Origin: a phage | Length of the DNA stretch: 64,000 nucleotides | Reading direction: 5' to 3' (one strand) | Sequence record: PZ386974.1 | Part shown: positions 1 through 64,000 of the stretch, one piece after another | Position numbering within the stretch: the stretch's first letter is position 1 | How the letters are laid out: each line of letters starts with the position of its first letter | Made by a program: the position numbers and the translations under genes | Notes under the pieces: generated by a model | Seen by the model: only the letters and a program-made list of their open reading frames with translations | What the model was told of the DNA's origin: nothing | Databases searched by the model: none

Positions 1-841
1 TTTTACCAGGTGCAACTTGGTCATAACATTCTGAAACTAATTTATCGATGAACCATGAATAATCTGCGGCATATTTTGGAGCTAATGCACGAAGCTGTTT
101 GATATCTTTGTTCTTCATTGCTTCGATAACATCAGAGACTGTGCCACGGTCATTAGTTACGATAGACAAAATACCCGCATCAAGAACACCTTTAGACGAG
201 TACTGGTCTAATTGGCCAATTGTACGACGAAAGTCCGGGAAGTTCTTTTTAACCAGAGCTGCAACAACTTTCATATCAGCGATTTCGATATTTTCATTCT
301 TACAGATTTCAACCATACGATGAATCATTTTCTTCATCATCGAGATTTTATCTTCTTCGGTTGGACGTCCGAATTCGATAACTCGACAACGACTACGTAA
401 CGGTTCGATAATTCCATCGATGTTGTTGGCAGTAATAATAATAGAACAGTTACTAGAGAATTCTTCCATAAACGTACGAAGGTGACGTTGTGATTCGGCG
501 AGACCACTACGATCAAATTCATCAATAACAATAACTTTAGGCTTGCCTTCCATTGAGACTGAACGAGCGAATGCAGTTAATGGACCACGCACAAAATCAA
601 TCTTACAATCAGAACCGTTGACGAACATCATTTCGGCATTGATATCATTACATAATGCTTTTGCTACGGTTGTTTTACCTGTACCAGGAGAAGGAGAGTG
701 CAAAATAATATGAGGAAGTTTTCCTTTAGATACTAAAGACTTGAATGTTTCATGGTCATACGCAGGCAGAATACATTCGTCAATGGAAGAAGGACGATAT
801 TTCTGTTCTAGAATGTGTTCTTTGGAATTGATAGTAATCAT
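1..841 (-). CDS. 44: Clamp loader large subunit gp44 (AAA+ ATPase); C-terminal ~38 aa lie beyond the window start
   Basis: Minus-strand ORF with ATG at 841..839 running off position 1; own translation MITINSKEHILEQKYRPS... with Walker A SPSPGTGKTT and Walker B VIVIDEFD; matches T4 gp44 as recalled. Confidence 0.9.
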   Translation of the reverse strand, partial: MITINSKEHILEQKYRPSSIDECILPAYDHETFKSLVSKGKLPHIILHSPSPGTGKTTVAKALCNDINAEMMFVNGSDCKIDFVRGPLTAFARSVSMEGKPKVIVIDEFDRSGLAESQRHLRTFMEEFSSNCSIIITANNIDGIIEPLRSRCRVIEFGRPTEEDKISMMKKMIHRMVEICKNENIEIADMKVVAALVKKNFPDFRRTIGQLDQYSSKGVLDAGILSIVTNDRGTVSDVIEAMKNKDIKQLRALAPKYAADYSWFIDKLVSECYDQVAPGK

Positions 842-916
842 GTAATTTTCCTCATTATCATTAAACTGGAGGATTTCTCCTCCATAATCGTACTACATTA
901 AACGTAAAGCTTTGAC

Positions 917-1603
917 TTAGAAGTCGTGAGTAGAATCGGCTTCCATCGCAATAACATAACTTACTTGAGAGCTTTCAAACTTAGCTGCAACTTTATCACC
1001 AGCTCCCCACAACATTACTTTATAGTTACCTGGCTGAATTTTCATATTAGCCATATTGATTACGAAGTTAAAGTTGTTAGAACCATCATAATCAGTAAGA
1101 GTCAAAGAATACTTAGGACGAGTTAGTCCAGAATCTTCAACTTTATTATAACCATTGATAACAATTTTACCATCTTTATTTGTAATAGCAATTGTATCAA
1201 TCTGGAGACCACGTGAAACTCGAAGCAATTGTTGAAGGTCTTCAGCTTTAATTTCAGTAATCACAGAAGCCACCGGGAATTGAATTGGCTTATTAGGAAA
1301 AACAATGGTGCTCTTGTCGGCAGCAGGCCAATAAACTGTGGAACGTGTATCTGCAATTTTAATATTGCCGTCAGTGTGCATTGAAATTTCAGCATCGTCA
1401 GACACTAGACTCAAAATGCTTAAGAAGCTATTCAAATCATAAAGTGCTACGTCAAAATCAATTTCATCAGAGATATTTGCTTCCGCATAAGTGGTGCCAT
1501 TAACTGCACGAGTCATAATAAATTTACCTTGACTCAGCAGAATGCCGGAGTTAATAGAGGCAAAGTTTTTCAGAATAGCGATAGTATCTTTAGACAGTTT
1601 CAT
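917..1603 (-). CDS. 45: Sliding clamp gp45
   Basis: Track ORF 917..1618; first codon is TTG, true ATG at 1603 gives MKLSKDT...ADSTHDF (228 aa), near-identical to T4 gp45 as recalled. Confidence 0.93.
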   Translation of the reverse strand: MKLSKDTIAILKNFASINSGILLSQGKFIMTRAVNGTTYAEANISDEIDFDVALYDLNSFLSILSLVSDDAEISMHTDGNIKIADTRSTVYWPAADKSTIVFPNKPIQFPVASVITEIKAEDLQQLLRVSRGLQIDTIAITNKDGKIVINGYNKVEDSGLTRPKYSLTLTDYDGSNNFNFVINMANMKIQPGNYKVMLWGAGDKVAAKFESSQVSYVIAMEADSTHDF

Positions 1604-1645
1604 TTTATTTCCTTTCAAGACAATTCAAAGTTTATAACAAATTTA

Positions 1646-2062
1646 TTATGCAGCAACCATCTGCTTTTTAATAGCTTCAGGCAGTGATTCAATATATTCT
1701 GGAATTTTAGAAGCAACAATTTCACCAGCTGCAATTAGTTGTTCGTCGGCATCAACACAGTAAAAATCTTCAAGGCGTTCAGAACCGTCTTTATCAAGAA
1801 CGATTTTAGCACCTGCTTCGATAGAATCTTTATAGTGCTTACGCATCAAATGAATCCACATATCAGACACATCGTTATCAATAAAACCATAAATCATAAA
1901 ACGAGTTTCTTGTGGCAAAGATTGGAGTTTTTTAGCACTTGCGTCATCACAATGCAGGACCCATGCTTTACGAACACGATTATGGTTATGCGGGTTAGCG
2001 TCAGTACGGATAGAAGTAACTTTCAGATCAGCAGCGGTAAAACCTTTAGCAGTAGTAAACAT
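1646..2062 (-). CDS. rpbA: RNA polymerase binding protein RpbA
   Basis: 138 aa ORF immediately downstream of gene 45, the T4 rpbA position and size class. Confidence 0.7.
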   Translation of the reverse strand: MFTTAKGFTAADLKVTSIRTDANPHNHNRVRKAWVLHCDDASAKKLQSLPQETRFMIYGFIDNDVSDMWIHLMRKHYKDSIEAGAKIVLDKDGSERLEDFYCVDADEQLIAAGEIVASKIPEYIESLPEAIKKQMVAA

Positions 2063-2074
2063 ATTATTTCTCTC

Positions 2075-2275
2075 TTATTCGTAGAAGTCGGTAACTGTCC
2101 ATGCGGAATTGCGATTAGACATTATTTTATTATACTCATCTTTAAAAGCAGATTTGAGCATTTGTTCAGTAACAATATGTTCTTCACCTGAAAACGTATT
2201 GGTCAAAACATATTTTTTAATTTCAGGGACAACGAGAAGATGTTGGCCAGTTGAATACTCCATGTTGTTCTCCAT
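2075..2275 (-). CDS. Hypothetical protein (T4 45.2 position)
   Basis: 66 aa ORF between rpbA and gene 46, ATG start. Confidence 0.5.
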   Translation of the reverse strand: MENNMEYSTGQHLLVVPEIKKYVLTNTFSGEEHIVTEQMLKSAFKDEYNKIMSNRNSAWTVTDFYE

Positions 2276-2317
2276 TTAATTTGATGTGGTCATTATAACC
2301 ACATCGTGTTAAAGCGT

Positions 2318-4006
2318 TTATGAAACAGTCATTACAGTAAATCGTCCAACTTTGCTCATCCGAAGATGTTGTCCATAACGTTGAGGGTCATGGTCTCGAT
2401 GAGAGATAATGAACACATTAGTATTTTGTAAACTTCCAAGAATGGTATCTATAGCCTTAACAGCCTCAGAATCGACAGCCCCGTCAAAAACCTCATCAAG
2501 AATCAGAGTGTTGATTTTAACACCAGAGACCTTTTCAGCAATATCTCTCCATGTAAACAACAATGCGATATCGATACGTGCCTTTTCACCTTGACTAAAT
2601 GAAGCATAACTAAAATCTTCACGACCACGTGATTTTATAGATTCATTGAATTCTTCGTCAATAGAAAACACGTAATCAGCTTCCATGATTTTAAGATAAT
2701 GGTTAATCTGCTTGTTGAACAGAGGCACATATTTTTTAATGATAGCACCTTTAATACCAGAATCTTTTAACATATCTGTGATAATACCACGATGGTATTT
2801 TTCAAGAACGATATCCGATTTTGTTTTAATGATTTTATCAAGTTCTTTTTGAAGCAAAGCTATCTCATCGGCATGGTCGATAAATTCTGCTGAGGCTTGC
2901 TCTATTGCAGCTTTAACTTTCTTAGCTTTATCAATAGTGGCAATCATTGCTTGTTTCTTGGTATGAATATCAGATGCAAGGTCCTGTTTAGTCTTAACAT
3001 TAGCTCTATATTCGTCCACTAGGACACTCAGATTATCTCTGTGACATGTAAGTTGCTCGAATGAGTGATTACATTCGTGAAGCTTATCGGTAATCTTAGA
3101 GACAATAGGATCACCCTGGTGCAACTGTGATGCACAAGTAGGACATGTGCCACCATCATGATACATCTTAATAACTTTGTTGTATGAGTCGATTTTAGAT
3201 TTAATCAAGAATGCTTCTTGTCCTATCTTGTTGAATGCCTCAGTAGGGTCTTCATCAAGAACGATATTAAGTAGTCGCTCATTAGCTTCTTCGATTTCTG
3301 CTTTTAATGAACGAGCTTCTTTGGCTAGGTCGTCATACATATTCTGTAGACGCGCTACATTATCACCAGATAATTTCTTTTGACGTTCGATATTCTCGTT
3401 ATAAATCTTAATTTGTTGGATAACACCATCTTTCTTGGCATCGAGAACTTGTCCCTGGGAATTAAGTTCTCGAACTTGAGACTTATTGATTTTATCCATT
3501 TCGGCGAGTGTGCCGACTTCTAAAAGGTCTTCGACAAGTTTTCTACGAGCAGGGGTGCTAAGAGCCATGAAAGGGGTATACCCTGCCGTCCCAAGCACAA
3601 CGATCTGTTTAAAAGACGCGTATGACATTCCGATGCTACGTTCAAATTCTTCTTGGAAGTCACGACTGCTGGCAGATTCATCGAGACGAACACCGTCAAC
3701 GGAGATTTCGAAAATATTGGGCTTTTGGCCACGTCTAATGAAGTATTTTTTATCATCGAATTCCATCCAAAGCTCAACTAAGAGCTCTTTCTTGTTCGTG
3801 CTATTAATGATTTGTCCTTTCTTAACATCACGAAATGGTTTACCGAAAAGTCCGAAAGTAATGGCTTCTAACATCGTAGATTTACCACCGCCATTTTTAC
3901 CAGTGATTAATGTCTTTTGGACTTTATCTAATTGGATATCAATAGGATTCCCACCTACCGACATGATGTTTTGATAACGAACACGATTTAATTTAAATGA
4001 TTTCAT
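2318..4006 (-). CDS. 46: Recombination endonuclease subunit gp46 (Rad50/SbcC-like ATPase)
   Basis: 562 aa; N-terminal P-loop GKNGGGKST, long coiled-coil, CxxC hook-like motif (GGTCPTCAS), C-terminal LILDEVFD Walker B; T4 gp46 size. Confidence 0.92.
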   Translation of the reverse strand: MKSFKLNRVRYQNIMSVGGNPIDIQLDKVQKTLITGKNGGGKSTMLEAITFGLFGKPFRDVKKGQIINSTNKKELLVELWMEFDDKKYFIRRGQKPNIFEISVDGVRLDESASSRDFQEEFERSIGMSYASFKQIVVLGTAGYTPFMALSTPARRKLVEDLLEVGTLAEMDKINKSQVRELNSQGQVLDAKKDGVIQQIKIYNENIERQKKLSGDNVARLQNMYDDLAKEARSLKAEIEEANERLLNIVLDEDPTEAFNKIGQEAFLIKSKIDSYNKVIKMYHDGGTCPTCASQLHQGDPIVSKITDKLHECNHSFEQLTCHRDNLSVLVDEYRANVKTKQDLASDIHTKKQAMIATIDKAKKVKAAIEQASAEFIDHADEIALLQKELDKIIKTKSDIVLEKYHRGIITDMLKDSGIKGAIIKKYVPLFNKQINHYLKIMEADYVFSIDEEFNESIKSRGREDFSYASFSQGEKARIDIALLFTWRDIAEKVSGVKINTLILDEVFDGAVDSEAVKAIDTILGSLQNTNVFIISHRDHDPQRYGQHLRMSKVGRFTVMTVS

Positions 4007-4251
4007 ATGTATTCTCTTCGAATGAAGTCCTCTACATATTTTAACATGTCATCTCTATCAGCAAAATATTCATCTAGTTCTGCATACATAACAACACCTG
4101 GCGCGTACTCACAGGTAACATACATTGTTCCAAAGAAACTAGGAGTTGATTCCTCGTAATTCTCAGTCCATTCAACGATACCAATATAACCGTCACCAAT
4201 ACTAAATTCATGACGATGGATTTCATAATCAGTCTTCGTCATTATACGCAT
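4003..4251 (-). CDS. Hypothetical protein (46.1 position)
   Basis: Track ORF 4003..4257; internal ATG at 4251; overlaps gp46 start (coupled). Confidence 0.5.
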   Translation of the reverse strand: MRIMTKTDYEIHRHEFSIGDGYIGIVEWTENYEESTPSFFGTMYVTCEYAPGVVMYAELDEYFADRDDMLKYVEDFIRREYI

Positions 4252-4486
4252 CCTCAATACACGCTTCAGCCATTTTAAGAATAGAGCCAGGAGTATCGTT
4301 GTCCATTATATTAAAGCTAAATTCAATAGCCCAGTCGGTGCAGACATGAACTGCTTTAACTTCATTGCCTTCAACGCGTAATGGCTCAATCCAATACTTG
4401 ATAGTGTTCTCGAATCCATCATCATCTTTAACGTCAATTTCAACTTCAAGGTTGAGTCCAGCATTGTTAAATTCATCTAAAGTCAT
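4229..4486 (-). CDS. Hypothetical protein (46.2 position)
   Basis: 85 aa acidic ORF with ATG start, overlaps neighbours. Confidence 0.5.
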   Translation of the reverse strand: MTLDEFNNAGLNLEVEIDVKDDDGFENTIKYWIEPLRVEGNEVKAVHVCTDWAIEFSFNIMDNDTPGSILKMAEACIEDAYNDED

Positions 4487-5502
4487 TGTGTTGCCTCGAT
4501 ATAAAGTTCGTTGGAATATTTGACCAGCGCTTCTCTGTCTTCGTCTGAGATATCTGGAATCGCGTCAATATATTCTTTAATGATATCTTGAAGTGATTTA
4601 ATCTCTATTTCCTGGTCGTCATCAGATTCAACACTGTTATCAACTTTAGAAACCATACGAAGAGAGTGAACTACTTTTTCAAGTTCAGATTCAAACTTAG
4701 TCAACTCTGAATCGATTTCTGATACTATAACACGTACGGCTAGATTAGTATAATCAGAATAATTGATTTTGCCTTTAAACGGATAAGTGATTCGTCGATG
4801 CCATGTTGTTTCATTAGGAATAAATTCCATACGTTCAACATCAGTGTCAAATACCCAGAATCCTCGAGGGTCGTTCTCATCGCCTGCAGTAAGGGTCCAT
4901 GGTGTCCCAATATATTTGACGTTAGCAGCTTCAGAGATTGTGTGGAAGTGGCCGGACCAGACTTGTTTATAGGTCTTTAAGAAATCAGGTTCAAGCCCAT
5001 GAGACTTCATTCCTTTATAGAAATAAAAGCCATTCAGTTCCCAGTGCCCAACACAATACGCTGCGGAAGAAGTCTTGATGTGCTCTAAGATTTCACCTGT
5101 ATTTTCTTCACACATCCATGGAACGATATCAATCAGACATCCGTCAAAATCTACAGTAGTTGGATGTTCATAAATAGTAAAGTTTTCAAATTGAGTTAAC
5201 AATTCAGAAACAGTGTTAGGTGTTATTGTATTCTTAAACGCCATGTCATGGTTTCCTATCGTGACATGAACGTGAATGCCTGCTTTAGAAATCATATCAA
5301 CGATTTCACGATTGAATTCCATTGTACGATGTGTTATTGCTTTACGGACGTCAAACCAATCACCGTACTGAATCCAAGTTTTAATCCCGTGTTTCTTAGA
5401 GTATTCAATTGCTTGTCGAATACCATCACGTTGAATATCTTGAACCCATGGGTCGTCTTGTTTGACTCCGATATGGAAGTCGCCTAAGTGCAAAATTTTC
5501 AT
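4483..5502 (-). CDS. 47: Recombination endonuclease subunit gp47 (Mre11/SbcD-like phosphoesterase)
   Basis: 339 aa; calcineurin-like phosphoesterase motifs (MKILHLGDFHIG, GNHD, GHWE); T4 gp47 length. Confidence 0.92.
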   Translation of the reverse strand: MKILHLGDFHIGVKQDDPWVQDIQRDGIRQAIEYSKKHGIKTWIQYGDWFDVRKAITHRTMEFNREIVDMISKAGIHVHVTIGNHDMAFKNTITPNTVSELLTQFENFTIYEHPTTVDFDGCLIDIVPWMCEENTGEILEHIKTSSAAYCVGHWELNGFYFYKGMKSHGLEPDFLKTYKQVWSGHFHTISEAANVKYIGTPWTLTAGDENDPRGFWVFDTDVERMEFIPNETTWHRRITYPFKGKINYSDYTNLAVRVIVSEIDSELTKFESELEKVVHSLRMVSKVDNSVESDDDQEIEIKSLQDIIKEYIDAIPDISDEDREALVKYSNELYIEATQ

Positions 5503-5554
5503 ATTATTTCCTCATTAGTTAATTCATTTTATCATCCGTTTATAAAGCAAAAAA

Positions 5555-5572
5555 GGAACTCCGAAGAGTTCC
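5555..5572 (-). terminator. Intrinsic terminator hairpin GGAACTC-UUCG-GAGUUCC followed by a U-run on the minus strand
   Basis: Perfect 7 bp stem with UUCG tetraloop, then TTTTTT on the minus strand; coordinates approximate. Confidence 0.55.
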
Positions 5573-5745
5573 TATCCACATAATACACCGTACAGAGGCT
5601 CATTTGAACTTTTAAATCGAATGGGCTTGTACGTAATAGTTCCTTCGGCTTTAGCTTTATCATAAGACTCTTTAAAACGTCTCATTCTTTCTGCTTTGCC
5701 TTTACGGATTTTATCGAAATTTTCAGAAGTCGGGATGTTCGTCAT
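5572..5745 (-). CDS. Small hypothetical protein (about 57 aa, below track threshold)
   Basis: Own translation MTNIPTSENFDKIRKGKAERMRRFKESYDKAKAEGTITYKPIRFKSSNEPLYGVLCG with AGGTG upstream; stop abuts the terminator hairpin; coordinates approximate. Confidence 0.35.
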   Translation of the reverse strand: MTNIPTSENFDKIRKGKAERMRRFKESYDKAKAEGTITYKPIRFKSSNEPLYGVLCG

Positions 5746-5965
5746 GCATAAGCACCTCTCAGAAAATGCCTAAATCAATTTCTCTCATCGTTTCCACCAT
5801 TTCTTAACTTGAAATGAATCGACCCACACGAGTTGTTTTGGGTCTGCCTTTACAATAGGCGGACAAATTTCTGTAATAGAACCGTCGTGATATTCCTTTT
5901 CAGAAATTTTAACACAAAGAGGACCTCCCAATTTAAGGGTGAACCCTGCGTTCAGCTTCAGACGT

Positions 5966-6289
5966 TTAAACTTTGTTTGAACTAGCGCCATTAATGATGT
6001 CCTCAATAGCCTGACGAGTAGTAACCCACTGGATTTTAATTAACTTGTCATTGTACGGTTGTCGTAGAATATCCCGAGATTTCTTAATAGCATATTCGTA
6101 AGCTTCGAAGTTGTTTTGAATTGCTGCTTCTTGAGCATGAGCATAAAGACGGTTTAGTTCAAAACGATTCTTTTTAAGAATCTTTTCGGATTTTTTACGT
6201 GCTTCAGCTTCATTTTTCTTTTGGATTTCTTGTAGCATTTTAGCTACTGCATCTTCTGCTTCTTTATTTTCAATAATCTCGGTAGTCAT
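5966..6289 (-). CDS. Hypothetical protein
   Basis: 107 aa track ORF between genes 47 and 55. Confidence 0.5.
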   Translation of the reverse strand: MTTEIIENKEAEDAVAKMLQEIQKKNEAEARKKSEKILKKNRFELNRLYAHAQEAAIQNNFEAYEYAIKKSRDILRQPYNDKLIKIQWVTTRQAIEDIINGASSNKV

Positions 6290-6290
6290 A

Positions 6291-6506
6291 TTATCTCATT
6301 AAATTAAAATAAAAACGTCCATCCTCTTCAATACAGAACTCATACTCAACCGGAGTCCCGTTTATTGAAAATGACACGTCATGTGGGTTCAAAGGGTCGA
6401 TGTCAAAATTAATTTTAAATTCACGACCCAACAGTTTTACCAAATAAGGGATTGCTTCGTCAAAAGGTTCTTCTAAGTAGTTAGAGATGTCAATTGTCAT
6501 CCTCAT
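6291..6506 (-). CDS. Hypothetical protein (start overlaps gene 55 stop)
   Basis: Track ORF 6291..6584 extends into gene 55 in another frame; ATG (MRMTIDIS...) sits at the gene 55 stop. Confidence 0.45.
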
Positions 6507-7047
6507 ATAAAAAATCCAAACTAGGCGAATCGCTAACAACTTCCTTCTTTTCAGCCCCAGGAGCTTTATAAGCGGATTCTTCATAATGCGTCATTTTATC
6601 GTAGATGTCTTGAATAAACGTTTCATCTACCAACGCTACCATATCATCGTCATGACTGTCATAGACATTATGAACGAAGTAACTATATTTCTTTGCAACT
6701 TCCTTACGTTCTTTTTTGATACGTTGGACAAAAGCATTAAAACAAGCTCGAGTTATGTATGCATGTGGGTTATTGTACTTAGTTTCGTCGAAATTATGAA
6801 GTCCCTTAATAGAGGCTTCAATCCCATCTGCAATCATCTCCTGCTTCCAAGACTGGGTATATCCTGAAAAGTTGAAACGTTTGGACAGGCCTTCGGCGAT
6901 AAGCATAATTGCTAAACCGATGGTATCATTCTGACGAATAATTTTGTTTGGGTCTTTATTATTTAAGAGCTCCTTTTTCCACTCGATTATAGCGGCGAGA
7001 AGCTCTTTATTATTCACATAGTTATTTTTAGGTTTTTGTTCAGTCAT
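6490..7047 (-). CDS. 55: Late-transcription sigma factor gp55
   Basis: Track ORF 6490..7065 begins at TTG; ATG at 7047 gives a 185 aa protein ([10 protein letters not shown]...[12 protein letters not shown]) matching T4 gp55 as recalled. Confidence 0.93.
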
Positions 7048-7069
7048 AAGTACCTCTTGGCTCAATTCA

Positions 7070-7103
7070 TAGGTCTATTATATCATAATATTTAGAGACC
7101 TAT
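7070..7103 (-). promoter_or_regulatory. Promoter-associated inverted repeat (PeSL-like) upstream of gene 55
   Basis: ATAGGTCT...AGACCTAT arms flanking an AT-rich segment containing TATAAT on the minus strand; coordinates approximate. Confidence 0.4.
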
Positions 7104-7119
7104 CTTAAAGCACGAGATA

Positions 7120-7389
7120 CTATCGGAGCAAACAATAAGCCTGAAACACTTTTTCCATTAAACGTTTGAACTCATGGATATCGATATAAAACTCAGTAAG
7201 ACCGGCATTATAAAGAAAATCTAAAAAGTTATCATGTGTTTCGTTATAGTCGCCTTCGTTTAATTGAGATACATGAGTTTCCCAAAAACCAACACCTTTA
7301 ACGAATGGAAAATACGTGACTTTCATGAAGTTATCGACGTAAAATTCGCCCAGCTTTTCTTCAGTTATACTGATTCGAGTTAATTTCAT
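7120..7389 (-). CDS. Hypothetical protein
   Basis: 89 aa track ORF. Confidence 0.5.
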   Translation of the reverse strand: MKLTRISITEEKLGEFYVDNFMKVTYFPFVKGVGFWETHVSQLNEGDYNETHDNFLDFLYNAGLTEFYIDIHEFKRLMEKVFQAYCLLR

Positions 7390-7613
7390 TTTAGTTCCTT
7401 TGCTGCTTCAAGAGCAGCATCCAGCGAATCAAATTGGTCAACGAAATCAATATTCAACGCATCGTCAACCGTAGCATATAACCACCATTGTTTGAATTCA
7501 TATTCTAGGATAAATCCAGGCCCTTCAATCTGAGGAAGACCTAGACTATTTGTACCAACTTCGTAACCAGCTAGACGCAGGTCATTAATCAAAGTTTCTG
7601 TTAATACGCTCAT
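7386..7613 (-). CDS. Hypothetical protein (acidic)
   Basis: 75 aa track ORF overlapping neighbours by 4 nt. Confidence 0.5.
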   Translation of the reverse strand: MSVLTETLINDLRLAGYEVGTNSLGLPQIEGPGFILEYEFKQWWLYATVDDALNIDFVDQFDSLDAALEAAKELK

Positions 7614-7942
7614 TTTACCGCCTTAACAATTTTAAGGTCAACGAATTTTTTCTTACGTTGATTTTTCATACGACGGATAGTCTTTTCAGAGATTTCATGT
7701 TTCTGATAAGCTTTAGATTCAACACCAAATGCAGCAACGTCAAATTCAGAAAGAATATATTGTACTAGAATTTCACGAATAGAATTACGTCCAATTTTCT
7801 GGTCGTGTTTTTGCATGATTTCGTAAAGACGGAATTCCCATGCGTCAAGAACTTGAGGAGTAACAATATTGCCAGATTCCAGAAGAGCAACAACTTTATC
7901 GAAAGCGAAAGAATTAACTACGTTTTTGATTTTAGTAGACAT
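7610..7942 (-). CDS. Hypothetical protein
   Basis: Track ORF 7610..7981; internal ATG at 7942 (MSTKIKN...) with Shine-Dalgarno. Confidence 0.5.
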   Translation of the reverse strand: MSTKIKNVVNSFAFDKVVALLESGNIVTPQVLDAWEFRLYEIMQKHDQKIGRNSIREILVQYILSEFDVAAFGVESKAYQKHEISEKTIRRMKNQRKKKFVDLKIVKAVK

Positions 7943-7957
7943 ATTATTTTCCTCGGT

Positions 7958-8010
7958 TATTTTATTATCCAACGAGAGCATTATACTCTGCTCCCAAGAG
8001 TCTGTACACT
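7958..8010 (-). promoter_or_regulatory. PeSL-like early promoter with inverted repeat around the -10 element
   Basis: Minus strand reads GTACAG-N17-TATAAT with GAGAGCA/TGCTCTC arms; near-identical copy at about 37355-37410; coordinates approximate. Confidence 0.45.
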
Positions 8011-8248
8011 ATTTTTTAAGCATGAAAAGTAAGTAATTTGTATCACGTGGAGTAATATCAACACCCATATCAAAGATGCCTTTATAGATCGGGTATTTGT
8101 TTTCGGTTGTATCGAAGCTGAAACTATTTCCATCACAACTAACAGTAATAGCATCTGTTAAAATGTCATACTCAATCCTAACAATTGAATCCCCAATTTT
8201 AACGTCGAGGTGTTTTTTGAATTTGATAAAATCTAATTCTTGGGCCAT
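8009..8248 (-). CDS. Hypothetical protein
   Basis: 79 aa track ORF with ATG start. Confidence 0.5.
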   Translation of the reverse strand: MAQELDFIKFKKHLDVKIGDSIVRIEYDILTDAITVSCDGNSFSFDTTENKYPIYKGIFDMGVDITPRDTNYLLFMLKK

Positions 8249-8270
8249 GATATTTTCCTCATTTTAAGAC

Positions 8271-8308
8271 GATAGGAAGATAATAACATGTCTTCCTATC
8301 GTTGTACA
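8271..8308 (-). promoter_or_regulatory. PeSL-like promoter/stem-loop (GATAGGAAGA...TCTTCCTATC)
   Basis: 10 bp inverted repeat enclosing an AT-rich -10-like loop, TGTACA -35-like element; coordinates approximate. Confidence 0.4.
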
Positions 8309-8311
8309 TTA

Positions 8312-8512
8312 TTAACCGAACTTTTTAGCGCCTTTCCAGCCTTCGTACATAACTGCACAAGTCAGTAGTACAGCGTGCTGGCATTCTTTGTATTTGTAAA
8401 TCCAGAACCAGCGTAAGAAGTCTTCATCCTCAACGCCGTTGAGTTTCATATTGGCAAAGAATTCGGCACGTTCTTCACGAAGCTTTTGCGATAACATAGA
8501 TTCAGGATTCAT
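8312..8512 (-). CDS. Hypothetical protein
   Basis: 66 aa track ORF. Confidence 0.45.
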   Translation of the reverse strand: MNPESMLSQKLREERAEFFANMKLNGVEDEDFLRWFWIYKYKECQHAVLLTCAVMYEGWKGAKKFG

Positions 8513-8643
8513 TTTGTGTTCCAGGCCCCATTTTCATCGATGAACTTAATCCAGTCATTTACAGACCATTTAGTTGTATCACCCTTTGGATTAACATTTA
8601 AAGTATATAATCCCTGCTTAAAAAGCATTCGTTTGATATTCAT
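8509..8643 (-). CDS. Small hypothetical protein (start uncertain)
   Basis: Track ORF 8509..8736 overlaps 8651..8971 in another frame; internal ATG (MNIKRMLFKQ...) taken as start. Confidence 0.3.
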   Translation of the reverse strand: MNIKRMLFKQGLYTLNVNPKGDTTKWSVNDWIKFIDENGAWNTK

Positions 8644-8650
8644 AATTTCC

Positions 8651-8944
8651 TCAACTGTAACGATAACATTCGTTAGCTTTACGTTTGGCTTCAGTATGAG
8701 AAGTATTATAATCATAATCTTCTTTACTGTAAACATCTTTTTTCAACTTACGAACTTCTTTGCGGAGTTGTCGATTCATTTCATTCTTGACTTCAGAATC
8801 AACGCCTTTCATACGTTTCCATTTATCTGAGCGGAAAATGTTTTCAACCATGTCTTTGTGGCTAACACCGTCAGGAGCTTTACGCTTACCAAAATAGTCG
8901 TAATCGCGAACTTTCAAATCTTTACGACGATATGTTTTACCCAT
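8651..8944 (-). CDS. Hypothetical basic protein (Lys/Arg-rich)
   Basis: Track ORF 8651..8971 begins at TTG; ATG at 8944 (MGKTYRRKDLK...). Confidence 0.45.
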   Translation of the reverse strand: MGKTYRRKDLKVRDYDYFGKRKAPDGVSHKDMVENIFRSDKWKRMKGVDSEVKNEMNRQLRKEVRKLKKDVYSKEDYDYNTSHTEAKRKANECYRYS

Positions 8945-8951
8945 AAGTACC

Positions 8952-9200
8952 TCAGAGGTTGATCGATACAACGCGTTTGATAAAATTCACTTCACTTACT
9001 GAAAGGTCTTTAAGACCGATTGATTCTAAACGCTGAGTAAGCGTCAACATCGGGATATAATCCCATTGAGTTTTATTTGCTTGATAAGTACGAACGCCAT
9101 TAGCAATTTCAACATGCAAATCGGAAATGGTAATGAATACCGGATGCTCGTCATTAACTTTAAGGGTTAGAACAACCTTCTTTGAATCTAAACTAATCAT
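8952..9200 (-). CDS. Hypothetical protein
   Basis: 82 aa track ORF with ATG start. Confidence 0.5.
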   Translation of the reverse strand: MISLDSKKVVLTLKVNDEHPVFITISDLHVEIANGVRTYQANKTQWDYIPMLTLTQRLESIGLKDLSVSEVNFIKRVVSINL

Positions 9201-9379
9201 GGCTTAATTTCCTTCGCAATTGAACAGAAGATACTACGGTCACAAAGCATTTCACCAATTTCTGGATATTTGATTGAACGGTACCAAACATCCAGGCTTG
9301 AAACTCTGGTTATCTGTACTGCATTACCGTTGACAGAATAGTACTGGTCAACCTTAATTTCTTTATCTTCAATTGTCAT
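9197..9379 (-). CDS. Hypothetical protein (60 aa)
   Basis: Track ORF 9197..9541 begins at GTG with a low-complexity N-terminus; ATG at 9379 (MTIEDKEIK...) is preceded by GAGGAAAACAAA. Confidence 0.45.
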   Translation of the reverse strand: MTIEDKEIKVDQYYSVNGNAVQITRVSSLDVWYRSIKYPEIGEMLCDRSIFCSIAKEIKP

Positions 9380-9527
9380 TTTGTTTTCCTCTGTGGTAGA
9401 TGGTGCTAATCTTAACATATCTATCGAGGATGTAAACTGTTTTATGAAAATATTTTTGATTTGAGAGGGGCACAAGGAGATAATGAAGTGAAGATTCCAA
9501 TGGATTATATTAGAAATGAGATAAAGA

Positions 9528-9548
9528 AGACCAGGCGGCACCTGGTCA
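9528..9548 (-). terminator. Hairpin GACCAGG-tgccg-CCTGGTC at the 3' end of the nrdH-like gene
   Basis: 7 bp perfect stem overlapping the stop codon, followed by a T-rich tract on the minus strand; coordinates approximate. Confidence 0.4.
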
Positions 9549-9869
9549 ATCTTCTATGATATCAGAGTCATATCCTAATGAAATCAAGGACTTTTTAAAC
9601 TCTGCAATATTCTTTTGTTTCTTATCATTTAAAAATATGACAGGATAACGAATATTAAGTGAAGTGAATCCTGCACGTTTAGCAAGAGATACGATTAAAG
9701 GACGGTCATATTCAATCTTACCATTATTAGTGAGGACTTTATAAAATGTATAAGGAGCATTGAGCTCCTTTAAAAGTTTTGTAACAGTATAACATCCTGG
9801 ACAACGTCCTACTTCTTCAGGGATGCCATAGATTTCAATCTTGTTCTTTAAGTTCGAGTTTTGTTCCAC
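9546..9869 (-). CDS. nrdH: Glutaredoxin-like protein (NrdH-like redoxin); start uncertain, probably GTG
   Basis: C-terminal ~100 aa KIEIYGIPEEVGRCPGCYTVTKLL... carries a CPGC redox motif; no in-frame ATG upstream of the domain; sits upstream of nrdG as in T4. Confidence 0.55.
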   Translation of the reverse strand: MEQNSNLKNKIEIYGIPEEVGRCPGCYTVTKLLKELNAPYTFYKVLTNNGKIEYDRPLIVSLAKRAGFTSLNIRYPVIFLNDKKQKNIAEFKKSLISLGYDSDIIED

Positions 9870-10153
9870 GAGAAATAATTCCTTGGTAAGCCCAATAAGG
9901 AGGATTAACAGAATCCTCGCCAGAGTTTTCTTCAGGAAAATAAACCTGGATAACAAATCCAGACTCATCAAAGGTAAAATAAACCGTAGGCAGTTCACCT
10001 AACAATTCGACACGAGCATTAATTTCTTCTAGATCTCGTTCACGTCCAGCCCAAAAAACTAGGATTTAGACTACATTCATAGAAATAATAGTCATTACCG
10101 AACATATCAAAACCTTTCCAACTCTCTACCACATACCGCTCAAAACTAATCAT
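9835..10153 (-). pseudogene. Frame-interrupted ORF: ATG at 10153, frame change at a T6 run, continues about 64 codons in the +1 frame
   Basis: Frame 1 MISFERYVVESWKGFDMFGNDYYFYECSLNPSFLGWT-stop; frame +1 continues WAGRERDLEEINARVELLGELPTVYFTFDESGFVIQVYFPEENSGEDSV... without a start codon; junction at TTTTTTGGG. Confidence 0.35.
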
Positions 10154-10155
10154 AA

Positions 10156-10371
10156 TTAAGCCTTTTTATCAAGAACAGAATTCAGTTTATTAGTAATTTT
10201 GTCCAAACGTTCATTGAATTCGCTGGAGGATAAACCCTTTTCTGGAGAAATTAAACTAATCACGAAAAATACACCAGTAAAAGGAATAAGAAAAATAGCT
10301 CCAACTGCCATAAACAAAAAGAACGTTACAGTTGTAAGAAAATCAGCTAAACCTTTACGAAATTTATACAT
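10156..10371 (-). CDS. Hypothetical small membrane protein
   Basis: 71 aa ORF with a hydrophobic helix (VTFFLFMAVGAIFLIPFTGVFFVISLI). Confidence 0.5.
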   Translation of the reverse strand: MYKFRKGLADFLTTVTFFLFMAVGAIFLIPFTGVFFVISLISPEKGLSSSEFNERLDKITNKLNSVLDKKA

Positions 10372-10481
10372 ATTTACCCTTAATTAACTAAGCATTGATA
10401 ATCATTAAACTATATTGCGAATAAAATTCTGGGCCAAAACGAAAAATCATATCATTTATAGTATCCATAATATAATTCAAT

Positions 10482-10952
10482 TTAATCATGTTTCCACACC
10501 CCATCGGTATTTGACCAAAGTCGCTGATTATCTGATCCTCGCCACAGCTTTTTAGTCGGAAGATTTTTCTCATACTTCCCATCAATAATAACATCAACAT
10601 ATTTAAGCATTTCTAGTTGTTTAATATCTTCAAACTTATATCCTGTCCACAACCAAATGCTTTTATTGGGATAAAGATTTTTTACTGTTTGAACAATGCG
10701 ATGAATAACATCTCGGTTATCAGGATAGAGAGGGTCTCCTCCGGTTATAGTTAATCCTTCTATATAATCATTATTCAAACATTCAATTAATTGTTCTAGT
10801 GTCTCTCCAGTGAATGGAACACCGTTTCTAGCATTCCATGTTGATTTATTATAACACCCTTCGCATTTATGCAAACAACCTGTGACGAAAAGAACGACCC
10901 TGCAACCAGGGCCATTCACAAAATCGCAAGGATAAAATCTATCATAATTCAT
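10482..10952 (-). CDS. nrdG: Anaerobic ribonucleotide reductase activating protein NrdG (radical SAM)
   Basis: 156 aa; CLHKCEGCYN radical-SAM cysteine motif; immediately downstream of nrdD with an ATGA overlap. Confidence 0.9.
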   Translation of the reverse strand: MNYDRFYPCDFVNGPGCRVVLFVTGCLHKCEGCYNKSTWNARNGVPFTGETLEQLIECLNNDYIEGLTITGGDPLYPDNRDVIHRIVQTVKNLYPNKSIWLWTGYKFEDIKQLEMLKYVDVIIDGKYEKNLPTKKLWRGSDNQRLWSNTDGVWKHD

Positions 10953-12766
10953 TGGTGTTTAACCCTATGCATGATTTCTTTATTTTTGCCTAGATTAAAT
11001 CCGCGTTCGTTCGGGTTTCCAAGATAACCACACGTTCTTCTTATTGTGTTCATCTTTTTAGGATCAGTTTCTCCACAAATAGAACAAACAAATCCGTTTT
11101 CAGTAGGAGTCATTTCATGGGTACTTCCACACGTAAAACATTTATCTACTGGCATATTAACACCAAAATAATCTAAATGTTGTGCAGCATAATCCCAGAC
11201 AGCCTCAAGTCCCTTTAAATTGTTTTTCATATCTGGAAGTTCAACATAAGAAATGTGACCACCTGACGCAATGAAATGATATGGCGCTTCACGAGAAATC
11301 TTTTCAAACGGAGTAATATTTTCTTCTACTGAAACATGGAAACTATTAGTGTACCAGCCTTTATCAGTGACATCCTTTACACTTCCATATTTTTCCGTGT
11401 CGAGTTTACAGAAACGATAACACAAGTTTTCAGCAGGAGTAGAATACAAGCTAAAAGCAAAACCGGTTCTTTCGGTCCACTGTTTAAGATGAGTATTCAT
11501 TTTAGTTAAAATTTCTTGTCCAATATCACGACCGACAAGAATATTCAATTCGTGAATACCAATGTATCCTAGGGACACTGAACTTCTACCGTTTTTAAAT
11601 AACTCAATTATATCGTCATCAGGTTTAAGACGGACCCCGAATGCACCTTCTTGGTAAAGAATAGGAGCAACAGTCGCTTTAACCCCTTTTAAGGAACTAA
11701 TTCTACACATCAAAGCTTCAAAACACAAATCCATTCGTTCATCGAACAATTCGGCAAATTTCTGTTCATTGAACTGTGTTCCAATATAAGAATCTAATGC
11801 GATACGAGGAAGATTCAGTGTTACAACACCGAGATTATTACGTCCATCAAGAATTTCATTACCGGTCGAATCTTTCCATACGCTCAAGAAACTACGGCAA
11901 CCCATTGGAGAAACAGGAACTGAAGAACCGGTAATAGCTTTATTATTCTTAACCGAAATAATATCAGGATACATTCTTTTGCTTGCGCACTCTAGAGCAA
12001 GCTGCTTAATATCATAGTTCGGATCATCTTTATAAAGATTAACACCTTCTTCAACAAACATAACAAGCTTAGGGAAAATAGGAGTTATTCCATCACGACC
12101 AAGACCTTTAATGCGGTTTTTAAGAATTGCCTTCTGAATCATTCGTTCAGTCCAATCGGTTCCCGTACCAAATGTAATTGTTACAAAAGGCGTTTGTCCG
12201 TTTGAACTAAAGAGAGTATTTACTTCATATTCATAAGCTTGGAATGCGTCATAGACATCTTTTTCTGTTTTGGATTGAGCATAATTCAACGCATCAGCGA
12301 TTTGCCATTTTTCTGCATCTTCAATATGTTTTGCATAGGTGCGTTTAACATAAGGAGAAAGTACTTTATCTACATTAGCAAAAGTCGTTCCGCCATACTG
12401 GTGAGAAGCAACTTGTGCGGTAATTTGTGCCATAATTGCAGTAGCAACGCCAATAGATTTAGGCGTTTCAATTTGAGCATTGCCTAATTTAAATCCATTC
12501 TCAAGCATCCCATTTAAATCGACTAAACAGCAATTAGTAAATGGAAGAGCAGGAGAATAATCAATATCATGCATGTGAATGATTCCGCTTTCATGCGCAT
12601 TCATAATAAAAGACGGGACCATATTTTTGGCAATGTGCTTAGACACAATACCAGCCATAAGGTCCCGTTGAGTTGGAAAAACACGAGAATCTTTATTAGC
12701 ATTCTCGTTTAAAAGGTCTTTATTAGTTTTATGAATTAATCCTTCAATTTCTTTTTCAATTTTCAT
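10949..12766 (-). CDS. nrdD: Anaerobic ribonucleoside-triphosphate reductase NrdD (glycyl radical enzyme)
   Basis: 605 aa, the T4 NrdD length; C-terminal zinc-ribbon cysteines (CFTCGS...CSICG) and glycyl-radical region (RTCGYLG). Confidence 0.92.
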   Translation of the reverse strand: MKIEKEIEGLIHKTNKDLLNENANKDSRVFPTQRDLMAGIVSKHIAKNMVPSFIMNAHESGIIHMHDIDYSPALPFTNCCLVDLNGMLENGFKLGNAQIETPKSIGVATAIMAQITAQVASHQYGGTTFANVDKVLSPYVKRTYAKHIEDAEKWQIADALNYAQSKTEKDVYDAFQAYEYEVNTLFSSNGQTPFVTITFGTGTDWTERMIQKAILKNRIKGLGRDGITPIFPKLVMFVEEGVNLYKDDPNYDIKQLALECASKRMYPDIISVKNNKAITGSSVPVSPMGCRSFLSVWKDSTGNEILDGRNNLGVVTLNLPRIALDSYIGTQFNEQKFAELFDERMDLCFEALMCRISSLKGVKATVAPILYQEGAFGVRLKPDDDIIELFKNGRSSVSLGYIGIHELNILVGRDIGQEILTKMNTHLKQWTERTGFAFSLYSTPAENLCYRFCKLDTEKYGSVKDVTDKGWYTNSFHVSVEENITPFEKISREAPYHFIASGGHISYVELPDMKNNLKGLEAVWDYAAQHLDYFGVNMPVDKCFTCGSTHEMTPTENGFVCSICGETDPKKMNTIRRTCGYLGNPNERGFNLGKNKEIMHRVKHQ

Positions 12767-13236
12767 TTTAAACTCTTTCTAAGCTGCTTTTTGAATGAAG
12801 CTATTAATTGTGTTTTAGTGTCAGATTCATTATATTTAAATCCTCTTTGAAGCATCTCAGTCATCATTTCCTCTTTACCTAGTCTTGAGAACTCTTTAGT
12901 TTTGTCTGGAACAAAATTAGGATGGATATTATTATCAGAATAATCTTGTTTCAAATAAGCAAGAAGAGCTTCAAGCCATTCGAGGTAATCAACGTTTTGA
13001 CCTTTAAGACCAGAACGGTTGAACTTATGCTTCATTTGACCTTCTGCTGCGTTGCACAGGTTACATAGTAAACCACGAACCTTACCTGCTTTTGGCCCGT
13101 TTAATTCATGGTCGTGGTCAAGATGGTTACCTTGAACATCAGGGTCTAATTCACGGTGGCAAATAGGACACTTACCGTTCTGTGCATCATAAAATTTTTG
13201 TTTTTCTTCTTTATATTTTGCGCCTGATAATAACAT
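12763..13236 (-). CDS. 49: Endonuclease VII (Holliday junction resolvase) gp49
   Basis: 157 aa; MLLSGAKYKEEKQKFYDAQNGKCPICHREL...HLDHDHELNGP... near-identical to T4 endo VII as recalled. Confidence 0.93.
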   Translation of the reverse strand: MLLSGAKYKEEKQKFYDAQNGKCPICHRELDPDVQGNHLDHDHELNGPKAGKVRGLLCNLCNAAEGQMKHKFNRSGLKGQNVDYLEWLEALLAYLKQDYSDNNIHPNFVPDKTKEFSRLGKEEMMTEMLQRGFKYNESDTKTQLIASFKKQLRKSLK

Positions 13237-13271
13237 GATAAACCCTTACCTTAAATAGATAAGGGTATTTA

Positions 13272-13685
13272 TTAACTTAAACGTCTTTCTAAATATTCAA
13301 TGTATTCTGCGGCTGCTTGCATCAGGTTACCTTCATAGCCGTCGTTATTTTCTTGTCCGGCTAATTTAGCTAATGCATAAGAAATTCGTTCACCTTCGAA
13401 TTCACCAAGTCCGCCATCACAAACTTCTTGGTCAATTTCTTCGAGTTCATCTATTGAATGGGATTCCCAGAAGCACCAAAGAGAAGTATCACGGTCATAG
13501 ATGCAAAGTTTCTCACCTGTGTTCAACATCACTTCGATAATGCCATGGTCGCCATAACCATCTTCGGTAGTAGTACCAATTACCTTGATGATTGTTCCTT
13601 TCTTTAATTCAGGAAACTTGACTTGTAGTTCTTCATCTTCTTTAACAATCTTGAACCATTTACCGCGAGTTTCAGAAATATTCAT
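13272..13685 (-). CDS. Hypothetical acidic protein (T4 pin/49.x position)
   Basis: Track ORF 13272..13823 has a low-complexity extension; ATG at 13685 (MNISETRGKWF...) gives 138 aa. Confidence 0.45.
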   Translation of the reverse strand: MNISETRGKWFKIVKEDEELQVKFPELKKGTIIKVIGTTTEDGYGDHGIIEVMLNTGEKLCIYDRDTSLWCFWESHSIDELEEIDQEVCDGGLGEFEGERISYALAKLAGQENNDGYEGNLMQAAAEYIEYLERRLS

Positions 13686-13686
13686 A

Positions 13687-13857
13687 TCAATATTCTCTAT
13701 AAAAGTTACGATGAGAACGTTTAGCTTTGCGAAGCTGACGTTTAGTAGGACGAACTGTAAATGGTTGTCCAGAGAAAAAATTCGGATCGGTTTTAATAAG
13801 CAAATACCAATCATGCTTGCCATTTTTTAATAAACGGTACAATAATTTAACTTGCAT
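13687..13857 (-). CDS. Small basic hypothetical protein
   Basis: Track ORF 13687..13884 begins at TTG; ATG at 13857 (MQVKLLYRLL...). Confidence 0.4.
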   Translation of the reverse strand: MQVKLLYRLLKNGKHDWYLLIKTDPNFFSGQPFTVRPTKRQLRKAKRSHRNFYREY

Positions 13858-14158
13858 AATAATCTCTTCCCATTTCCATATCAATTAATTCATTTATTGA
13901 AGGTTCATCATAACACGTTTCTTCGTCGTTGTAAAATGTTTCGACGTCTGGCTCGACCGTCTCCCATCGAGCCGAATACCACGGTTTAACCGCGGAGCTT
14001 ATTGAGCTCTTCATAATCAATCCAGGATTCTAGTCCGGATGGTAAAGCCGATTCAATTTCCCAAAGAAGCTCTTCAATTTTTTGAAGACGATCTAATTCT
14101 TCAACAGGAATAGTAACCATTGATGGAGCTCTTGCTGCACTAATATCGTAAATCATAT

Positions 14159-14374
14159 TTACCCCAGTTTAACCATGCAATCGCCGTATTTCCATTTAGA
14201 AATAGACTTTTCGCCATTAGAATAATAAACTTCGAGTTTAGCACGATTATTTTTAATTTGAATAACCTTGGCTGTCATCAAAGTTCCATACCCATAGTAA
14301 ACTGCAACTTCATCACCTACATACACCGCGTTTCCACGGTAGTCATGGATATAATCAGTTCCTTTAAGCATCAT
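14159..14374 (-). CDS. Hypothetical protein
   Basis: 71 aa ORF overlapping nrdC by 4 nt. Confidence 0.5.
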   Translation of the reverse strand: MMLKGTDYIHDYRGNAVYVGDEVAVYYGYGTLMTAKVIQIKNNRAKLEVYYSNGEKSISKWKYGDCMVKLG

Positions 14375-14634
14375 TTAAAATATTCCCGCAGTTGATCAAA
14401 TCCACCGATCGAAGTTCCATCAGGAGCAAACACCTGAGGCATCGTCAACCCAACATGTGTTTCACGTCCTAGTTTATTCAGAAGCTCGTCAATTTTTTCT
14501 TCATCAAATACACCTTTCTCTGGCATCACGTTAATGAATTCGAACGGCTGTTTCTTAACAGTCAGCAATCGTTTCGCATTATCACAATAAATGCATTTAT
14601 GAATAGTAGAGTCATACCCGTACACTTTAAACAT
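14371..14634 (-). CDS. nrdC: Thioredoxin/glutaredoxin NrdC
   Basis: Track ORF 14371..14652; ATG at 14634 gives 87 aa MFKVYGYDSTIHKCIYCDNAKRLL... near-identical to T4 NrdC as recalled (CxYC active site). Confidence 0.92.
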   Translation of the reverse strand: MFKVYGYDSTIHKCIYCDNAKRLLTVKKQPFEFINVMPEKGVFDEEKIDELLNKLGRETHVGLTMPQVFAPDGTSIGGFDQLREYFK

Positions 14635-15040
14635 TATTTTTCCTTTCATCAATTAAATATGCAATGCCAAATACAATACATGTAATAAAACCTGTGATAC
14701 AGATAGAAACCAACAACACTGTACCAAAGAACCAAATCAAGTTATCTTTAGTAGTTTGTTTGATATCCATCTCACGAATTTCTATAGCTATCGTATCACC
14801 TTTATTCAGAAGCGTATAAAACGATGGCGATACACGCCTGTCAAAAACTCGTCCTTGCTCATCTTTATAGACGGCAATAAATTCTAATTTAGAATATTTT
14901 CCTGTAGATTGACCTGAGATTAGCTCTACTACCTCCACAGGAATTACTTTAGTTTCCATGTAAGTATTCTGGCTGTTCCAAATGAACGGGATGATGGCAA
15001 AAACTAAAGCTGCAATAAAACAACGAAGACTATATCTCAT
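14627..15040 (-). CDS. Hypothetical membrane protein (N- and C-terminal TM helices)
   Basis: 137 aa; hydrophobic segments at both ends. Confidence 0.5.
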   Translation of the reverse strand: MRYSLRCFIAALVFAIIPFIWNSQNTYMETKVIPVEVVELISGQSTGKYSKLEFIAVYKDEQGRVFDRRVSPSFYTLLNKGDTIAIEIREMDIKQTTKDNLIWFFGTVLLVSICITGFITCIVFGIAYLIDERKNNV

Positions 15041-15345
15041 TATAATGTTCTCTCAAATTTGTGGAAGCATTTACGGCATTTCAATTTCAAGTTATCACTG
15101 GTCCAGTTAACCAGTTGGACTTGGATAGTTCCACATTCTGGGCATGGGTGTTTTGCTGCCGATTTGGCAGCATTTTCACGTCGTTCAACCATTTTCATTA
15201 TTTCGTTCCATGCTGGAGGAACGAACTCTTCTTCACCATGAATTTTATCTCGCTGAACAAATTCAATCTTTGAACTATCATCAATAAACTTAACTAAGCC
15301 ATGATTAGTGCTCATATCAATATCCTCTAGAAGACGTAGGTTCAT
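15040..15345 (-). CDS. Hypothetical zinc-ribbon protein
   Basis: 101 aa; CPEC...CRKC cysteine pairs near the C-terminus. Confidence 0.5.
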   Translation of the reverse strand: MNLRLLEDIDMSTNHGLVKFIDDSSKIEFVQRDKIHGEEEFVPPAWNEIMKMVERRENAAKSAAKHPCPECGTIQVQLVNWTSDNLKLKCRKCFHKFERTL

Positions 15346-16292
15346 TATAACACCTCAATGGCATTTCGTAAACCATCCGCTTTCGCGTTCAGAGCTTTTA
15401 ACGATTTAGTCTGTTCTTTAATCTGGGCTTCGACTTCTTTAAGACGAGATTTGAGATATTCACGTTCTTCGCTCAAGTTGTCAACTTTTTCTACTTTAGG
15501 TTCTTTAATAGTCTTAAGTTTATACTCGTTAGGGTTCTTCAACTTAATTTGAATGCGAGAACTGAATAACATCGAACCGTTATCTTCGGTTTCGTCATAC
15601 ATTTCTACTACGTCCATGATTCTTAACATCATGCGAAGTTTATAAGACAGCGAACGAACGGTTTTATTGTGCTTCTTAATTTCTTCAGCTTTCATGGTGC
15701 CGAGATTACGTGAGTAGTAATAAGGAACCTGGATATCAATTGACAATGATGCGTTACCATTACCTGTTGGTTTGAATACTGCAGTAACCCAATCTTTAAC
15801 ATGAACTTTATTTGTACGATCATCGCCACCAGTGAATAATTTACGAGAATGTTTAAAAAGCATATTCACTTGGTTATTGAATTCACAAGCAAATTTATCA
15901 GCAAATTTAGTTTCAGGAATGGTAGATAACCAATCAGCCAAATGAGTCTTTTTAACATCATTAACAATAGTGAATTCAACCAAATCGGTTTTAGATGTCA
16001 CAGATTTAATAAAGCTCGGCTTCATAAAGTTTTTAATGTTATCGCGAGCTACAGTAGAAGATAATAAACGAGAACGTTTGAACCATTGAAGCAGCGTCCC
16101 TAATGAATGAGAATATGCATTTTGAGTATCTTTACAGATATGATTTTCTTGGCCTGTGTATGTAAGAAAATCACGAAGAATACTATAAACCACACCTTTA
16201 TGTGGAACATCAGTCCAAGCACCAGTAGCACGTTGAGCGTGAGCGTTAGCGATAAGACCGGCAAAGTATTCAATGTAATGTGAACGTGTCAT
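15345..16292 (-). CDS. Hypothetical protein with C-terminal coiled-coil
   Basis: 315 aa ORF with ATG start; Lys/Glu-rich heptad-like tail. Confidence 0.55.
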   Translation of the reverse strand: MTRSHYIEYFAGLIANAHAQRATGAWTDVPHKGVVYSILRDFLTYTGQENHICKDTQNAYSHSLGTLLQWFKRSRLLSSTVARDNIKNFMKPSFIKSVTSKTDLVEFTIVNDVKKTHLADWLSTIPETKFADKFACEFNNQVNMLFKHSRKLFTGGDDRTNKVHVKDWVTAVFKPTGNGNASLSIDIQVPYYYSRNLGTMKAEEIKKHNKTVRSLSYKLRMMLRIMDVVEMYDETEDNGSMLFSSRIQIKLKNPNEYKLKTIKEPKVEKVDNLSEEREYLKSRLKEVEAQIKEQTKSLKALNAKADGLRNAIEVL

Positions 16293-16320
16293 AATATTTT
16301 CCTCTCGTTAAGATAAATTC

Positions 16321-16350
16321 ATTATACTCCAACCATCCTTGGTTGTAAAC
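16321..16350 (-). promoter_or_regulatory. Early promoter (GTTTAC-N18-TATAAT) with hairpin CAACCA-tcct-TGGTTG in the spacer
   Basis: Plus strand attatactccaaccatccttggttgtaaac; 27 nt identical copy at 17341-17367. Confidence 0.5.
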
Positions 16351-16354
16351 TGAT

Positions 16355-17314
16355 TTATGATTTTAACGCATTCATTGCGTTAAAAAGTTTAGAATACTGC
16401 AACTGGAGATTCGTTACAACACTTTGAGCATCACGAAGCTTAGCTTGTGCTTTGTCAAGTTCAACAGACAGTTGGTCCATAGTGGCCTTGATTTGATTGT
16501 AATGGTAATCTTCGACCGGAAGAAGGTCATTAGAAACATTTAGTTTTACTGCAGACAGTTTGCACACATTTGGCAAACCTTTAAACATTGATTTACCCGA
16601 AGTAGAATAAGCACTTAGGACTTCGGCCTGTTCAATTGGGGTCCCAGTAAGCGATGCTTCAAACGTTGCATTTTCCTTTTTAAGATTTTGATAATATTCG
16701 GAGTCTTTGTGCCACCATGGCGCAGGAACCTTTTTACCAATAGATACACGAGCCTGGATAGCGATATGGCCCTTATTCTTGATAGGGTTGATAATATTAA
16801 GCTCACGAGAATAAATTGCTTTAATCTGGTGGATATTATCACCTAACACTTCCAATGCTTGGTGGAATACACGAGCAACGTTATCATTCTTAGGTTTATA
16901 CGTAAGAGTGAACTCATTCTCACTGATAACCATGATTTCCAACTTATCGTAAGTATATTTCAAATGTTTCATGTTAATTGCTTGAGGACGAATACGAGAA
17001 GCAATGGCCATCAGATTGTTAAGGTTATTCCGGAACTGCTTAGCGAAATATTGACCTTCACCGCCAATACAAAAATTACGAAGTTTCTGTTTGGCCAATA
17101 AACGGCTGAACTCACCATTTTTAATGAACTCTTTAACGGGTGTGTTAGTAACGCATTCAAATTGGGTAAACATACGAGAAGTAATCCCATAATATGAACA
17201 GATTTCCTCAATCTCTTCAGGAGTCTTTACAGGCATACGGATAGGATTAGGTCCTGGAGTATATGCGTTCGAGGTAAATTCTTTGATAAGTTCTCTACGT
17301 GTAATAAAAGCCAT
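16355..17314 (-). CDS. Hypothetical protein with C-terminal coiled-coil
   Basis: 319 aa ORF, ATG start. Confidence 0.55.
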   Translation of the reverse strand: MAFITRRELIKEFTSNAYTPGPNPIRMPVKTPEEIEEICSYYGITSRMFTQFECVTNTPVKEFIKNGEFSRLLAKQKLRNFCIGGEGQYFAKQFRNNLNNLMAIASRIRPQAINMKHLKYTYDKLEIMVISENEFTLTYKPKNDNVARVFHQALEVLGDNIHQIKAIYSRELNIINPIKNKGHIAIQARVSIGKKVPAPWWHKDSEYYQNLKKENATFEASLTGTPIEQAEVLSAYSTSGKSMFKGLPNVCKLSAVKLNVSNDLLPVEDYHYNQIKATMDQLSVELDKAQAKLRDAQSVVTNLQLQYSKLFNAMNALKS

Positions 17315-17340
17315 TTTATATTCCTCATGTTGAAAAATTT

Positions 17341-17370
17341 ATTATACTCCAACCATCCTTGGTTGTACAT
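17341..17370 (-). promoter_or_regulatory. Early promoter/stem-loop, duplicate of the 16321 element
   Basis: attatactccaaccatccttggttgta repeated exactly; -35-like TGTACA. Confidence 0.5.
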
Positions 17371-18365
17371 CATTCCTTAAGAAGTTTTACTACTTGAATA
17401 AGATTAGCTCGTTCTGTTTTATTTTTACCGTTTAAGCCTGCTAATCGTGAGATTTCATCGTCAGTCTGTTGAATAGTTACATTAAGTTCGTTAATCAAAG
17501 CTTCAAAGTATTTGATTTGCTCAGCATGTTTTGATTCAAATTTCTGAACCGGAATAACGTCTTGGTTCAGTTCATCAATAAGGTCTTTAAGAGCATCTTC
17601 TTGGTTGATATCATATTCAACTTCTTTTATTTCTTCAACTAGCTCGTCTTTATATCTAACGTCTTTTAGTCCTGGTGCTGGTCCTGAAATCTCTTCTTTA
17701 AGAGTACAAACATACCCAATACGGTATCCAGTGCCGTCTCGCTTGATATCAACTTCGTCGATAAATCCACAATGTTTGAGACCAGAGCCGATTAGGTCAA
17801 AATATCCTTGACGACGTCCTTCAAACGTTACACGAACTACTAAGACAGTTTTGCCTGCAATCTTTTGAAGCTCACATTTATAAAAGTCAGTTGAACCTGA
17901 ATAACGTGGATGAGTTTTAAAGTTCATCTGACGATCTAGGCCCATTTGTAAACGTGCTGTTACGGCCATAAAACGTGTTTGGTTCTCGTTAAGATGAGCA
18001 ACAATCCATTTCAAAGGCATTTTACACTGTTCACGACCGAACAAATCAGTACGTCCTAGATTACGCAGGATGTTGTTAGAGTTAATCATCGACAGAACGT
18101 TAAGTTTATTCAGCGCGCTGAAGATTCCATCAGCCATTGATTTTCCGTAGCCTTTACACGCTTTAATAAGCGCTCGCGGTAGATTAGTATAGATTTCAGA
18201 CGGCATATGAAAATCAAATTTACTAACCAGTAATTGATGAACTTGGATAGCAATTCGTTCATAATTAAGCGCTCTGCGATCATTATGGTCTTTAAACCAC
18301 ACTTTAATCTGTGAAGCACATAAACCGTTAATTTCATGTTTTATCGCATCAGATGTAATGCTCAT
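17370..18365 (-). CDS. Hypothetical protein with C-terminal coiled-coil
   Basis: 331 aa ORF. Confidence 0.55.
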   Translation of the reverse strand: MSITSDAIKHEINGLCASQIKVWFKDHNDRRALNYERIAIQVHQLLVSKFDFHMPSEIYTNLPRALIKACKGYGKSMADGIFSALNKLNVLSMINSNNILRNLGRTDLFGREQCKMPLKWIVAHLNENQTRFMAVTARLQMGLDRQMNFKTHPRYSGSTDFYKCELQKIAGKTVLVVRVTFEGRRQGYFDLIGSGLKHCGFIDEVDIKRDGTGYRIGYVCTLKEEISGPAPGLKDVRYKDELVEEIKEVEYDINQEDALKDLIDELNQDVIPVQKFESKHAEQIKYFEALINELNVTIQQTDDEISRLAGLNGKNKTERANLIQVVKLLKE

Positions 18366-18427
18366 AACTATTTCCTCAGATTGAATTGGAACTCAAAACC
18401 ATTATAACCCGTCCTTGGGTAAAGCGT

Positions 18428-18955
18428 TTATGCGTGAACCGTCTTTAAACGTTCTTCAAATTTCCGAAGAGTACTAATACGTTCTGCTTTCTGTTTTGTA
18501 TAGTTTGCAATACGTTCCGAAGTGAGAGCGTATCGTTCGTTTACTGTTTCTTTCATGAAGTCAGGGATTTCACGAGAAGCTTTAATTTCATCAAACTTAT
18601 CGAGTACTGCCTGGTCTTCAGCGATTAAATTTTCGTACATCTCGATATCTTTCTTAATAAACTCGATATCTTCCTGGGTTACTTTGGATAAACGAGATGC
18701 TTTATCCTTTTTGTACTGCTCGTTAGTTTCACGAGACCAGAATAATGTACGGTTTTTGTTAGTGTTTTTGTAGACTTCCACAATTCCAACTGAATCGATG
18801 ATAACAATCCAATTCCAGCGAGATTTGAAAATCTGACCTCCATCTACGGTAATCTCGTTACCATAAGCAACGTCATTAAAGAACTTGCTTTGTGCTTCAG
18901 ATTTAAATTTACCGTCGTTATAATTTACCAGGTTGAAAATATCTTTAGCGTTCAT
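18428..18955 (-). CDS. Hypothetical protein
   Basis: 175 aa ORF. Confidence 0.5.
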   Translation of the reverse strand: MNAKDIFNLVNYNDGKFKSEAQSKFFNDVAYGNEITVDGGQIFKSRWNWIVIIDSVGIVEVYKNTNKNRTLFWSRETNEQYKKDKASRLSKVTQEDIEFIKKDIEMYENLIAEDQAVLDKFDEIKASREIPDFMKETVNERYALTSERIANYTKQKAERISTLRKFEERLKTVHA

Positions 18956-18970
18956 GTTTTACCTCCAGTA

Positions 18971-19011
18971 GTTGATAGGTCTATAATAACATAACCATAG
19001 ACCTTGTAAAC
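18971..19011 (-). promoter_or_regulatory. PeSL-like promoter: GTTTAC -35, TAGGTCTAT/ATAGACCT arms around a TATTAT -10
   Basis: Plus strand gttgataggtctataataacataaccatagaccttgtaaac; coordinates approximate. Confidence 0.45.
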
Positions 19012-19013
19012 AA

Positions 19014-19301
19014 CTAAAAGAAACTTTTTTCGGTATTTTTTCCACTGAACCAAACCGACTTCGGGATTTTTTGTAATTTTTCAGATTTAAGTTTCTCTTC
19101 CTGTTCTTTCTTATATACACCCTTGTCGTACTGGAGCATCTCTATGGCATTCTTTTGCAAACGATCTAAGGTAATTAAGGCTTTAGTTTTTCCTTTCAAG
19201 GAAGAGTCCTGGCGAACCTCCTCGCTATATTGCATCGTAGAACTAACCATACGATGAGCATAGAGTTCGACTGCGGCTTTAATTTTTTGCATAAAATCCA
19301 T
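19014..19301 (-). CDS. Hypothetical protein
   Basis: 95 aa ORF. Confidence 0.45.
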   Translation of the reverse strand: MDFMQKIKAAVELYAHRMVSSTMQYSEEVRQDSSLKGKTKALITLDRLQKNAIEMLQYDKGVYKKEQEEKLKSEKLQKIPKSVWFSGKNTEKSFF

Positions 19302-19438
19302 AACATATCCTCTTTGATTTGTACATCATTATTTTAAATATTTCTATGCCCTCAGTAGGTTCCTAGTGTCCTTCTTTGAGGTAAGCCATATGATTATTCA
19401 TCTTTATGGCTTTTGTTACCTCAGAACTTCCTATAAGC

Positions 19439-20417
19439 TTATTTCAGTAAAGTTACTTCGGAGATTTCCTCCCAACCATCTTTATCAGTTGAAATAAAAT
19501 CTGCTACATAAAGAGCCGTACGTAATGATACATTGCGAAGACGAGATACGTTAGCCTTCATCCAGGACAATGCTTTGTACGTTTCAGCATCAGTCAGACC
19601 ACGTTTCTGCATCATGTCAGTAGATAATATTACGTCTTCAACTCGAACCATAATCTCTTCATTAGAGTGTACTCCAAGGTCGAGATACACTGAACGAGAT
19701 ACTAAAGCTTGAAGGTGTGGGGCAAGTTTCGAACCACGTTCTAACTCTTTATCGATATCAACGTTTGTAATGAAAACGATAGTACCTTCAAACTCAAATT
19801 CTTTATCAATACCCTTATCATCAAGATAAGATGACGCAGTGCTCCAACAAACTTTGCGTTTATCTCCGGTATCTAATGCTGCTTTAAGAAGGTTCAAGAT
19901 ATCCATATCAGAGAATACATCAACATCGTCGATTAAGAGAACGCTGTCTGCATCACGGTTGAGCCAAAGTTGTTCGTAAAGGCCGATACCAGAGATTTTA
20001 CCATTAATGCTTTTGTATTTGATGAAACCATTATCATTAGCATTATTAAGTGCTTTATCCAGAGAATACGTCTTACCAATACCGGCTGCACCTGAAATGA
20101 TGAGTGAACGAATTTTGCCATCGATAATGCCATTCGTCATCATGTTCATTACTTTAAAGCGTTTGTTGATACGAGTTTTCATATCTTCAGTGCTTTCAAC
20201 AACTGCAACTGGTGATGTCTCAACTCCTTCCATTACGATGTCTGATTTGAAGACCCATACTCCACGTTCAGAACCATCAATCATAACGAAAATTTTACCA
20301 TCACCTAAGTGGGAACATTCAGGATTAAGCTTTGCTGGGAACCATGTCTTTGTGGCGACATAAGAACCAGAGATTTCGTTATTACGATAGATACCTTTTT
20401 TGATTTGAACGTTGAAC
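19439..20417 (-). CDS. Hypothetical P-loop NTPase
   Basis: Walker A GAAGIGKT and Walker B LLIDDVD; track start 20440, but the ATG at 20417 has a strong GGAGA Shine-Dalgarno. Confidence 0.55.
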
Positions 20418-20516
20418 ATTTTATTCTCCAATTTACTCATTTCGTTTCGATAGGTCTATAATAACATATCCTAAAAGCATGTACACTACTTTTTAAAAAT
20501 ATTTTAACCCCCTAAA

Positions 20517-20532
20517 GGGACCCGAAGGTCCC
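20517..20532 (-). terminator. Hairpin GGGACC-UUCG-GGUCCC downstream of the 20538..20819 gene
   Basis: Perfect 6 bp GC stem with UUCG loop; the following U tract is interrupted. Confidence 0.4.
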
Positions 20533-20537
20533 CACAT

Positions 20538-20819
20538 TTACTTATCGCACTTAGCAACATAATTAGGCATATCACAGAATACGGAGCGAGTAACTACTCG
20601 ACCCTTTGACCATGCTTCAGTTGCTTGTCCGGCAGTGCTATTAATATAGCTTGATTTGATATTCTCAATACCCTGAGAATGTGATGCATTTACCGAACCG
20701 TTGGAAGGCCCAGAAGACTGGTTACCACCAGCTCCTGCACTACCGCTGGCTGCACCCGTGGTAGCACCAACAGAGAACGCCATCATTACTGCGAATAAAC
20801 CAATTACTAATTTTTTCAT
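20538..20819 (-). CDS. Hypothetical secreted Gly/Ser-rich protein with signal peptide
   Basis: N-terminal MKKLVIGLFAVMMAFSVGA, then a G/S/A-rich low-complexity region and two C-terminal cysteines. Confidence 0.5.
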   Translation of the reverse strand: MKKLVIGLFAVMMAFSVGATTGAASGSAGAGGNQSSGPSNGSVNASHSQGIENIKSSYINSTAGQATEAWSKGRVVTRSVFCDMPNYVAKCDK

Positions 20820-20850
20820 ATTTACCTCAAGTGAATGGTTATTTATCTAT

Positions 20851-21840
20851 TTATTTATAGTAAGAATTATGATTTTCGAGATAGACTTGCTCAAGGAAAT
20901 CATCCCAGAAACTCATATCTACTTTTTGTTGCATACCGTTCTTAGCGGCTTGTTCTGATGCTTGTTCAACTTGGTCAACGATATCTTCTAGGAATTCTTG
21001 TACAGTTTTAAACGTATGTTTACCAAGCTTAACATCGAGAATAAATGGAGCATCCTGAAGCGGGTAAACCAGGTCACCGGTTTTGTAAATTTCCAATAAT
21101 TGAAGTCCACCACGACATGCATGACTCAATGCTTTCCAGTCAATACCTTCGTTGGCTTCCGCCTTACGAGCACGTTCACCATAGTTCTCTTCCAGTTTAA
21201 CCAGGATGGCATTGAACTCTTTATTGGTTAACGTGTCTTGGAATTTACGGTCCAACAGATTATAGAATGTTTGCTTACCTGTTTTCTCGTTTTCGGTTTC
21301 AACCCACGAAGCAAATTCACCTACAGGCAGAACATTCTTCATATGTGATAAACGAATTACTGCACCATTATCAAAGTATTGTCCCCATTCATTAGAACGT
21401 TTAAGGGCTTGTCGAAGAACAGCCAGTCGAGAACCCTTGACACCGTATTTAGAAGCTTGCTTACGGACATACCCTAAATAAGATTTCATGTTAGTGGTAT
21501 AGAAACGAGACCTGTTATCTTGAATATACTTCCATACATCAGGCAAATCAGATTTAACTACTAGACTTTGTGGAGTGTGAAGCATATCTAATGCGACGGT
21601 TTCACCATCTGCAGCTAGTTTAAAGAAATATTTGAGACTATATAACTCATGGTCCACGTCGTCTTTTGTGTTCTTAGAAGATGTGTTATTCGTGTTCTTG
21701 CTCATATGTTCTTTAACGTTACCGGTCAAGATATCACGAGCATGAGGGACATAAATTTCTTTAAAATCAACGTCAGATTCTGGGGTAGACGTTCCATAAA
21801 GGTGGCTACCAAAGTAGCCTTTCATAATTGTTTTCATCAT
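20851..21840 (-). CDS. Predicted nucleotidyltransferase-fold protein (Pol-beta-like NTase motif)
   Basis: N-terminal GSHLYGTSTPESDVDF (GS-x10-DxD) and downstream VALDMLH acidic residue; 329 aa. Confidence 0.5.
   Translation of the reverse strand: MMKTIMKGYFGSHLYGTSTPESDVDFKEIYVPHARDILTGNVKEHMSKNTNNTSSKNTKDDVDHELYSLKYFFKLAADGETVALDMLHTPQSLVVKSDLPDVWKYIQDNRSRFYTTNMKSYLGYVRKQASKYGVKGSRLAVLRQALKRSNEWGQYFDNGAVIRLSHMKNVLPVGEFASWVETENEKTGKQTFYNLLDRKFQDTLTNKEFNAILVKLEENYGERARKAEANEGIDWKALSHACRGGLQLLEIYKTGDLVYPLQDAPFILDVKLGKHTFKTVQEFLEDIVDQVEQASEQAAKNGMQQKVDMSFWDDFLEQVYLENHNSYYK
20852..20859 (-). promoter_or_regulatory. Late promoter-like TATAAATA (minus strand) upstream of the 20538..20819 gene
   Basis: Exact TATAAATA about 33 nt upstream of the ATG. 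Confidence 0.4.
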
Positions 21841-22310
21841 TTAGCCTTATATTCAAGAGTAGGACAGACTTTTTCTTTACGAGCTTTAAGGTATTCACCT
21901 ATTAATGATTTCTTACGTTCAATAGGCGCAAGTCCATTTTTAATTCGTTCTTGGTTTTGTGCAATGAGCTCAATTTCTTTATAATATTTTCTGTCGTTAT
22001 ATTTGTCTAACAACCAAGACGGACCAATTACCGCCCCGACAGCAATAAGAACCATTACTGATATTGTTAAAATGCCTATACCAATTGAAGCAGGAACTAA
22101 TGTCCATAAACTACTAAAGACAAAGAATTTAGTTAAAATTTCTTGGCCAATGATTGCGGCACCTGCTAAAGTTGCAAATCCAACAATTGAAACAGCCAAT
22201 ACCGGAATAAACGTTTTCCAAAAATAAGCACATAATGTTTTCGGACGATTCCATGTACTATTGAACGTGGCATAAATTTTAAAGTGCCAAGAGTTTTCAT
22301 TGATAATCAT
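21837..22310 (-). CDS. Hypothetical membrane protein
   Basis: 157 aa with several hydrophobic helices. Confidence 0.5.
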   Translation of the reverse strand: MIINENSWHFKIYATFNSTWNRPKTLCAYFWKTFIPVLAVSIVGFATLAGAAIIGQEILTKFFVFSSLWTLVPASIGIGILTISVMVLIAVGAVIGPSWLLDKYNDRKYYKEIELIAQNQERIKNGLAPIERKKSLIGEYLKARKEKVCPTLEYKAK

Positions 22311-22319
22311 AATAATTCC

Positions 22320-22862
22320 TTATTTCAAAGTCGGGATAATAGAATCGAGATAAGCTTTAAGAGCAACTGCTTCATCTTTGTCTAATGTAATGATATGTTG
22401 ACGAAGGTCGTCAATTTGACGAATAACTACAACATCACCGTCTTCATAAGAAGGATTAACGCTCAGGACTGTTGTATAGTCAGGGTTGTCCTGATTTGTA
22501 ATAAAAGCATTACGACATTTAGCCCATTGAAGTTTGGCCTTTTTGGCTGTTTCAGATTCCATGAATTCTTTCACTTTAGCGACGAATGTTTTCCAATTAT
22601 TAATAGAAAAACATTCGTCTTCTGTTTCGATATTAACCCCACTATAAAGTCCGTGATAAAAACGAACTTGAAGGTCTTCATCAATGTTAATTACAGATGC
22701 ATGGCCTGGTGGATTGAGTTTCAAAATCTTGTCCAGTTCCATAGGAAGAATAGTAACAGCATCATCTTCTTGCGTCAGAACGTAAGCATAACCGCGTTTT
22801 TCAATACATAAATCACCAAACAATTCAGTTGTTTCAATTACAGTTTTCATATTATTCACCAA
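22320..22862 (-). CDS. Hypothetical protein
   Basis: 180 aa ORF. Confidence 0.5.
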   Translation of the reverse strand: MVNNMKTVIETTELFGDLCIEKRGYAYVLTQEDDAVTILPMELDKILKLNPPGHASVINIDEDLQVRFYHGLYSGVNIETEDECFSINNWKTFVAKVKEFMESETAKKAKLQWAKCRNAFITNQDNPDYTTVLSVNPSYEDGDVVVIRQIDDLRQHIITLDKDEAVALKAYLDSIIPTLK

Positions 22863-23150
22863 TTAAAGTTTCAACAAAATTCACCAAAGCATTCTGGCAA
22901 GCGTCAACCTGATTTTCATAAAAGTCTCCGTTATCATTTACCGCATGATAAGCTACATCATTCAAATCTGAATCGGCTTCACGTAAGTCATGGATAAGGT
23001 CCATCAATTTATTAGCTTGTTCACGGGTCATTTTACCATACTCGTTTCAATAAGATTCACTATGCCGTTTACCATGTTATAAGTAAACATCGGATAATTG
23101 TATTGTACTACAACATAAGCGATAAGCAAAAGTTTCATTTTGTTCTCCGT

Positions 23151-23195
23151 TCGTTTTGATAGGACTACTATAACATAGTCCTATCAAGTTGTAAA
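23151..23195 (-). promoter_or_regulatory. PeSL: GTTTAC -35, perfect 10 bp inverted repeat GATAGGACTA/TAGTCCTATC with the -10 (TATAGT) in the loop
   Basis: Plus strand ttttgataggactactataacatagtcctatcaagttgtaaac; coordinates approximate. Confidence 0.5.
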
Positions 23196-23432
23196 CTACC
23201 GATTGTGTTTTAAATGTTGATAAAGTTCTTCAACTTGTTTAGGGTCCAAAACAATTAAGTCATTTTCTTGACGAAGATAAATCCATCCCTTATCCCCAGG
23301 GCCATTTTTACAAAACATCACCGTCGTCATATCGTCATCTTCAGCGCTTTCAGGTAAAAGTTCAAGTACACCATCTTCAGATTTTCCAGTATAATCGTAA
23401 AGCATAATATCCTCACATAATCTCGTTAACAT
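23196..23432 (-). CDS. Hypothetical protein
   Basis: 78 aa ORF. Confidence 0.5.
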   Translation of the reverse strand: MLTRLCEDIMLYDYTGKSEDGVLELLPESAEDDDMTTVMFCKNGPGDKGWIYLRQENDLIVLDPKQVEELYQHLKHNR

Positions 23433-23592
23433 ACATTTGCAATTCGGTGTGCGTATCAGCCATCTTTTTCATAGCTCTGTTAATGTCGATGTCTCCATCT
23501 TCGCAACCATGAGCATTTTCCCAATCAGATACCGCATTAGCGTACTCTTCAATCAAAAACATCAACTTAGAAATTTTTTCTTTACGTGACAT
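23413..23592 (-). CDS. Hypothetical protein
   Basis: Track ORF 23413..23661 begins at TTG; ATG at 23592 (MSRKEKISKLMF...). Confidence 0.45.
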   Translation of the reverse strand: MSRKEKISKLMFLIEEYANAVSDWENAHGCEDGDIDINRAMKKMADTHTELQMYVNEIM

Positions 23593-23664
23593 AACGTTCT
23601 CCTCTAGTAAGTAAGGTCTACTATAACACAACCTGAGGAAAAGTAAACTGCTAAATGCCAAAAA

Positions 23665-23686
23665 GCCCCAACCTTTCGGAAGGGGC
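23665..23686 (-). terminator. Intrinsic terminator hairpin GCCCC-uu-CC-GAAA-GG-uu-GGGGC plus U-run, downstream of rI
   Basis: Same hairpin sequence recurs at about 39055 and, with a different loop, at about 38511. Confidence 0.6.
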
Positions 23687-23693
23687 TATTAAA

Positions 23694-23996
23694 TTAGATA
23701 GATGTAGGCTCTAATTTTATTTTCATGAACTCAGCAAATTGTCTGGCGGTTTTTATGCCTTGTTCATGACATTCAAATGCATCATCACAGGGACTATTTT
23801 TGTAATGCTTTGCCATATACTTATAGAATTTTTCAGAATTCTCGACATTTTGAATTTCAAACAAAGTATATACGTTTTTAATCCCTGATTCCATAAAGTT
23901 ATCAAAATATGGGTCGATATGTGCAGTACCAACGATAGGAGTTGTTGCTGCAAAAAACCCCAGCATCGCTATGACAGCTATCGCTCTTAAGGCCAT
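23694..23996 (-). CDS. rI: Lysis inhibition regulator RI (antiholin)
   Basis: 100 aa; MALRAIAVIAMLGFFAAT... signal-anchor N-terminus and ...DPYFDNFMESGIKNVY... resemble T4 RI as recalled. Confidence 0.75.
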   Translation of the reverse strand: MALRAIAVIAMLGFFAATTPIVGTAHIDPYFDNFMESGIKNVYTLFEIQNVENSEKFYKYMAKHYKNSPCDDAFECHEQGIKTARQFAEFMKIKLEPTSI

Positions 23997-24008
23997 ATAG
24001 GCCTCCTG

Positions 24009-24221
24009 TTAATTTTGGCCAGTATTTATTTTTCGCCTTTGGACGGCCTTAACATCTGTGAGGTATTTTTCCAGCTTGCGCTTGCGTGTATAATCAGCTT
24101 TAGAACCAGTTTGACGGATATCCTCATTTAAATGAGAAATAGAATGTCCTAATTCTCTTCGGATTTCATCCAATTGGGTTACAGTAAGATTACGAAGTTG
24201 TCTTTCGTTTAATTGCTGCAT
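24009..24221 (-). CDS. Hypothetical protein
   Basis: 70 aa ORF. Confidence 0.45.
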
Positions 24222-24248
24222 ATATACCTCTTGGTTAGATATTAGTAT

Positions 24249-24830
24249 TTATAACAACCCTGTCAAATCATTCCAATGCTTCCGGCATAATGACACGTAT
24301 CTATCAGTATCACCAATTTCAATTTGACTGCCATCTGTAATTGGAAGTCCGTCTTCCGTGACTCTAGCTACCATTGTGGCCTTTTTACCACAATGACAGA
24401 CACCTTTAAGTTCAACAAGCTTATCGGCAATAGCCATTAATGCTTGAGAACCTTCAAATAGATTACCTTTAAAATCTGTTCGTAGTCCATATGCCATTAC
24501 TGGCACATTGTATACGTCAACAATACGACTAAGTTGATACACCTTTTCAGTAGTTAAGAACTGAGCTTCGTCAACAAATACACAATGAATATCCTTTTGT
24601 GCTGCAGCCCATTTATAGAATTCAAAGATGTCCATGTCTTTTGTAATTATATTGGCATCCTGACGAATACCAATACGAGAGACTATTTCACCTTTTGAAT
24701 CACGAGTATCAATAGCCGGTTTAAGAACTAATACACCCATGCCACGTTCTTTATAGTTATGTGCAGCAGTAAGTAATGAAGCAGACTTACCGGCATTCAT
24801 AGCGGCATATGTAAAAATTAAACTAGCCAT
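24249..24830 (-). CDS. tk: Thymidine kinase
   Basis: 193 aa; P-loop AAMNAGKS, VFVDEAQF, C-terminal zinc-binding CHCG...C motif. Confidence 0.92.
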   Translation of the reverse strand: MASLIFTYAAMNAGKSASLLTAAHNYKERGMGVLVLKPAIDTRDSKGEIVSRIGIRQDANIITKDMDIFEFYKWAAAQKDIHCVFVDEAQFLTTEKVYQLSRIVDVYNVPVMAYGLRTDFKGNLFEGSQALMAIADKLVELKGVCHCGKKATMVARVTEDGLPITDGSQIEIGDTDRYVSLCRKHWNDLTGLL

Positions 24831-24839
24831 AAGAGTCCC

Positions 24840-25022
24840 TTATAGTGAATTCACGTAGTCAATGAGTTCTTGTTCTTTCCTGTCAAATGATTCCATCAAT
24901 GCGTGATATTCTTCGTCCGTCAAAGGAGCATATTCATCGTACGCATTGGTGGCTGCTTGTTCATCCAATAGGTCATGGATAAGTTCAAACAGTTTAGTTT
25001 TCTCTTCTTTAGACAATTTCAT
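24840..25022 (-). CDS. Hypothetical acidic protein
   Basis: 60 aa ORF. Confidence 0.45.
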   Translation of the reverse strand: MKLSKEEKTKLFELIHDLLDEQAATNAYDEYAPLTDEEYHALMESFDRKEQELIDYVNSL

Positions 25023-25513
25023 TTAGGTTCCCAATCAACAATCACAATTTCTAGTTTAGTGGAATACGTATCCAAAATCTCTTCGATGACATCCCAGTTT
25101 CCACCACCAATACCTGCACCAATTCTTGGCATATAAATTACAGGCTTTGTTATCTTATTCTTTCCGAATTCATTTAATTCTATTATACAATTCATTAAAG
25201 CAGAGTACTCAAAATTAGGTCCCGGCTCAAACTGTGTATAAAGATTAAAGCAATAAGCTTTATGGGTCTTAAAATATTTTTCATAAACCGAATAAGTCCC
25301 GAGTTTAGACTCGTCTCCGAATTCGGTTTGAAGTTTATCGGCTTCCAGAATTTTTGGATAAGCCTTTGCTAATTGTCCTGCCACACCCGCGCCCATTGTA
25401 TGAAAACAATTACACCCATGAGCAATATTATTACCTTTAGAAAACAGGGCGACAATATCGCCCTTGATATAGTTTTTAATCACTTGCTGCAAGTCCTCTA
25501 TTATAAGAGTCAA
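25019..25513 (-). CDS. Macrodomain protein (TARG1/DarG-like ADP-ribose binding or hydrolase fold); start codon uncertain (TTG at 25513 or GTG at 25483)
   Basis: YIKGDIVALFSKGNNIAHGCNCFHTMGAGVAGQ and YMPRIGAGIGGGNW align to the TARG1 motifs (IAHCISEDCRMGAGIA and MPRIGCGLDRL) as recalled. Confidence 0.65.
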   Translation of the reverse strand: MTLIIEDLQQVIKNYIKGDIVALFSKGNNIAHGCNCFHTMGAGVAGQLAKAYPKILEADKLQTEFGDESKLGTYSVYEKYFKTHKAYCFNLYTQFEPGPNFEYSALMNCIIELNEFGKNKITKPVIYMPRIGAGIGGGNWDVIEEILDTYSTKLEIVIVDWEPK

Positions 25514-25823
25514 CTAGACGGTCCACCATAGAATTGCATGCTGCCTTATCTTTAGGTTCCGCCACCGAGCATTCTAATATTTGCCATTTTTTATAGTATC
25601 TTTTAATTAAGGTAGACGCCTTGAACCTACTAGACGCCCCATCTTTTTCTCCGTCTTTATACGCATATAACAATTTTTGTGAAAAATCTACTTTACACTC
25701 TTGACTTTTACCACAATAATCAGACGCCGTTCTATTTGTATACTCCGTTACATCAGTATATGTAGTATTAGCAAGAGCGTTAAATGAAACCAAGCCAACT
25801 ATTAAAGCCAACATTTTGGTCAT
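25476..25823 (-). CDS. Hypothetical periplasmic protein with signal peptide (T4 vs-size, 115 aa)
   Basis: MTKMLALIVGLVSFNALA signal peptide; four cysteines. Confidence 0.5.
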   Translation of the reverse strand: MTKMLALIVGLVSFNALANTTYTDVTEYTNRTASDYCGKSQECKVDFSQKLLYAYKDGEKDGASSRFKASTLIKRYYKKWQILECSVAEPKDKAACNSMVDRLVDSYNRGLAASD

Positions 25824-26362
25824 TCTTTTATTTCCAGTAGTTTATTTGATTTAAGGTAATTAGCCTTTTCTAGGACTTCAGAAGCATATTTATTTCCAGC
25901 ACTTGTCTTCCATCCCGCATTATATGAGGATATAGCTTTTCTTATATCCCCGTTATGTATATTTAACCAATAAGAAAATTCGATATAAGCCCATCTGGCT
26001 GAATTAGACCGCTTAGATAGCATTTTCTTAATTTGGGCATCAGTCATATTATAACCAAGCTGGTTAATTCGTGCCCTCATTGTTGGTAGATAATTTTGGA
26101 ACATTCCATACGCATGGTGACCTTTCTTATCTTTAAGATTAATACCAGCAGATGATTCCTGCCATAGTATTGCGGCCATTATGTATCCAAGTCCTTTCTT
26201 ATGCATATTTTCATGCGTTTTAAATTTTCCATCCTTAGAAAACTGTTCCCCAAACTGATAAGCATAATTCAAGTTATCGAGTTGGACATTACTAAAAGTA
26301 TGCTCGGAGCTATGTGCTGATAACGAAAGAGCAAATAGACCAGCGAGTAGTGCTTTTCTCAT
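25820..26362 (-). CDS. Putative secreted lytic transglycosylase (SLT-like domain)
   Basis: Signal peptide MRKALLAGLFALSLSA; WQESSAG...YGMFQ...SYNAG resembles SLT catalytic motifs. Confidence 0.5.
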   Translation of the reverse strand: MRKALLAGLFALSLSAHSSEHTFSNVQLDNLNYAYQFGEQFSKDGKFKTHENMHKKGLGYIMAAILWQESSAGINLKDKKGHHAYGMFQNYLPTMRARINQLGYNMTDAQIKKMLSKRSNSARWAYIEFSYWLNIHNGDIRKAISSYNAGWKTSAGNKYASEVLEKANYLKSNKLLEIKE

Positions 26363-26370
26363 GTTTACCT

Positions 26371-26829
26371 CTAGATTTTAATCACTGCTTTAGAAGCTTT
26401 TCCTGGTAGTCGTTTACTGTTAATAATAGCCATTCTACATTGAAGAGTCTTCATTTTGAATGCCGGATTTTCGCGACAAACTGTAAGTCCTAACCAAAGA
26501 TTTCCATCAGTTATTTCTAAACGGCCTGGGCGGTACTCGACACCTTCGACAAAATCTTCATCAACATCCGGACGTGCCGGCATTGATAAAAATTCTGCAA
26601 CTTCTTTAACGTGATTTTTTACTTTATGAAATAATTCAAAAACGTAATTCTCATCTATTTCTCTCTGGATGGCACGATCTAAGAGATGTTGAGAATACTT
26701 GATATGAAAGCCTGGTAGTCCAAGAGACTTTGCAGCATCTTTTATACCGGCATTTATTTTGCGGAACTCCGTTTCAAAGATTCGACGGAGTTTATTACGG
26801 CGGATAAAAACTTCCGAATTGATAGTCAT
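26371..26829 (-). CDS. regB: Endoribonuclease RegB
   Basis: Track ORF 26371..26853; ATG at 26829 gives MTINSEVFIRRNKLRR...RMAIINSKRLPGKASKAVIK, near-identical to T4 RegB as recalled. Confidence 0.9.
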   Translation of the reverse strand: MTINSEVFIRRNKLRRIFETEFRKINAGIKDAAKSLGLPGFHIKYSQHLLDRAIQREIDENYVFELFHKVKNHVKEVAEFLSMPARPDVDEDFVEGVEYRPGRLEITDGNLWLGLTVCRENPAFKMKTLQCRMAIINSKRLPGKASKAVIKI

Positions 26830-26834
26830 TTTGA

Positions 26835-26885
26835 TTTCTCCTCTAGTTGACAAGTCTATAGTAACACAACTAGAGGAGAAGTAAA
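26835..26885 (-). promoter_or_regulatory. PeSL upstream of regB: GTTTAC -35 and 14 bp inverted repeat TTCTCCTCTAGTTG/CAACTAGAGGAGAA around the -10
   Basis: Right arm contains the GGAG Shine-Dalgarno of regB; coordinates approximate. Confidence 0.5.
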
Positions 26886-27185
26886 CTACTCTTTGAAAGG
26901 AATTAACTTTTTAACTGCTTTAGATACTTCGTCACGAACCTGATGGAAGTTCTTGAGCTGTTCAAGGCGTTGTTCGTAATACGCAATCTCATCTTCTTCA
27001 AGACAATCGTCAGCGTCTTCTTTCAGATATGCCTTGTACTCATTAAAGAGGGCCCATAGGCGGTTCTCAAAGTCATCAAGGCTTTGAATTTTCTTGTGCT
27101 TCGGAACAAGGCCAAAAGGATTGCTTTCAGTTATGCGTCTAGATGCTTCATAATGAGTTCCAAAGCCTGATAGGATTTGAGCCAT
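26886..27185 (-). CDS. Hypothetical protein (T4 vs.x position)
   Basis: 99 aa ORF. Confidence 0.5.
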
Positions 27186-27451
27186 TAGTATTTTTCCTCA
27201 GGTCGAAATACCGCACGACATGCCCACATGCTGGCTTCTTTTAGATGTTGCTTAGCATACTTAAGAGCCTGCACTGCATCCATATCTTCTTTGGTTTGTT
27301 GCTCTGTTTCATTTTCTTTCAAGATATATGCTTCTTCAATCAGAGCATCAAACAACAATCCAAGACGGACTTCTGCATCTTTAATAGCGTTCACTTTACC
27401 GATTTTATCATCGGTATGCGGCTTGTAGCCTTTGATGTCTTCAATCGACAT
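27185..27451 (-). CDS. Hypothetical protein (T4 vs.x position)
   Basis: Track ORF 27185..27619 overlaps the next gene in another frame; internal ATG at 27451 ([10 protein letters not shown]...). Confidence 0.45.
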
Positions 27452-27665
27452 AAGGAATTTCCTCATCGGTGGCAAGGTCATATTCGACCAATTGGATAGG
27501 CTCATTAATACCATATCCACGTACAGTGATATCAGTTGTCGGATAGTTTCCAGTAATATCACCCATTCTAAATGCTTCAGTGAATGATTGCTCGCCTGAG
27601 CAACTAAACCAGGCGGCAAAACATTTTAAAACATCTTCAGACCCTTCTATAATCAATTTAGCCAT
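27441..27665 (-). CDS. Hypothetical acidic protein
   Basis: 74 aa ORF, ATG start. Confidence 0.5.
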   Translation of the reverse strand: MAKLIIEGSEDVLKCFAAWFSCSGEQSFTEAFRMGDITGNYPTTDITVRGYGINEPIQLVEYDLATDEEIPYVD

Positions 27666-28027
27666 TATAGACTCTCAGTAAAGGTGCGAGCGATAACGTC
27701 ACGCTGCTGTTCCGGAGTCAGAGAGTTAAAGCGAACTGCATAACCGGATACACGGATGGTCAACTGCGGATATTTTTCTGGATGCTTAACTGCATCTTCC
27801 AGAGTTTCACGACGCAGAACATTAACGTTCAGGTGTTGACCACCTTCAATTTTAACTTTAGGTTGTTGTTCAATTTCAATTTCACGGGCATTCAAACCGT
27901 AGAAAATTTCCGGGTCTACAATAGCGTCTTCTTTAAAAGTCTTAGAGACAATAATCCTGGCTTGAGTACCGTCTTCAAAATAAATAGTGCCTTTGTGTGT
28001 GCCTTCAAGAATTTGATATGCTTTCAT
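27665..28027 (-). CDS. Autonomous glycyl-radical cofactor (GrcA/YfiD-like; T4 Y06I-type)
   Basis: C-terminal ...[59 protein letters not shown] with the RVSGY glycyl-radical motif. Confidence 0.85.
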
Positions 28028-28033
28028 ATAACC

Positions 28034-28342
28034 TCAATTAGAAAATAAATTTATCCAAGTTTTTTCTTTAATCAAAAATGGGTCGGAATTAAACGCCATT
28101 AAACTTTGAGTGATTAATCCCTTAAATGGCCCATCAATAAATTCCATTTTGAAATGTGGAATACTAGTCATTAACCGTGCATTAGGAGCAGTACAAAAAA
28201 CCTGCTGCCCTGCGAACGGACCTTTAGTCAAACGGTATCGTTTAGGTTTAAAATGGTAAATCTCGTAATTTTCTACAAGGGCCCTTTTATTGCATACTGG
28301 GCTGTTATAACAATGCTCAAAAACTTCAATAGTGGTCATCAT
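28034..28342 (-). CDS. Hypothetical protein
   Basis: Track ORF 28034..28405; ATG at 28342 overlaps the upstream stop (ATGA coupling). Confidence 0.45.
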   Translation of the reverse strand: MMTTIEVFEHCYNSPVCNKRALVENYEIYHFKPKRYRLTKGPFAGQQVFCTAPNARLMTSIPHFKMEFIDGPFKGLITQSLMAFNSDPFLIKEKTWINLFSN

Positions 28343-28878
28343 TGCATTCCAATCACAAAAAATTGAGGACGAGCAATACCACCGATGCAATATTTGCTTT
28401 TGCAACAGTGTTGGACTGTTTTAATATGGATGTCGTAAATCTTATCCATATCAGGAGCTTTAATAGGCTCGTCAATTATGTACAGAATACGAGAAAGCGT
28501 TAATCCACGGAATTTATGTCCTTCATTACCAATAAAACTACGGACAGAATCAGTAAATAAACGGAATCGAATATCATCGCTAGAATATCGAGAAAATTCT
28601 TTTTCAATGTTGCCGGCAGAAATTTTAGCGTAAGCTGAAGTATTAGAAAGAACAATAACTGTTCCGCCATCATACAACCAATTAGCAGCAAAATTAGTCA
28701 CAGCAATTGATTTACCGGATTGTCTGCCGCCGTCTAAACGAAGTGTACAGTACTGCTTGAGTACGTCTTCAAATGGTGGGGCATAACCGTTCTTACAAAT
28801 TTCTTCTACTCTAGCATCAGAATGGTGTGTAAAAGCATTCATCAGGGATAGATAAGGTCCGGTTAAAAATGTTCTCAT
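28339..28878 (-). CDS. Hypothetical P-loop protein
   Basis: 179 aa; GGRQSGKS Walker A-like and LYIIDEP Walker B-like motifs. Confidence 0.5.
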   Translation of the reverse strand: MRTFLTGPYLSLMNAFTHHSDARVEEICKNGYAPPFEDVLKQYCTLRLDGGRQSGKSIAVTNFAANWLYDGGTVIVLSNTSAYAKISAGNIEKEFSRYSSDDIRFRLFTDSVRSFIGNEGHKFRGLTLSRILYIIDEPIKAPDMDKIYDIHIKTVQHCCKSKYCIGGIARPQFFVIGMQ

Positions 28879-29051
28879 TTAGTTTCTCTTAAGGTTGGGG
28901 CCGTTCCGTGGCACATGTTAGGTCCTTCGACTCGCTATGTAAACCCATTACCGCACTTGGGCTCGACCTTATTACAGGTTGGAAAAGGTACATCACTCAG
29001 AGGACTCGACGTTCATGAGGAGAGGTTGCGTTTCCCTTTATTAGGCAAGAA
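28879..29051. other. GC-rich non-coding island with repeated (G)CTCGAC motifs
   Basis: About 170 nt with no convincing ORF, visibly more GC-rich than flanking DNA; motifs gggctcgacc, ggactcgacg, tcgactcgc. Confidence 0.4.
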
Positions 29052-29381
29052 TTATACTCTAGGCTTTTGAGCTTGTTTGGTATTGGATTCCCATGCAGCT
29101 TTGGTAATTTTGTTAGCGGCATAACCAAAGGCATTAGATAGAACACCTTTAGAGTTGAATACATCCAATCCAATAAGTACACCGGCTGTGTTAAATTTAG
29201 GAGCAAAGTACGCATTAGTTTTAGAAAGAGCTTTTTTCAATTCAGGGTCTTGAACCAAACCATCAAAAACGCCTTTACTATTTACTTTATATGTTACTTT
29301 GGGATTTTTACCTTCTTCGATAGCAGCTTTCTGTTCCGCAGATAATGTAACTTCAGTGATAAACTCTTGATACGTTTTCAT
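29052..29381 (-). CDS. Internal-protein-like protein with capsid targeting sequence (MKTYQEFITE)
   Basis: N-terminal decapeptide matches the T4 IP capsid-targeting consensus MKTYQEFIAE; 109 aa, basic. Confidence 0.6.
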   Translation of the reverse strand: MKTYQEFITEVTLSAEQKAAIEEGKNPKVTYKVNSKGVFDGLVQDPELKKALSKTNAYFAPKFNTAGVLIGLDVFNSKGVLSNAFGYAANKITKAAWESNTKQAQKPRV

Positions 29382-29406
29382 TTTGTTCCTATTGTTTTAA
29401 TTTATG

Positions 29407-29721
29407 TTATTCTTTAGGGAAGTTTTTAGAGTATGCATCATAAAGTTTATTACCGATGCGACGGAAGACTTTAGCTGCAAAACGGTTTTCAGGGTTTTTA
29501 ATCATGATTTGCATCATGTAAGTTCCTGCATCCGAAAGAGCTTCTTCATAGTACCCATTAATTTCTTTAAGGGTCCTACGTTTACCACCAGGACCATCAA
29601 CAGTAATTTTCCATTTACCTGTAGAAGTGCGGCTCGGTGGCTCAACTTGTTCAATCCAAATATAACCACCTTCAACGCGTTGGTTGGCGGATTCTGCAAT
29701 AAATTCTTTATACGTTTTCAT
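29407..29721 (-). CDS. Internal-protein-like protein with capsid targeting sequence (MKTYKEFIAE)
   Basis: N-terminal CTS; 104 aa. Confidence 0.6.
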   Translation of the reverse strand: MKTYKEFIAESANQRVEGGYIWIEQVEPPSRTSTGKWKITVDGPGGKRRTLKEINGYYEEALSDAGTYMMQIMIKNPENRFAAKVFRRIGNKLYDAYSKNFPKE

Positions 29722-29785
29722 TTTTTGTTTCCTTGTTTGTTTTGATAGAGTAATTATACCATATTAATACTTAAGCGTAAACAAT

Positions 29786-30046
29786 TTAAGCTTTACCGCC
29801 AGAAATAATTCCGAAGTTGTTAAAATCGTATCCAATATCGTCAACATCTACTTTAGGGCTTGCTACAACATAAGCAATTTCACTACGTTTTGCATAGGTG
29901 TTGATTTCTTTACCATCGCCACCTAAGAAAGAATACCCATTACGCTTTAATGAGCCAAAGTCTTCCGCATCACCAATGAAAGCTTTAACTTTAAATTTAG
30001 GACCTTTGGCATCTGCTTCAATGATAAATTCTTGATACATTTTCAT
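29786..30046 (-). CDS. Internal-protein-like protein with capsid targeting sequence (MKMYQEFIIE)
   Basis: N-terminal CTS variant; 86 aa. Confidence 0.55.
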   Translation of the reverse strand: MKMYQEFIIEADAKGPKFKVKAFIGDAEDFGSLKRNGYSFLGGDGKEINTYAKRSEIAYVVASPKVDVDDIGYDFNNFGIISGGKA

Positions 30047-30052
30047 TTTTCC

Positions 30053-30466
30053 TTAGTAAATTGATTTACCATAGTATTTGTACCAAGTCGGACGTTGAGC
30101 AATTTTTTCATCTAAGCGTGCTTGACTTATCGCAATGGACGCTTCGGACGGGACGTAATTATTACGAAATTCGGCAGGGATGTCGGAAATATCCTGGACA
30201 GTCGTGTCCTTGATTTTGAAACCACGTTTCAAGCATTCAGCGATTAGCTCGATTTGTCGTAAACGTAAAAATTCGAGTTTGTCGTAAAAGAATGTTACGT
30301 GACCTGTGCCTAAGATAAATGTTGGAGAGATTTTAAAATCCTTTACACGTTTACCGTTTTGAACATGTTTACGGACTGCACCAAATACGCGTGGTAATTC
30401 ACGATACTCAGCCATAAGATGTTGGTCGGCCAGTTCAGAAACAAGCGTTAAATTGATACGGGTCAT
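30053..30466 (-). CDS. denV: Endonuclease V (pyrimidine dimer DNA glycosylase) DenV
   Basis: Track ORF 30053..30478; ATG at 30466 gives 138 aa [34 protein letters not shown]..., near-identical to T4 DenV as recalled. Confidence 0.93.
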
Positions 30467-30469
30467 AAT

Positions 30470-30525
30470 TTCCTCCAAGTAGTTGATGAATGTATAGTAT
30501 CAAAGTCCTTGGAGGAAGTAAACAC
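30470..30525 (-). promoter_or_regulatory. PeSL upstream of denV (TCCTCCAAG/CTTGGAGGA arms, GTTTAC -35)
   Basis: Plus strand cctccaagtagttgatgaatgtatagtatcaaagtccttggaggaagtaaac; coordinates approximate. Confidence 0.45.
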
Positions 30526-30806
30526 TATTTTTCTGAAGCGCCTGAAATATATTTTTCAAGACGTTGTTTCATTAGCGAGCCGTTCTTAGCGATTTCTTCT
30601 GGTTTATCGCACATACGCAACAGTGCTTCAAGCTTAACGATATCACTGGTGCGCTCAAATTTGCGAGTATCTATCTTACTAGCAAGTTCAGAAATACGTG
30701 CTAATAGACTTTCAGCTTCAACCAAAGCTGCACCTAGCTTAGTTGCAAATGTGTCGGTAGCTTCGTTAAGAATAGATTCTGATAAAAATTCACTATATGT
30801 TTTCAT
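30525..30806 (-). CDS. Internal-protein-like protein with capsid targeting sequence ([10 protein letters not shown])
   Basis: Track ORF 30525..30821; ATG at 30806; sits between e and denV, the T4 ipII/ipIII position. Confidence 0.6.
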
Positions 30807-31291
30807 ATATACGCTTTCCAAGTTCCTGTTTTAAATGTTGAGATTACGCGTTTCGCGCGATTAGGTGTCTGACGATACCATTTAGATTGGGCTAGATTTA
30901 CTGCCGCTTCGTCCCAACGTTTCTGTTGAAGCATACGAAGAGAATTAGTAAAACCGGCGACGCCTGCTACACCCATTTGGAAGACCATATTGACCAACGC
31001 ACATCGACGAACCGCATCTAAAGAATCATACACCGGTTTAAGTTTAGCATTACCCAAGATTCCGCGAACGGCTTTATCAACGTCTTCATTAAATAGCTTT
31101 TCAGCCTCATCAAGGGTAATTGTACCGTTGCATTTACGACCGATCATTCTGTCAAGTTCAGCTTTAGCTACGGCTAAAGACGGGTTCTTTGTTACTAAAT
31201 GGCCTATGCCAATCGTCCAAAAGCCTTCAGTGTCTTTGTATAAAGTCAGTCTAAGACCTTCGTCATTACGAAGCATTTCAAATATATTCAT
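30803..31291 (-). CDS. e: Lysozyme (endolysin) e
   Basis: Track ORF 30803..31303; ATG at 31291 gives [32 protein letters not shown]..., matching T4 lysozyme as recalled (catalytic E11, D20, T26 context). Confidence 0.95.
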
Positions 31292-31319
31292 AATACCTCC
31301 CACGTTTATAGGAGGTATT
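31292..31319 (-). promoter_or_regulatory. Hairpin sequestering the gene e Shine-Dalgarno, with a late-promoter-like TATAAAC in the loop
   Basis: AATACCTCC-tataaacgtg-GGAGGTATT directly before the ATG on the minus strand; same architecture as T4 gene e. Confidence 0.55.
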
Positions 31320-31325
31320 TATTAC

Positions 31326-31784
31326 TTATAGGAGTGTAGTGAGCACCTTATATAATGATTTGCCCATTACATATTCCCATTGAGAAGGTTTAATTAAAGC
31401 GAATGCATCAAATTCAGGAATCTGTCGTCCGTCTGGGAATGTATGATAGGAATTACAAACACTGTTTCTGAATTGCTCGTGCTCTACAGGGATGGTATAT
31501 AGGAACAGATGAATATTCTTATTGTCTGAGTAATGATGTTCACCTAGGTCTTTCAGGAAGGCAGGGTCATATTGTGTAAACCCAGTTTCTTCTTCGCATT
31601 CACGAATAGCGGCTTCAATAGGAGATTCACCAGGCTCGACACGTCCTTTAGGAATATCCCACCGATGAGCTAAAGAACCTTTAGGACGAGAACCAGTTAC
31701 ACGCCCCATGAATAATTCTTTATCTTCGGTAAGGAAAATAATACCGGCTGATAGTTCTTTCACTTTATTTTTCTTACTCATCAT
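31326..31784 (-). CDS. nudE: Nudix hydrolase NudE
   Basis: Nudix box GRVEPGESPIEAAIRECEEETGF; 152 aa; immediately upstream of e as in T4. Confidence 0.85.
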   Translation of the reverse strand: MMSKKNKVKELSAGIIFLTEDKELFMGRVTGSRPKGSLAHRWDIPKGRVEPGESPIEAAIRECEEETGFTQYDPAFLKDLGEHHYSDNKNIHLFLYTIPVEHEQFRNSVCNSYHTFPDGRQIPEFDAFALIKPSQWEYVMGKSLYKVLTTLL

Positions 31785-32025
31785 CTCGGTCCCATGATTT
31801 GGCCATTAATTCGGACATAAATTCTTCAATGCGCGTTTCTTTAGATGGACTTTCACTATTAGAGACCGCAAGTTTGTAATCTGCAATAGGACAGAACATA
31901 TCAAGGTCCATATTAAGGTCGTCTTTGATTTTTTCTTCTGACACATCTTTATCGTATGTGTACAGATAACTATCACATGATTCTGATTTAATGTAAATTG
32001 CTATACTCATCTCAAATTCCTGCAT
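31774..32025 (-). CDS. Hypothetical acidic protein
   Basis: 83 aa ORF. Confidence 0.45.
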   Translation of the reverse strand: MQEFEMSIAIYIKSESCDSYLYTYDKDVSEEKIKDDLNMDLDMFCPIADYKLAVSNSESPSKETRIEEFMSELMAKSWDRDDE

Positions 32026-32498
32026 TCGGTAATAAAACGTTCAACTTCGTTATTCTTGGCTTTTATCTTGTCTTTATGTTCTTGTAAACTACTTTTAATA
32101 AGATTAATAATGATGGCGGCGGTACCTCCACCAATTATACCGCCAATTATACTTACGATACTAGATGCTAATAAGATAGCAATAATATCAACAAAACCGA
32201 AAGAACTCACCTTAGTACTGAAAAACCATATAGACGGTACAAATATAATCCATCCTGTTATCCATTGACACTTATTGAAAAACTTTTCAAGCTCAGCTTG
32301 AGTTGTTCGTATTACTTCATCGATAGGTTGATATCCATTAATGTATCTGTTCACGATAATACCTGCTGGCTGGTCGATTTTAAATTCTTGGCAAATACGT
32401 TTAACTAAGTAGGATGGACATCCTGTCCAATCTACTGAATAGTATGAAATACCTTTATTGCCGTCGTCTATATTAGACCAATATGTTTTGTTAATCAT
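32007..32498 (-). CDS. Hypothetical membrane protein (Gly-zipper TM helices)
   Basis: 163 aa; hydrophobic segments including IIGGIIGGGTAAIIINLI. Confidence 0.5.
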   Translation of the reverse strand: MINKTYWSNIDDGNKGISYYSVDWTGCPSYLVKRICQEFKIDQPAGIIVNRYINGYQPIDEVIRTTQAELEKFFNKCQWITGWIIFVPSIWFFSTKVSSFGFVDIIAILLASSIVSIIGGIIGGGTAAIIINLIKSSLQEHKDKIKAKNNEVERFITECRNLR

Positions 32499-33184
32499 TA
32501 CCAGCCTTCCATAGGGAATTCCAGATAAACTTGAGCATTGACACGAATTTCATTGGTAATCTTTTTAACTCGGTCTGTATTACGAGATACACGTCCGAAC
32601 CAACGCCATCCATTACTAATTGCACGAGAACCAGTGTGCCATGTTTGCCAATCAAACTGAAGAAGAGTACGGTCTGGAGCTTCCCATTTCTCTAGTTCAC
32701 CTTTTTCAATTTTTTCGAGGACTTCTTTGTGCCACTGGCGATAGATAAGTTCGCCATCAGGAATCTGACTGAACTCTGCAGTTCCTGTTGCAAAATGAGT
32801 AGGACACACATCAGCGTTAACAAGACCAAGAATATGTTCAGACAAATAGCGAGGATTGTCATAATCAGGTTGTCCTGCAGTAATAAAATGTTGTCCTGTT
32901 GGAATATCCGGGCGTGGTACGTCATCATGGTGATAACCAGGAATAGCAGGATACCAACCAGGCATCAGCATATGGACTCGTGAATCAAATACTACATCCG
33001 AGTCTTTCCAATCGTCAGGAAGATTTTGGATAAAGCTACGAGTAATTGGACCGCCGTTATCAAAAGCAAAATTCAAATCGCAATTAAAGAACATAGGCTC
33101 GTTTTTAATCTGGTCATTTTTAATCGCATGAGCAAAACCACCTACTGCACGAGCTTGACTATTAAACACTTTAGAACTATTCAT
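32498..33184 (-). CDS. Hypothetical protein
   Basis: 228 aa ORF; His/Asp-rich central region; no fold assigned. Confidence 0.5.
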   Translation of the reverse strand: MNSSKVFNSQARAVGGFAHAIKNDQIKNEPMFFNCDLNFAFDNGGPITRSFIQNLPDDWKDSDVVFDSRVHMLMPGWYPAIPGYHHDDVPRPDIPTGQHFITAGQPDYDNPRYLSEHILGLVNADVCPTHFATGTAEFSQIPDGELIYRQWHKEVLEKIEKGELEKWEAPDRTLLQFDWQTWHTGSRAISNGWRWFGRVSRNTDRVKKITNEIRVNAQVYLEFPMEGW

Positions 33185-33185
33185 A

Positions 33186-33491
33186 TTATTTTCCTCGGCA
33201 TTCTTTAATGAAATTTTCTAGATTGGTAGATTCAATAGCTTTTTTACGAGCTTCGGCATGTTCTTCTTCAGACAATCTACATTTGTAATTGACCCAGACA
33301 TTATGGTCGAAACTAGTTGTGGCATATAATAACAATGCTCCAACGAATAGCAAAAACGGCGATAAGAATACAAAACCAGGAACACCATCCATATCGTACG
33401 CCTTTTGTAATACTGCAACAGAAAGAGCTGCGTAAAAAGGTGATGCAAATATTGTTAAAAGACCAATTCGGTTGGTTTCGCCTAATTTCAT
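33186..33491 (-). CDS. Hypothetical membrane protein
   Basis: 101 aa with two hydrophobic helices. Confidence 0.5.
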   Translation of the reverse strand: MKLGETNRIGLLTIFASPFYAALSVAVLQKAYDMDGVPGFVFLSPFLLFVGALLLYATTSFDHNVWVNYKCRLSEEEHAEARKKAIESTNLENFIKECRGK

Positions 33492-33504
33492 AATATTCTC
33501 CTCA

Positions 33505-33550
33505 TGTTTTAATAGGACTACTATAACATAATCCTATAATTGTGTAAACA
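33505..33550 (-). promoter_or_regulatory. PeSL (ATAGGACTA...TAATCCTAT arms, GTTTAC -35)
   Basis: Plus strand ttaataggactactataacataatcctataattgtgtaaac; coordinates approximate. Confidence 0.45.
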
Positions 33551-33561
33551 GTTTTGCGAAA

Positions 33562-34518
33562 TTATTTGAAAGGTTTTACCATATGGAAATTTTGTTTGAA
33601 ACGTTTGACGTAATCGTCATGTCCTAAACTTTGGTACATACTTACTACTTTGCTGTAGTTTTCCCAGGCATATTCACGGAACCAACCGGAGGTGATGCTT
33701 GTACAGACTTTTTCCAATGCCATCATAAAACTGGCTTCAGGGTTAATTTTAAAGTCATTAGGAATTTGAGAACGTTCTAATGCTAGTACACATGATTCTT
33801 CGTATACGCCGGCCAATTTGACCATTTCTGGTAATGATTCGAACTTCTCGCGTGAGGTCATGACTTCAGAACCATCTTTCATATAAAATGTATACGCTGG
33901 ACGGTCTGTTAGTGCAATGGCTTCATGAATAGTATCATGGTCATATGTATAGATGTCATCTTTAAAGAACGCACTTTTAGAAGTGTCAAGAACAGGGTGA
34001 GCATAGTTCAAGGTTTCTTTCTGGCGTTTCAGCATAATTTCAGTAAGTTCATCGTTCAGCGTAACACCTTTACCACGAAGATACTGAATATGGTTCATAG
34101 TCTTTAAAAAGAATGGGTTATTTTTCTTGAAACGATGAGACATCTTAATTGCAAGACATATCTCAGGAGTTGCCCAGTAAAACCCGTTCAAACGGTCTTT
34201 AGTCAAATTTTTCTTGGCGTATTTTAAAAGGTCATAAGAAGACGTGAAATCTTCAGGAGTGAGTTCACCGACTAATTCACGGACATTAGTGATTGCCGGA
34301 ACGATATATGCTTCAAAATGAGTTTCGCGTCCATTATGGAAGCATTTGAAAACTTGGACATCAGGGTTATCTTGGTGAACATATACACCCATCATTTGAT
34401 TTTTGAATGCATTCCAAGAACATTGGTCCGCAATAAAGTCCCAGTCACTATTTTTGATAGCGTTAGAATCAATAAGACCGTGATAGTGAAGTGCACGAGA
34501 ACCAATAACTAACATCAT
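33562..34518 (-). CDS. Hypothetical protein; possible divergent nucleotidyltransferase fold
   Basis: 318 aa; N-terminal VIGSRALHYHGL...SDWDF loosely resembles a GS...DxD NTase motif but with longer spacing. Confidence 0.45.
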   Translation of the reverse strand: MMLVIGSRALHYHGLIDSNAIKNSDWDFIADQCSWNAFKNQMMGVYVHQDNPDVQVFKCFHNGRETHFEAYIVPAITNVRELVGELTPEDFTSSYDLLKYAKKNLTKDRLNGFYWATPEICLAIKMSHRFKKNNPFFLKTMNHIQYLRGKGVTLNDELTEIMLKRQKETLNYAHPVLDTSKSAFFKDDIYTYDHDTIHEAIALTDRPAYTFYMKDGSEVMTSREKFESLPEMVKLAGVYEESCVLALERSQIPNDFKINPEASFMMALEKVCTSITSGWFREYAWENYSKVVSMYQSLGHDDYVKRFKQNFHMVKPFK

Positions 34519-34546
34519 AATATTTTCCTCGGATTAATTCATTAAC

Positions 34547-34798
34547 TTAAATTTCACGACATGCGATATTATATTCATCCCAGAGGTCATCGTGTGAAGC
34601 CTCTACCAATGGAACGATTGTACCGTTTATGTCTTCATTATAAGGGCAAATTGTACAGTGCGCATCTTCGAATCGGATGCCTTTGTGTTCAGATTTTTTA
34701 TAACGCATATCGAATATCTTTGCAAACTTTTCACGAGTAATGGTTTTACCAACCACTTTGGTTCCGATACTTTCGTAATAAATCATTGTGGACTCCAT
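34547..34798 (-). CDS. Hypothetical protein
   Basis: 83 aa ORF. Confidence 0.45.
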   Translation of the reverse strand: MESTMIYYESIGTKVVGKTITREKFAKIFDMRYKKSEHKGIRFEDAHCTICPYNEDINGTIVPLVEASHDDLWDEYNIACREI

Positions 34799-34799
34799 T

Positions 34800-34845
34800 T
34801 GTTTTGATAGGACTACTATAACATAGCCCTATCTTGTTGTAAACT
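34800..34845 (-). promoter_or_regulatory. PeSL (GATAGGACTA.../...TAGCCCTATC, GTTTAC -35)
   Basis: Plus strand gttttgataggactactataacatagccctatcttgttgtaaac; coordinates approximate. Confidence 0.45.
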
Positions 34846-34848
34846 GTT

Positions 34849-35046
34849 TTAGCAAGAATAACTAGATGATACCCAGCCTTGAACAGTGATACTATTGTGG
34901 GATAATGAGATAGCGTCCTGGAGATTCAGACCTGCGTTATCTTCAATCCACAATGTAACTTCTTCACGCTCTTCGGTTGCAATTTGGAACAGGTTTTCCA
35001 GAGCAGCTACTGCCGTACGTACAGCACAATCTAATTCACGAGACAT
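34849..35046 (-). CDS. Small protein, member A of a tandem paralogue triplet (C-terminal GWVSSSYSC)
   Basis: 65 aa; C-terminal motif shared with the next two ORFs. Confidence 0.5.
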   Translation of the reverse strand: MSRELDCAVRTAVAALENLFQIATEEREEVTLWIEDNAGLNLQDAISLSHNSITVQGWVSSSYSC

Positions 35047-35055
35047 ATTGTTTCC

Positions 35056-35328
35056 TTAGCAAGTGTGAGAAGATGCTACCCAACCACCGGTTTCGAGGCT
35101 CAGGTTGTAGTCGTATTGATAAACGTCAGCCCATTCAGCATAACCGTTTTTTGTACAACGTTCAAGATCGGCTTTAAGCTGTCCGGGTGAATGATAGGTT
35201 CCACCCATACCATAAGCTGGATACAAGTCGAATGTTGTGTTTTGTTTATCAGCAATTTCTTTGGCAGCCTCAATAGCTGCATAGATTTTTGCTACAGCTT
35301 CAGCCAGCTCGGTTTGTTCTTTAGACAT
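35056..35328 (-). CDS. Small protein, member B of the paralogue triplet (C-terminal GGWVASSHTC)
   Basis: 90 aa; shares IADxxxxxF...YGxGxTYxxxG and the C-terminal motif with member C. Confidence 0.5.
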   Translation of the reverse strand: MSKEQTELAEAVAKIYAAIEAAKEIADKQNTTFDLYPAYGMGGTYHSPGQLKADLERCTKNGYAEWADVYQYDYNLSLETGGWVASSHTC

Positions 35329-35337
35329 AATGATTCC

Positions 35338-35643
35338 TTAGCACAACGCAGAAGACGAAACCCAAGCACCTTCAGTAATAACGTAACCATTACCTTCACG
35401 CTTAACATCGCCACCATTATTTTCAATTTCGTTTTTCATCCACTGGGATACGATTTCACCCTTAGGATAATAAGTACGGCCGCTACCATAATCACCTACA
35501 GAAAACGATACTGCATATTGGTCTGCGATCTTTGTTGCTTCTTCTTCGATACGTTCAGCTTGATTCAGAAGTTTATAAATTGCATCTGAAGCGGATTTGG
35601 CATCATTAAACTCTGGTACTTTAATTTCAATAATCTTACTCAT
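35338..35643 (-). CDS. Small protein, member C of the paralogue triplet (C-terminal GAWVSSSALC)
   Basis: 101 aa. Confidence 0.5.
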   Translation of the reverse strand: MSKIIEIKVPEFNDAKSASDAIYKLLNQAERIEEEATKIADQYAVSFSVGDYGSGRTYYPKGEIVSQWMKNEIENNGGDVKREGNGYVITEGAWVSSSALC

Positions 35644-35741
35644 TTTCTACATTCCTTAATAAAGTTTTCGATTGTTTCATTTTCACGTCTAGCTAGGAGT
35701 TCATTATAACTAATCATTTGAGAAGCGTAAACAGTATAAAT

Positions 35742-36164
35742 TCAGTTCAGGCTTTTGCATCTTATCTCCTTAACGAATTCCATAGCTTCTTCGTATTCAT
35801 ACTTTTTAACAGCTTCATCATACTGAGCTTGGGCTTTTGCGCACTGAACTTTCCATTCTCTTAATCGGGCTCTGTGATGACGGCCTTGGTACCAATATCC
35901 CACCCAGTTAATAGGCATTAATAAAAATGGCACAATAAACGACCCGGCTATAATAAGTAAAAACACTGCATCAGACGATATAACTTCACTAGAATCTAAA
36001 ACAGCTCCTATAATCATAAAGATTAAAAATGCTAAAGCTAAAATAGGGCCAAATAGTACTTCATTTGGGATTAATTTACGCTTATATTCATACGCCCAGG
36101 GCTTACTTGGCATGTATAGGGTTGGCTTTGACATATTCTCTACATTCCATAATAAATTGCTCAA
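35742..36164 (-). CDS. Hypothetical membrane protein
   Basis: 140 aa; two TM helices then a charged C-terminal helix. Confidence 0.5.
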   Translation of the reverse strand: MSNLLWNVENMSKPTLYMPSKPWAYEYKRKLIPNEVLFGPILALAFLIFMIIGAVLDSSEVISSDAVFLLIIAGSFIVPFLLMPINWVGYWYQGRHHRARLREWKVQCAKAQAQYDEAVKKYEYEEAMEFVKEIRCKSLN

Positions 36165-36699
36165 GGATTAAATTGTTAGTGAAATTAGGACTAACAACCA
36201 TAGTTTCATAAAGCGCATCAATAGCACTTAAAGCATCAACTCTTTTAAGCAAAGGCTTGCCTTCATACATAGTTTCAGAATCGATGATTAACGTAAAGTA
36301 ATATTTTTTATTATCGACTAGAACTTCTGTATCGATATAAAACATATTAGACCTCAGAAGCTTATCTCTAAAACCATAATAATCTTCTGAACGTTCACTG
36401 ATATATTCCAATTCGGTGTTTAAACAACAAACAGACCACGTAGGAGCGACGAAATCAGTGAATCTAATATCATGGTCTGCGACTAGTTTAGCAATAGCTC
36501 CGATATCATGAATCATAATACCTGGGGCTAATAAAGATTTTCGGCGATTTGCGTATTCAGTTGTCTCATAAGAAGCTGACCAGTACCATTTACGTCCAGT
36601 TGCAACATATCGTAATGAATCAACTAAAGACGTAGGTGGATTTACCTTATCTCGGAACTCTTCGAACATTGAGTCAATATCATTATTTTGGTTTCGCAT
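36103..36699 (-). CDS. Hypothetical protein
   Basis: Track ORF 36103..36720; ATG at 36699 (MRNQNNDIDSMF...). Confidence 0.5.
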   Translation of the reverse strand: MRNQNNDIDSMFEEFRDKVNPPTSLVDSLRYVATGRKWYWSASYETTEYANRRKSLLAPGIMIHDIGAIAKLVADHDIRFTDFVAPTWSVCCLNTELEYISERSEDYYGFRDKLLRSNMFYIDTEVLVDNKKYYFTLIIDSETMYEGKPLLKRVDALSAIDALYETMVVSPNFTNNLILEQFIMECREYVKANPIHAK

Positions 36700-36748
36700 G
36701 TTAACTCCTTTATTATCCAAAAGGAGGACCGGAGTCCTCCGTATTATT

Positions 36749-37342
36749 TTATTTCAAAGAGTTAATATATTCTTGTACATCAGCAGAAGTGGTTTCGACA
36801 CCGGCTGGAGTACCATTGAATGTTTCAACACGAGTCAGAGTGTCTTCGATATCAACCTTAGTCAGTGCAGCGATTTCAATTACATCATCGGCCGTAGAGA
36901 TACCAAGGGCATTGGCTGCTCGAGTTTCACGAATGTATTCGAGTTTGATTGCCAGATTCTGACGAGCATCATCAAGTTCAACCACCTTACGAGCAATTTC
37001 AATTCGCATAGCGGCATACCCGTCAGCTTTTGTATTAAGTTGTTCGGCAGTTCGACGATACAGAAGACCAAGCTTAGCATGCATGGTAACATCTTGTCCT
37101 TCAGCCAGGAGCTTACGAATTTCACGTTCCTTAGAAGCGGCTTGCTTATTCTTTTCGATAACAAGTTCGCGAATACGTTTTTCTTCATTAATAGATTTAA
37201 CAGAAGCCGTTTTTAGTTCTTTGATTTGGGTAATCAACTTATCTGCAGCTGCATTATACTGTTCTTCGACAGTCAGATTTTTAGCCATAGCAGTACCCAG
37301 TTTAGTGCGGATGAATTCAACAAGTTTCTTCAGTGTGTTCAT
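36749..37342 (-). CDS. Hypothetical coiled-coil protein
   Basis: Track ORF 36749..37357; ATG at 37342 ([10 protein letters not shown]...); helical heptad-rich sequence. Confidence 0.5.
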
Positions 37343-37354
37343 ATTATTACCTTT

Positions 37355-37410
37355 CAATTGGTGGTTTATTATCCAACGAGAGCATTATACTCTGCTCTCA
37401 AGAGTTTGTA
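37355..37410 (-). promoter_or_regulatory. PeSL (TTTACA-N17-TATAAT with GAGAGCA/TGCTCTC arms), duplicate of the 7958 element
   Basis: ttatccaacgagagcattatactctgctc shared with 7965-7993; coordinates approximate. Confidence 0.5.
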
Positions 37411-37412
37411 AA

Positions 37413-37640
37413 TTATTTTTTAATCAAATTGACATAAAACTTGGCGTCTTCGGGGTGCATGCCTTCGCAGTATTCTTCAACCATGAACTTCTTAACAGCT
37501 TCATAAGGACCGCTAAGATTAAGCTCAGTTGTCCAGAACTTGGAATCTTGTACTGAATCGATACGAACTTCAGGGTGACGGTTGCGAATAACTTCTTCAG
37601 TGTATTCATAATCAACGACATCAATACTAACTTTAGCCAT
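37413..37640 (-). CDS. Hypothetical protein
   Basis: 75 aa ORF with ATG start. Confidence 0.5.
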   Translation of the reverse strand: MAKVSIDVVDYEYTEEVIRNRHPEVRIDSVQDSKFWTTELNLSGPYEAVKKFMVEEYCEGMHPEDAKFYVNLIKK

Positions 37641-37910
37641 TTTGTTTTCCTCTTGATTTGATAGGACTACTATAACATAAACTTACTTAGATGTAAATTA
37701 TTTCAACGTCACCTTTAGCTGCTTTATAACCTTCAGCCCAAGATACAACAGAGTTTTTATCTGAGGATTCAAATTCAGGCATTGGACTTTCACCAATATT
37801 CACACAGTATGTTTCTTCATTTTCATCGAACCAAATAATTAAAGTAGTCATTTTGTTTACTCCTCTGTAGTTGATAAGTCTATAGTATCACCATCCTTGG
37901 TGCTTGTACA

Positions 37911-38414
37911 TCATTTATTTTTAATTTTGCAAATTTTTTCTGCTTCAGCAATTGCAGCGTCAATGATGCTTTGTGCAATTTTATTACTAGTTGACCTGGC
38001 AATCACACTAAGAACAATTTCTTTTTCTTCACCACCCCAACCCCAAGTCCTTTGTTCGTGGGTACCTTTAACTACAGCTGAAACTTCAACAGAACGTCCA
38101 CCATCAGAAGTTTTAACATCTACAACCCAATCACCATCTTTCTCTTCTACCCTTGATTTATCCCAAGAAATACTAATATATGATTCGCTATCAATAGAAG
38201 TCGCCGGGTTTTTCTCTACCGTAAGACCTTCACTTTCCAGCCATTCAATAGTATTTGCGCATAAATCTGAAGAACACCTAATCGGAAACCGGCAAGATTT
38301 TTCACCTTTAGCTGCAGCGTTATACATCTTTTCTAAAATACGCTTTTGCACGTTTTTAAAAATAGTTTCAGCAGATTCTTCAGATTTTTTATTCAGTTCA
38401 GTGTAAAGACTCAT
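37911..38414 (-). CDS. Hypothetical protein
   Basis: 167 aa ORF with ATG start. Confidence 0.5.
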   Translation of the reverse strand: MSLYTELNKKSEESAETIFKNVQKRILEKMYNAAAKGEKSCRFPIRCSSDLCANTIEWLESEGLTVEKNPATSIDSESYISISWDKSRVEEKDGDWVVDVKTSDGGRSVEVSAVVKGTHEQRTWGWGGEEKEIVLSVIARSTSNKIAQSIIDAAIAEAEKICKIKNK

Positions 38415-38510
38415 AATATTCTCCCCATGTTTTGATAGGTCTATAGTAACACATCTAGGGAAGAAGTAAACATCTTTATGAAATATTTTTATGCCCTAGA
38501 TACCAAAAAG

Positions 38511-38532
38511 CCCCAACCGTAAGGAAGGGGCA
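38511..38532 (-). terminator. Terminator hairpin GCCCC-uu-CC-UUAC-GG-uu-GGGGC plus U-run, downstream of the IP-like gene
   Basis: Same stem as the 23665 and 39055 hairpins with a different loop. Confidence 0.55.
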
Positions 38533-38537
38533 TTCTA

Positions 38538-39002
38538 TTATTTAATTTGTTTAGCAGACCAGATACGGTCTTTAATAAGTTTTTGGATATCTTCAACATA
38601 CTCAAGGCTATGAGCGTGAGGATTATCTTTGAAGCTATGTGCTCGTGCCAGTTTCTGGCCTTCTGTTTTGATTACTAAAAGCTCTTTAAGAATTGCTTCA
38701 TACTTAGAAATAATTCCTTTGGCGATATTTTTTTCTTGAGCGGCTTTAGGGTCCGCTTTTGGTGCAGGTGCTTTACCTGTAGCTTTCTGGAACAATTCAC
38801 CTGATGCAGCTAGGCTTTTAAAAACTCGGCTAACAGTATTAGCATTAGTAAAACCTTCGGCTTTAAAATCTCTAATAAAACGGAAACGTTCTTCATCAGA
38901 GGCGTCTTTGTAAGAATATTTACCTGCTTGAATTGCTGCAATCGCAGCGGCTTTTACATCTGAACTAGATTGTTCAGTCAAAAATTCAGCGTATGATTTC
39001 AT
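38538..39002 (-). CDS. Internal-protein-like protein with capsid targeting sequence (MKSYAEFLTE)
   Basis: 154 aa, Lys/Ala-rich; N-terminal CTS-like decapeptide. Confidence 0.55.
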   Translation of the reverse strand: MKSYAEFLTEQSSSDVKAAAIAAIQAGKYSYKDASDEERFRFIRDFKAEGFTNANTVSRVFKSLAASGELFQKATGKAPAPKADPKAAQEKNIAKGIISKYEAILKELLVIKTEGQKLARAHSFKDNPHAHSLEYVEDIQKLIKDRIWSAKQIK

Positions 39003-39054
39003 GTTGCTTTTCCTAAGTTAATTAACTTATCTATTTATTATTATGCAAAAAAAA

Positions 39055-39076
39055 GCCCCAACCTTTCGGAAGGGGC
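39055..39076 (-). terminator. Terminator hairpin GCCCC-uu-CC-GAAA-GG-uu-GGGGC followed by a U8 run
   Basis: Closes the tRNA/small-RNA transcription unit on the minus strand. Confidence 0.6.
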
Positions 39077-39388
39077 TATGCCTTGCGGCAACCTTGTCGG
39101 GGTTCCACCTGCTAAGGCAAGTGTTTGTACGAAACGCCGGGATTCGAACCCGGTTATTAAGTAGTTGACGCTACTCAATATTTTTAAAAGGCCATATCTC
39201 GACCATATCCGAACGTTCCGTCAAAAACGCTACTCGGCTTACGGCAAAGATATTTCCTCGAATCGATAATTCGGTGCGCCGTTTCTGCTGTGATGTAAGG
39301 GGATATTAACAAATCGTAAAGATTTATTAAGACCAGTCCTTACTCAGGGAGCATCAGTCCGACGACTTACCGGTAGCGACCCGGCTTC
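39077..39388 (-). ncRNA. Candidate stable small RNA region (T4 rnaC/rnaD-like position), including a tRNA-like T-arm
   Basis: About 310 nt without ORFs between the tRNA-side ORF and the terminator; canonical CCGGG-TTCGAAT-CCCGG T-arm at about 39137-39153 but no full cloverleaf. Confidence 0.3.
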
Positions 39389-39733
39389 TTATTTTGACAT
39401 ATCATCAATTTGCTCTCGACGCCGACGCCATAGATTAATCACTTCATTAACACATTCGGCGTTTGATATATGACGGCAATAATATAATGATTCGCGTTTC
39501 TGGAACCGATGTTGCAATGGGATTTCGTTTAAAAGGTCTTTACGGTCAAAGTATTCAAAACTAGTTAACCCAGAACGGTTTTTAATGAACTTCCAATGAC
39601 CGAATTCATTTTGAACATAGATGTAATCTGCATGTTGGTATAACAAATTAATCAATCGGTCTGAAATAACTGTATCATGTTCGTTAAAATAAAACGTTAA
39701 ATCATGAACTACCAGATAAATATTGCCTTTCAT
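39389..39733 (-). CDS. Hypothetical protein adjacent to the tRNA genes
   Basis: Track ORF 39389..39781 begins at TTG inside tRNA-Arg; ATG at 39733 (MKGNIYLVVHDL...) has an upstream Shine-Dalgarno. Confidence 0.45.
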   Translation of the reverse strand: MKGNIYLVVHDLTFYFNEHDTVISDRLINLLYQHADYIYVQNEFGHWKFIKNRSGLTSFEYFDRKDLLNEIPLQHRFQKRESLYYCRHISNAECVNEVINLWRRRREQIDDMSK

Positions 39734-39751
39734 ATTTTCCTCACTTAAAAT

Positions 39752-39828
39752 TGGTCGAGACAGAAGGATTCTAACCTTCAACCTACGGATTAGAAGTCCG
39801 TTGCTCGATACAATTGAGCTATGCCTCG
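39752..39828 (-). tRNA. tRNA-Arg (anticodon UCU), CCA encoded
   Basis: Hand-folded cloverleaf: acceptor CGAGGCA/TGTCTCG, D-stem GCTC/GAGC, anticodon stem ACGGA/TCCGT with loop CUUCUAA, T-arm GAAGG-TTAGAAT-CCTTC. Confidence 0.75.
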
Positions 39829-39834
39829 AATATA

Positions 39835-39908
39835 TGACCCAGACCAGATTCGAACTGGTAACCTTTCCCTTATGAGGGGACTGCTGCTAACCATTGAGCT
39901 ACAGGGCC
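39835..39908 (-). tRNA. tRNA with CAU anticodon (Ile2-type as in T4, or Met)
   Basis: T-arm ACCAG-TTCGAAT-CTGGT, anticodon loop CUCAUAA, acceptor GGCCCTG/CTGGGTC with one mismatch; D-arm folds imperfectly by hand. Confidence 0.55.
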
Positions 39909-39987
39909 TAAATAACTTTCTATTATGAAAGGCACTTTAGAGTACCTTTGGTAATAGAGGGTATGAATTAATAATAACACATAATTC

Positions 39988-40503
39988 TTAAAGCAAATCA
40001 ATCATTTTAACAGTTGGCAAAACGATTTCTTCTTCAATATAAGCAAATTCGACACGTTCAACTACACGCAAGAAATCGTAATCATAGTATTCAGAAGCAT
40101 AGCCAAGAATATCAATAAGACCTTGAGATATCTCATCGCCTTTCACAAAGAACAGGTCGAATACGCGGGCTTCGTCTTCTTCAGATTTATTACCAAGGTC
40201 GACTTCAATATCAAAGACCTTTTTAATGAATTCCGGCTGGAGCTGGTCTGAAAACAGTCCTTCAACCAGATATTCGTAGATAATAAGCGAGCAATCACTG
40301 AATGGTGTATTACCACAGTAACGTTCAGCTTTAGTGCTGGAATGACGACTCTTAAATTTCTTCAAGAGATATTTAAACTGTTGGAGCTCATGTTCTTCCA
40401 CACCAAATAATGTTTTGGTTTTATAGTTGTCACCGTCATTTTCCCAAGTAGTGACATCAATTACGTAACCCTTAGGAATTGTACTGCCTAAACAAATATT
40501 CAT
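39988..40503 (-). CDS. Hypothetical protein
   Basis: 171 aa ORF with ATG start. Confidence 0.5.
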   Translation of the reverse strand: MNICLGSTIPKGYVIDVTTWENDGDNYKTKTLFGVEEHELQQFKYLLKKFKSRHSSTKAERYCGNTPFSDCSLIIYEYLVEGLFSDQLQPEFIKKVFDIEVDLGNKSEEDEARVFDLFFVKGDEISQGLIDILGYASEYYDYDFLRVVERVEFAYIEEEIVLPTVKMIDLL

Positions 40504-40507
40504 TTAC

Positions 40508-40798
40508 TCACCGTACCATATTAATGTAATTATATTCAATGCAACGTAATTTCAAAGGATTCTTGAAAATATCATATTCAAGAGGGCCTTGTTCTGTTTC
40601 AATAAAGAAATCAAAGTTAACTGTGTTAAATTTATCGTCTTCACAGAGTAATTTAACTTGCGAAGATGAACGGTCGATATAAACCTTTTCAACCTCAAAG
40701 TTAGTCAGAATACCGTAGTCATCGACTAGTGCTTTAGCTGCTCGTTGGTCGCTTTCATATCCGTTCTCGACAGATTTTACTTTAGCGTAAAGAATCAT
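40508..40798 (-). CDS. Hypothetical protein
   Basis: 96 aa ORF. Confidence 0.5.
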   Translation of the reverse strand: MILYAKVKSVENGYESDQRAAKALVDDYGILTNFEVEKVYIDRSSSQVKLLCEDDKFNTVNFDFFIETEQGPLEYDIFKNPLKLRCIEYNYINMVR

Positions 40799-41157
40799 GA
40801 ATGTTCCACCATTTCAAAGGTATGAGCATCAACAATATGATACCAGTCAAAATTTTCTTCTGCGTTTTTATAAATTTCGCGAAGAGCCTCAACAGTTTTT
40901 CCTGTAGCAACAAGGTCGTCAATACCACCAAGAGGATAACAGTCATAACCAGCAAACAGAAGGAAATTAATAGTTTCTGTAGGTTCTGGATGCAGAACTC
41001 CGTTATCGTCTACCACTTCAAAGAAAGTGTAAGAAGGAGTACAAGTTTTAATCCAGGTCCATGCTTGAGCTGCTGAATCAAATGGTCTGCGTATCAAACG
41101 ACAATCAGGGTCTTTAGAAGGATTTGCTTCAAAATCCGCATATACATGATATTTCAT
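40795..41157 (-). CDS. Hypothetical protein
   Basis: Track ORF 40795..41175; ATG (MKYHVYADF...) at 41157. Confidence 0.5.
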   Translation of the reverse strand: MKYHVYADFEANPSKDPDCRLIRRPFDSAAQAWTWIKTCTPSYTFFEVVDDNGVLHPEPTETINFLLFAGYDCYPLGGIDDLVATGKTVEALREIYKNAEENFDWYHIVDAHTFEMVEHS

Positions 41158-41158
41158 T

Positions 41159-41344
41159 TTACTCACCTTTTGCAATTTTATCCATAACGATAGCGATTAA
41201 ACCGATTAGAAATGCTACTACCAATGAGATAGAATTTTCTGATGTTGACAGTAGTCCGCAAATGAATCCTACAAACATCGAAAAACTAAAAGCCATTGAA
41301 GCAATTACTACAGCAACATTACGAATCAGTTCAGCGCGTTTCAT
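41159..41344 (-). CDS. Small hypothetical membrane protein
   Basis: Track ORF 41159..41365; second ATG (MKRAEL...) has the stronger GGAGA Shine-Dalgarno; single TM helix. Confidence 0.45.
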   Translation of the reverse strand: MKRAELIRNVAVVIASMAFSFSMFVGFICGLLSTSENSISLVVAFLIGLIAIVMDKIAKGE

Positions 41345-41369
41345 TTTATTTCTCCATTTACTCATTTGT

Positions 41370-41415
41370 TTTGATAGGACTACTATAACATAGTCCTATC
41401 AGCATGTAAACTACT
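41370..41415 (-). promoter_or_regulatory. PeSL: GTTTAC -35, inverted repeat GATAGGACTA/TAGTCCTATC with -10 TATAGT in the loop
   Basis: Plus strand gttttgataggactactataacatagtcctatcagcatgtaaac; same arms as the 23151 copy. Confidence 0.5.
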
Positions 41416-41702
41416 TATAGAAGAGTTTTTGCAATAATTTTAAGCTGAGCTACAGAAATATGCTTAGCTTTAAACAGTGCAGTCTCTTCAGCCGGAGAGA
41501 TAACAATAGTAGCGCCATCTTTCTTAGCAGACCATCCATCCCCTAAATAAACAGTACCTTTTACTTCTTCGCCGTCAACCAGACTAATCATTGGTTTACC
41601 CTCGCGTCCTTTATTTGCTTTAATAACTTCGGAAGTAAGGGTTGCTTCGGTCAGAGTAGAAACGTTAGCAACAGGTGATATAAATTCTTTATAGGTTTTC
41701 AT
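41415..41702 (-). CDS. ipI: Internal protein I (IPI), capsid-injected anti-restriction protein
   Basis: 95 aa; MKTYKEFI... CTS and ...GREGKPMISLVDGEEVKGTVYLGDGWSAKKDGATIVISPAEETALFKAKHIS... near-identical to T4 IPI as recalled. Confidence 0.9.
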   Translation of the reverse strand: MKTYKEFISPVANVSTLTEATLTSEVIKANKGREGKPMISLVDGEEVKGTVYLGDGWSAKKDGATIVISPAEETALFKAKHISVAQLKIIAKTLL

Positions 41703-41779
41703 TTTATTTCCTTGAGGTTGTTTATTTGATAGGATGATAGTAACACACCATCATCCTTATGTAAACTGTTTTGTGAAAA

Positions 41780-42465
<686 letters not shown>

Positions 42466-42469
42466 TTTA

Positions 42470-43204
42470 TTACCTTAAGATTGTTTCAATTTTAGAATAA
42501 AGCTCTTCTAAAGAGCCGTCGTTTGTAATAACTAAATCGCCTTCTTCAATAGGCAACCCAGCTTCTGTAATATGTTTATCGGTGGATTCCGTACCAGAGC
42601 GAACCACATGAATAACTGTAGCACCCATCGCTCTAGCGGTTTCCATTTCATGGACTTGACGTGTATCGGTTACGACATAGTAATCGAAATCACTTCCAAT
42701 ATAATCCATATAGTTTAATGCAAAAAGCTTAACCCAATACATACGGTCAAATAAATTAACGACAACATCCGTACCGAGGGCTTGCATAAGACGGCGGATT
42801 GACCATGTGTCGTTGATATTATTTATAGCTTCACGCAGGGCTTCATATGGTTTAATATCTAGATACGAATATCCACCTTCTAACGATGATAATACTTTAA
42901 CATTATTAATCGGTAAATATTGACTTTGTAAATAAATTAGCGCTTCTTCCATTAATTCAATAACATCCAACTTATTGATATTTAATGGCGTTTCACGGTC
43001 GTATCCAACACCTTCAAAGTATTCATATTTCAACTCAGTGAATACATCAGGGTTTTCAGCATGTTTACGTTCCCAGGCTATTGCTAGAGCGTCTTTAATC
43101 GGATAGGCCAATTGGTATTTTACGGATTTAAAGTTTGAATTGATGTAATCAGCAGTGGTGTCTTTACCACTACGTTTGATGCCGCTTAAAAAGATTAGCT
43201 CCAT
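42470..43204 (-). CDS. 1: Deoxynucleoside monophosphate kinase gp1
   Basis: 244 aa; MELIFLSGIKRSGKDTTADYI... P-loop kinase matching T4 gp1 as recalled. Confidence 0.9.
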   Translation of the reverse strand: MELIFLSGIKRSGKDTTADYINSNFKSVKYQLAYPIKDALAIAWERKHAENPDVFTELKYEYFEGVGYDRETPLNINKLDVIELMEEALIYLQSQYLPINNVKVLSSLEGGYSYLDIKPYEALREAINNINDTWSIRRLMQALGTDVVVNLFDRMYWVKLFALNYMDYIGSDFDYYVVTDTRQVHEMETARAMGATVIHVVRSGTESTDKHITEAGLPIEEGDLVITNDGSLEELYSKIETILR

Positions 43205-43257
43205 AGGTTTTCCTCATATAATTTATGAGTGATTATAACATACGGAGCTAGAAGCGA

Positions 43258-43842
43258 TTAACGCAAGGAAGGGTGTCTAGAAATGGATTTAGATTCGACC
43301 GCTTGACGTGGTTGTTGAGATACAATGACTTCACCATCTTTTTCTATCGTCATATACGCGTAGTGAATAGTTGCTACGCACGTAACGGCAGGGTCAGAGT
43401 CTTCGGTGTAACTAAATTCAATTTCACTCAAATCAGAAATCCATGGTTTATAGAAATTTGCCGTCAAAACTACTTCTGTCTTATTGTTGTTTAAAATGTG
43501 CAAAGTAACAAACTCAGGACCATCGGAGTGGGCCGTATTATGTCCGGTTATATAGTTATTAGTGCTGAGCATCCATTTATACATGTTCATCCAGGACGTC
43601 ATGTCTTCATCAACTATAAATCGTACAACAAAAGGGTCATATTCAAATGTGGTGCCTGCACGCATTGCACGTCCTAACCCCATTGTGCCTGTCACAGTTT
43701 CAACAACAGGAATTCTCACACCTGGCAATGGAGCCGTTTGGGCATTGAGCACAAAACCTGAAGTTCGTGTACTATCTGGGATATCCACAACAAAGTTTGT
43801 TATATTTGTTTGGTTAAAAATCTGTCTCGTTGGACGAGTCAT
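43258..43842 (-). CDS. 3: Tail completion and sheath stabiliser protein gp3
   Basis: Position between genes 1 and 2 as in T4; about 194 aa; start taken at the internal ATG (MTRPTRQ...). Confidence 0.7.
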   Translation of the reverse strand: MTRPTRQIFNQTNITNFVVDIPDSTRTSGFVLNAQTAPLPGVRIPVVETVTGTMGLGRAMRAGTTFEYDPFVVRFIVDEDMTSWMNMYKWMLSTNNYITGHNTAHSDGPEFVTLHILNNNKTEVVLTANFYKPWISDLSEIEFSYTEDSDPAVTCVATIHYAYMTIEKDGEVIVSQQPRQAVESKSISRHPSLR

Positions 43843-43944
43843 AAGCACCTCAAAAACGCTTTAATAAAAATGCAGTATAATGGTTTTAGGTCTCTTCCAT
43901 TAATCCGGTTCAACAGAATATCAGAAGAACGGAAGAGAATAGAA

Positions 43945-44766
43945 TTAAGATTTCCAAACAGTATTCGCAGAGAAACGTTTTCCTTTTGACATAAACTGCT
44001 GAGTAGGTAACATGATTATGTTAGCCCAGTCTTTAGGAGCTATTTCTGTTATTGTTCCTCTAATGTGGCCTGGCAGGTATGCTTTAATCATTTTGTCAGC
44101 ACCTTGAAATCCTTTCACCTTGCTCCAGTCTATCTTCAACTTTGTGTTATTAGTAATAGTAGTTGTGCTAGCATATTGCTTCAGCAATTCTTCAAGAAAC
44201 TGTTGGCGTGCTTTAGGTGGGATATAGTGCAAGTTTAACCCATACATCAAATTATGTTTACCTAATCCTAAATAAATAATCAAAGGATATCGGTCCCAGT
44301 ATGGCAGAGTATCTTTATGTTTAGCATCATACACGTAAGTATAAATTTTGCCTGGCGTAGGCTTGACTACTTTATGACCTTTTACACTTTTTTTAATTGT
44401 TTCAACAAACCACTTAGATGATTTGTTGTTTACTGCTGCGCCTTCATTTCTAATCTTTTCTCGTATTGAACTGCGAAACGAGTTTATCATCAGAAGTTGA
44501 CGTTCTTGCTTATTGAGTTTATTTTTAGGTTTAGATTCAAGCGTTTCAATTTTCTGTGCAGTCTTAATAGATGATGCATATCTAGACATTGCAGATGTAA
44601 ACGACGAGTATTTTATTCCTTTTGATTCTGCAAATGCTTTTGCAGTGATTCCTTTCTCTTTAGCTTTCTTGTATTCTAATCCTATCTCAATCCATTTTCT
44701 TTCATTCATAGACTGAGCAATCTTAGGGGCTTGTACGCCTTCAGATATAATTTGGAATATGCTCAT
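43945..44766 (-). CDS. 2: DNA end protector protein gp2
   Basis: 273 aa basic protein at the T4 gene 2 position and length. Confidence 0.8.
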
Positions 44767-44768
44767 AA

Positions 44769-45218
44769 TTACCCCTTGTATCCGAGTTTTCTAAGACCAT
44801 CTTCGGTTAGAACTCGAAATTTTATATTTCTCTTTTCAGCAACAGCTGAGGCAGCTTTCCATTTGTCACAGTTCACAGACCACGTGTAGATTTCATTCAT
44901 ATAACGTTTCTTTGCTGCAGTCGTAAGATTTGCAGGCTTAATAGGTGGTTGAGTTTCTTTCTTTGGTTTTATTTCTACAAAGAACTCTTGACCTGATGCA
45001 TCTTTCATCCATATGTCCATATAGTATCGACGTTTTTTACCTTCTGCGTTACAGAAATATGGAATTACTGCTGTTTCACTACCCCATGCAATAATTTCTG
45101 GATTTTTATCCAACCATTCGAAAAAGAATTTTTCCCAGTTTGAACGATACGTTATTTTGGTATGGTCTCCACGGTATTTTTTTAAATTTTTTGGGACCCA
45201 TTTACCAGAGTAGGCCAT
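44769..45218 (-). CDS. 4: Head completion protein gp4
   Basis: 149 aa at the T4 gene 4 position and length. Confidence 0.8.
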
Positions 45219-45229
45219 GTTGTCCTCCT

Positions 45230-45237
45230 TATAAATA
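45230..45237 (+). promoter_or_regulatory. Late promoter TATAAATA (plus strand) upstream of gene 53
   Basis: Exact octamer in the divergent 4/53 intergenic region. Confidence 0.5.
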
Positions 45238-45244
45238 GTATTAT

Positions 45245-45252
45245 TATTTATA
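45245..45252 (-). promoter_or_regulatory. Late promoter TATAAATA (minus strand) upstream of gene 4
   Basis: Exact T4 late-promoter octamer about 27 nt upstream of the gene 4 ATG. Confidence 0.5.
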
Positions 45253-45279
45253 CCAATTTCATATTGGAAGGAGACTATC

Positions 45280-45855
45280 TTGTTATTTACATTCTTCGAC
45301 CCAATAGGATATAGTGCTAAAACAGTTAATAAGAACGCACCTACTATTCCTATGACAGATATATTTCGTAACTATAAAGAGTACTTTAAGCGTGTGGCCG
45401 CCAATTATAGATTACGTTCTTATTACATTAAAGGCTCTCCACGCCCTGAAGAACTAGCGAATATCATTTATGGCAACCCGCAATTATACTGGGTTCTTTT
45501 GATGTGTAATGATAACTATGATCCGTATTATGGTTGGATTACATCTCAGGAAGCAGCGTATCAAGCTTCTATTCAGAAATATGCAAATGCCGGCGGCGAC
45601 CAAATTCTTTATCATATTAACGAGAACCGTGAGAAATTTTACAATTTGGTTTCATATCCGGACGAGCCTTTAGTGTGGTACGATAAAGGTGATGAAGCTC
45701 GTAAGTATCCGCAATATAAAGGACCTTTAGCTGCAGTAGATACTTATGAAGCGGCAGTATTAGATAATGAAAAACTTCGTAAAATAAAAATTGTTGCAAA
45801 AGAAGATATAAACTCGTTTATTACTGATTTGATTCGTGAGATGGAGATTGCATAA
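45280..45855 (+). CDS. 53: Baseplate wedge protein gp53
   Basis: 191 aa MLFTFFDPIGYSAKTVNKNAPTIPMTDIFRNYKEYFKR... matches T4 gp53 as recalled; initiates at TTG with a GGAAGGAGA Shine-Dalgarno. Confidence 0.92.
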   Translation: MLFTFFDPIGYSAKTVNKNAPTIPMTDIFRNYKEYFKRVAANYRLRSYYIKGSPRPEELANIIYGNPQLYWVLLMCNDNYDPYYGWITSQEAAYQASIQKYANAGGDQILYHINENREKFYNLVSYPDEPLVWYDKGDEARKYPQYKGPLAAVDTYEAAVLDNEKLRKIKIVAKEDINSFITDLIREMEIA

Positions 45856-47588
45856 TGGAAATGATTAGCAGTAGCCTTAATTGGTTCGTGGGTGTTGTCG
45901 AAGACAGAATGGACCCATTAAAACAAGGGCGAGTTCGAGTTCGAGTCGTTGGTCTTCATCCAGCACAGAGAGCACAAGGTGATGTACAAGGTATTCCTAC
46001 AGAAAAACTTCCATGGATGACTGTTATTCAACCTATTACGTCTGCATCAATGTCAGGTATTGGCGGTTCTGTTACAGGTCCTGTTGAAGGAACTCGAGTA
46101 TATGGTCATTTCTTAGACAAATGGAAAACAAACGGGATTGTACTTGGTACATATGGCGGGATTGTACGTGAAAAGCCTAATAGACTTGAAGGTTTTTCAG
46201 ACCCGACAGGCCAGTATCCGCGACGTTTAGGTAATGATACGAACGTATTAAACCAAGGTGGTGAAGCTGGTTATTATTCGAACTCTAACGTAATTCAAGA
46301 TAACAACTTGGATTATGGTATAAACCCAGATGATACAGATTTAGCAAATATTCCAGAAGATGATGACCCTAATTTTACAATAACAGAAATGTTACGTCGT
46401 GACGAAGGTCTTCGTGATAAAGTGTATTGGGACCATCTCGGATATCCTACCGTAGGTATTGGACACCTTATCATAATGGAAAAGACCCGAGATATGTCTC
46501 GAATTAATAAATTGTTATCTGATCAAGTAGGGCGTGAAGTAACAGGAAATCCGGGAACTATTACATTAGAAGAAGCAACAGCGTTATTTGAGAAGGACCT
46601 TGCTAAGATGCAGAAAGACATTCGTTCTAATTCTAAAGTAGGTCCTGTTTATGCTAAAATGAACAGATCTCGCCAAATGGCATTAGAAAACATGTGCTTC
46701 CAAATGGGCGTTGGTGGTGTAGCAAAATTCAATACTATGCTTAAAGCAATGGCCGAAGGTGATTGGAAAACTGCATACAAATCTGGGCGCGATTCATTAT
46801 GGTTCCAACAGACTAAAGGACGCGCTTCACGTGTAACAACAATTATTTTAACCGGTAACATGGAATCATACGGTGTTCCTGTTAAAACACCGCCTTCACC
46901 AGGAGTTGGTGCCGATTTAGTTACTAGAAATACCGATTCAGAAGACCCGGCTGGTCCTCCTGTTCCATTAGATTCACGCATCCTTTTTAAAGAACCAGAA
47001 TCAAGTTATCGTGGTGAGTATCCATATGTTCATGCTATGGAAACAGAAAGCGGTCATATCCAAGAATTTGACGATACTCCAGGTAATGAACGTTATCGCT
47101 TAGTTCATCCAACAGGGTCATATGAGGAAGTTTCTCCGTCTGGGCGACGTACTCGTAAAACTGTAGAAGACCTTTTTGACATCACTAATGGTGATGGGAA
47201 CTTCTTGATTTCTGGCGATAAGCTTGTTAACGTTGGTGCTAATGAAATATATTATAACATGGCAGACCGCCTCCATCAAATAGACGGCAATGACACAATC
47301 TTTATTCGTGGTAACCAATCTAAAACTGTTGAAGGCGATGGAACTCTTTACGTTAAGGGTAATATCAAAATAGTTGTTGACGGAAATGCAGATATTCTTG
47401 TTAAAGGTGATGCTAAAACTCAGGTCGAAGGGAATCATGATTACACCGTTAACGGAAACGTTAAATGGACCGTTAATGGTAATGTTGATATGACTGTTGC
47501 CGGGGATTGGGCAGAAACAATGTCTACAATGAGCTCAGTAGCTTCAGGACAATACACTGTTGACGGATCTCGTATTGATATTGGGTAA
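45855..47588 (+). CDS. 5: Baseplate hub and tail lysozyme gp5
   Basis: 577 aa; MEMISSSLNWFVGVVEDRMD... OB-fold N-terminus, central lysozyme domain (...DEGLRDKVYWDHLGYPTVGIGHL...), C-terminal beta-helix VxG repeats. Confidence 0.95.
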   Translation: MEMISSSLNWFVGVVEDRMDPLKQGRVRVRVVGLHPAQRAQGDVQGIPTEKLPWMTVIQPITSASMSGIGGSVTGPVEGTRVYGHFLDKWKTNGIVLGTYGGIVREKPNRLEGFSDPTGQYPRRLGNDTNVLNQGGEAGYYSNSNVIQDNNLDYGINPDDTDLANIPEDDDPNFTITEMLRRDEGLRDKVYWDHLGYPTVGIGHLIIMEKTRDMSRINKLLSDQVGREVTGNPGTITLEEATALFEKDLAKMQKDIRSNSKVGPVYAKMNRSRQMALENMCFQMGVGGVAKFNTMLKAMAEGDWKTAYKSGRDSLWFQQTKGRASRVTTIILTGNMESYGVPVKTPPSPGVGADLVTRNTDSEDPAGPPVPLDSRILFKEPESSYRGEYPYVHAMETESGHIQEFDDTPGNERYRLVHPTGSYEEVSPSGRRTRKTVEDLFDITNGDGNFLISGDKLVNVGANEIYYNMADRLHQIDGNDTIFIRGNQSKTVEGDGTLYVKGNIKIVVDGNADILVKGDAKTQVEGNHDYTVNGNVKWTVNGNVDMTVAGDWAETMSTMSSVASGQYTVDGSRIDIG

Positions 47589-47591
47589 TAT

Positions 47592-48107
47592 ATGGCACAA
47601 ATACTTCCTTTAAATACCGACTTAGGAGAAGACATGGAAGGGGCGTCTATTGACGTCCTTTTTACTCCACAGTTAGAAACAACCGAAACTTTAGTGTCAA
47701 TAAATATAACAGATTATGAACCGACACAAGGCATTACGGTAGATGGTAATCGTTTATATGGAACATATGAAAGTGTGTTTAGCTTTTCTTCGGATGCATT
47801 GAAATACCGATTAAATGATGATTTTGAAACCGCATCTTCATGGGATGATTTACCAAAAGATGAATCCACACAGTTATATTTGTGGAGAGCTCCTCAGAAT
47901 CTTCGTAAAGTGTTTAGTTATACGGTTGAAATGATTTATAACCACCAAGAAGAAAGTTCATCAGGCGGTTCTAGAAGTGACTCTGGTACAGAACCTCCAC
48001 CGGCTCCAGTACAAAAAACTCTTACTAAGGTTTATACAAAAACTATAGTAGGAAATTGGAGCAAATGGGCTCATCAATTACGAAACTATGTTTATGTGAG
48101 GCCGTGA
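47592..48107 (+). CDS. 5.1: gp5.1-like protein
   Basis: 171 aa ORF between genes 5 and 5.4. Confidence 0.6.
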
Positions 48108-48109
48108 AA

Positions 48110-48403
48110 ATGTCTGGCTTAAGTTACGACAAGTGCGTTACAGCAGGTCATGAAGCATGGCCTCCTACTGTAATAAATGCTTCCCAATCTAAAGTGTTCA
48201 CAGGCGGTATTCCTGTTCTTGTGGCAGGAGACCAAATAACACCTCATACAGAAATTAAAAAACCATACGAGACTCATGGAGGTGTTACTGAACCTCGTAC
48301 ATCTAAAGTATACGTCACCGGTAAAAAGGCCGTTCAAATGGCTGACCCAATTTCATGCGGGGATACTGTTTCTCAGGCCTCGTCAAAAGTCTTTATAAAA
48401 TAG
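48110..48403 (+). CDS. 5.4: PAAR-repeat spike tip protein gp5.4
   Basis: Track ORF 48056..48403; ATG at 48110 gives 97 aa, the T4 gp5.4 size; position after 5.1. Confidence 0.7.
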
Positions 48404-48411
48404 GAATTAAA

Positions 48412-50385
48412 ATGGCAAACACTCCTGTAAATTATCAATTAACCCGAACAGCGAATGCTATTCCCGAGATTTTTATCGGGGGCACATTTGCCGAAATCAA
48501 ACAGAACATTATCGAATGGCTTAATGGGCAGAATGAATTTCTTGATTATGATTTTGAAGGTTCACGCTTAAACGTATTGTGCGACCTTTTAGCATATAAC
48601 ACTCTTTACATCCAACAGTTCAGTAATAGTGCAGTGTATGAAAGTTTTATGCGTACTGCAAACTTGCGTAGTTCTGTTGTACAAGCGGCTCAAGATAACG
48701 GATATCTGCCTTCATCTAAATCAGCAGCACAAACAGAAATTATGCTCACATGTACGGATGCATTAAATAGAAACTATATCACCATTCCACGTGGCACTCG
48801 TTTCTTAGCATACGCTAAAGATACTTCTGTTAACCCATATAACTTTGTTTCTACTGAAGATGTCATTGTAGTTAAAGACAAAAATAACCAATATTTTCCA
48901 CGTCTTCGATTAGCTCAAGGACGTATTGTTCGCACTGAATTAACATTTGATAGATTAAAACCTATCATTATTCGTGATAAGAATATTGACCGTAATTTGG
49001 TTAAGTTGTATGTTGACGGAGCAGAATGGATTAACTGGACTCGTAAGTCGATGGTTCACGCTGGTTCTACGTCAACAATCTATTATATGCGTGAAACAGT
49101 TGATGGGAACACCGAATTTTATTTTGGTGAAGGCGAAATCTCTATTAACACATCAGAAGGTGCGTTAACATCTAACTATATTGGTGGCCTTAAACCTGTT
49201 CAGGGTTCTAAAATCGTAATTGAGTATATTTCTACTAATGGCGCAGATGCTAACGGTGCTGTAGGATTTTCTTATGCTGATACATTAGCTAATATCACGG
49301 TAATCGATATTAACGAGAACCCTAGCAATAACCCAGACTTTGTCGGGGCCGATGGTGGTGGTGACCCTGAAGATATTGAACGTATCCGCGAATTAGGCAC
49401 AATTAAACGCGAAACTCAACAACGTTGTGTAACCGCTTCCGACTATGACACATTCGTCTCTGAGCGGTTTGGTTCTATTATTCAAGCGGTTCAGACGTTC
49501 ACTGATTCTACTAAACCCGGTTATGCATTTATTGCTGCTAAGCCTAAATCTGGATTGTATTTGACTTCTGTCCAACGCGATGATATCAAAAACTATTTAA
49601 ATGATTATAACTTAGGGACTATTACACCTGTTGTTATTTCGCCTGATTATTTGTTTATCAAAATGAATATCAAGGTTACATACGCGTTGAATAAACTCCA
49701 AGAATCAGAACAATATCTTGAAGGGCAGATTATTAATAAAATAGACCGATATTATATCGAAGATGTAGAAATTTTTAACTCATCGTTTGCAAAATCTAAA
49801 ATGCTAACTTATGTCGATGATGCAGATATTTCTATTATTGGTTCTTCAGCTACTATTCAAATGGTTCGCGAAGTACAAAACTTCTATAAAACGCCTGAGG
49901 CCGGTATTAAATACAATAATCAGATTAAAGATAGATCGATGGAATCTAATATATTCTCGTTTGATTCGCACAGACCTAATCCAGAAAATGCAAACGAAAC
50001 TATTAAATACGGTGTTCGCATAGTATCTTCTGACCGTAATGACCGTGGCATAGGTCAAGTTATTATTGGTCCATTTGCAGACGGTGATGTTGTTGAAAAC
50101 GAAAATATACAACCTTATACAGGTAATGATTTTAATAAACTTACTGTTACTGACGGACGAAACAAATACTATTCAATTGGTGAAGTGAATTATCCTGCCG
50201 ATTCGATTTATTGGAACATTGCTAAAATTGACCTCACTTCAGACCGTTTTGAAGTTCAAACAATTGAACTTTATTCAGACCCTGCAGATGATATTATTTT
50301 TACAAAGGACGGTTCTTTAATCGTATTCGAAAATGACTTACGTCCTCAGTACTTAACTATAGATTTGGAGCCTATTTCACAATGA
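48412..50385 (+). CDS. 6: Baseplate wedge protein gp6
   Basis: Track ORF 48355..50385; ATG at 48412 (MANTPVNYQL...) gives about 657 aa, the T4 gp6 size class. Confidence 0.9.
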   Translation: MANTPVNYQLTRTANAIPEIFIGGTFAEIKQNIIEWLNGQNEFLDYDFEGSRLNVLCDLLAYNTLYIQQFSNSAVYESFMRTANLRSSVVQAAQDNGYLPSSKSAAQTEIMLTCTDALNRNYITIPRGTRFLAYAKDTSVNPYNFVSTEDVIVVKDKNNQYFPRLRLAQGRIVRTELTFDRLKPIIIRDKNIDRNLVKLYVDGAEWINWTRKSMVHAGSTSTIYYMRETVDGNTEFYFGEGEISINTSEGALTSNYIGGLKPVQGSKIVIEYISTNGADANGAVGFSYADTLANITVIDINENPSNNPDFVGADGGGDPEDIERIRELGTIKRETQQRCVTASDYDTFVSERFGSIIQAVQTFTDSTKPGYAFIAAKPKSGLYLTSVQRDDIKNYLNDYNLGTITPVVISPDYLFIKMNIKVTYALNKLQESEQYLEGQIINKIDRYYIEDVEIFNSSFAKSKMLTYVDDADISIIGSSATIQMVREVQNFYKTPEAGIKYNNQIKDRSMESNIFSFDSHRPNPENANETIKYGVRIVSSDRNDRGIGQVIIGPFADGDVVENENIQPYTGNDFNKLTVTDGRNKYYSIGEVNYPADSIYWNIAKIDLTSDRFEVQTIELYSDPADDIIFTKDGSLIVFENDLRPQYLTIDLEPISQ

Positions 50386-53300
50386 CAGTAAAAGCGCCAG
50401 CAGTCACAAGTCTCAGAATATCCAAGTTGTCCGCTAACCAAGTTCAAATACGCTGGGATGACGTTGGTGCTAATTTCTACTATTTCGTAGAAATCGCTGA
50501 GACTAAAACGGCAGACGGGGAAATAATTCCACCTGCCAGCTACAGATGGATAAATTTAGGATATACTCCTAATAGCAACTGGTTCGAAAATAGCTTAGAC
50601 CCATTAACTTCTTATATTATTCGTGTATCAACTGCCGCCGAAGGCTTCGAGAGATCTGATTGGGTATATACTGAAATATTTGAATCATTTCAGACTAACG
50701 CTTATACATTTCAACATATGATTGAAATGCAATTGGCTAACACTTTTATTAGAGAAAAATTTACAAATAACAACATGGCTTATGTCGATTTTAATAACGA
50801 CACTATAATGGCAGCTCTAATGAATGAATCGTTCCAATTTAGCCCTGCTTATGCAGATATTTCATCTATTAAAAATTTCATTATTGGCGAAAATGAGTAT
50901 CATGAAATTCAAGGTTCGATTCAACAGGTGTGTCATGATATAAACCGTGTTTATTTGATGGAATCCGAAGGAATTCTTTATTTGTTTGAACGGTATCAGC
51001 CTGTGGTTAAAGTCTCTAATGATAAGGGACAAACCTGGAAATCGGTTAAATTGTTTAATGACCGTGTAGGGTACCCTGTATCAAGAACAGTGTATTACCA
51101 GACAGATTACACCACGTATGTTCTTGGGTACGATAAATTATTTTACGGCCGTAAATCAACAGACGTTCGTTGGTCTGCTGATGATGTGAGATTTAGTTCT
51201 CAAGATATAACATTTGCTAAAATTGGTGACCAGTTAAATTTAGGATATGATGTAGAAATATTTGGTAACTATGCATCATTACCTGCTAACGTATCACGTA
51301 TTGCAGAAGCTATCGTTTGCAATGACGATTATGTATACGTTGCTGCTCGAGATAAAGTTCGTTTTATTAAAACTAGTAATGCCCCTATTGATTCAGACCC
51401 GTTATCTCCGACATATTCCGAACGTTTGTTTGAACAAGAAACATTTAACATCACAGGTAACCCTAAAGCAGTTTGCTATAAAATGGATTCTGTCGGTGGT
51501 AAAATATTTGCACTGATTATTGGTGAAGTTGTTAATCTTAATGACGACCCGAGGACCACTCCTATTGTCGATTCTGCTGATAAGGGTGTTTACGTTCTAG
51601 ACCATGATGCTGGCACATTTAAACGTGTGTTTGGTAATACTGAAGAAGAACGCCGTCGTATTGAACCTGGGTACACCAGTATGTCTACTGATGGTGTTGA
51701 GTTATCTATTTCATCTAGTAATTTTAAATTTTTAGAATCAGATATTGTTGATGACCCAAAAACACAAATCAAGTACGGTTTAATCGGTGCTGTTAAATAT
51801 GAGTATCCTCGCGAATGGTTGGCTGATAAACATTATCATATGATGGCATTTATTTCAACTGAAGACTCTCAATGGGAATCGTTCACTCCTCAACCGATGG
51901 AATACTATGCTGAGCCATTCTTTAGTTATTCTAGAAAGTCTGGTACTCGTTGTTGGATTAATAACTCAGACAAGGCCGTTGTAATTTATTCTGATTTACT
52001 TTACACTAAGGTTATTGAGAATCATCCACTTAGTTCTTCAGACCGTGAAGTTCATGAATATTGGAAGGACGGTGACTGTACAATAGTGATGCCTAACGTA
52101 GATTTCACCGGATTTAAAAAATATGCATCAGGCATGATTTTCTATAAATCATCAGGTGAGATTATTTCTTATTATGATTTTAGTTATCGTGTTAGAGATA
52201 ATGTTTCTATAATTTGGAAGCCTACTAATATATTCTTAACAGCATCGTTACAAAACCAAGAAAAAGATACCACATGGACTCCTGTAGAAGAGAATGGTAT
52301 TGCAGACCCAGATTTACGACCATTGCTCACTACAATGATGCCGGAGTCTTATCTTTTAGATAATTCAAACTTCGAAGCATTCTGTGAGGCTTATATTCAG
52401 TATCTTTCTGACGGCTATGGGACCCATTATAACAACCTTTTAAATCTTATTAAAAATCAATACCCGCGCGAAGAACATGCGTGGGAATATTTGTGGTCTG
52501 AGATTTATAAACGAAACATTTACTTAAACGCCGAAAAACGCGATTTAGTGTCTCGTTTCTTTGAATCAAGAAGTTATGACTTCTATTCAACTAAAGGAAC
52601 TGAAGCATCATATAAATTCTTGTTTAAAGTGCTTTATAACGAAGATGTTGAAATTGAAATTGAATCTAGTTCCGGGACCGAATATGATATCATCATTGAA
52701 TCTGATTCGTTGACAGAAGATTTGGTCGGACAAACCATATACACCGCGACAGGACGTTGTAATGTGACGTATATCGAGAGAAGTTACTCTAAAGGTAAAT
52801 TACAATGGACTGTAACAATTCACAACCTCTTAGGACGTTTAATCCAAGGACAGGAAGTTAAAGCTGAAAGACTCCCTGGTTTTGAAGGTGAAATTGTTCG
52901 TGGTATTAAAGGTAAAGAGCTTTCTCAGAACAACATCGATTACATAAATCGTGGTAGAGCATACTACGTAATGAAGATTAAATCTAAACTTCCATCATCT
53001 CGTTGGAAATCAGACGTATTACGTTTTGTTCATCCGGTTGGATTTGGATTTATCGCAATTACCCTTCTCACAATGTTTATTAACACCGGATTAACACTTA
53101 AACATGTTGAAACCGTTATTAATAAATACAAAAACTATAAGTGGGATTCTGGATTACCGACTAAATATGCAGACCGAGTGGCTAAATTAGACCCACAAGG
53201 AAATGTTGAGTTTGACCCTATTACAGGTAAAGCGATATATGAAATAGGCCCTATGGCTGGTCAAGATTATCCATTACCCGAAGATTATAACGCTGAAAAC

Positions 53301-53480
53301 AATAACTCCATATTTCAAGGTCAACTTCCATCGGAACGACGTAAACTGATGAGCCCATTATTTGATGCGTCCGGAACAACATTCTCTAAATTTAGAGATT
53401 TGGTTGAACAGCGGTTAATCGATAATGTAGGAAATCCAAGAGACCCCGTGAATCCACCACAGGTTAAATTAGATGAATGA
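50382..53480 (+). CDS. 7: Baseplate wedge initiator gp7
   Basis: 1032 aa, identical in length to T4 gp7; synteny. Confidence 0.92.
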   Translation: MTVKAPAVTSLRISKLSANQVQIRWDDVGANFYYFVEIAETKTADGEIIPPASYRWINLGYTPNSNWFENSLDPLTSYIIRVSTAAEGFERSDWVYTEIFESFQTNAYTFQHMIEMQLANTFIREKFTNNNMAYVDFNNDTIMAALMNESFQFSPAYADISSIKNFIIGENEYHEIQGSIQQVCHDINRVYLMESEGILYLFERYQPVVKVSNDKGQTWKSVKLFNDRVGYPVSRTVYYQTDYTTYVLGYDKLFYGRKSTDVRWSADDVRFSSQDITFAKIGDQLNLGYDVEIFGNYASLPANVSRIAEAIVCNDDYVYVAARDKVRFIKTSNAPIDSDPLSPTYSERLFEQETFNITGNPKAVCYKMDSVGGKIFALIIGEVVNLNDDPRTTPIVDSADKGVYVLDHDAGTFKRVFGNTEEERRRIEPGYTSMSTDGVELSISSSNFKFLESDIVDDPKTQIKYGLIGAVKYEYPREWLADKHYHMMAFISTEDSQWESFTPQPMEYYAEPFFSYSRKSGTRCWINNSDKAVVIYSDLLYTKVIENHPLSSSDREVHEYWKDGDCTIVMPNVDFTGFKKYASGMIFYKSSGEIISYYDFSYRVRDNVSIIWKPTNIFLTASLQNQEKDTTWTPVEENGIADPDLRPLLTTMMPESYLLDNSNFEAFCEAYIQYLSDGYGTHYNNLLNLIKNQYPREEHAWEYLWSEIYKRNIYLNAEKRDLVSRFFESRSYDFYSTKGTEASYKFLFKVLYNEDVEIEIESSSGTEYDIIIESDSLTEDLVGQTIYTATGRCNVTYIERSYSKGKLQWTVTIHNLLGRLIQGQEVKAERLPGFEGEIVRGIKGKELSQNNIDYINRGRAYYVMKIKSKLPSSRWKSDVLRFVHPVGFGFIAITLLTMFINTGLTLKHVETVINKYKNYKWDSGLPTKYADRVAKLDPQGNVEFDPITGKAIYEIGPMAGQDYPLPEDYNAENNNSIFQGQLPSERRKLMSPLFDASGTTFSKFRDLVEQRLIDNVGNPRDPVNPPQVKLDE

Positions 53481-54477
53481 TTCAAGTGTTATCTATCGTG
53501 CAATAGTTACATCAAAATTTAGAACAGAGAAAATGCTGAATTTTTATAATTCAGTTGGGGATGGAGATGATAAGAACTCCATTTATATTACGTTTGGACG
53601 TTCAGAGCCTTGGGCGTCAAATGAAAATGAGGTGGGCTTCGCCCCACCTTATCCTACAGATTCTGTTCTTGGTGTTACTGATATGTGGACCCATATGATG
53701 GGTACCGTTAAAGTTTTACCTTCAATGTTAGATTCTGTTATTCCTAGACGTGATTGGGGAGATGTGCGATATCCAGACCCTTACACGTTTAGAATTAACG
53801 ATATAGTCGCATGTAATACTGCTCCGTACAACGCGACAGAAGTTGGAGCCGGTTGGTTAATTTACCGTTGTTTAGACGTCCCTGACGTAGGGCTCTGTTC
53901 AATAGAATCTTTAGATAATAAAGACGAATGTCTTAAATTAGGTGGTAAATGGACTCCGTCTGTTCGTTCTATGTCTCCTCCTGAAGGCAGAGGCGATGCT
54001 AATGGGGTTATCGAAACCGGTGATGGATATATTTGGGAATATCTTTATGAGATTCCTGCCGATGTGTCAATTAACCGTTGCACTAATGAATATCTTGTAG
54101 TTCCATGGCCGGAAGAAATTAAAGAAGACCCCACCCGTTGGGGATATGAAAATAACTTAACTTGGCAACAAGACGACTACGGCTTGATTTATCGTGTTAA
54201 AGCTAATACAATGCGGTTTAAAGCATATTTTGATTCTGTTTATTTCCCTGAGGCAGCTTTGCCAGGTAACAAGGGTTTTAGACAGATATCAATTATCGCA
54301 AACCCATTAGAAGCTAAGAAAAATCCAAATGACCCTAATGTTAAAGCAGAAAAGGATTATTACGACCCTAGAGACCTGCAACGTCATTCTGGTGAAATGA
54401 TTTATATGGAAAACCGACCACCTGTTATTATGGCAATGGACCAAACAGAAGAAATTAACATTTTGTTTATGTTTTAA
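53473..54477 (+). CDS. 8: Baseplate wedge protein gp8
   Basis: 334 aa, the T4 gp8 length; synteny. Confidence 0.92.
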   Translation: MNDSSVIYRAIVTSKFRTEKMLNFYNSVGDGDDKNSIYITFGRSEPWASNENEVGFAPPYPTDSVLGVTDMWTHMMGTVKVLPSMLDSVIPRRDWGDVRYPDPYTFRINDIVACNTAPYNATEVGAGWLIYRCLDVPDVGLCSIESLDNKDECLKLGGKWTPSVRSMSPPEGRGDANGVIETGDGYIWEYLYEIPADVSINRCTNEYLVVPWPEEIKEDPTRWGYENNLTWQQDDYGLIYRVKANTMRFKAYFDSVYFPEAALPGNKGFRQISIIANPLEAKKNPNDPNVKAEKDYYDPRDLQRHSGEMIYMENRPPVIMAMDQTEEINILFMF

Positions 54478-54481
54478 TTAG

Positions 54482-54504
54482 GGAGCCTTCGGGCTCCTAT
54501 TTTT
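54482..54504 (+). terminator. Hairpin GGAGCC-UUCG-GGCUCC plus U-rich tract after gene 8
   Basis: Perfect 6 bp stem with UUCG loop followed by TATTTTTG. Confidence 0.5.
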
Positions 54505-54509
54505 GTATC

Positions 54510-54517
54510 TATAAATA
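54510..54517 (+). promoter_or_regulatory. Late promoter TATAAATA upstream of gene 9
   Basis: Exact octamer about 33 nt upstream of the gene 9 ATG. Confidence 0.55.
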
Positions 54518-54549
54518 GAATATAATATCGGACAACAAAAGGCAGAATT

Positions 54550-55422
54550 ATGGCATTTTTTAAGCAAACTCCTAAACAATTAATCGATACCGGCGAAATT
54601 GGTAATGCCTCAACAGGTGATATCTTATTCGACGGTGGTAATAAAATAAATGACGATATCAACGCTATTTACAATGCATTTGGCGATCAACGTAAAATGG
54701 CCGTAGCAGATGGAACCGGACCTACAGGTCAAACTATTCATGCCACAGGTTATTATCAAAAAGGAAAGGCGGTCGATTATCAAACTCCTATTAAACCAGG
54801 CACTATGCATGATATTGATGCTTCTGATGGTGGTGTGATTGTTATTATTGACCGTCCTGAATTAGGTGACTCTGTAGAATTCATAAACTCTAATGGGTCT
54901 ATTTCTGTTAACAATCCTTTAAGTATCCAAGTAACTGATGGTTCAATTAAAGGTGTTCTTAATAATCTTGTTATTTCCACCCCTTATACCCATGTTGTTC
55001 TTCGTTGTGTTGAAATTAATGGGCCGACTTCAGTATGGAATTATTCTACTGATAGCATGTTTGGGCAGAAAGAATCTCCTGTCGATGGGACTTGGAGTCT
55101 TACAGGAAACACAGTTTCTATTCCTCTGTTTTATCGCACAGATTATAACATGGCTAAATTGCTTGTTACATGTCAATCCGCTGACGGTAGAAAAATAAAA
55201 ACATGTGAAATAAATATTCTAATAGATACAATTAACTCAGAAGTTCTTTCTACCGAATTTGCAGTAATGCGAGTTGGTAATGTAGATGAAACCGACGAGA
55301 TTGCTAATATTAGCTTTAGTATTATTAACAACTTTGCTACTATGACGATTACATCCGATATTATTGGATTACGTTCGGCAGTTAAAATTATCTCAACTCA
55401 GAAAATTGGGGTCGCTCAATAA
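54550..55422 (+). CDS. 9: Baseplate protein gp9 (long tail fiber socket)
   Basis: 290 aa; synteny with T4 gp9. Confidence 0.9.
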   Translation: MAFFKQTPKQLIDTGEIGNASTGDILFDGGNKINDDINAIYNAFGDQRKMAVADGTGPTGQTIHATGYYQKGKAVDYQTPIKPGTMHDIDASDGGVIVIIDRPELGDSVEFINSNGSISVNNPLSIQVTDGSIKGVLNNLVISTPYTHVVLRCVEINGPTSVWNYSTDSMFGQKESPVDGTWSLTGNTVSIPLFYRTDYNMAKLLVTCQSADGRKIKTCEINILIDTINSEVLSTEFAVMRVGNVDETDEIANISFSIINNFATMTITSDIIGLRSAVKIISTQKIGVAQ

Positions 55423-57227
55423 TGAAACAAAATATTAAAATTGGTAACGTCGTTGATGACGGACAAGGCGATTACCTTCGTCGAGGTGGTGAAAAAATAA
55501 ATGAGAACTTTGACGAAATCTATTATGAATTAGGTGATGGTGAAGTTCCTTATGCCGCTGGTGCATGGAAGACTTATGATGCGGCTGATGGTCTTAATCT
55601 TAAGGCTGCTTGGGGTAAATCTTATGCAATTAATACTACTTCTGGACGAGTTTCGGTAAATCTTCCTAAAGGGACGATTGCAGACTATAATAAAGTTATT
55701 CGTGCTCGTGACGTATTTGCAACTTGGAACATTAACCCTGTTACTTTAATTCCAGCAAACGGAGACACTATTAAAGGTTCTTCATCTCCGGTGGAAATTA
55801 ACGTTCAGTTCTCTGATTTAGAATTAGTTTATTGTGCTCCTGGACGTTGGGAATACATCAAGAACAAACAAATTGACAAAATAGTTAGCTCTGACATTAG
55901 TAACGTTGCTCGTAGAGAATATCTGGTTGAAACCCAAGGTCAGACCGATTTCATGGATGTTTTTAACGGGACCTCTTATAATGTTAACAACATTCGCGTA
56001 AAACATCGTGGCAACGAATTGTACTATGGTGATGTATTCAGTGATAATAGTGATTTTGGTTCTCCAGGCGCTAATCCTGGTGAACTGGTTGCACTCGATG
56101 GATTTAATATTAGATTACGCCAACCATGTAATGTTGGCGACACTGTACAAATTGAGACATTCTTAGATGGTGTTTCTCAGTGGCGTAGTTCATATACTCG
56201 TCGCCAAGTTCGCATTTTAGATAGTAAATTGACTGCTAAAAAGTCTATTGATGGAAGTATTTACGTCACTGATTTGAGTACGTTCCGGTCTATTCCATTT
56301 ACAGCATTTGGTATTAATCCTACGGAACCACCTAACCCTAATTCGTTAGAAGTTCGCTTCAATGGTATTCTCCAAGAATTAGCTGGTACTGTTGGAACTC
56401 CTATTTTCCGTTGTGAAGGTGTGGATGCTGATTCTGAAGAGTCATGCGCTAATCTCGGTGGGACGTGGACTCAATCGTATACAGATTATGCGATTGAATA
56501 TACTGATAATATCCCTAGCGCAATTCTGTTTGACCGTCAATTTGAAGACCAAGACATTATTACCATCACATGGTTTAATAACGATTTAGGAACTCTTCTT
56601 GAAATGGAAGAAATCCTTGATGTCGCTGATGAGAAATATGTTTCTCAAGGGTCTAACATTGAAATTACTGGTGACGTTGCATTAACCGATTTCGATAAAA
56701 TTGGATGGCCTAATGTAGAACCTGTTCCTAAGTATGAACGTGAATTCTCGACTATCTCAGCAATATTTGATACAATTTATCCTGTCGGGACTATTTACGA
56801 AAATGCGGTTAACCCTAATAATCCGGCAACTTATTTAGGTTTTGGTTTGTGGAAAATTTGGGGACAAGGCAAAGTATTAGCAGGTTGGAATGACGACGCA
56901 TCCGATCCTAATTTTGCATTAAATAATAATGACCTTGACGTCAATGGTAACCCTACTCATACCGCAGGTGGTACCGTTGGTGTAACAACCATCACATTAG
57001 AAAATGCTGATTTACCAGCTACACAAACCGATGAAAAGGTTCTTATTTCTGATGATAATGGTACAGTAATTATAGGCGGTTGCCAATATGACCCGGATGA
57101 AGAAGGTCCTATTTACACTAAATATCGTGAAGACCATGCAAAGACTAATGGATCTCATGTTCCAGCGCGTTCTATAACTAATATTCAGCCATCTATAACT
57201 GTATACCGTTGGGTAAGGATTGCATAA
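55422..57227 (+). CDS. 10: Baseplate wedge protein gp10
   Basis: 601 aa; synteny with T4 gp10. Confidence 0.9.
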
Positions 57228-57886
57228 TGACTGTACTTAATACAAAGGCGGGAGTTATTTCCCGTCATGCTGATTTTTTGAATTACAGAAAAAATCCAGC
57301 TCAAATTGATGTTTTAAACAACCAAGCTGTAGGTTCCGTGACTATTTCTCAGTTAGCTCGCGGTTTTTATGATGCTAACGTAGAATCTGCAATAAATGAT
57401 GTCCATAATATGGCACGAGCTGATATTGGTACTGTTGTCACAAACACTTCAGGCGTATCGCCTGAAGGTACAGCACAAGTTGATTATTGGACTTTTTCTG
57501 GTGATGTTCTCGACGATACTTTGACCACTGGAACGCCAGTCGTTATTAACGTATTTGGACTTGCTGTTAAAGCAACAATCGGTATGACTGATAACGAATT
57601 AACGGCACAAGTTCGTATAGCTTTACAAGAAGCCATTGCTAATCAAATCGCTATTTCTTCTTATAAAGACCATCCATCCGAAGGTAATAAACTTCAGGTG
57701 ACATATTTAGATAACCAACGTCATGTGTTGCCAACATATGCTTCGTTTGGTGTAACAATTTCGCAAGAAATTTTGTCTGAAGCAAAATCCGGATACGGAA
57801 CATGGAATTTATTAGGTGCCCAAACGGTTACTCTTGATAACCATGATACTCCTACCGTTTTCTACCACTTTGTGAGAGCCTCATGA
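57227..57886 (+). CDS. 11: Baseplate wedge protein gp11 (short tail fiber attachment)
   Basis: Track ORF 57209..57886; ATG at 57227 overlaps the gene 10 stop (TAATG); 219 aa, the T4 gp11 length. Confidence 0.9.
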
Positions 57887-59466
57887 GTAATAACAATACA
57901 TACCAACACGTTTCAAATGAATCTATTTACGTTGAATTCGACCCTACTGGGTCGAATTTTCCAGATACAGTCACTAATGTCCAAGCCGCATTAGCTGCTA
58001 TTTCTCCTTCAGGTGTTAACGGCGTCCCGGAAGCAACAACTACTACACCTGGAATTATTCAAATAGCCACTCCACAAGAAGTTATTGATGGATTAGATAA
58101 TAGTAAAGCTGTTACTCCGGCATCACTGAATGCTCGTCTACAATATCCTAATGCAACCGAAACTCAATATGGTTTAACTCGTTATGCTACTGAAGATGAA
58201 GCAGTAGCCGGAGCTATTGACGATGCATCAATTACTCCGCTTAAATTGAATCAAAAAATAGACAATGTATTCCAGACAAAAGTATCAACAGAAGCAACAA
58301 ATGGTGTAATTAAAATTTCAACTTCTGCTGCGGCATTAGCTGGTTCTGACGATACAACGGCAATGACCCCGTTAAAAACACAACAATTAGCAATTAAACT
58401 TATTTCACAAATTGCTCCAAATAATAGTGACGCCACCGAATCTATTACAGGTGTTGTTCGTTTAGCTACAGTTGCACAAGCACAACAAGGCACCCTGCGT
58501 GAAGGCTATGCAATTTCACCTTATACCTTTATGAATTCAGTAGCATCAGAAACTAATAAAGGTGTCGTTAAACTAGGGACACAGACTGAAGTAAATAGTA
58601 ACAACTCTTCAGTTGTAGTGACCGGCGCAACATTAAACGGGCGTGGGGCTACAACTTCTTTACGTGGAGTTGTTCGTTTAACTACACAAGCGGGTAGCCA
58701 ATCAGGTGGTGATGGTTCTTCTGCCCTTGCTTGGAATGCTGATGTTATCCACCAACGAGGCGGTCAAACTATTAATGGCACGCTTCGCATTAATAATACG
58801 TTGACGGTTGGTTCTGGTGGTGCTAATATAACGGGTAATGTCAATATGACTGGTGGTTATATTCAAGGCAATCGTATTGTGACTCAAAATGAATTAGACC
58901 GAATTCTTCCAGTTGGCGCTATTACAATGTGGGCTGCAGATAGTTTGCCGAGTTCGGACTGGCGTTTCTGTCACGGTGGGACCGTTTCTGCTTCAGAATG
59001 TCCGGTATATGCTTCCAGAATTGGGACACGATATGGTGGTAGTTCTTCTAACCCAGGCTTGCCCGATATGCGTGGATTATTTGTTCGCGGCTCAGGTCGT
59101 GGTAACCATTTAACTAACCCTAATGTTAATGGTAATGACCAATTCGGTAAGCCTCGTCTGGCGGTAGGTTGTACCGGTGGATATGTTGGTGAGGTGCAAA
59201 AACAACAGATGTCATATCATAAGCATGCTGGCGGTTTTGGTGAACATGACGATGCAGGAGCATTCGGTAATACTCGTCGTTCAAACTTTGTTGGTACTCG
59301 TAAAGGACTTGACTGGGATAACCGTTCGTATTTTACTAACGATGGATATGAAATTGATCCAGCGTCTCAGCGTAACTCTAAATATACCCTGAATCGTCCA
59401 GAATTAATTGGAAATGAAACTCGCCCATGGAATATTTCTTTAAACTATATCATTAAGGTAAAATAA
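57883..59466 (+). CDS. 12: Short tail fiber protein gp12
   Basis: 527 aa, identical in length to T4 gp12; Gly/Thr/Ala-rich fibrous repeats. Confidence 0.92.
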
Positions 59467-60914
59467 TGACTGATATAACTCTGGTAGATTTACCATATGT
59501 TGACGGCCCACCAGACGCGGGTCAGAGTCGTATTGAATGGATTAAAAACGATGAAGAAATAACAGGTGCTGACACAAAATACGGTTCTGAAGGTGTAATG
59601 AACCGTCCTATTGTTGAAGTTCAACGTAACGTAGAAGCGTTAGATGTTAATATTAAAACTATAGCATCTTCTTTGAATACGGCCAATGAAGATATCAAAG
59701 CTATTCAAGGTATTTTAGATGTTTCTGGGGATGTTGATGCTCTTGCACAGATAGGCCAGAACACCCAAGATATCGATGTCATTAAAGTCACAGTTCAAAC
59801 CCATGCCAGTGAATTGAATGATTTGAATGAACATATTGATGCGAATACTGACGATATTGGTGTTTATAATCAGGAAACAGATTCAGTTTATAGAACGGTT
59901 CGTAACGACCTGCTTTGGATTAAAAATGAATTAGGACAATATACCGGTCAAGATATTAATGGGGTTCCTACTCCAGGAAATGATAGCACTGGTATGAAAC
60001 GCCGTATTATGACTAATAGCTCCGTAATTGTTGACCACGGTGTTCGTTTAACCGATTTGGAAACTAAATTTGCTGATTCTGACGTCGGCTCTTTAACTGT
60101 TGAAGTTGAACACTTGCGCGAAGAAATGGGGCCTCGCACTTCTTTCACTACTCCAGTGTTTAGTCGTCTTTCCGGTATTGATTTAACTTTGTCGCGTCAA
60201 AATGCTGACTTGGATGGCATTAAACAGTCTATTGGGTATCCTAATACGACTTCTATTATTACTACAACTAATGCGAATAGTTCAGCAATAAACGACATTA
60301 ATCTTGAGCTCAATCAATCTGGTGGTATTAAACCTCGTTTGACTACAGTAGAAACTGCCATTGGCGCCGATGATTTGCCTACTACAATCCAAGGACGTAT
60401 TAAACTCAATACTGATGCTATCGGAGCATTGAATACTGTTGTCGGCTCTGATTCTTCGTCAGGATTGCGTTTTAATGTGTCATGGTTAAATAACGTAGTT
60501 GGTGTTGACGCTTCAGGTGGGAAACCGGAACCAGACGGCTCTTTGCTTTATCGTACTCGAGAGCTTGAAGGAACTATCGGTGGGCTGAGTAATGACATTC
60601 AGAACATTCAAACTGATGTTGGGACTAATTCCACAGGAATTAAGGGTTCTGTAAACACATTAAATACTCTTATAAATGGCACCAACCCAAATGGTTCGAC
60701 TGTTGAAGAACGCGGTATATTGCCTACAGTTAAAAGTCATGATACGACAATTAATGGTTTAACTTCTAGAATTGCTACTCTTGAAACTGATTTGGCCGCT
60801 GCAGAAGCTGAAATCCAAACTCTTAAGGACGCTGGATATATTGAAGATGCTCCTTCAGACGGTAAATTCTATGTTCGCAAAGATGGTGCATGGGTTGAAC
60901 TTCCTACAGCTTAA
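59466..60914 (+). CDS. wac: Fibritin (whisker) wac
   Basis: 482 aa coiled-coil; N-terminus [28 protein letters not shown]... and C-terminal foldon-like ...GYIEDAPSDGKFYVRKDGAWVELPTA. Confidence 0.93.
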   Translation: MTDITLVDLPYVDGPPDAGQSRIEWIKNDEEITGADTKYGSEGVMNRPIVEVQRNVEALDVNIKTIASSLNTANEDIKAIQGILDVSGDVDALAQIGQNTQDIDVIKVTVQTHASELNDLNEHIDANTDDIGVYNQETDSVYRTVRNDLLWIKNELGQYTGQDINGVPTPGNDSTGMKRRIMTNSSVIVDHGVRLTDLETKFADSDVGSLTVEVEHLREEMGPRTSFTTPVFSRLSGIDLTLSRQNADLDGIKQSIGYPNTTSIITTTNANSSAINDINLELNQSGGIKPRLTTVETAIGADDLPTTIQGRIKLNTDAIGALNTVVGSDSSSGLRFNVSWLNNVVGVDASGGKPEPDGSLLYRTRELEGTIGGLSNDIQNIQTDVGTNSTGIKGSVNTLNTLINGTNPNGSTVEERGILPTVKSHDTTINGLTSRIATLETDLAAAEAEIQTLKDAGYIEDAPSDGKFYVRKDGAWVELPTA

Positions 60915-60920
60915 TGAAAA

Positions 60921-60934
60921 GGGCCTTCGGGCCC
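60921..60934 (+). terminator. Hairpin GGGCC-UUCG-GGCCC after wac
   Basis: Perfect 5 bp GC stem with UUCG loop; no clear U-run, so it may be an mRNA stability element rather than a terminator. Confidence 0.35.
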
Positions 60935-60946
60935 TAAAGGATTTAT

Positions 60947-61873
60947 ATGTCAGGTTATAATGCACAAAACCCTAAAGAATTAAAGGATGTAATATTACGT
61001 CGTTTAGGCGCTCCTATTGTAAATGTTGAATTAACTACAGACCAAATTTATGATTGTATTTCACGAGCGTTAGAACTTTATGGCGAATACCATTTTGACG
61101 GGTTGAATAAAGGTTTCCATGTATTTTTTGTTGATGACGAAGAAAAATACCGTCACGGCGTATTTGATATGCGTGGTTCTAACGTATTTGCTGTAACAAG
61201 AATTATAAGAACAAACGTTGGCTCTATTACTTCAATGGATGGTAATGCAACTTATCCATGGTTCACTGATTTCCTTTTAGGAATGGCCGGTGTTTCAGGT
61301 GGTATGGGTAGTAATTGTGGTAAATTCTACGGTCCGAACGCTTTTGGCGCTGACCTCGGGTATTATTCTCAATTAGTATCTTATATGGGTATGCTTCAAG
61401 ATATGATTGCTCCTCTTCCAGATTTTTGGTTTAACTCTGCAAACGAGCAATTAAAAGTAATGGGTAACTTTAGACAGAAAGATGTCATTATCGTTGAATC
61501 GTATGTTCGCTCTTATATCGAGACCCATAAGATGGTAGGAAATACAGTAGGGTACGGTCAGGTTGGTCCTCGTGATTCATGGTCTATTTCTGAACGTTAT
61601 GATAATCCAGACCATAATTTGGTCGGACGTCGAGTTGGTGAAGATCCTGCAACTAAACAAGGCGCATATAACAACCGCTGGGTTAAAGATTATGCAACTG
61701 CATTAGCTAAAGAGCTTAATGGACAAATTCTTGCTAAACATCAAGGTATGATGTTACCGGGTGGCGTCACTGTTGATGGTGTTCGATTAATTGAAGAAGC
61801 TCGTTTAGAGAAAGAAGCTTTACGAGAAGAGTTATATTTACTGGACCCTCCTGCAGGTATTTTGGTAGGTTAA
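60947..61873 (+). CDS. 13: Neck protein gp13
   Basis: 308 aa; synteny with T4 gp13. Confidence 0.9.
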
Positions 61874-61874
61874 T

Positions 61875-62639
61875 ATGGCAACTTATGATAAAAATCTTTT
61901 CGCCAAGCTAGAAAATCGTGGTGGGTATTCTCAGACAAATGAGACTGAAATCCTCAATCCATTTGTCAATTTTAATAATTATGAGAATAGTCAGACATTA
62001 GCCGATGTTCTAGTGGCAGAAAGCATACAGATGCGCGGTATTGAATGTTTTTATGTTCCACGTGAATATGTTGCCGTGGACCTTATCTTTGGTGAGGACC
62101 TTAAAAATAAATTTACTAAAGCATGGAAATTTGCTGCATATCTGAACTCTTTTGAAGGTTATGAAGGAGCGAAATCGTTCTTCAGCAACTTCGGAATGCA
62201 AGTTCAAGACGAAGTTACATTATCTATTAACCCGGGTCTTTTCAAACACCAGGTCAACAATCAGGAGCCCAAGGAAGGTGATCTAATATACTTCCCAATG
62301 GACAACAGTTTGTTTGAGATTAACTGGGTTGAACCATATGACCCATTCTATCAAGTAGGTAAAAATGCGATTCGTAAAATTACTGCAGGCAAGTTTATTT
62401 ACTCTGGCGAAGAAATCAATCCGGTGCTTCAGAAAAATGAAGGTATCAATATACCTGAATTTAGTGACTTGGAACTTAACCCTGTTAGAAATCTTGACGG
62501 TATCCATGACATTAATATCGATGAATATTCTGAAGTTGAGCAAATCAATTCAGAGGCAAGTGAATACGTTGAGCCGTATGTAGTAGTTAACAACCGTGGT
62601 AGACAAAATTCACCATTTGACGATGGGTTTATGAATTAA
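61875..62639 (+). CDS. 14: Neck protein gp14
   Basis: 254 aa; synteny with T4 gp14. Confidence 0.9.
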
Positions 62640-62691
62640 TAAATAGATAAGATAAAGCAAACACCGGTCGAAAGGCCGGTTAGGAGAAATG

Positions 62692-63513
62692 ATGTTTGGC
62701 TATTTTTACAACTCGTCGTTCAGGCGATATATCACAATGATGGGCGATTTGTTTTCAAATATCCAAGTTAACCGTCAATTGTCTACAGGCAATAAATTAA
62801 TTAGAGTTCCTATTACGTATGCATCTAAAGAGCACTTTATGATGAAACTTAATAAATGGACCTCTATAAACTCACAAGAAGATGTGGCTAAAGTCGAAAC
62901 TATTCTACCACGTATAAATCTCCAAATGGTAGATTTCGTTTATAACCCAACGTTTAAAACGAATATATTGAATAACTCTCTTTTGAGTAAATCGACTAAG
63001 GATATTGTAGACCAATACAACCCATCACCAATTAAAATGATTTTTGAACTGAGCATCTTTACTCGTTATGAAGATGATATGTTCCAAATCGTTGAGCAAA
63101 TTATTCCATATTTTCAGCCACATTTTAATACGACTATGATTGAGCAATATGGGCAGGATATTCCATTTGAAAGGGATATTAAAGTCGTATGGATGGCAGC
63201 AGCAATGGATGAACAAATAGACGGTGATAATTTATCCCGTCGACGTTTAGAGTGGTCATTAACATTTGAAGTAAATGGATGGATGTATCCTCCGGTAGGC
63301 GCAGCTGAAGGCCTTATTAAAACGACTTATCTTGATTTTCATGCTAATGAACGAGACCTTCAAACAGCCGCCAGCGTTTTTGAATCAGTTGATACAGAAA
63401 TTAAACCGAGAGACGTTGAAGCACAAGATTGGAATGGTGAAGTTGAACAAACTTATACTCATGATATTCCAATCCCGACTCCACCAACCCCTCCTGGTCC
63501 TAGAAAACAATAA
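62692..63513 (+). CDS. 15: Tail sheath stabiliser / tail terminator gp15
   Basis: MFGYFYNSSFRRY... matches the T4 gp15 N-terminus as recalled; second ATG chosen for Shine-Dalgarno spacing. Confidence 0.9.
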   Translation: MFGYFYNSSFRRYITMMGDLFSNIQVNRQLSTGNKLIRVPITYASKEHFMMKLNKWTSINSQEDVAKVETILPRINLQMVDFVYNPTFKTNILNNSLLSKSTKDIVDQYNPSPIKMIFELSIFTRYEDDMFQIVEQIIPYFQPHFNTTMIEQYGQDIPFERDIKVVWMAAAMDEQIDGDNLSRRRLEWSLTFEVNGWMYPPVGAAEGLIKTTYLDFHANERDLQTAASVFESVDTEIKPRDVEAQDWNGEVEQTYTHDIPIPTPPTPPGPRKQ

Positions 63514-63522
63514 GAGGTAAAT

Positions 63523-64000
63523 ATGGAAGGTCTAGATATTAATAAGCTTTTAGATATCTCTGACCTCCCTGGAATATCTGGGGAGGAAGTAGAGGTATAT
63601 GCTCCTTTACAATTGGTGGAAGTTCAGAGTAATCCTCAAAACCGCACCCCGGATTTGGAAGATGACTATAGCGTTGTTCGTAAGAATATGCACTTCCAAC
63701 AACAAATGTTAATGGACGCTGCCAAGATTTTTCTTGAGACGGCTAAAAATGCCGATTCTCCTCGTCACATGGAAGTATTTGCAACTCTTATGGGGCAAAT
63801 GACTACGACGAACAAAGAAATACTGAAGCTTCATAAAGATATGAAAGAAATCACATCTGAACAGGTTGGCACTAAAAGTACTGCTCCATCTAGTCAGATG
63901 AATATCCAAAATGCTACAGTGTTCATGGGCTCTCCAACAGAATTAATGGAAGAAGTAGGAGATGCTTACGAGGCTCAAGAAGCTCGTGAGAAGGTGATTA
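63523..64000 (+). CDS. 16: Terminase small subunit gp16 (3' end beyond window)
   Basis: ATG at 63523; own translation [49 protein letters not shown]... matches T4 gp16 as recalled; ORF runs off the window end. Confidence 0.9.

Follow-up and report, generated by a model that had tools for sequence, protein, structure and literature searches.

To our knowledge, only two spare-part proteins for a glycyl-radical enzyme have been validated biochemically, and one of them is Y06I (Vs.6) of bacteriophage T4. Y06I has been described as a spare-part protein for pyruvate formate-lyase (PFL) cleaved by oxygen (PMC8683613, citing Wagner et al. 2001), as the initial annotation of the locus analyzed here had stated. 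PFL-AE is reported to activate both E. coli YfiD (GrcA) and T4 Y06I, and both proteins are reported to restore oxygen-cleaved PFL (PMC8683613, citing Wagner et al. 2001). In YfiD, residues 1-60 are disordered and residues 61-127 are structured; the disordered half mediates binding to cleaved PFL and efficient activation, and the structured domain takes the place of PFL residues ~693-759 (PMC8683613). The Gly_radical match was mentioned by Nolan (2006). With respect to evolution, a precedent is provided by psbA and psbD of cyanophages, which are host-like metabolic genes with intragenic recombination between host and phage (Sullivan et al. 2006, PMC1484495). Here, we analyzed a GrcA-like gene in the window, that is, the whole 64-kb stretch of phage DNA under study (PZ386974.1). 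The gene, its family, and its function are already known, and its evolutionary pattern exemplifies a type of process that has been described before. In the literature on vs.6, grcA, and T4-like phages, no report of nucleotide identity or conversion was found, although Wagner et al. (2001) may already mention the identity. The existence of a DNA-level mosaic with defined edges that is recurrently renewed from the host is solid and apparently unreported.

The vs.6 locus and its product

The source phage of the window is RB69-like and belongs to the genus Mosigvirus. The gene is an orthologue of T4 vs.6, and its features are listed in Table 1. Its DNA was 99.2% identical to that of phage TH12 and 96.4% identical to RB69 vs.6, and its nucleotide identity to the Tequatrovirus copies was about 92-93%. 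The protein was 95% identical to T4 Vs.6 (114/120 residues, over the full length of 120/120), and RB69 vs.6 carries the RefSeq annotation "autonomous glycyl radical cofactor GrcA." The gene order is vs.8-vs.7-vs.6-vs.5-vs.4-regB, as in the collinear RB69 annotation. Within the vs-regB-denV early region, vs.6 is flanked by vs.7 and vs.5, which is its T4-type location, and window positions 25026-28982 are collinear with T4. These results bear out the assignment of the gene to the T4 Y06I kind in the initial annotation.

The ORFs adjoining vs.6 on both sides are unrelated small phage genes. As read from the sequence, the stop codon of vs.6 and the start codon of vs.5 share one base (27665, TAATG). 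A promoter and terminator scan of positions 26800-29600 gave counts no higher than those obtained in shuffles. Genes of a class III ribonucleotide reductase are also present in the window, and in Aeromonas phage Ah1, the vs.6 homologue directly adjoins nrdG, nrdC, and nrdH. About 1,590 of the 50,697 phage records contained a vs.6 homologue, and the carriers were enterobacterial and Aeromonas T4-like phages, T5-like phages, and some jumbo phages.

Table 1. Positions in the window of the vs.6 orthologue, its segments, and related features
Feature	Position	Strand	Remark
vs.6/Y06I orthologue (120-aa GrcA-like glycyl-radical protein)	27665..28027	-	intact ORF, ATG start, TAA stop
Phage-type N-terminal half, codons 1-60	27848..28027	-	counterpart of the disordered YfiD region 1-60/67
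Host-derived gene-conversion tract, codons 61-117, 171 nt	27677..27847	-	codes for the structured glycyl-radical domain
RVSGYAV glycyl-radical motif, codons 92-98	27734..27754	-	read off the translation
Gly95 codon (equivalent to YfiD Gly102 and PFL Gly734)	27743-27745	-	translation and PFL alignment
Phage-type last three codons GAG AGT CTA and TAA	27665..27676	-	3' edge of the tract
Five tract changes, codons 69, 83, 89, 109, and 114	27821, 27779, 27763, 27701, and 27686	-	relative to E. coli grcA
GAGG Shine-Dalgarno sequence of vs.6	28032..28035	-	4 nt upstream of ATG; overlaps the TGA stop of vs.7
nrdD	10949-12766		class III ribonucleotide reductase
nrdG	10482-10952		class III ribonucleotide reductase

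The 120-aa ORF gave a match to Pfam Gly_radical (E=1.9e-18), and the protein matched PDB entry 6owr (YfiD) with an E value of 1.6e-42. In the alignment to PFL, residues 58-120 of the phage protein were placed against PFL 697-759. The initial annotation had claimed that the C-terminal ~60 residues are identical to those of E. coli GrcA and that the N-terminal half is divergent, and both statements were confirmed. In a codon-by-codon alignment with E. coli grcA (L001:447-830), residues 61-120 were identical to GrcA 68-127 at 60/60 positions, including RVSGYAV. The N-half, which is 7 residues shorter than that of E. coli GrcA, showed about 35% identity to the YfiD N-half over 40 residues (E=3e-6 in a single comparison). 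The score against NCBIfam GrcA (TIGR04365) was 158.8 bits, under the 170-bit equivalog cutoff, compared with 233.9 bits for E. coli GrcA; the score fell short because the N-half has diverged, and the match spans residues 18-120. Traits of the GrcA family were found, namely a C-terminal domain with the RVSGYAV motif that is homologous to PFL 693-759 and a stand-alone protein of small size (about 14 kDa) that lacks the catalytic ten-stranded barrel. As judged from these comparisons, the phage protein appears to be homologous to GrcA over its full length and GrcA-like in function, yet to form a distinct phage subfamily.

T4 Vs.6 has the same length and neighborhood as the window copy and the same combination of a phage-type N-half with an E. 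coli-type C-terminal tract. The N-half of T4 Vs.6 differs from that of the window copy at 18 nt and 6 aa, and its terminal codons are GAA AGT TTG instead of GAG AGT CTA. E. coli GrcA (YfiD, IPR011140) has the C-terminal 60 residues in common with the window protein. By contrast with E. coli grcA, the window gene is phage-encoded, is translationally coupled to vs.5, and lacks the regulatory context of the host gene. Two residues of the domain vary: E. coli has E77/K81, the Klebsiella group has L/E or M/E, and the phages of these hosts carry the residues of their own host at both positions.

A host-derived tract within a phage gene

A maximum chi2 breakpoint was located after nt 178 (chi2 132), with an identity of 0.39 before and 0.96 after this position. 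The 5' edge of the tract is the boundary of codons 60 and 61 (AAA ATT / GAA GGT GGT). At the other end, all RB69-type copies and the distant Slopekvirus phT4A have GAG AGT CTA as codons 118-120, where E. coli grcA reads GAA AGC CTG. Because these last three codons are phage-type, the tract was delimited to codons 61-117. It coincides almost exactly with the structured half of YfiD (61-127), and the phage-type part coincides with the disordered N-half. The 3' edge may be set by selection on the coupling to vs.5 together with the loss of homology past the stop codon. These results indicate that the gene is a mosaic, in which old phage sequence makes up codons 1-60 as well as the last three codons, and codons 61-117 were copied from the host.

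The tract differed from E. coli grcA at 5/171 nt (97% identical), and eight differences, all synonymous, were found in the last 183 nt of the gene (95.6% identity). Across 5,426 complete E. coli genomes, identity to these 183 nt reached at most 95.6%, and no E. coli allele that better matched the five tract changes of the window was found among these genomes. E. coli was the nearest host to the tract, and Citrobacter and others differed at 18 or more positions. Nucleotide identity to E. coli was 49.6% in the N-block (38% at third positions) versus 95.6% in the C-half (88% at third positions). The codon was the same as in E. coli at 52/60 positions of the C-half and at 7 of the 14 conserved residues of the N-block. 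Codons of the N-half include AGG, CTT, TTG, CAA, and ATT, and those of the tract include CTG, CGT, and AAC. GC3 in the N-half versus the tract was 0.27 versus 0.38 in the window and 0.18 versus 0.42 in T4. In the C-half, dS between the window and E. coli was 0.20, compared with 0.36-1.0 between E. coli and other enterobacteria, and dN was about 0 throughout. This comparison of synonymous divergence with E. coli grcA, which had been proposed as a check, favors recombination. When the 64-kb window was searched by megablast, in three pieces, against the 5,426 complete E. coli genomes, the single match was the tract, which was present in every genome. The tract is the sole host-like DNA within the 64-kb window.

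One alternative explanation is constraint purely at the protein level, in which all residues are needed to fit the host PFL and its activase and the likeness of the DNA is a by-product of the peptide and codon preference. Strong constraint, which had been raised as an alternative to recent recombination, is indeed real: many enterobacteria and the Slopekvirus-like phage contigs L106-L108 keep the same 60 residues, and the C-half shows almost no nonsynonymous change. We simulated the same 60-mer with codons drawn independently (20,000 draws, two codon-usage tables). Phage codon usage gave a mean of 40 differences and enterobacterial grcA usage a mean of 31; neither table ever yielded fewer than 15, and eight or fewer differences were obtained in 0/20,000 draws. 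As a codon-divergence control, 46 sequences encoding the identical 60 residues were compared with E. coli over 180 nt. Differences numbered 12-28 in non-Escherichia bacteria and 31, all synonymous, in L106-L108, but only 2-8 in T4/RB69-type phages (2 in T4 and 8 in the window). Moreover, the phage tract matches synonymous states specific to E. coli, not those of Citrobacter or Salmonella, and the N-half keeps phage-type codons (AGG, CTT, CAA) and the lower GC3. Because the simulation, the same-peptide controls, and the contrast within the gene all disagree with it, constraint alone is insufficient, and we consider it very unlikely as the whole explanation. The identity of the tract reflects DNA ancestry in common with the host; exchange accounts for the DNA, and the extreme purifying selection is real as well.

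If the whole gene had been captured from E. coli, its N-half would afterward have diverged very rapidly. This history is compatible with the homology between the N-halves of the phage protein and YfiD, and the corresponding region is disordered in YfiD and could evolve fast (PMC8683613). However, synonymous sites cannot be selectively accelerated, and third-position identity changes from 0.38 to 0.88 at a sharp breakpoint. In addition, the phage N-half (MKAYQILEG...) is common to Klebsiella, Enterobacter, and more distant phages. Because it occurs in phages whose tracts are not E. coli-like, the N-half predates the tract, and capture of the whole gene retains only a slight chance. Host contamination or a chimeric assembly is scarcely conceivable, given that the tract lies in frame between phage-specific codons, that it recurs in 643 phage genomes sequenced independently of one another, T4 and RB69 among them, and that TH12, the nearest relative, has lineage-specific tract mutations in common with the window. 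Identity by itself gives no direction, and phage DNA might instead have overwritten part of E. coli grcA. Such a reverse transfer would have to be reconciled with a C-half in E. coli that is no outlier: its dS to Citrobacter, Salmonella, Enterobacter, and Klebsiella (0.36-1.0) is similar to that of the N-half (0.6-1.1). The tract is present in all 5,426 E. coli genomes, its composition is unlike that of the remainder of the phage gene, and for each of the Klebsiella phages the matching host allele is full-length and syntenic. We give phage-to-host transfer next to no credence.

Direction, recurrence, and age of the exchange

The distances of grcA from E. coli follow taxonomy, with 2 nt for Escherichia sp., 13 for Citrobacter, and more for Salmonella. 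In the phage, the composition of the tract is foreign relative to the rest of the gene. In both halves, the divergence between grcA of E. coli and that of other enterobacteria is ordinary, and the host was therefore the donor of the tract.

Klebsiella phages provided a direct view of repeated exchange. Phage phiKp_22 (Jiaodavirus) and its sister, the IMG/VR contig L121, differed at 3/100 positions upstream and at 6/180 positions in the N-half, and their tracts differed at 14/171. The terminal codons of both were phage-type (ACT TTC ACA GAG GCA CTA). Over codons 64-114, the tract of phiKp_22 differed from the host-type allele L176 by a single change, and over codons 62-113, that of L121 differed from the alleles L175/L177 by two. 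The L176 locus was 94% identical to a Raoultella genome locus, and the L175/L177 loci were closest to a Klebsiella locus. The donor alleles would be of the Raoultella type (L176) and the Klebsiella type (L175), with the species assigned only by similarity to GTDB loci. Informative sites in codons 61-113 were 12:0 for the grouping (phiKp_22, L176)(L121, L175), whereas those in codons 114-120 were 0:7, with phiKp_22 and L121 together. For the grouping (window, E. coli)(phiKp_22, L176), informative sites were 20:0. Because two sister Klebsiella phages carry tracts from different host alleles, these results indicate that host-to-phage conversion is recurrent in T4-like phages and occurs each time from the allele of the local host.

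Among 80 GTDB representative loci, no close donor for the Klebsiella-phage tracts was found, the nearest differing at 12/171; a metagenome scan gave closer donors, at 5-6/171. Several IMG/VR loci (L123 and L164-L173) that had been considered as phages with host-like tracts were rejected, as they are bacterial grcA/pflB with host-type N-termini or PFL-type sequence. The GrcA-like genes of T5-like (Demerecviridae), Krischvirus, and Aeromonas phages have the same architecture and keep the GGQHLNVNV...RVSGYAVRF domain, with 4-18 codons changed at the amino-acid level. In T5-like, Krischvirus, Karamvirus, Aeromonas, and jumbo phages, no host-like DNA was found in this gene, with 30-58 differences from any sampled host; for the T5-like, Krischvirus, and Aeromonas genes, the range was 35-58 differences per 180 nt. 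The genes of T5-like and distant T4-like phages represent the unconverted state.

In E. coli phages, the tract of T4 differed from that of E. coli at 0/171 positions, as did those of the Mosigvirus-type contig L096 and the Tequatrovirus-type contig L098 (both from IMG/VR); RB69 differed at 2/171 and the window copy at 5/171. The identity of T4 to E. coli grcA extends over 174/174 nt. Four of the five tract changes in the window are shared with TH12, and four are GC to AT. The window copy is thus among the more decayed copies of the tract. The recombination with the host proposed in the initial annotation was upheld by the eight synonymous differences and the dS of 0.20, but the word "recent" has to be qualified for a copy with five tract changes, compared with none in T4.

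We compared 15 Tequatrovirus and Mosigvirus copies. The N-half differed between the two genera at 18-21/180 nt (18 between the window and T4). In the tract, no fixed difference between the genera was detected; the variants present were private or scattered and radiated outward from the E. coli state, and E. coli-identical copies occurred in both genera. In Fisher tests of the tract versus the N-half, p was 0.0005 for RB69-T4 and 0.03 for window-T4; when the N-half was compared with the full C-half, including the last three codons, the window-T4 contrast was not significant (p=0.20). The DNA flanking the gene was about 72-78% identical between the window and T4, versus 96-97% for the tract. Because there is no fixed difference in the tract while the N-halves and flanks have diverged, the tract must be far younger than the split between Tequatrovirus and Mosigvirus. 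Across the 50,697 phage records, tract identity to E. coli was bimodal. A total of 643 records had a tract at least 95% identical, with 414 at 99% or above and 229 at 95-99%; 2 were at 90-95%, and the rest were at 88% or below.

The last three codons are patchily in the host state, with GAA in T4, AGC in p000v, L100, and YwIITB1, and CTG in L098. Four variants seen in phages (65C>T, 73T>C, 75T>G, and 94C>A) likewise segregate among host-type E. coli alleles from metagenomes. The patchy terminal codons and the host-shared variants are suggestive of several events or donors. By a rough estimate, about two variants common to phages and host polymorphisms would be expected by chance, against the four seen, and this overlap was not relied on.

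A single host-to-phage capture, after which the tract alone spread between Tequatrovirus and Mosigvirus through co-infection, would make the host event rare and not ongoing in E. coli phages. Such a history fits the common 5' edge (codon 60/61) in both genera, the occurrence of tract variants at codons 66, 73, 94, 110, and 117 across genera, and the intense recombination of T-even phages during co-infection. Phage-phage exchange should, however, have homogenized the N-half too, yet 18-21 differences remain there. The patchy host states of the last three codons in different phages also argue against it, as do, suggestively, the four variants that segregate in host alleles, and the Klebsiella phages prove that independent host-to-phage events occur. 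We consider a single capture unlikely but a serious contender. In E. coli phages, separate events in each genus are indistinguishable from one capture followed by phage-phage transfer of the tract. Overall, we hold it highly probable that the gene is a vs.6 orthologue with a spare-part function and a mosaic structure, whose tract was copied from the host and renewed by recurrent conversion.

Proposed function and significance

By orthology to T4 Y06I and E. coli YfiD, the window protein is predicted to function as a spare part for PFL. In the proposed mechanism, oxygen would cut activated host PFL at Gly734, and the phage protein would bind the cleaved enzyme, as suggested by the T4 and E. coli proteins. 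Its C-domain (residues 61-120) would then substitute for PFL residues ~700-759, supplying the missing strand, radical loop, and helix. The host PFL activase would place a radical on Gly95 of the phage protein, and the output of acetyl-CoA and formate would resume. For the phage, the benefit may be a sustained fermentative supply of acetyl-CoA and ATP during infection. Class III ribonucleotide reductase uses formate as its reductant. A further benefit may be the supply of formate to the phage-encoded NrdD/NrdG.

For the origin of the tract, we propose that homologous, gene-conversion-type recombination with fragments of chromosomal E. coli grcA swaps the domain-coding segment. Crossovers may be confined to the stretch in which the extreme conservation of the protein has kept phage and host DNA alike. 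Once the tract is identical, further conversion would become easier and could lead to concerted evolution with the host gene.

The gene resembles cyanophage psbA in that a T4-like lytic phage carries a host-type gene that replaces a damage-prone component and exchanges patches with host alleles. The features of psbA-type mosaics were observed, namely sharp breakpoints at synonymous sites, tracts that group with their own hosts, and more than one exchange. Unlike psbA and psbD, vs.6 codes for a small module that repairs a glycyl-radical enzyme, and its exchange affects a single domain whose edges are nearly fixed. The recipients also differ, being hmC-containing T-even phages that degrade host DNA, and the tract is 100% host-identical in several phages (T4, L096, and L098).

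T-even phages are regarded as well shielded from host DNA, both by the hmC modification of their own DNA and by their degradation of the host's. The tract provides a clean, small, and experimentally tractable case of host-to-phage gene conversion, parallel to the psbA mosaics of cyanophages. The mosaic also flags the part of the protein that would need to match the host, the structured domain, versus the part that the phage retains, the N-half that is predicted to bind cleaved PFL. It is quite possible, although we would not call it probable, that vs.6 of T-even phages is in concerted evolution with host grcA, with ~170 domain-coding nucleotides repeatedly overwritten from the bacterium currently infected. 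If so, phages of E. coli, Klebsiella, and Raoultella would each carry the domain of their own host while preserving the phage N-half and the 3' coupling signals. Matching the host may bring a selective benefit. If the exchange is selected and is not a neutral by-product, a strictly lytic phage that degrades host DNA would be using the host genome as a template for a host-matched auxiliary gene.

Variants shared by host alleles and phage tracts

The host-type metagenome alleles of E. coli grcA at loci L205, L196, L198/L247, and L194 carried the polymorphisms 73T>C, 94C>A, 75T>G, and 65C>T (numbered by vs.6 codon). Identical changes were found in several phage tracts copied from grcA, namely, 73T>C in those of RB69, UGJNEcP2, phi25-307, and L099; 94C>A in LNA2 and L100; 75T>G in YwIITB1; and 65C>T in p000v and L095. 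None of the 15 phages had 68T>A, the most frequent variant among the host alleles.

The 60-residue C-terminus encoded by the IMG/VR contigs L106-L108, whose N-terminal half is Slopekvirus-like, was exactly of the E. coli type (E77/K81), and the Klebsiella-type residues L77/E81 were present in their relatives phT4A, KpCCP1, and L111. In L106-L108, the underlying DNA differed from that of E. coli at 31 synonymous positions over 180 nt and closely matched none of the hosts sampled. Their E. coli-type end may reflect either convergence or a conversion of long ago that has since decayed. In contig L121 (IMGVR_UViG_2974754850_000001), a one-base deletion relative to the Klebsiella phage phiKp_22, near locus position 520, cuts the vs.6 frame to an 80-codon ORF. 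The frameshift is either a sequencing error or the mark of a pseudogene whose tract was still recently converted. The "viral" contigs L123 and L164-L173 from IMG/VR contained bacterial grcA (Yersinia-like, with the host-type N-terminus MITGIQ) or pflB C-termini, and are probably prophage flanks or bacterial DNA misclassified as viral.

Neighbors of vs.6 in the window

The second gene downstream of vs.6 gave a match to the Acb2/Tad1 family of phage anti-CBASS/anti-Thoeris nucleotide sponges; its true start probably lies inside the 144-aa ORF as listed. A second local conserved patch adjoins vs.6, with 89-98% identity to T4 against about 72-78% in its surroundings. No E. coli match was found for this island, and no Pfam match for the vs.8-like ORF.

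Coordinates of nrd-associated genes, vs.6 neighbors, and the Ah1 homologue
Feature	Sequence	Position	Strand	Remark
nrdG	Window	10482-10952	-	Radical-SAM activase
nrdD	Window	10949-12766	-	Anaerobic ribonucleotide reductase; carries a Gly_radical domain of its own
Endonuclease VII	Window	12763-13236		Next after nrdG/nrdD
ORF at vs.4 position	Window	27185-27619	-	Pfam Acb2/Tad1 hairpin domain, E=1.4e-17
Conserved island	Window	28623-28892	-	Within vs.8-like ORF 28339-28878
vs.6 homologue	Aeromonas phage Ah1 (L013)	301-684		Between nrdG and nrdC/nrdH

GrcA-like genes beside nrd and tRNA genes

In the window, nrdG and nrdD are located ~15 kb from vs.6 and, in contrast to vs.6, showed no E. coli DNA similarity at the megablast level. 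In the T5-like phages FFH1 and S147 (L011 and L012), tRNA genes (tRNA-Met and tRNA-Ile) lie immediately upstream of the GrcA-like gene, whose domain has 12 codons with an amino-acid change and in which host-like DNA was absent. In the Aeromonas phages Ah1 and phiAS5 (database hit H109), the vs.6 homologue overlaps the end of nrdG and is flanked on its other side by nrdC/nrdH. Given this arrangement, the spare-part protein may be functionally tied to the anaerobic reduction of nucleotides.

What the first reader, a model, noticed from the sequence alone, without database searches (positions are those of the whole stretch)
28879..29051. GC-rich non-coding island with repeated CTCGAC motifs between the IP cluster and the upstream P-loop gene
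About 170 nt without a credible ORF stands out by visibly higher GC than the surrounding AT-rich genome and contains three copies of a (G)CTCGAC(C/G) motif. A smaller GC-rich hairpin with the same motif (GGCTCGA...TCGAGCC) lies near 13949-13972. This could be a structured RNA, a protein-binding site array, or a remnant of horizontally acquired DNA marking a cassette junction.
Basis: seen in the sequence. Interest (0 to 1): 0.5.

Follow-up and report, generated by a model that had tools for sequence, protein, structure and literature searches.

The report
Unannotated pseudoknotted RNA of large coliphages
The GC-rich gap is the gene for a roughly 150-base folded RNA, strongly conserved in T4-type and unrelated large E. 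coli phages but matching no described RNA family, and its function is still unknown.

Summary
The window is an RB69-like T4-type phage. The 173-nt gap between an internal-protein-like ORF (29052-29381, -) and vs.8 (28339-28878, -) is non-coding and GC-rich: 0.48 against 0.375, in the top 0.5% of windows. The "CTCGAC repeat" is not meaningful, and the hairpin at 13949 is unrelated.

The gap holds a conserved structured RNA at 28897-29044, read on the minus strand. About 1000 phage records carry it. A 45-nt core is near-identical in T4-likes, Vequintavirinae, Phapecoctavirus and unclassified phage contigs. It was not found in bacterial genomes and matches no Rfam family.

The same architecture recurs in at least 8 sequence types:
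- hairpin P1;
- a three-way junction abutting P1 (P2, P2a ACCU-GUAAUA-AGGU, P2b);
- a pseudoknot between the P1 loop and the 3' tail.

Compensatory changes support P1, P2 and the pseudoknot.

Outside T4-likes the element sits in tRNA gene arrays. It can have its own promoter or terminator, and some close relatives lack it. In T4 it is hidden under an over-extended vs.8 ORF annotation.

Best reading: an autonomous, probably trans-acting small RNA that docks a conserved host factor. The ribozyme and cis-regulator readings remain open.

The parts
28897..29044 (-). Whole RNA element as conserved in RB69-type T4-like phages (about 148 nt), from CUAAUAAAGG to GGCCCC
   Evidence: 30 distinct homologues align end to end (A3). 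It is 79-88% identical to copies in other genera, whose flanking genes are only 46-62% identical.
28941..28985 (-). 45-nt invariant core (P2 + P2a + P2b three-way junction) shared with Vequintavirinae, Phapecoctavirus and unclassified phages
   Evidence: Covariance model R1 scores 72.6 bits, E = 5e-20, and this is the only copy in the window. Members elsewhere score 54-67 bits (one divergent member, L175, 38.9); chance pattern hits score 23 bits or less.
29035..29039 (-). P1, 5' strand (AAAGG)
   Evidence: Pairs with 28984-28988. Compensatory GC to CG (5 sequences) and to AU (1) at A3 10:57. Other types have quite different but complementary sequences.
28984..28988 (-). P1, 3' strand (CCUUU), directly abutting P2
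   Evidence: The P1 3' end lies 4-5 nt before ACCU in all 13 representatives.
28990..29026 (-). Inner irregular hairpin of the P1 domain (P1a/P1b, CUCA/UGAG, apical GAAC...GUC)
   Evidence: A3 pair 19:55 is CG in 19 and AU in 10. A paired C/G deletion occurs in three sequences. T4, Vequintavirus and L051 have different hairpins here. The Phapecoctavirus and L136 types have none.
29028..29031 (-). Pseudoknot, 5' strand (A)CGC, in the internal loop of the P1 domain
   Evidence: Pairs with 28932-28935. A3 16:112 is CG 20 / AU 6 / GC 4; 17:111 is GC 19 / CG 10 / AU 1.
28932..28935 (-). Pseudoknot, 3' strand GCG(A)
   Evidence: Equivalent loop-tail pairings occur in all other types. Duplex-versus-shuffle test combined over 8 types gives p = 0.002.
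28980..28983 (-). P2, 5' strand (UCCA)
   Evidence: The closing pair X:Y is AU 18, UA 5, UG 5, CG 4 in 32 distinct cores, never unpaired.
28944..28947 (-). P2, 3' strand (UGGG)
28966..28979 (-). P2a hairpin ACCU-GUAAUA-AGGU. The stem is invariant; loop consensus is GUA-N-N-A (AUAAUA in L051).
   Evidence: Stem invariant in the 32 cores of the first alignment. Loop variants GUAAAA, GUAACA, GUAGCA and AUAAUA were found later.
28963..28965 (-). Junction strand CGA (CAA in two lineages)
28953..28962 (-). P2b: 2-3 bp helix (GC...GC) capped by a variable 5-6 nt loop carrying 1-nt indels
   Evidence: The only freely varying stretch of the core.
28948..28952 (-). Junction strand GGUAA (GAUAA in PM2)
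28913..28940 (-). P4 hairpin specific to T4-likes (ACAU...AUGU) with an A-N-GGA loop motif. It encloses the pseudoknot 3' strand.
   Evidence: 93% of cells paired but no compensatory change. This is a weakly supported helix.
28900..28912 (-). P5 hairpin specific to T4-likes, GCCA-CGGAA-CGGC, again with an A-N-GGA loop
   Evidence: One compensatory swap, GGCA/UGCC, is seen in PM2 in alignment A2; in A3 PM2 is aligned differently and shows as unpaired cells.
28339..28878 (-). Downstream gene vs.8 (phrog_1488, P-loop-like). It is not part of the element.
   Evidence: An in-frame UAA directly precedes its AUG.
29052..29381 (-). Upstream internal-protein-like ORF (RB69ORF123c homologue, phrog_3966). 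It is not part of the element.

Best explanation
28897-29044 (minus strand) encodes a member of a previously undescribed family of phage structured RNAs.

Shown:
- The fold is a hairpin domain P1 stacked directly on a three-way junction (P2, P2a, P2b).
- The junction and loop nucleotides of that three-way junction are almost invariant.
- A pseudoknot between the P1 loop and the 3' tail locks the fold.
- The core is shared by T4-type phages of Enterobacterales, Vequintavirinae, Phapecoctavirus and unclassified phages.
- It is not tied to any protein gene.
- Outside T4-likes it lies in tRNA gene arrays, in the same orientation as the tRNAs.

Inferred:
- It is an autonomous RNA gene rather than a leader of vs.8.
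- It is transcribed early with its neighbours and is probably cut out as a stable small RNA, as T4 RNA C and RNA D are.
- Its invariant core acts in trans by docking a macromolecule conserved among enterobacterial hosts. The most plausible candidates are a component of the tRNA/translation apparatus or an RNA-directed defence or decay enzyme.
- Its role would be accessory host takeover or counter-defence.

Confidence by step: real, selected structured RNA about 0.9; autonomous or trans-acting rather than cis-regulatory about 0.6; host-factor decoy or modulator about 0.35.
For: Conservation: 1030 phage records match. The 40-nt core is 97-100% identical in Vequintavirinae. The core is also in Phapecoctavirus and in unclassified contigs L051, L022, L136, L146, L197 and L175. 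Identity between genera is 79-88% where flanking genes are 46-62%.

Structure: RNAalifold found the long-range helix with 5-6 double compensations. On 30 sequences, 96.5% of cells are paired. The covariation score is 0.154 against 0.050 for shuffles (0 of 500) and about 0.02 for slid controls. Double-sided changes occur in P1, the pseudoknot (two pairs), P1a and P2. The core P2 closing pair shows four pair types and no break in 32 cores. Thirteen representatives of 8 types share the same helix order with unrelated stem sequences, and P1 is always 4-5 nt from the core. The pseudoknot duplex test gives a combined p = 0.002.

Autonomy:
- It has the same orientation as adjacent tRNAs in every non-T4 locus.
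- A near-consensus sigma-70 promoter lies upstream and a second one downstream in Vequintavirus L031.
- An intrinsic terminator follows immediately in L051.
- The downstream gene differs in Marfavirus.
- vs.8 homologues exist only in T4-likes.
- The element is present in some Phapecoctaviruses and absent from others.

No bacterial copy was found: 42 pattern hits in 185,579 genomes all lack the second half of the core, and the six of them that were scored with the covariance model gave at most 23 bits.
Against: - No transcript data were available, so ends, stability and abundance are all inferred.
- Single-sequence folding is no better than shuffles on either strand. The pseudoknot cannot be modelled there.
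- The strand cannot be fixed from pairs alone: 28 G.U cells against 17 A.C cells. It rests on context.
- Many aligned sequences are close relatives, which inflates the shuffle test.
- The pseudoknot is only 3 bp in the T4 type, shows no variation there, and overlaps a possible P4 helix.
- P4 and P5 lack compensatory support.
- No binding partner or target is identified.
- Near-identity of the core across phage families could partly reflect recent transfer rather than constraint.
Confidence: 0.6

Rival explanations
1. It is a self-cleaving or processing ribozyme. It would cut polycistronic transcripts, separating tRNAs, or separating the upstream internal-protein/denV message from vs.8.
For: It is small and pseudoknotted, with invariant junction nucleotides and variable stems. 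Its genetic context varies with no gene association. It lies next to phage tRNAs, as the HDV-like theta ribozymes do (PMC10879173). Its helix order A-B-C-C'-A'-D-D'-B' is that of the HDV nested double pseudoknot.
Against: No ribozyme family of Rfam 15 matches, even at E <= 10. The HDV-specific parts are missing. There is no P3/L3 in the L120 and L136 types. There is no conserved C in the strand equivalent to J4/2, and that linker is absent altogether in L120 and L136. The conserved part corresponds to the dispensable P4 of HDV-like ribozymes. No candidate cleavage site could be named.
Confidence: 0.15
2. It is a cis-acting leader. It would be either a riboswitch-like or protein-binding element controlling translation or stability of the downstream vs.8 mRNA, or a 3' protective structure for the upstream message.
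For: In almost all T4-likes it sits directly 5' of vs.8 and starts at the stop codon of the upstream gene. T4-likes add two hairpins (P4, P5) just before the ribosome-binding site. In the T4 type the pseudoknot 3' strand overlaps a possible P4 helix, as a switching sequence would. P4 and P5 loops carry A-N-GGA motifs about 18 nt apart, which resembles CsrA sites (the CsrA consensus is from my own knowledge).
Against: The core occurs without vs.8 and without any consistent downstream gene. In Vequintavirus a promoter intervenes. In L051 a terminator follows. In Phapecoctavirus the next gene is a tRNA. In Marfavirus the downstream gene is an internal protein. The spacer and Shine-Dalgarno region downstream of P5 are not conserved, and no conserved pairing with them was seen.
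Confidence: 0.12
3. It acts at the DNA level. It would be a promoter, a protein-binding site array, a recombination or cassette-junction sequence such as the PeSL cassettes of T4-type phages, or a decaying fragment of foreign DNA.
For: It lies in a hyperplastic region. There is a sigma-70-like match, TTTACA-17-TAACAT, at 28943-28915 on the minus strand. The element moves between phage lineages.
Against: The promoter-like hexamers are not conserved in other copies, and the number of such matches equals chance (7 against 6.5). Changes are compensatory across paired positions up to 98 nt apart, which DNA sites or decay do not explain. The CTCGAC copies are not conserved. Nothing similar exists in E. 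coli genomes.
Confidence: 0.04
4. It is coding. It would be either a small ORF or, as in the T4 reference annotation, the N-terminal 40 codons of a longer Vs.8 (219 aa).
For: T4 NC_000866 annotates vs.8 as 64253-64912, which runs through the element. X04567 lists several alternative starts. The window has a 35-aa ORF at 28889-28996 (-) in the corresponding frame.
Against: In the window a UAA stands directly in frame before the vs.8 AUG. 1-nt indels in the P2b loop and elsewhere shift the frame between close relatives. With the 5-nt loop variant, the invariant GGUAA becomes an in-frame stop. Every frame of the aligned sequences holds 1-7 stops. Variation follows base pairing, not codon position.
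Confidence: 0.02

Closest known systems
T4 RNA C and RNA D (species 1 and 2 stable RNAs, rnaC/rnaD)
   Same: Both are small, non-coding, phage-encoded and of unknown role, and both are linked to tRNA arrays. The window carries both: rnaC homologue at 39128-39266 (-) and rnaD homologue at 39273-39392 (-). An rnaD-like hairpin lies beside the element in Phapecoctavirus L120. Uzan & Miller 2010 (PMC3014915) state that their roles are unknown and that no trans-acting RNA or riboswitch has been characterised in T4.
   Different: There is no sequence similarity. The fold is different: no tRNA-like 3' part, and instead a three-way junction plus pseudoknot. In T4-likes the element lies about 10 kb from the tRNA cluster, between protein genes.
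HDV-like / theta ribozymes next to phage tRNAs (PMC10879173)
   Same: Both are phage-borne, adjacent to tRNA genes, and have the nested double-pseudoknot helix order.
   Different: There is no P3/L3 in two types, no P1.1 and no conserved catalytic C. Conservation sits in the domain equivalent to the dispensable P4. Rfam HDV models are silent.
GOLLD and ROOL large ornate RNAs
   Same: Both are structured RNAs of unknown function carried by phages and prophages, often beside tRNA genes. This is from my own knowledge; the papers are listed.
   Different: Those RNAs are 500-800 nt and form multimeric cages, and they occur in Firmicutes, rumen and lake phages. This element is 90-150 nt, occurs in virulent phages of Enterobacterales, and has no Rfam match.
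H-type pseudoknots with a structure embedded in loop 3 (e.g. preQ1-II riboswitch aptamer)
   Same: In both, a hairpin loop pairs with a 3' tail, and an extra helical element is inserted between the hairpin and the tail. The comparison is from my own knowledge.
   Different: Here the insert is a complete three-way junction that carries nearly all the conserved bases. The element has no fixed position upstream of one gene class, and there is no sequence or model match.
PeSL (promoter-early stem-loop) cassettes of T4-type hyperplastic regions
   Same: Both are short non-coding modules between accessory genes in the plastic part of T4-type genomes that can be exchanged (own knowledge; mosaicism).
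   Different: There is no conserved early promoter. The structure is complex and covarying rather than a simple stem-loop. The element is also present in unrelated phage families.

Membership tests
Any Rfam 15 family (4227 models) | Score at or near the family's gathering threshold | tested here: not met
   Whole window at gathering thresholds: only two tRNAs. 28700-29250 at E <= 10: only noise of 23 bits or less, off target. Homologous loci L051, L022, L031 and L001 at E <= 1: nothing on the element.
tRNA / tRNA-like / tmRNA | Cloverleaf detected by ARAGORN or Rfam tRNA; a 3' CCA-type end | tested here: not met
   ARAGORN finds tRNAs only at 39752-39908 in the window, and beside but never on the element in other loci. 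The P2a loop is 6 nt, not a 7-nt anticodon or T loop.
T4 rnaC / rnaD | Sequence homology to species 1 or 2 RNA | tested here: not met
   blastn of T4 rnaC and rnaD against the window hits only 39128-39266 and 39273-39392.
HDV-like (incl. theta) ribozymes | Nested double pseudoknot helix order P1-P2-P3-P1'-P4-P2' | tested here: met
   The order A B C C' A' D D' B' is seen in types that have an inner hairpin.
HDV-like (incl. theta) ribozymes | P3 with L3 and P1.1, and a catalytic C in J4/2 | tested here: not met
   The L120 and L136 types have no P3. The J4/2-equivalent linker is 0 nt there and has no C in L051.
Riboswitch | Fixed position in the 5' leader of a consistent class of genes, with an expression platform | tested here: not met
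   What lies downstream varies: vs.8, an internal protein, a promoter, a terminator or a tRNA.
Riboswitch | Binding of a small ligand | not testable with these tools
   Needs in-line probing or ITC.
[quoted passage not shown] | Conserved AGNNA plus UGNNA pentanucleotides | tested here: not met
   UGUAA in P2a fits UGNNA in most copies, but it is UAUAA in L051 and UGUAG in L173 and L175. No conserved AGNNA exists.
PeSL cassette | Conserved early sigma-70 promoter followed by a stem-loop | tested here: not met
   The promoter-like match at 28943-28915 is 9/12 and not conserved in homologues.
CsrB-like CsrA-sequestering RNA (3' extension of T4-likes only) | Several A-N-GGA motifs presented in hairpin loops | tested here: inconclusive
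   There are two such motifs, in the P4 and P5 loops, conserved in 29 of 30 RB69-type copies. Only two sites exist, they are absent from the non-T4 families, and binding was not tested.
Protein-coding gene / N-terminal extension of Vs.8 | Open frame kept across relatives, with codon-like substitution | tested here: not met
   Frame-shifting 1-nt indels, stops in all frames, and UAA before the vs.8 AUG.

The most novel reading that the evidence does not exclude
The element is the founding member of a new functional class of phage RNA. It would be a compact pseudoknot/three-way-junction RNA passed between unrelated virulent coliphages as an accessory gene. It would work either as an RNA decoy or inhibitor of a conserved enterobacterial enzyme (for example a tRNA-directed or RNA-directed defence nuclease, or a decay or translation factor), or as a new self-cleaving ribozyme class. 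Either way it would give T4 its first functionally assignable trans-acting non-coding RNA.
Probability: 0.3. Interest if true: 0.9.

Novelty: categorically new. Interest (0 to 1): 0.75.

Why it matters
T4 is among the most thoroughly studied viruses. A 2010 review states that no riboswitch or trans-acting RNA had been functionally characterised in it, and that the roles of its two known small RNAs are unknown (PMC3014915).

This is a third RNA, and it has a more elaborate fold. It is conserved in about a thousand sequenced phages of several unrelated families that infect Enterobacterales, including many therapy candidates. It has been overlooked because the T4 reference covers it with an over-long ORF and other records leave it blank or call short hypothetical proteins.

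Three features together are the pattern expected of a host-takeover or counter-defence function:
- the core is near-invariant;
- the element transfers horizontally;
- close relatives differ in whether they carry it.

RNA-based examples of such functions are still very rare. The element is small, so it is directly testable by deletion, probing, pull-down and cleavage assays in a tractable system.

The broader category has precedents: small structured RNAs beside phage tRNA genes. I call it new because it failed every family membership test I could run, not because a new mechanism has been shown.

Tried and rejected
- Rfam at gathering and permissive thresholds, on the window and on four homologous loci: nothing.
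- Single-sequence folding on both strands: no excess stability.
- E. coli genomes: no similarity.
- Bacterial and archaeal genomes: 42 pattern hits, all chance.
- Relaxed pattern scans of viral contigs gave mostly chance hits, which I filtered with the covariance model.
I found no mention of an RNA here.
- RNAalifold's alternative pairing CC.UUU.CC/GGUAAnGG is rejected. It breaks in the KpF48 and L024 lineages, and my P1 and P2 explain the covariation at the same columns.
- I recalled resemblances to the twister P4 loop, the RNase P RNA stretch GUGCGGUAAG and the 16S 530 loop GCGGUAAU. They are 8-10 nt matches, at or close to the chance level given the number of stable RNAs compared, in different structural contexts, so I did not pursue them.
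- tRNA-elbow double T-loop idea: tested against the published signature and not met.
- HDV-like fold: the helix order matches but the defining parts do not.
- vs.8 as a protein partner: it is restricted to T4-likes. Pfam finds nothing for the neighbours.
- Salmonella phage Munch, the nearest relative of the L136 array, lacks the element in the homologous 5 kb.

Full report
**Where we are.** The window is an RB69-like (Mosigvirus) T4-type phage. A 551-nt query around the finding is 97.5-99.5% identical to the best-matching RB69-like (Mosigvirus) records, including RB69 itself. All genes here run on the minus strand: e lysozyme, an IP-like gene, denV, three IP-like genes, the gap, vs.8, then vs.7-like genes. 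The finding is the gap between the last IP-like ORF (29052-29381; RB69ORF123c) and vs.8 (28339-28878).

**Observation check.**
- The gap is real and non-coding. A UAA stands directly in frame before the vs.8 AUG.
- GC is 0.48 against 0.375 (z = 2.8). Only 0.5% of 173-nt windows are as GC-rich, and it is the sixth highest peak. It is therefore clearly GC-rich but not unique. Two of the other peaks turned out to be the homologues of T4 rnaC and rnaD.
- The motif claim fails. There are two exact CTCGAC, not three. The hexamer is not enriched in the window (21 against 15.6). Only the middle copy is conserved elsewhere.
- The hairpin at 13949-13972 lies inside a 57-aa ORF and is unrelated.

**The decisive observation is conservation.**
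- The 173 nt match 1030 phage records.
- Across genera of T4-type phages of Enterobacterales, the 148-nt element is 79-88% identical to the window. These include Gaprivervirus, Kanagawavirus, Mosugukvirus, Moonvirus, Marfavirus and Klebsiella phages.
- In the same comparisons, the genes on either side are 46-62% identical by global alignment.
- A 40-45 nt core is 97-100% identical in Vequintavirinae, which are unrelated phages.
- Pattern scans plus a covariance model of the core found it in further places: Phapecoctavirus (L120, and phiWec188 L137), unclassified contigs (L051 of 96.5 kb, L022, L136, L146, L197, L175), and more T4-like and Vequintavirus variants.
- The model separates members (54-73 bits; one divergent member, L175, scores 38.9) from chance pattern hits (23 bits or less). 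It finds exactly one copy in the window, at 28941-28985 (-).
- A scan of one genome from each of 185,579 bacterial and archaeal species gave 42 hits to a 17-mer. That is within the roughly 140 I estimate would arise by chance. None has the second half of the core.
- E. coli genomes have nothing similar.

The element is therefore phage-specific. So far it is seen only in large virulent phages of Enterobacterales or in contigs resembling them.

**Structure.** Read on the minus strand, all copies share one architecture:
- (i) A hairpin domain, P1. In the window this is AAAGG/CCUUU.
- (ii) A short helix, P2, directly abutting P1. The spacing from the P1 3' end to the core is 4-5 nt in all 13 representatives.
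- (iii) Inside P2, the invariant hairpin P2a, ACCU-GUAAUA-AGGU.
- (iv) The junction strand CGA.
- (v) A 2-3 bp helix, P2b, capped by the only freely variable loop.
- (vi) The junction strand GGUAA.
- (vii) A pseudoknot between the loop, or 5' internal loop, of P1 and the tail following P2.

The stems differ completely between types while staying complementary:

| Type | P1 | Pseudoknot |
|---|---|---|
| Window (RB69 type) | AAAGG/CCUUU | CGC/GCG |
| T4 | GGGAA/UUCCC | CUG/CAG |
| Vequintavirus naswa | GGGG/CCCC | GCCAG/CUGGU |
| Vequintavirus L031 | GGAAC/GUUCC | not listed |
| Phapecoctavirus L120 | GAAUGU/ACAUUC | CGGAA/UUCCG |
| L136 | GUGUAU/AUACAC | CGGUUA/UAGCCG |
| L022 | AAACAC/GUGUUU | not listed |
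| L051 | not listed | AAACCA/UGGUUU |
| L125 | not listed | AAACCG/CGGUUU |

**Covariation within the RB69 type alone (30 distinct sequences).**
- RNAalifold independently proposed the long-range helix.
- A count on my full model gives 96.5% of cells paired.
- The covariation score is 0.154, against 0.050 for shuffles (0 of 500) and about 0.02 for all slid controls.
- Double-sided compensations occur in P1 (GC to CG or AU), in two pseudoknot pairs (three pair types each), in P1a (CG/AU) and in the P2 closing pair.
- On 32 distinct cores from all types, the P2 closing pair is AU 18, UA 5, UG 5 and CG 4, with no break.
- A duplex-energy test of loop against tail, compared with shuffled tails and combined over eight types, gives p = 0.002.

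**Caveats on the structure.**
- Sequences within a type are close relatives, which inflates the shuffle control.
- The T4-type pseudoknot is only 3 bp.
- The two 3' hairpins found only in T4-likes (P4, P5) are well paired but lack clear compensation.
- Single-sequence MFE is no better than random.

**Strand and expression.** Pair statistics alone do not fix the strand: 28 G.U cells against 17 A.C cells. Context does.
- The element points the same way as the neighbouring tRNA genes in every non-T4 locus.
- In Vequintavirus L031, a near-consensus extended -10 sigma-70 promoter (11/12) lies about 80 nt upstream of the core. A second promoter (10/12) follows the element.
- In L051, a strong intrinsic terminator follows the pseudoknot by about 10 nt.
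- In T4-likes it is co-oriented with the whole early gene block and begins at the stop codon of the upstream gene.

**It is not coding.** 1-nt indels, for example in the P2b loop, shift frames between close relatives. Every frame carries stops. With the 5-nt loop variant, the invariant GGUAA becomes an in-frame stop. The T4 reference record nevertheless annotates vs.8 as 219 aa (64253-64912). That runs through the element because the frame happens to be open in T4. The old record X04567 lists several alternative starts, including the 179-aa one. This annotation is probably why the element went unnoticed.

**It is not a vs.8 leader in general.**
- vs.8 homologues exist only in T4-likes.
- In Marfavirus the downstream gene is an internal protein.
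- In Vequintavirus a promoter intervenes.
- In L051 a terminator follows.
- In Phapecoctavirus it sits between tRNA-Thr and tRNA-Gly.
- Within Phapecoctavirus, phiWec188 has it and L120 (a metagenome contig that best matches Phapecoctavirus records) has it. phiWec179, ABPW7 and ZCKP1 lack the roughly 190-nt segment at the same place.
- In the window, vs.8 is 85% identical to T4. The element, however, has the 5' domain of the type found in Klebsiella and Enterobacter phages, and is only 66% identical to T4's.

So the element is exchanged as a module and behaves as an accessory gene.

**Mechanism.** The features are:
- an invariant three-way-junction core held by variable helices and a pseudoknot;
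- no fixed protein-gene partner;
- residence in tRNA arrays, beside an rnaD-like RNA in L120;
- restriction to phages of one host order;
- horizontal spread, with presence in some close relatives and absence in others.

These fit best an autonomous RNA released from polycistronic early or tRNA transcripts, which acts in trans by docking a conserved host macromolecule. I put about 0.9 on it being a genuine selected structured RNA. I put about 0.6 on it being autonomous or trans-acting, and about 0.35 on the decoy or modulator role.

The alternatives are:
- A self-cleaving or processing ribozyme (0.15). The helix order equals the HDV nested double pseudoknot, and theta ribozymes sit beside phage tRNAs (PMC10879173). 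But P3/L3, P1.1 and the catalytic C are missing, and no Rfam ribozyme model matches.
- A cis leader of vs.8 in T4-likes (0.12). P4 and P5 carry A-N-GGA loops before the ribosome-binding site, and the pseudoknot tail overlaps P4 in T4. This reading cannot explain the other contexts.
- DNA-level readings (0.04).
- Coding readings (0.02).

**Known relatives.** The element matches none of the 4227 Rfam families. It is not a tRNA or tmRNA. It is not homologous to T4 RNA C or RNA D. It fails the published signature of the tRNA-elbow double T-loop module. It lacks the promoter of PeSL cassettes. Nine literature searches and four papers read gave no description of it. The 2010 T4 review states that no riboswitch or trans-acting RNA had been characterised in T4. 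The held library is incomplete, so prior description elsewhere cannot be excluded.

**Verdict.** The GC excess reflects a conserved, pseudoknotted, previously unannotated RNA family that T4-type phages and several unrelated coliphage families share. Its function remains to be found. The experiments needed are simple and the system is tractable.

Noticed in passing
window 39128-39266 (-) and 39273-39392 (-): Homologues of T4 rnaC (99% identity) and rnaD (87%) lie next to the two tRNA genes. Rfam has no model for them. They account for two of the other GC-rich peaks in the window (39072-39244, 39256-39428).
   Followed up: partly
L040 (T4 NC_000866) 4254-4913, i.e. record 64253-64912: The T4 reference annotates vs.8 as 219 aa. 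The first 40 codons run through the RNA element (core at L040 4858-4902). Other T4 records and all RB69-type phages use the 178-179 aa start. The long form is probably an annotation artefact.
   Followed up: yes
L139, L140, L141 versus L120, L137 (Phapecoctavirus tRNA array): A segment of about 190 nt carrying the element is present between tRNA-Thr and the sequence ACACAACATTAAGAGC in some Phapecoctaviruses. It is precisely absent in others. This is an indel polymorphism inside a tRNA array.
   Followed up: partly
L120 minus strand, about 110-155 nt from the contig start, just upstream of tRNA-Thr: A hairpin plus tail, AGAAACAGGGUCGCUCCCUGUAAGUCGUCCAACUGA, is 86% identical to the 5' end of T4 rnaD, with compensatory stem changes. 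rnaD-like RNAs are therefore also shared between T4-likes and Phapecoctavirus.
   Followed up: partly
L031 about 60-85 and 185-210 (Vequintavirus type); also L033, L038, L117, L122, L134, L173: A direct repeat of about 22 nt, CCC(U/A)UAGAGGGCUUGA(U/A)AGUGC, flanks the element on both sides. In the naswa type, a similar hairpin plus CUUG follows the element. These could be processing sites or recombination scars.
   Followed up: no
window 28922-28927 and 28904-28908 (-); A3 columns 150-155 and 170-174: The P4 and P5 loops of T4-like copies both present A-N-GGA, about 18 nt apart. This resembles paired CsrA binding sites. The motifs are absent from the non-T4 families.
   Followed up: partly
L001 1364-1462 (-), L026 1714-1812, L112 2501-2599: Vequintavirus tRNA arrays contain a 98-99 nt tRNA-like gene that ARAGORN reports with a four-base anticodon (atcc) and GenBank calls 'tRNA-OTHER'.
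   Followed up: no
window vs.8 and element compared with T4 (L002): Mosaicism: vs.8 is 85% identical to T4, but the adjacent element is 66% identical because its 5' domain is of the Klebsiella/Enterobacter-phage type. This implies a recombination breakpoint inside or at the edge of the element.
   Followed up: partly
window 53189-53231 (-): This is the second-best covariance-model hit (12.5 bits, E = 0.24; UUUACCUGUAAUAGGGUCAAAC...). It lies inside a 1032-aa plus-strand ORF (50382-53480) and is most likely chance.
   Followed up: partly
window 58929-59101, 58615-58787, 20610-20782, 3503-3675: These are other 173-nt windows with GC of 0.50-0.53, higher than the finding. I did not examine them.
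   Followed up: no
L031 3115-3418 and L051 12784-13079: Group I introns (Rfam RF00028, 81 and 54 bits) lie in the Vequintavirus-like contig and in the unclassified phage contig that also carry the element.
   Followed up: no

What the first reader, a model, noticed from the sequence alone, without database searches (positions are those of the whole stretch)
29052..30046. Tandem cluster of three capsid-targeting-sequence internal-protein-like genes upstream of denV
Three consecutive small ORFs begin with MKTYQEFITE, MKTYKEFIAE and MKMYQEFIIE, the decapeptide that in T4 targets IPI/IPII/IPIII into the prohead and is removed by the gp21 protease after the Glu. The three bodies are unrelated to one another. 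In T4 the known IPs are packaged, injected with the DNA, and at least IPI acts as an anti-restriction factor; the IP loci are known to be hypervariable among T-even phages. This cluster is therefore a strong candidate set of injected, early-acting anti-defence effectors of unknown specificity.
Basis: partly seen in the sequence, partly recalled or inferred. Interest (0 to 1): 0.75.

Follow-up and report, generated by a model that had tools for sequence, protein, structure and literature searches.

The report
T-even phage internal-protein gene array
These are three small genes of an RB69-like T4-type phage that carry the known ten-residue tag for packing proteins into the phage head, so they are ordinary members of the known, highly variable "internal protein" family of injected anti-restriction candidates; their targets are still unknown.

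Summary
Three minus-strand ORFs (29381..29052, 29721..29407, 30046..29786) start with MKTYQEFITE, MKTYKEFIAE and MKMYQEFIIE. This strict motif occurs 5 times in the window and 0 times in shuffles.

The window is a Mosigvirus (RB69-like) genome. The genes lie in the classical e–denV–vs.8 internal-protein (IP) locus, transcriptionally downstream of denV, not upstream.
- The middle gene is Ip10, named in phage Pol in 1994.
- The denV-proximal gene is RB69 ORF125c, already annotated "internal head protein".
- The third is RB69 ORF123c, annotated only "hypothetical".

With the tag removed, the bodies show no similarity to each other, to T4 IPI/II/III, to Pfam or to PDB.

T4 Ip1, Ip2 and Ip3 each inhibit a different GmrSD type IV restriction enzyme. 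Ip4-10 were tested against a GmrSD panel without a reproducible hit. Packaging, cleavage and targets remain untested for these three.

One side finding may be more novel. The "gap" after the array (about 29039..28893) is a conserved structured RNA candidate. It has an invariant 30-nt core closed by covarying helices, is shared with rV5-like and ~47-kb phages, and has no Rfam match.

The parts
29052..29381 (-). ipA: 109-aa gene with the capsid-targeting tag (MKTYQEFITE|VTLSAE...). Equals RB69 ORF123c. Predicted mature form 99 aa, pI 9.7.
   Evidence: 100% identical to RB69ORF123c, annotated 'hypothetical'. PHROG 3966, unknown function. Found in 91 phage records, including ~33%-identical Dhakavirus homologs that also carry the tag. 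AF2 pLDDT 78.6; no significant fold match.
29407..29721 (-). ipB = Ip10: 104-aa tagged gene (MKTYKEFIAE|SANQRV...). Predicted mature form 94 aa, pI 9.6.
   Evidence: 96.8% identical to PP01 'Ip10 internal head protein', 72% to VR7 ip10. GenBank notes cite phage Pol Ip10, CAA84455. RB69 ORF124c is a C-terminally frameshifted allele. AF2 model unusable, pLDDT 47.9.
29786..30046 (-). ipC: 86-aa tagged gene (MKMYQEFIIE|ADAKGP...). Equals RB69 ORF125c 'internal head protein'. Predicted mature form 76 aa, pI 6.4. Starts 6 nt after the denV stop.
   Evidence: RB69p125 annotation. PHROG 2667, E 7e-21. Found in 218 phage records. An exhaustive HMMER search found only 6 hits. JS09 carries an in-frame internally deleted allele.
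29753..29781 (-). T4-early-type sigma-70 promoter-like site (TTTACG-N17-TATAAT with TG) between ipC and ipB.
   Evidence: 10 of 12 matches, the best in the region. The same GTTTAC...TAtaaT arrangement precedes T4 ipII and ipIII and the VR7, WG01 and CGG4-1 IP genes. This is a consensus match only.
30053..30466 (-). denV (endonuclease V), a conserved gene embedded in the IP array.
   Evidence: Pfam PF03013 E 7e-14, PHROG 1183 E 2e-62. 414 nt, as in APCEc01 and RB69.
30525..30806 (-). ipD: fourth tagged gene of the same locus (93 aa, [10 protein letters not shown]). Its ATG overlaps the stop codon of lysozyme gene e (ATGA).
   Evidence: PHROG 3499 internal head protein, E 1e-46. RB69p127 'internal head protein'.
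28893..29039 (-). Conserved structured-RNA candidate that bounds the array on its 3' side, directly before vs.8 (the invariant core includes 28978..28948). Function unknown. Whether it belongs to the IP system is not established.
   Evidence: see full report.
38538..39002 (-). ipE: 154-aa tagged gene (MKSYAEFLTE) in the second hyperplastic region.
   Evidence: RB69 ORF149c at the equivalent place also starts MKTYAEFLTE.
41415..41702 (-). IPI homolog (95 aa, 19-residue propeptide MKTYKEFISPVANVSTLTE|A).
   Evidence: Residues 20-95 match PDB 2JUB 'Internal protein I' residues 1-76, E 5.8e-42.

Best explanation
The three genes encode internal proteins (IPs) of an RB69-like T-even phage.

**Proposed mechanism**
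1. Each protein is made with the 10-residue capsid-targeting sequence (CTS) MK(T/M)Y(Q/K)EFIxE. This tag binds it to the scaffolding core of the assembling prohead.
2. The prohead protease gp21 cuts after Glu10 (I-x-E|). The free mature proteins are 99, 94 and 76 residues long and stay among the packaged DNA.
3. They are ejected into the host together with the DNA.
4. There, each most likely binds and blocks one specific host nuclease that attacks sugar-modified hydroxymethylcytosine DNA. The most probable target class is a GmrSD-family type IV restriction enzyme that accepts the arabinosyl-hmC DNA of this genus.

The genes behave as exchangeable cassettes in the e-denV-vs.8 hotspot. Related phages carry different sets and orders, including decayed alleles.

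**What is shown and what is inferred**
- Shown here: the motif, the locus, the identity with named or annotated IPs, the unrelated bodies, and the cassette polymorphism.
- Taken from T4 literature: targeting, cleavage and injection.
- Inferred by analogy with T4 Ip1-3: anti-restriction function and target class.

**Sub-confidences**
- CTS-targeted virion proteins: about 0.9.
- Anti-defence role: about 0.6.
- GmrSD-type target: about 0.4.
For: **Motif**
- The CTS sits at the exact N-terminus of all three, with the residues reported as critical: Y4 and F7 for targeting, I8 and E10 for processing (PMC9026906).
- The motif count is 5, against 0 in shuffles.

**Locus and identity**
- The locus is the T4 ipIII-ipII-denV locus.
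- ipB is Ip10.
- ipC is annotated as an internal head protein.
- ipA's Dhakavirus homologs, only 33-38% identical, keep the CTS.
- A ~43%-identical ipC relative keeps a CTS-like N-terminus, MQTFHEFLVE.

**Bodies**
- No body resembles another IP, Pfam, PADLOC or PDB.

**Cassette behaviour**
- VR7 has denV-ip10-ipC-like-ip7.
- JS09 has a deleted ipC, then ip10, then ipII.
- PP01 has ip10-ipIV and no denV.
- RB69 has a frameshifted ip10.

**Literature**
- T4 Ip1, Ip2 and Ip3 each inhibit a distinct GmrSD (PMC12373910).
- IPIII is needed on ECOR17 and acts in the cytoplasm without its CTS (PMC9391042).
- RB69 DNA is ara-hmC and is restricted by GmrSD enzymes (PMC6024577).
Against: - I found no virion proteomics or processing data for these proteins or their close homologs.
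- Ip4-10 showed no reproducible inhibition of the GmrSD panel tested. That panel was challenged with T-even phages.
- No perfect late-promoter consensus (TATAAATA) lies near the genes. The only good promoter match is early-type. T4 ipII and ipIII show the same pattern.
- The ipA model resembles no known nuclease inhibitor.
- ipC is deleted or ip10 is truncated in some viable relatives, so any function is conditional.
Confidence: 0.55

Rival explanations
1. The proteins are packaged and injected as proposed, but they act on something other than type IV restriction enzymes. Possible targets are another early-acting defence (abortive infection, a toxin-antitoxin system, a non-GmrSD nuclease) or a host-takeover target.
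For: - Ip4-10, including Ip10, gave no reproducible inhibition of any GmrSD variant tested.
- The bodies have no similarity to Ip1-3.
Against: - All three T4 IPs with known function target the same enzyme family, and the hotspot logic predicts the same for their neighbours.
- The negative panel used T-even phages with glucosylated DNA and only 8 active systems, so it is weak evidence.
Confidence: 0.25
2. The proteins are packaged but have no specific target. They serve as basic counter-ions or DNA-condensing filler inside the head, and their diversity is neutral drift.
For: - Mature ipA and ipB are basic, pI 9.7 and 9.6, with 15-16 Lys+Arg.
- The T4 head review reports that IP lysines contact DNA phosphates.
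- Alleles are lost or truncated in viable relatives.
Against: - Mature ipC (pI 6.4) and ipD (pI 6.3) are not basic.
- Each family is highly conserved within itself: 95-100% identity across dozens of phages, with the CTS retained at 33% identity.
- T4 Ip1-3 all proved to have specific targets.
Confidence: 0.12
3. The proteins are not packaged. They are early cytoplasmic accessory proteins, and the shared 30-nt 5' end persists only as a recombination linker between cassettes.
For: - An early-type promoter lies upstream of ipB, and there is no late-promoter consensus.
- The 30-nt CTS-coding stretches are 83-90% identical direct repeats.
Against: - The conservation is at the amino-acid level, at exactly the residues needed for targeting and cleavage. 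It is kept in homologs whose bodies have diverged to 33-43%.
- T4 ipII and ipIII, which are proven virion proteins, have the same early-type promoter architecture.
Confidence: 0.05

Closest known systems
T4 internal proteins IPI, IPII and IPIII (Ip1-3)
   Same: - Same N-terminal capsid-targeting decapeptide with an I/L-x-E cleavage site.
- Same genomic hotspot (e-ipIII-ipII-denV-vs.8).
- Same small size, and the same early-type promoter architecture.
- The window also carries a true IPI homolog that matches PDB 2JUB.
   Different: - The bodies show no detectable sequence or profile similarity to IPI, IPII or IPIII.
- The host phage has arabinosyl-hmC rather than glucosyl-hmC DNA. This is inferred from the genus.
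- No target is known.
Ip10 of phage Pol (Repoila et al. 1994), annotated in PP01, VR7, SP18 and JS09
   Same: ipB is this protein: 96.8% identical to PP01 Ip10 and 72% to VR7 Ip10.
   Different: Nothing material. Its position in the array differs between phages. The RB69 allele is frameshifted at the C-terminus.
RB69 ORF125c / PHROG 2667 'internal head protein' and RB69 ORF123c / PHROG 3966 'unknown function'
   Same: ipC and ipA are 96-100% identical to these RB69 proteins.
   Different: ORF123c (ipA) is called 'hypothetical' in the records listed, apart from one probable mis-annotation (RNA polymerase ADP-ribosylase, H60), and its PHROG has no function. Recognising it as an internal protein is a small annotation gain.
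Anti-CRISPR and other anti-defence hotspots in phage genomes
   Same: Unrelated small inhibitors sit together in one variable locus and swap between relatives. Silas et al. draw this analogy themselves.
   Different: Here the proteins share a virion-targeting tag and are delivered pre-made with the DNA rather than expressed after entry.

Membership tests
T-even internal proteins (CTS-targeted, gp21-processed, co-injected) | N-terminal capsid-targeting decapeptide MKTYQEFIAE-like, with Tyr4 and Phe7 (targeting) and Ile/Leu8 and Glu10 (processing) | tested here: met
   All three start MK(T/M)Y(Q/K)EFI(T/A/I)E. Residue roles come from Mullaney & Black 1996 as summarised in PMC9026906.
T-even internal proteins (CTS-targeted, gp21-processed, co-injected) | Encoded in one of the two hyperplastic IP loci (e-denV-vs.8, or the ipI locus near 57B and the tRNAs) | tested here: met
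   Gene order is e, ipD, denV, ipC, ipB, ipA, vs.8. The T4 order is e, ipIII, ipII, denV, vs.8.
T-even internal proteins (CTS-targeted, gp21-processed, co-injected) | Bodies unrelated between family members; presence and order vary among close relatives | tested here: met
   hhalign probabilities below 2% for all pairs once the CTS is removed. Locus comparison across 11 phages.
T-even internal proteins (CTS-targeted, gp21-processed, co-injected) | Cleaved by prohead protease gp21 after Glu10 | not testable with these tools
   Only the I-x-E site is visible. By analogy, the IPI homolog's mature start (residue 20) coincides with PDB 2JUB residue 1.
T-even internal proteins (CTS-targeted, gp21-processed, co-injected) | Present in virions and injected with the DNA | not testable with these tools
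   No virion proteomics for these proteins found in the paper library.
GmrSD (type IV restriction) inhibitors, as T4 Ip1-3 | Neutralises a specific GmrSD-family nuclease | not testable with these tools
   Literature only. Ip1-3 are specific inhibitors. ip4-10 gave no reproducible hit on the panel.
IPI* fold / IPII / IPIII sequence families | Sequence or profile similarity of the mature body | tested here: not met
Ip10 family (for ipB only) | Full-length sequence identity with annotated Ip10 | tested here: met
   96.8% to PP01 ip10, 72% to VR7 ip10, P0004 'Ip10 [Shigella phage SP18]' 71%.
PeSL (promoter-early stem-loop) shuffling elements (considered for the flanking RNA element) | Short early-promoter-plus-stem-loop unit repeated many times per genome in hyperplastic regions | tested here: not met
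   Only one copy in 64 kb, even with 3 mismatches or an HMM. The element is ~150 nt with a 30-nt invariant core. PeSL definition from PMC4122927.
Any Rfam 15 family (considered for the flanking RNA element) | Covariance-model match | tested here: not met
   No match at E<=1 in window 26000-33000. No match at the element in six loci from other phage groups.

The most novel reading that the evidence does not exclude
The IP array is one half of a mixed protein-and-RNA anti-defence island.

The conserved structured RNA that directly follows the array has an invariant 30-nt core closed by covarying helices. It is single-copy and is shared with unrelated rV5-like and ~47-kb virulent coliphages, where it heads the tRNA operon. 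It is absent from 5,426 E. coli genomes and has no Rfam match.

On this reading, the RNA is a new class of phage small RNA that binds a conserved host factor, for example as a decoy for a host nuclease. At the same time it would serve as the homology anchor through which IP cassettes are exchanged. Klebsiella phages with two copies flanking an ipII-like gene fit this.

Separately, ipA, ipB and ipC would be the inhibitors that let arabinosyl-hmC phages escape type IV enzymes specific for that modification.
Probability: 0.12. Interest if true: 0.75.

Novelty: new member of a known kind. Interest (0 to 1): 0.3.

Why it matters
For the genes themselves the gain is modest. The class, the locus and two of the three proteins are already described, and the hypothesis that every Ip-locus protein is a specific anti-restriction factor was published in 2025.

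Practical value:
- It flags RB69 ORF123c (ipA) as an unrecognised internal protein.
- It lists six tagged proteins of one arabinosyl-hmC phage as defined candidates to pair with type IV restriction enzymes that attack that modification. Such enzymes are a determinant of host range for therapeutic Mosigvirus phages.

The adjacent conserved RNA could matter more. It would be an undescribed structured RNA family common to three groups of virulent enterobacterial phages, including T4 itself. In T4 it is currently annotated as the first 40 codons of vs.8.

Tried and rejected
**On the three proteins**
- PHROG 3966 holds both ipA and ipB at full length, which suggested they are remote homologs. I rejected this. 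BLASTP similarity is confined to the tag, and hhalign of the tag-less families gives 0.1% probability.
- Perfect late-promoter consensus TATAAATA: 6 in the window, 8 expected by chance, none near the genes.
- The ipB AlphaFold model had pLDDT 47.9, so it was not used for fold search.
- The word-indexed 5.8-billion-protein search returned almost only near-identical proteins.
- Pfam, PADLOC and PDB sequence searches gave nothing above noise.
- ipC has a weak hit to a 417-aa WG/KWG-repeat protein (E 1.4e-4). I judged it motif-level only.
- I found no virion proteomics for these proteins.

**On the 173-nt gap after ipA**
- I first suspected a denV remnant, because JS09 has a denV fragment there. 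tblastn with three denV sequences found nothing.
- It does not match T4 rnaC or rnaD or Rfam. It is not a repeated PeSL, and it is absent from E. coli genomes.
- The whole gap does not fold more stably than shuffles (z +2.3). RNAalifold on a MAFFT alignment gave only a weak consensus. The structure became clear only with a fixed-register comparison.

**Papers not available**
- The T4 genome review (PMC150520) and Repoila 1994 (PMC395341) are not held in the library.

Full report
**1. Observation**

The ORF list and the sequence show three consecutive minus-strand ORFs.

| Label | Coordinates | Length | N-terminus |
|---|---|---|---|
| ipA | 29381..29052 | 109 aa | MKTYQEFITE |
| ipB | 29721..29407 | 104 aa | MKTYKEFIAE |
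| ipC | 30046..29786 | 86 aa | MKMYQEFIIE |

Each has an AGGA-type ribosome-binding site.

A six-frame scan for MK[TMS]Y.EF[IL].E finds five matches in the 64-kb window, all at ORF starts. The mean in 200 shuffles is 0.0. The other two matches are:
- a 93-aa gene between lysozyme e and denV (30806..30525, [10 protein letters not shown]), whose ATG overlaps the e stop codon;
- a 154-aa gene at 39002..38538.

A sixth tagged gene is an IPI homolog with the longer 19-residue propeptide (41702..41415). Its residues 20-95 match PDB 2JUB, 'Internal protein I', at E 5.8e-42.

However, the genes are read on the minus strand, so the trio lies downstream of denV (30466..30053).

**2. What the window is**

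The 2.1-kb region is 98% identical to Mosigvirus phages (SSE1, a20, APCEc01, mar005P1). 68 records hold at least 80% of it, and 914 records hold some part.

In RB69 the same genes are:
- ORF123c, hypothetical;
- ORF124c, hypothetical;
- ORF125c, 'internal head protein';
- ORF127c, 'internal head protein'.

Flanking genes are e, nudE, denV and vs.8-vs.1, regB. This is the T4 e-ipIII-ipII-denV-vs.8 locus.

**3. Identity of each protein**

*ipB is Ip10.*
- It is 96.8% identical to 'Ip10 internal head protein' of the Tequatrovirus PP01, 72% to VR7 ip10 and 71% to SP18 Ip10.
- GenBank notes trace the name to phage Pol, CAA84455.
- It occurs in 190 phage records from Mosig-, Tequatro-, Gapriver- and Karamvirus, down to 48% identity.
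- RB69 ORF124c is the same gene with a frameshifted C-terminus.

*ipC.*
- It hits PHROG 2667, internal head protein, E 7e-21, and occurs in 218 records.
- An exhaustive HMMER scan of 1.84 billion representatives found only six hits. One is a 99-aa, 43%-identical relative starting MQTFHEFLVE. Another is a weak motif-level match to a WG-repeat protein.

*ipA.*
- It occurs in 91 records. Most are nearly identical. Thirteen are ~33% identical, mostly Dhakavirus, and the homologs examined (119 aa) keep the tag.
- Apart from one ~32%-identical record labelled 'RNA polymerase ADP-ribosylase' (H60, probably an annotation error), it is called 'hypothetical' in the records listed, and PHROG 3966 has no function.

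*What the bodies resemble.*
- Nothing in Pfam, PADLOC or PDB resembles any body.
- With the tag removed, profile-profile comparison of ipA, ipB, ipC, ipD, ipE, T4 IPII, IPIII and IpIV gives probabilities below 2% for every pair. The shared PHROG of ipA and ipB is therefore an artefact of the tag.
- The ipB model was unusable.
- Predicted mature forms are 99, 94 and 76 residues with pI 9.7, 9.6 and 6.4.

**4. Cassette behaviour**

Gene orders between e and vs.8:

| Phage | Order between e and vs.8 |
|---|---|
| T4 | ipIII, ipII, denV |
| PP01 | ip10, ipIV (no denV) |
| Window / APCEc01 | ipD, denV, ipC, ip10, ipA |
| RB69 | As the window, with ip10 truncated |
| JS09 (same genus) | ipD, denV, internally deleted ipC (tag kept), ip10, ipII, a denV fragment |
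| VR7 | denV, ip10, ipC-like, ip7 |
| WG01 | 132-aa tagged gene, ipIII-like, denV, ipA-like, 85-aa tagged gene |
| CC31 | 96-aa tagged gene, denV, ip10-like |
| CGG4-1 | 86-aa tagged gene, denV, ip4-like, ipC-like |

This is the polymorphism first described by Repoila et al. 1994 and discussed by Comeau et al. 2014.

The 30-nt tag-coding stretches of the three genes are 83-90% identical direct repeats.

A T4-early-type promoter (TTTACG-N17-TATAAT, 10 of 12 matches) precedes ipB. The same GTTTAC...TAtaaT architecture precedes T4 ipII and ipIII and IP genes in VR7, WG01 and CGG4-1. No perfect late-promoter consensus lies nearby.

**5. Mechanism**

From the T4 literature:
- The first 10 residues of IPIII suffice for head incorporation.
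- Residues 4 and 7 govern targeting; residues 8 and 10 govern cleavage.
- About 1000 IP molecules are packed with the DNA and injected.
- IPI* blocks GmrSD.
- IPIII is required on ECOR17 and works in the cytoplasm without its tag.
- Ip2 and Ip3 each block a different GmrSD system with no cross-protection. The authors propose that all proteins of the two Ip loci target GmrSD variants.

RB69 has arabinosyl-hmC DNA and is restricted by GmrSD enzymes, including UTI89 GmrSD.

My best explanation is therefore that ipA, ipB and ipC are tag-targeted, gp21-processed, co-injected proteins. Each probably inhibits one modification-dependent nuclease.

The weak points:
- I found no proteomics for these proteins.
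- ip4-10 showed no reproducible inhibition of the GmrSD panel.

Rivals are a non-GmrSD target, a purely charge-neutralising role, or no packaging at all. They are weighed in their own sections of this report.

**6. Novelty of the finding**

The class, the locus, Ip10 and the ORF125c annotation are known. Recognising ORF123c as an internal protein is a small addition. A specialist would not be surprised, so I score interest at 0.3.

**7. Side finding: a conserved structured RNA candidate after the array**

*Conservation.*
- The 173 nt between the ipA stop and the vs.8 start are conserved at 80-90% nucleotide identity across six Tevenvirinae genera. Indels are not multiples of three.
- In T4 this stretch is annotated as the first 40 codons of vs.8. 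In the window, an in-frame TAA directly precedes the conserved MRTFLTG start.

*Distribution.*
- blastn finds it in 1037 phage records.
- Its 30-40-nt core is 92-100% identical in unrelated phages: rV5-like Vequintavirus (EdH4) and the 45-kb phage Ivi.
- Pattern scans of IMG/VR and of metagenomes each returned 27 loci. These fall in the same three groups: ~166-kb T4-like, ~130-140-kb rV5-like and ~47-kb phages.

*Evidence for structure.*
- The core ACCUGUAAyAAGGUCGAGCCmAAGyGCGGU is essentially invariant.
- It is closed by a helix whose three inner pairs show AU/UA/UG/GC, CG/GC/UA and CG/GC.
- On an ungapped 19-sequence alignment, the covariation score is 0.245, against 0.092 +/- 0.019 in shuffles (0 of 500 shuffles reach it). 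With slid partners it is at most 0.065.
- A second stem has its 3' strand at a fixed register, positions -9 to -5. There, 8 of 11 distinct 5-mers have an exact complement upstream. The shuffled control averages 1.6, and 0 of 2000 shuffles reach 8.

*Copy number and context.*
- It is single-copy in the window.
- It is absent from 5,426 E. coli genomes and matches no Rfam family.
- In the rV5-like phages (EdH4, L030) and in the ~47-kb phages L031, L033 and L034 it lies 200-550 nt upstream of the tRNA-Arg(UCU)/Met(CAU) operon on the same strand. No tRNA was found near it in Ivi or L039.
- Klebsiella T4-like phages have two copies flanking an ipII-like gene.

*Interpretation.* I did not determine its function. 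Candidates are a small stable RNA, a UTR or processing element, or a homology anchor for cassette exchange.

Noticed in passing
window 28893-29039 (minus strand; the invariant core includes 28948-28978): Conserved structured-RNA candidate between the IP array and vs.8. It has a 30-nt invariant core closed by two covarying helices. It is present in 1037 phage records, including unrelated rV5-like and ~47-kb phages; in most of those examined it heads the tRNA operon. It has no Rfam match and is absent from E. coli genomes.
   Followed up: partly
L007 (T4 NC_000866) 2308-2413, i.e. T4 64,807-64,912: The annotated T4 vs.8 CDS (660 nt) starts 40 codons upstream of the start conserved in other phages (MRTFLTG). 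That extension is the conserved RNA element. In the window an in-frame TAA precedes the conserved ATG, so the T4 start is probably over-extended.
   Followed up: partly
   Followed up: yes
window 29753-29781 (minus strand); L007 upstream of ipII and ipIII: A T4-early-type promoter (GTTTAC-N17-TATAAT) precedes ipB. T4 ipII and ipIII have the same promoter type embedded in a palindrome (ctagaattgtga...tcacaattctag), resembling the published PeSL elements. No late-promoter consensus lies near any of these IP genes.
   Followed up: partly
L011 (JS09) 3462-3572 and 4328-4465: JS09 is in the same genus. It carries an in-frame internal deletion of ipC that keeps the tag (MYQEFIIEAEAKGPK|VDVDD...). 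It has an IpII homolog in place of ipA, and a 45-codon duplicate fragment of the denV 5' end before vs.8. These look like footprints of recombination with a Pol/T4-type locus.
   Followed up: partly
L002 (RB69) 3348-3620: RB69 ORF124c is Ip10 with a frameshifted, shortened C-terminus (90 aa against 104 aa). The reference phage may therefore carry a defective allele.
   Followed up: no
L014 (Klebsiella phage K65_evo1) 2500-2655 and 3040-3150: Two copies of the RNA element, one of the 'window type' and one of the 'T4 type', flank an ipII-like gene. This suggests that cassette exchange used the element as a crossover point.
   Followed up: partly
window 27665-28027 (minus strand): vs.6 encodes a homolog of the autonomous glycyl-radical cofactor GrcA/YfiD (C-terminal RVSGYAVRF motif). 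This is known for T4 and annotated in RB69.
   Followed up: no
P0012 (417 aa): The N-terminal half of mature ipC (KVKAFIGDAEDFG...NGYSFLGGDGKEI) weakly resembles the repeat unit of a WG/KWG-repeat protein (E 1.4e-4, four matched stretches). This is probably a shared beta-hairpin motif rather than homology.
   Followed up: no
window 28339-28878 (minus strand): vs.8 (179 aa, PHROG 1488 unknown function) gives weak sub-threshold hits to P-loop/terminase N-terminal ATPase families (Pfam E 0.05-0.3; PHROG 2 terminase large subunit E 2e-4).
   Followed up: no

Follow-up and report, generated by a model that had tools for sequence, protein, structure and literature searches.

Gene content of the e-denV interval

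The window, by which we mean the whole 64,000-nucleotide stretch of phage DNA analysed here (sequence record PZ386974.1), comes from an RB69-like T4-type phage of the genus Mosigvirus. Its 28900-31400 region shares 97.9-98.6% nucleotide identity with RB69 and with many phages of Escherichia and Shigella. Read along the minus strand, the genes are nudE, e, an Ip5-like ORF, denV, three further short ORFs and vs.8. The Ip5-like ORF is the only one with homolog support between e and denV. The features of the interval and its borders are as follows.

31292..31330, minus: e leader, with a hairpin and two near-consensus late-promoter boxes
30803..31291, minus: e, T4-type lysozyme (Pfam Phage_lysozyme, E=8e-14)
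30525..30806, minus: internal head protein gene, almost certainly of the Ip5 family, 93 aa plus stop; ortholog of RB69ORF127c
30762..30806, minus: targeting sequence and predicted propeptide, codons 1-15, with candidate gp21 sites LSE10 and LNE15
30528..30761, minus: predicted mature domain, residues 16-93; predicted three-helix bundle, 8.6-9.2 kDa, pI 6.3-8.1
30467..30524, minus: PeSL-like promoter/stem-loop before denV, identified from sequence and fold; right-hand border of the cassette
30053..30466, minus: denV, endonuclease V (Pfam Pyr_excise, E=7e-14); its first ~80 bp lie inside the patch given in the next line
~30390..30930, minus: recently exchanged patch, 94-100% identical to phages ime09 and Kha5h (sliding-window identity on MAFFT alignments)

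The Ip5-like ORF runs from an ATG at 30806 to a stop codon at 30525. A sequence-only reading of this DNA had reported a targeting-sequence ORF of 94 aa here; the T4-type targeting sequence does stand at the N-terminus, but 282 nt make 93 codons plus the stop, so that the reported length is one residue too many. A longer version of 98 aa starting from a TTG at 30821 was considered and rejected, because all homologs begin with MKTY and the targeting sequence has to be N-terminal. It lies in a region that is 98% identical at the nucleotide level to RB69, where its ortholog RB69ORF127c is named hypothetical in GenBank and "internal head protein" in RefSeq (NP_861817.1).

An ORF of only 93 codons might be a chance or annotation artefact, the more so as a longer antisense ORF overlaps it (30490-30834, plus strand) and as domain libraries returned nothing: Pfam had no match for it (four of the six targeting-sequence ORFs of the window were run), and NCBIfam had none for any of the six. 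Against this, the frame has a dN/dS of 0.12 when compared with the 89%-identical ortholog of phage VR20, its differences from ime09 are all synonymous (seven, with no non-synonymous change), protein-level homologs at 37-51% identity occur in hundreds of phages and the structural model is a confident helical bundle. The ORF is a real gene with purifying selection acting on its frame; the conservation pattern effectively refutes the chance-ORF explanation, which retains next to no probability.

Probable coupling to e and the denV promoter/stem-loop

The TGA of e and the ATG of the Ip5-like gene overlap as ATGA (30803-30806), which leaves no space for a promoter between the two. The same 4-nt overlap is found in ime09 and Kha5h, and in VR20 the overlap is 14 nt as annotated. 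Upstream of e, a hairpin at 31292-31319 (-16.3 kcal/mol, z=-3.7) sequesters the Shine-Dalgarno sequence, which in T4 e is likewise sequestered by a hairpin. Two late-promoter boxes with one mismatch each, AATAAATA (31316-31323) and TATAAGTA (31323-31330), are accompanied by TATAAACG with two mismatches, and lie close to the positions of the two consensus late boxes TATAAATA in the T4 e leader. Across the window, one-mismatch boxes are no more frequent than expected by chance, and the e promoter is therefore assigned by positional homology only. No consensus late promoter TATAAATA lies close to the Ip5-like gene. It is reasonable to infer that this gene is co-transcribed late with e and then translationally coupled to it. 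The window also bears on the start of e itself, which GenBank places five codons late in RB69 (MLRNDEGL); here the T4-like start MNIFEML (31277-31291, minus) is present, with GGAGG before it.

The overlap with e, kept in ime09 and Kha5h and paralleled in VR20, together with the missing independent promoter, could be read as marking an unpackaged cytoplasmic late protein that works with the coupled lysozyme, for instance as a lysis accessory factor. This is highly improbable. The protein has a full targeting sequence at its extreme N-terminus, its T2-type homolog adjoins 57B and ip7, far from e, and neither the sequence nor the all-helical soluble model shows an evident hydrophobic or signal segment. 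To our knowledge, T4 lysozyme requires no such partner.

On its other side the Ip5-like gene is bordered by the control element of denV, in which a -35 box GTTTAC (30518-30523) and a -10 box TACTAT (30494-30499) are combined with a 10-bp stem. In this stem (30508-30517 with 30470-30479; -17.8 kcal/mol, z=-3.0) the promoter spacer pairs with the Shine-Dalgarno sequence of denV and sequesters it. The architecture of this leader hairpin (30470-30523 in the window; 3357-3416 in L003) is common to T4, whereas the stem arms differ in a compensating manner, being UUCCUCCAAG/CUUGGAGGAA in the window and UCUCCUGUAG/CUACAGGAGA in T4. In T4, ipIII, ipII and denV are each preceded by a promoter/stem-loop element of their own; the Ip5-like gene has none. 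Elements of this kind (PeSL) have been described and proposed as a driver of module shuffling in T4-type phages (PMC2839356). One was found on the denV side of the Ip5-like gene only, the e side being formed by the gene overlap.

Family membership and distribution

The protein matches the profile of PHROG family 3499 ("internal head protein") over residues 1-87 with E=1.2e-46, and Ip5 of phage T2 matches the same profile with E=1.8e-47. BLASTP aligns the two proteins directly with 48% identity over 84 aa (E=5e-23). We consider it almost certain that the ORF encodes a member of the Ip5 family. The VR20 ortholog (genus Gaprivervirus), which lies in the e-denV interval as well, is annotated "ip5, similar to T6 Ip5". 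The sequence-only reading had seen no obvious match between the body of the protein and T4 IPII or IPIII, a view that high identity to either over the full length would have overturned. BLASTP against both T4 proteins gave alignments limited to residues 1-11, and the PHROG families differ (3499 for the Ip5-like protein, 7857 for IPII, 5341 for IPIII and, for completeness, 4363 for T4 IPI). The observation was therefore sound, and the body is unrelated to either T4 protein, since nothing beyond the 11-residue leader can be aligned.

The distribution of the family was determined by tblastn over 50,697 phage records. The e-adjacent Ip5 type was present at >=80% identity in 239 records (133 of these at >=99%), and the T2 Ip5 type, at 46-51% identity, in 258; the two types occurred together in 13 of 497 records. 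For comparison, T4-type IPIII was found in 261 records and IPII in 198, so that the present arrangement is about as common as that of T4. Orthologs with a protein 100% identical to that of the window occur in many records, including those of ime09, JS09 and Kha5h. When 1.84 billion representative proteins were searched with a profile, seven matches emerged in total, the family's own members included; among them were two metagenomic relatives of 94 aa (P0011 and P0012), both starting with MKTY. Two long proteins at E~2e-5 in the same search were discounted, as they match just short coiled stretches. The family is confined to T-even-like phages. A word-indexed protein search recovered near-identical proteins only, and a sequence profile search of the PDB gave chance-level matches only.

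Leader and predicted processing sites

The N-terminus of the Ip5-like protein is a T4-type capsid targeting sequence (MKTYQEFIAE type) beginning at residue 1, with Y4, F7, L8 and E10. Mutagenesis of the T4 IPIII leader has attributed targeting mainly to residues 4 and 7 and processing to residues 8 and 10 (PMC9026906), and all four of these positions are retained. A search of the six-frame translation of the 64 kb for the motif M-[KR]-x-[YF]-x-[ED]-[FLIWY] gave six occurrences, every one at the start of a minus-strand ORF, and the motif is therefore no chance pattern.

At the end of the leader, both LSE10 and LNE15 conform to the (L/I)xE type of site recognised by the prohead protease gp21. 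All nine sequences of a family alignment have E15 together with either L or I at position 13. E10 is variable: T2 has K there, one other member has V, and a further one lacks the residue. In the metagenomic proteins P0011 and P0012, E15 is absent and LAE10 and LSE11, respectively, are found instead. Each family member thus has at least one (L/I)xE site within residues 8-15, and the protein of the window has both. The predicted mature product is either 83 aa (9.2 kDa, pI 6.3) or 78 aa (8.6 kDa, pI 8.1). In the RB69 reference, the leader of ORF127c (L001 3125-3406) is scrambled at residues 5-12 by a compensated frameshift (MKTYMNFYQNLSLNE); Y4, F7 and LNE15 are retained there, and E6, L8 and E10 are lost. 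The Ip5-like protein is probably packaged and processed. A literature search on RB69ORF127c, Ip5 and the virion proteomics of RB69-like phages found no report of function, virion detection or injection.

Predicted structure of the mature domain

AlphaFold2, run on the family alignment, predicts a three-helix bundle with helices at residues 15-44, 53-65 and 69-92 (mean pLDDT 79, pTM 0.60). Throughout the nine-sequence alignment there is no variation in the motifs KLGxALxEAExL..RIxELA and EIAKNG.xMKxRLE or at residue C66. Foldseek with this model gave nothing significant against the PDB, and its sole match in BFVD was a family member from phage VR26. No likeness in sequence or fold to IPI*, IPII, IPIII or known anti-restriction proteins was found by BLASTP or in the PDB and BFVD. 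The predicted fold fits a small protein-binding module, yet it is not diagnostic; being generic, it says little about the target.

Historically, internal proteins were viewed as basic and DNA-associated, and the gene is dispensable in many relatives, where different IP genes are found instead. Both points would agree with a head-filling or DNA-associated role that is non-specific and involves no dedicated cellular target. We nevertheless regard such a role as improbable: the predicted mature protein, with a pI of 6.3-8.1, is not strongly basic, and the long invariant motifs shared by subfamilies only 48% identical, taken together with the dN/dS of 0.12, argue for a specific binding surface. 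Moreover, T4 internal proteins have been proved to have specific targets (PMC12373910).

Exchange of the cassette

When the window is compared with T4 by blastn, homology running through nudE and e ends at 30808, at the e stop codon, and restarts at 30502, in the promoter hairpin of denV. Some 305 bp in the window thus stand in for the 1120 bp that hold ipIII and ipII in T4. The strongest sign of mobility is given by phages ime09 and Kha5h, which belong to Tequatrovirus and carry the same Ip5-like gene (the ime09 protein is 100% identical). The patch of high identity to them begins near the end of e, takes in the Ip5-like gene and the PeSL element and extends into the start of denV; on either side of it, identity is only 56-80%. 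Both the gap in T4 homology and this patch uphold the replacement of a cassette that had been proposed for the locus from its sequence. The patch has the signature of a homologous exchange that took place recently, the crossovers lying in the conserved genes on either side. The Ip5-like gene thus occupies the e-denV interval as an exchangeable cassette lately moved between phage genera. In ime09 and Kha5h the crossover points fall within coding sequence, in e on one side and in denV on the other, suggesting ordinary homologous recombination through conserved flanks.

That the Ip loci of T-even phages are variable is textbook knowledge. Around denV, gene orders differ further from one relative to another. 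The order is e - ip5-like - denV - ip4 - vs.8 in ime09 and Kha5h, e - ip5 - denV - ip10 - hypothetical - ip7 - vs.8 in VR20, and e - ip5-like - (denV deleted) - ip10-like - ipIII - 157-aa ORF - vs.8 in Escherichia phage ECO07P2, where the 157-aa ORF equals ip4 of ime09 and Kha5h in size and position. In ECO07P2 (Tequatrovirus; L008 2782-3300), denV is reduced to its first six codons (MTRINL), which are joined to the tail of an ORF125-like gene and followed by the Ip10-like gene, ipIII and the 157-aa ORF.

Other targeting-sequence genes of the window

The Ip5-like gene had been described as a single IP-like gene. It is indeed alone in the e-denV interval, but three more ORFs with a targeting sequence lie directly downstream of denV (29052-30046, minus), and the IP cluster has therefore been rearranged around denV, not reduced. 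Compared with T4, the cluster of the window lies mostly on the far side of denV. Two further ORFs of this kind are at or near the second Ip locus. The five are as follows.

29786-30046, minus: RB69ORF125c; targeting sequence; phrog_2667 "internal head protein"
29407-29721, minus: Ip10-like; targeting sequence; 72% identical to VR20 Ip10; phrog_3966
29052-29381, minus: RB69ORF123c; targeting sequence; phrog_3966
38538-39002, minus: 154-aa basic protein starting MKSYAEFLTE; phrog_2280, function not annotated
41415-41702, minus: IPI homolog, near-identical to IPI; phrog_4363

In the IPI homolog, an LTE19 site agrees with the 19-residue propeptide of IPI. The Ip10-like protein has 104 aa in the window and in VR20. 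ORF124c of the RB69 reference (L001 2050-2322) has only 90 aa and diverges at the C-terminus, which suggests a frameshift or a sequencing error in that reference. Just upstream of the Ip10-like gene sits the best sigma-70-type match of the region (29753-29781, minus), with TTTACG, a 17-nt spacer, TATAAT and an upstream TG, agreeing at 10 of 12 positions; it suggests early expression of some IP genes in addition to late expression. In the segment 28879-28996 (minus), vs.8 begins at the equivalent of M41 of T4 vs.8, and another reading frame upstream still contains a remnant of the N-terminal extension known from T4 (QPVIRSSPSAVMG). Either a frameshift in the lineage of the window or an over-extended start in T4 would account for the difference.

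Proposed function of the Ip5-like protein

The gene lies in one of the two variable Ip loci of these phages (e-denV-vs.8, the other being 57B-tRNA), and what is known of the proteins encoded there guided our functional proposal. In a 2025 study, T4 Ip1, Ip2 and Ip3 were each shown to block one distinct type IV enzyme of the GmrSD family, with no cross-protection, and the authors proposed that all genes of both Ip loci target GmrSD variants (PMC12373910). Since Ip1-3 share nothing among themselves beyond the leader (PMC12373910), missing similarity to known inhibitors is to be expected and is a weak criterion. Furthermore, IPI* inhibits the GmrSD enzyme of CT596. T4 IPIII is needed for infection of ECOR17, where a leaderless form works when expressed in the host (PMC9391042). 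The arabinosyl-hmC DNA of RB69 is cut by GmrSD enzymes (PMC6024577).

Taking these data together with the leader and the conservation pattern, the best explanation of the whole, which we hold to be fairly probable, is that the gene encodes an Ip5-family protein that is packaged, trimmed and injected and that may act as an inhibitor of a GmrSD-type enzyme. Having no promoter of its own, the gene would be expressed from the e transcript, its translation being coupled to that of e where the two overlap as ATGA, and the leader would dock the protein into the scaffolding core of the prohead. The protease gp21 would then take off 10 or 15 residues, after LSE10 and/or LNE15, and the remaining near-neutral three-helix bundle of 78-83 residues would stay in the head until ejected with the DNA. 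Once in the cell, the mature protein would most likely block one specific host defence protein, which by analogy with T4 Ip1-3 may be a particular type IV enzyme of the GmrSD family that cuts DNA containing sugar-modified hydroxymethylcytosine. The parts of this proposal differ in strength. That the protein is an injected anti-defence protein of some kind is, by the same analogy, quite probable; that its target is a GmrSD variant, the likeliest single role to judge by position, leader and analogy, is offered tentatively.

Packaging and injection would also be compatible with a target of another type, either a different first-line defence or a host process at the start of infection. The protein has no link in homology or fold to the three known GmrSD inhibitors. 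In addition, RB69-type phages have arabinosyl-hmC DNA and Tequatrovirus phages glucosyl-hmC DNA. A 100% identical Ip5-like protein is present in both, and its target would therefore have to be either indifferent to the sugar or something other than a modification-dependent nuclease. Nor does every packaged protein inhibit restriction, as T4 also packages the ADP-ribosyltransferase Alt (PMC9026906). On the other hand, all three Ip-locus proteins solved so far inhibit GmrSD enzymes while being alike only in the leader (PMC12373910), and a mature protein of 78-83 aa is too small for a plausible enzyme. We judge a non-GmrSD target to be rather unlikely. A further possible reading, put forward with reserve, is that the Ip5-family protein is the dedicated injected inhibitor of an as yet unassigned defence enzyme, which could belong to another GmrSD clade or be a first-line nuclease of a different kind.

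If such an inhibitor is indeed encoded here, its near-identical copies in Tequatrovirus and RB69-type phages would show genera exchanging these inhibitors as ready-made cassettes through recombination in e and denV, the conserved flanks. Today the variable Ip loci of T-even phages are regarded as arsenals of injected, highly specific anti-restriction proteins, with targets known for Ip1, Ip2 and Ip3 only. About 500 sequenced phages carry Ip5-family genes, 239 of them the e-adjacent type; widespread and with no assigned target, the gene is a reasonable candidate for target hunting, and it could matter when the host ranges of therapeutic T4-like phages are predicted. The gene is an ordinary genome feature, and the swap at its locus, though real, is ordinary for T4-like phages. 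Gene, annotation and locus polymorphism are already on record: it is RB69ORF127c, annotated as an internal head protein, and belongs to the recorded Ip5 family. The present analysis adds modestly to this record with the Ip5-family assignment, two candidate processing sites, a predicted three-helix fold and mapped breakpoints of the inter-genus exchange.

Comparison with known systems

The Ip5 family, with Ip5 of T2, T6 and RB70, was reportedly named by Repoila et al. in 1994 (EMBO J 13:4181). The Ip5 proteins of these three phages share with the protein of the window the type of leader, the motifs KLGxALxEAE and EIAKNGxxMKxRLE and the (L/I)xE15 site. The genomic setting differs, ip5 of T2 being found at the ipI locus beside 57B and ip7, whereas the gene of the window lies between e and denV and is joined to e by ATGA. 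Compared with T2 Ip5, the subfamily of the window has 9 additional residues at the C-terminus and an inter-helix segment extended by 2-3 residues. RB69ORF127c has the same position and the same neighbours as the gene of the window, from which it differs by the scrambled residues 5-12 in the reference leader.

With regard to its borders, the cassette resembles those described for PeSL elements (PMC2839356) on the right, where an early promoter and stem-loop precede denV; unlike them, it ends on the left inside the 3' end of e, where there is no PeSL. T4 IPII and IPIII occupy the same e-denV interval, carry the same N-terminal targeting sequence and presumably follow the same route as the Ip5-like protein would, through the prohead core, gp21 trimming and injection. 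T4 has two genes in this interval, each with its own promoter/stem-loop, and the window has one gene with none. Ip2 and Ip3 of T4 have known GmrSD targets (PMC12373910), whereas none is known for the Ip5-like protein. T4 IPI* (Ip1) provides a further parallel, as a small GmrSD inhibitor delivered by the capsid through the same type of targeting sequence.
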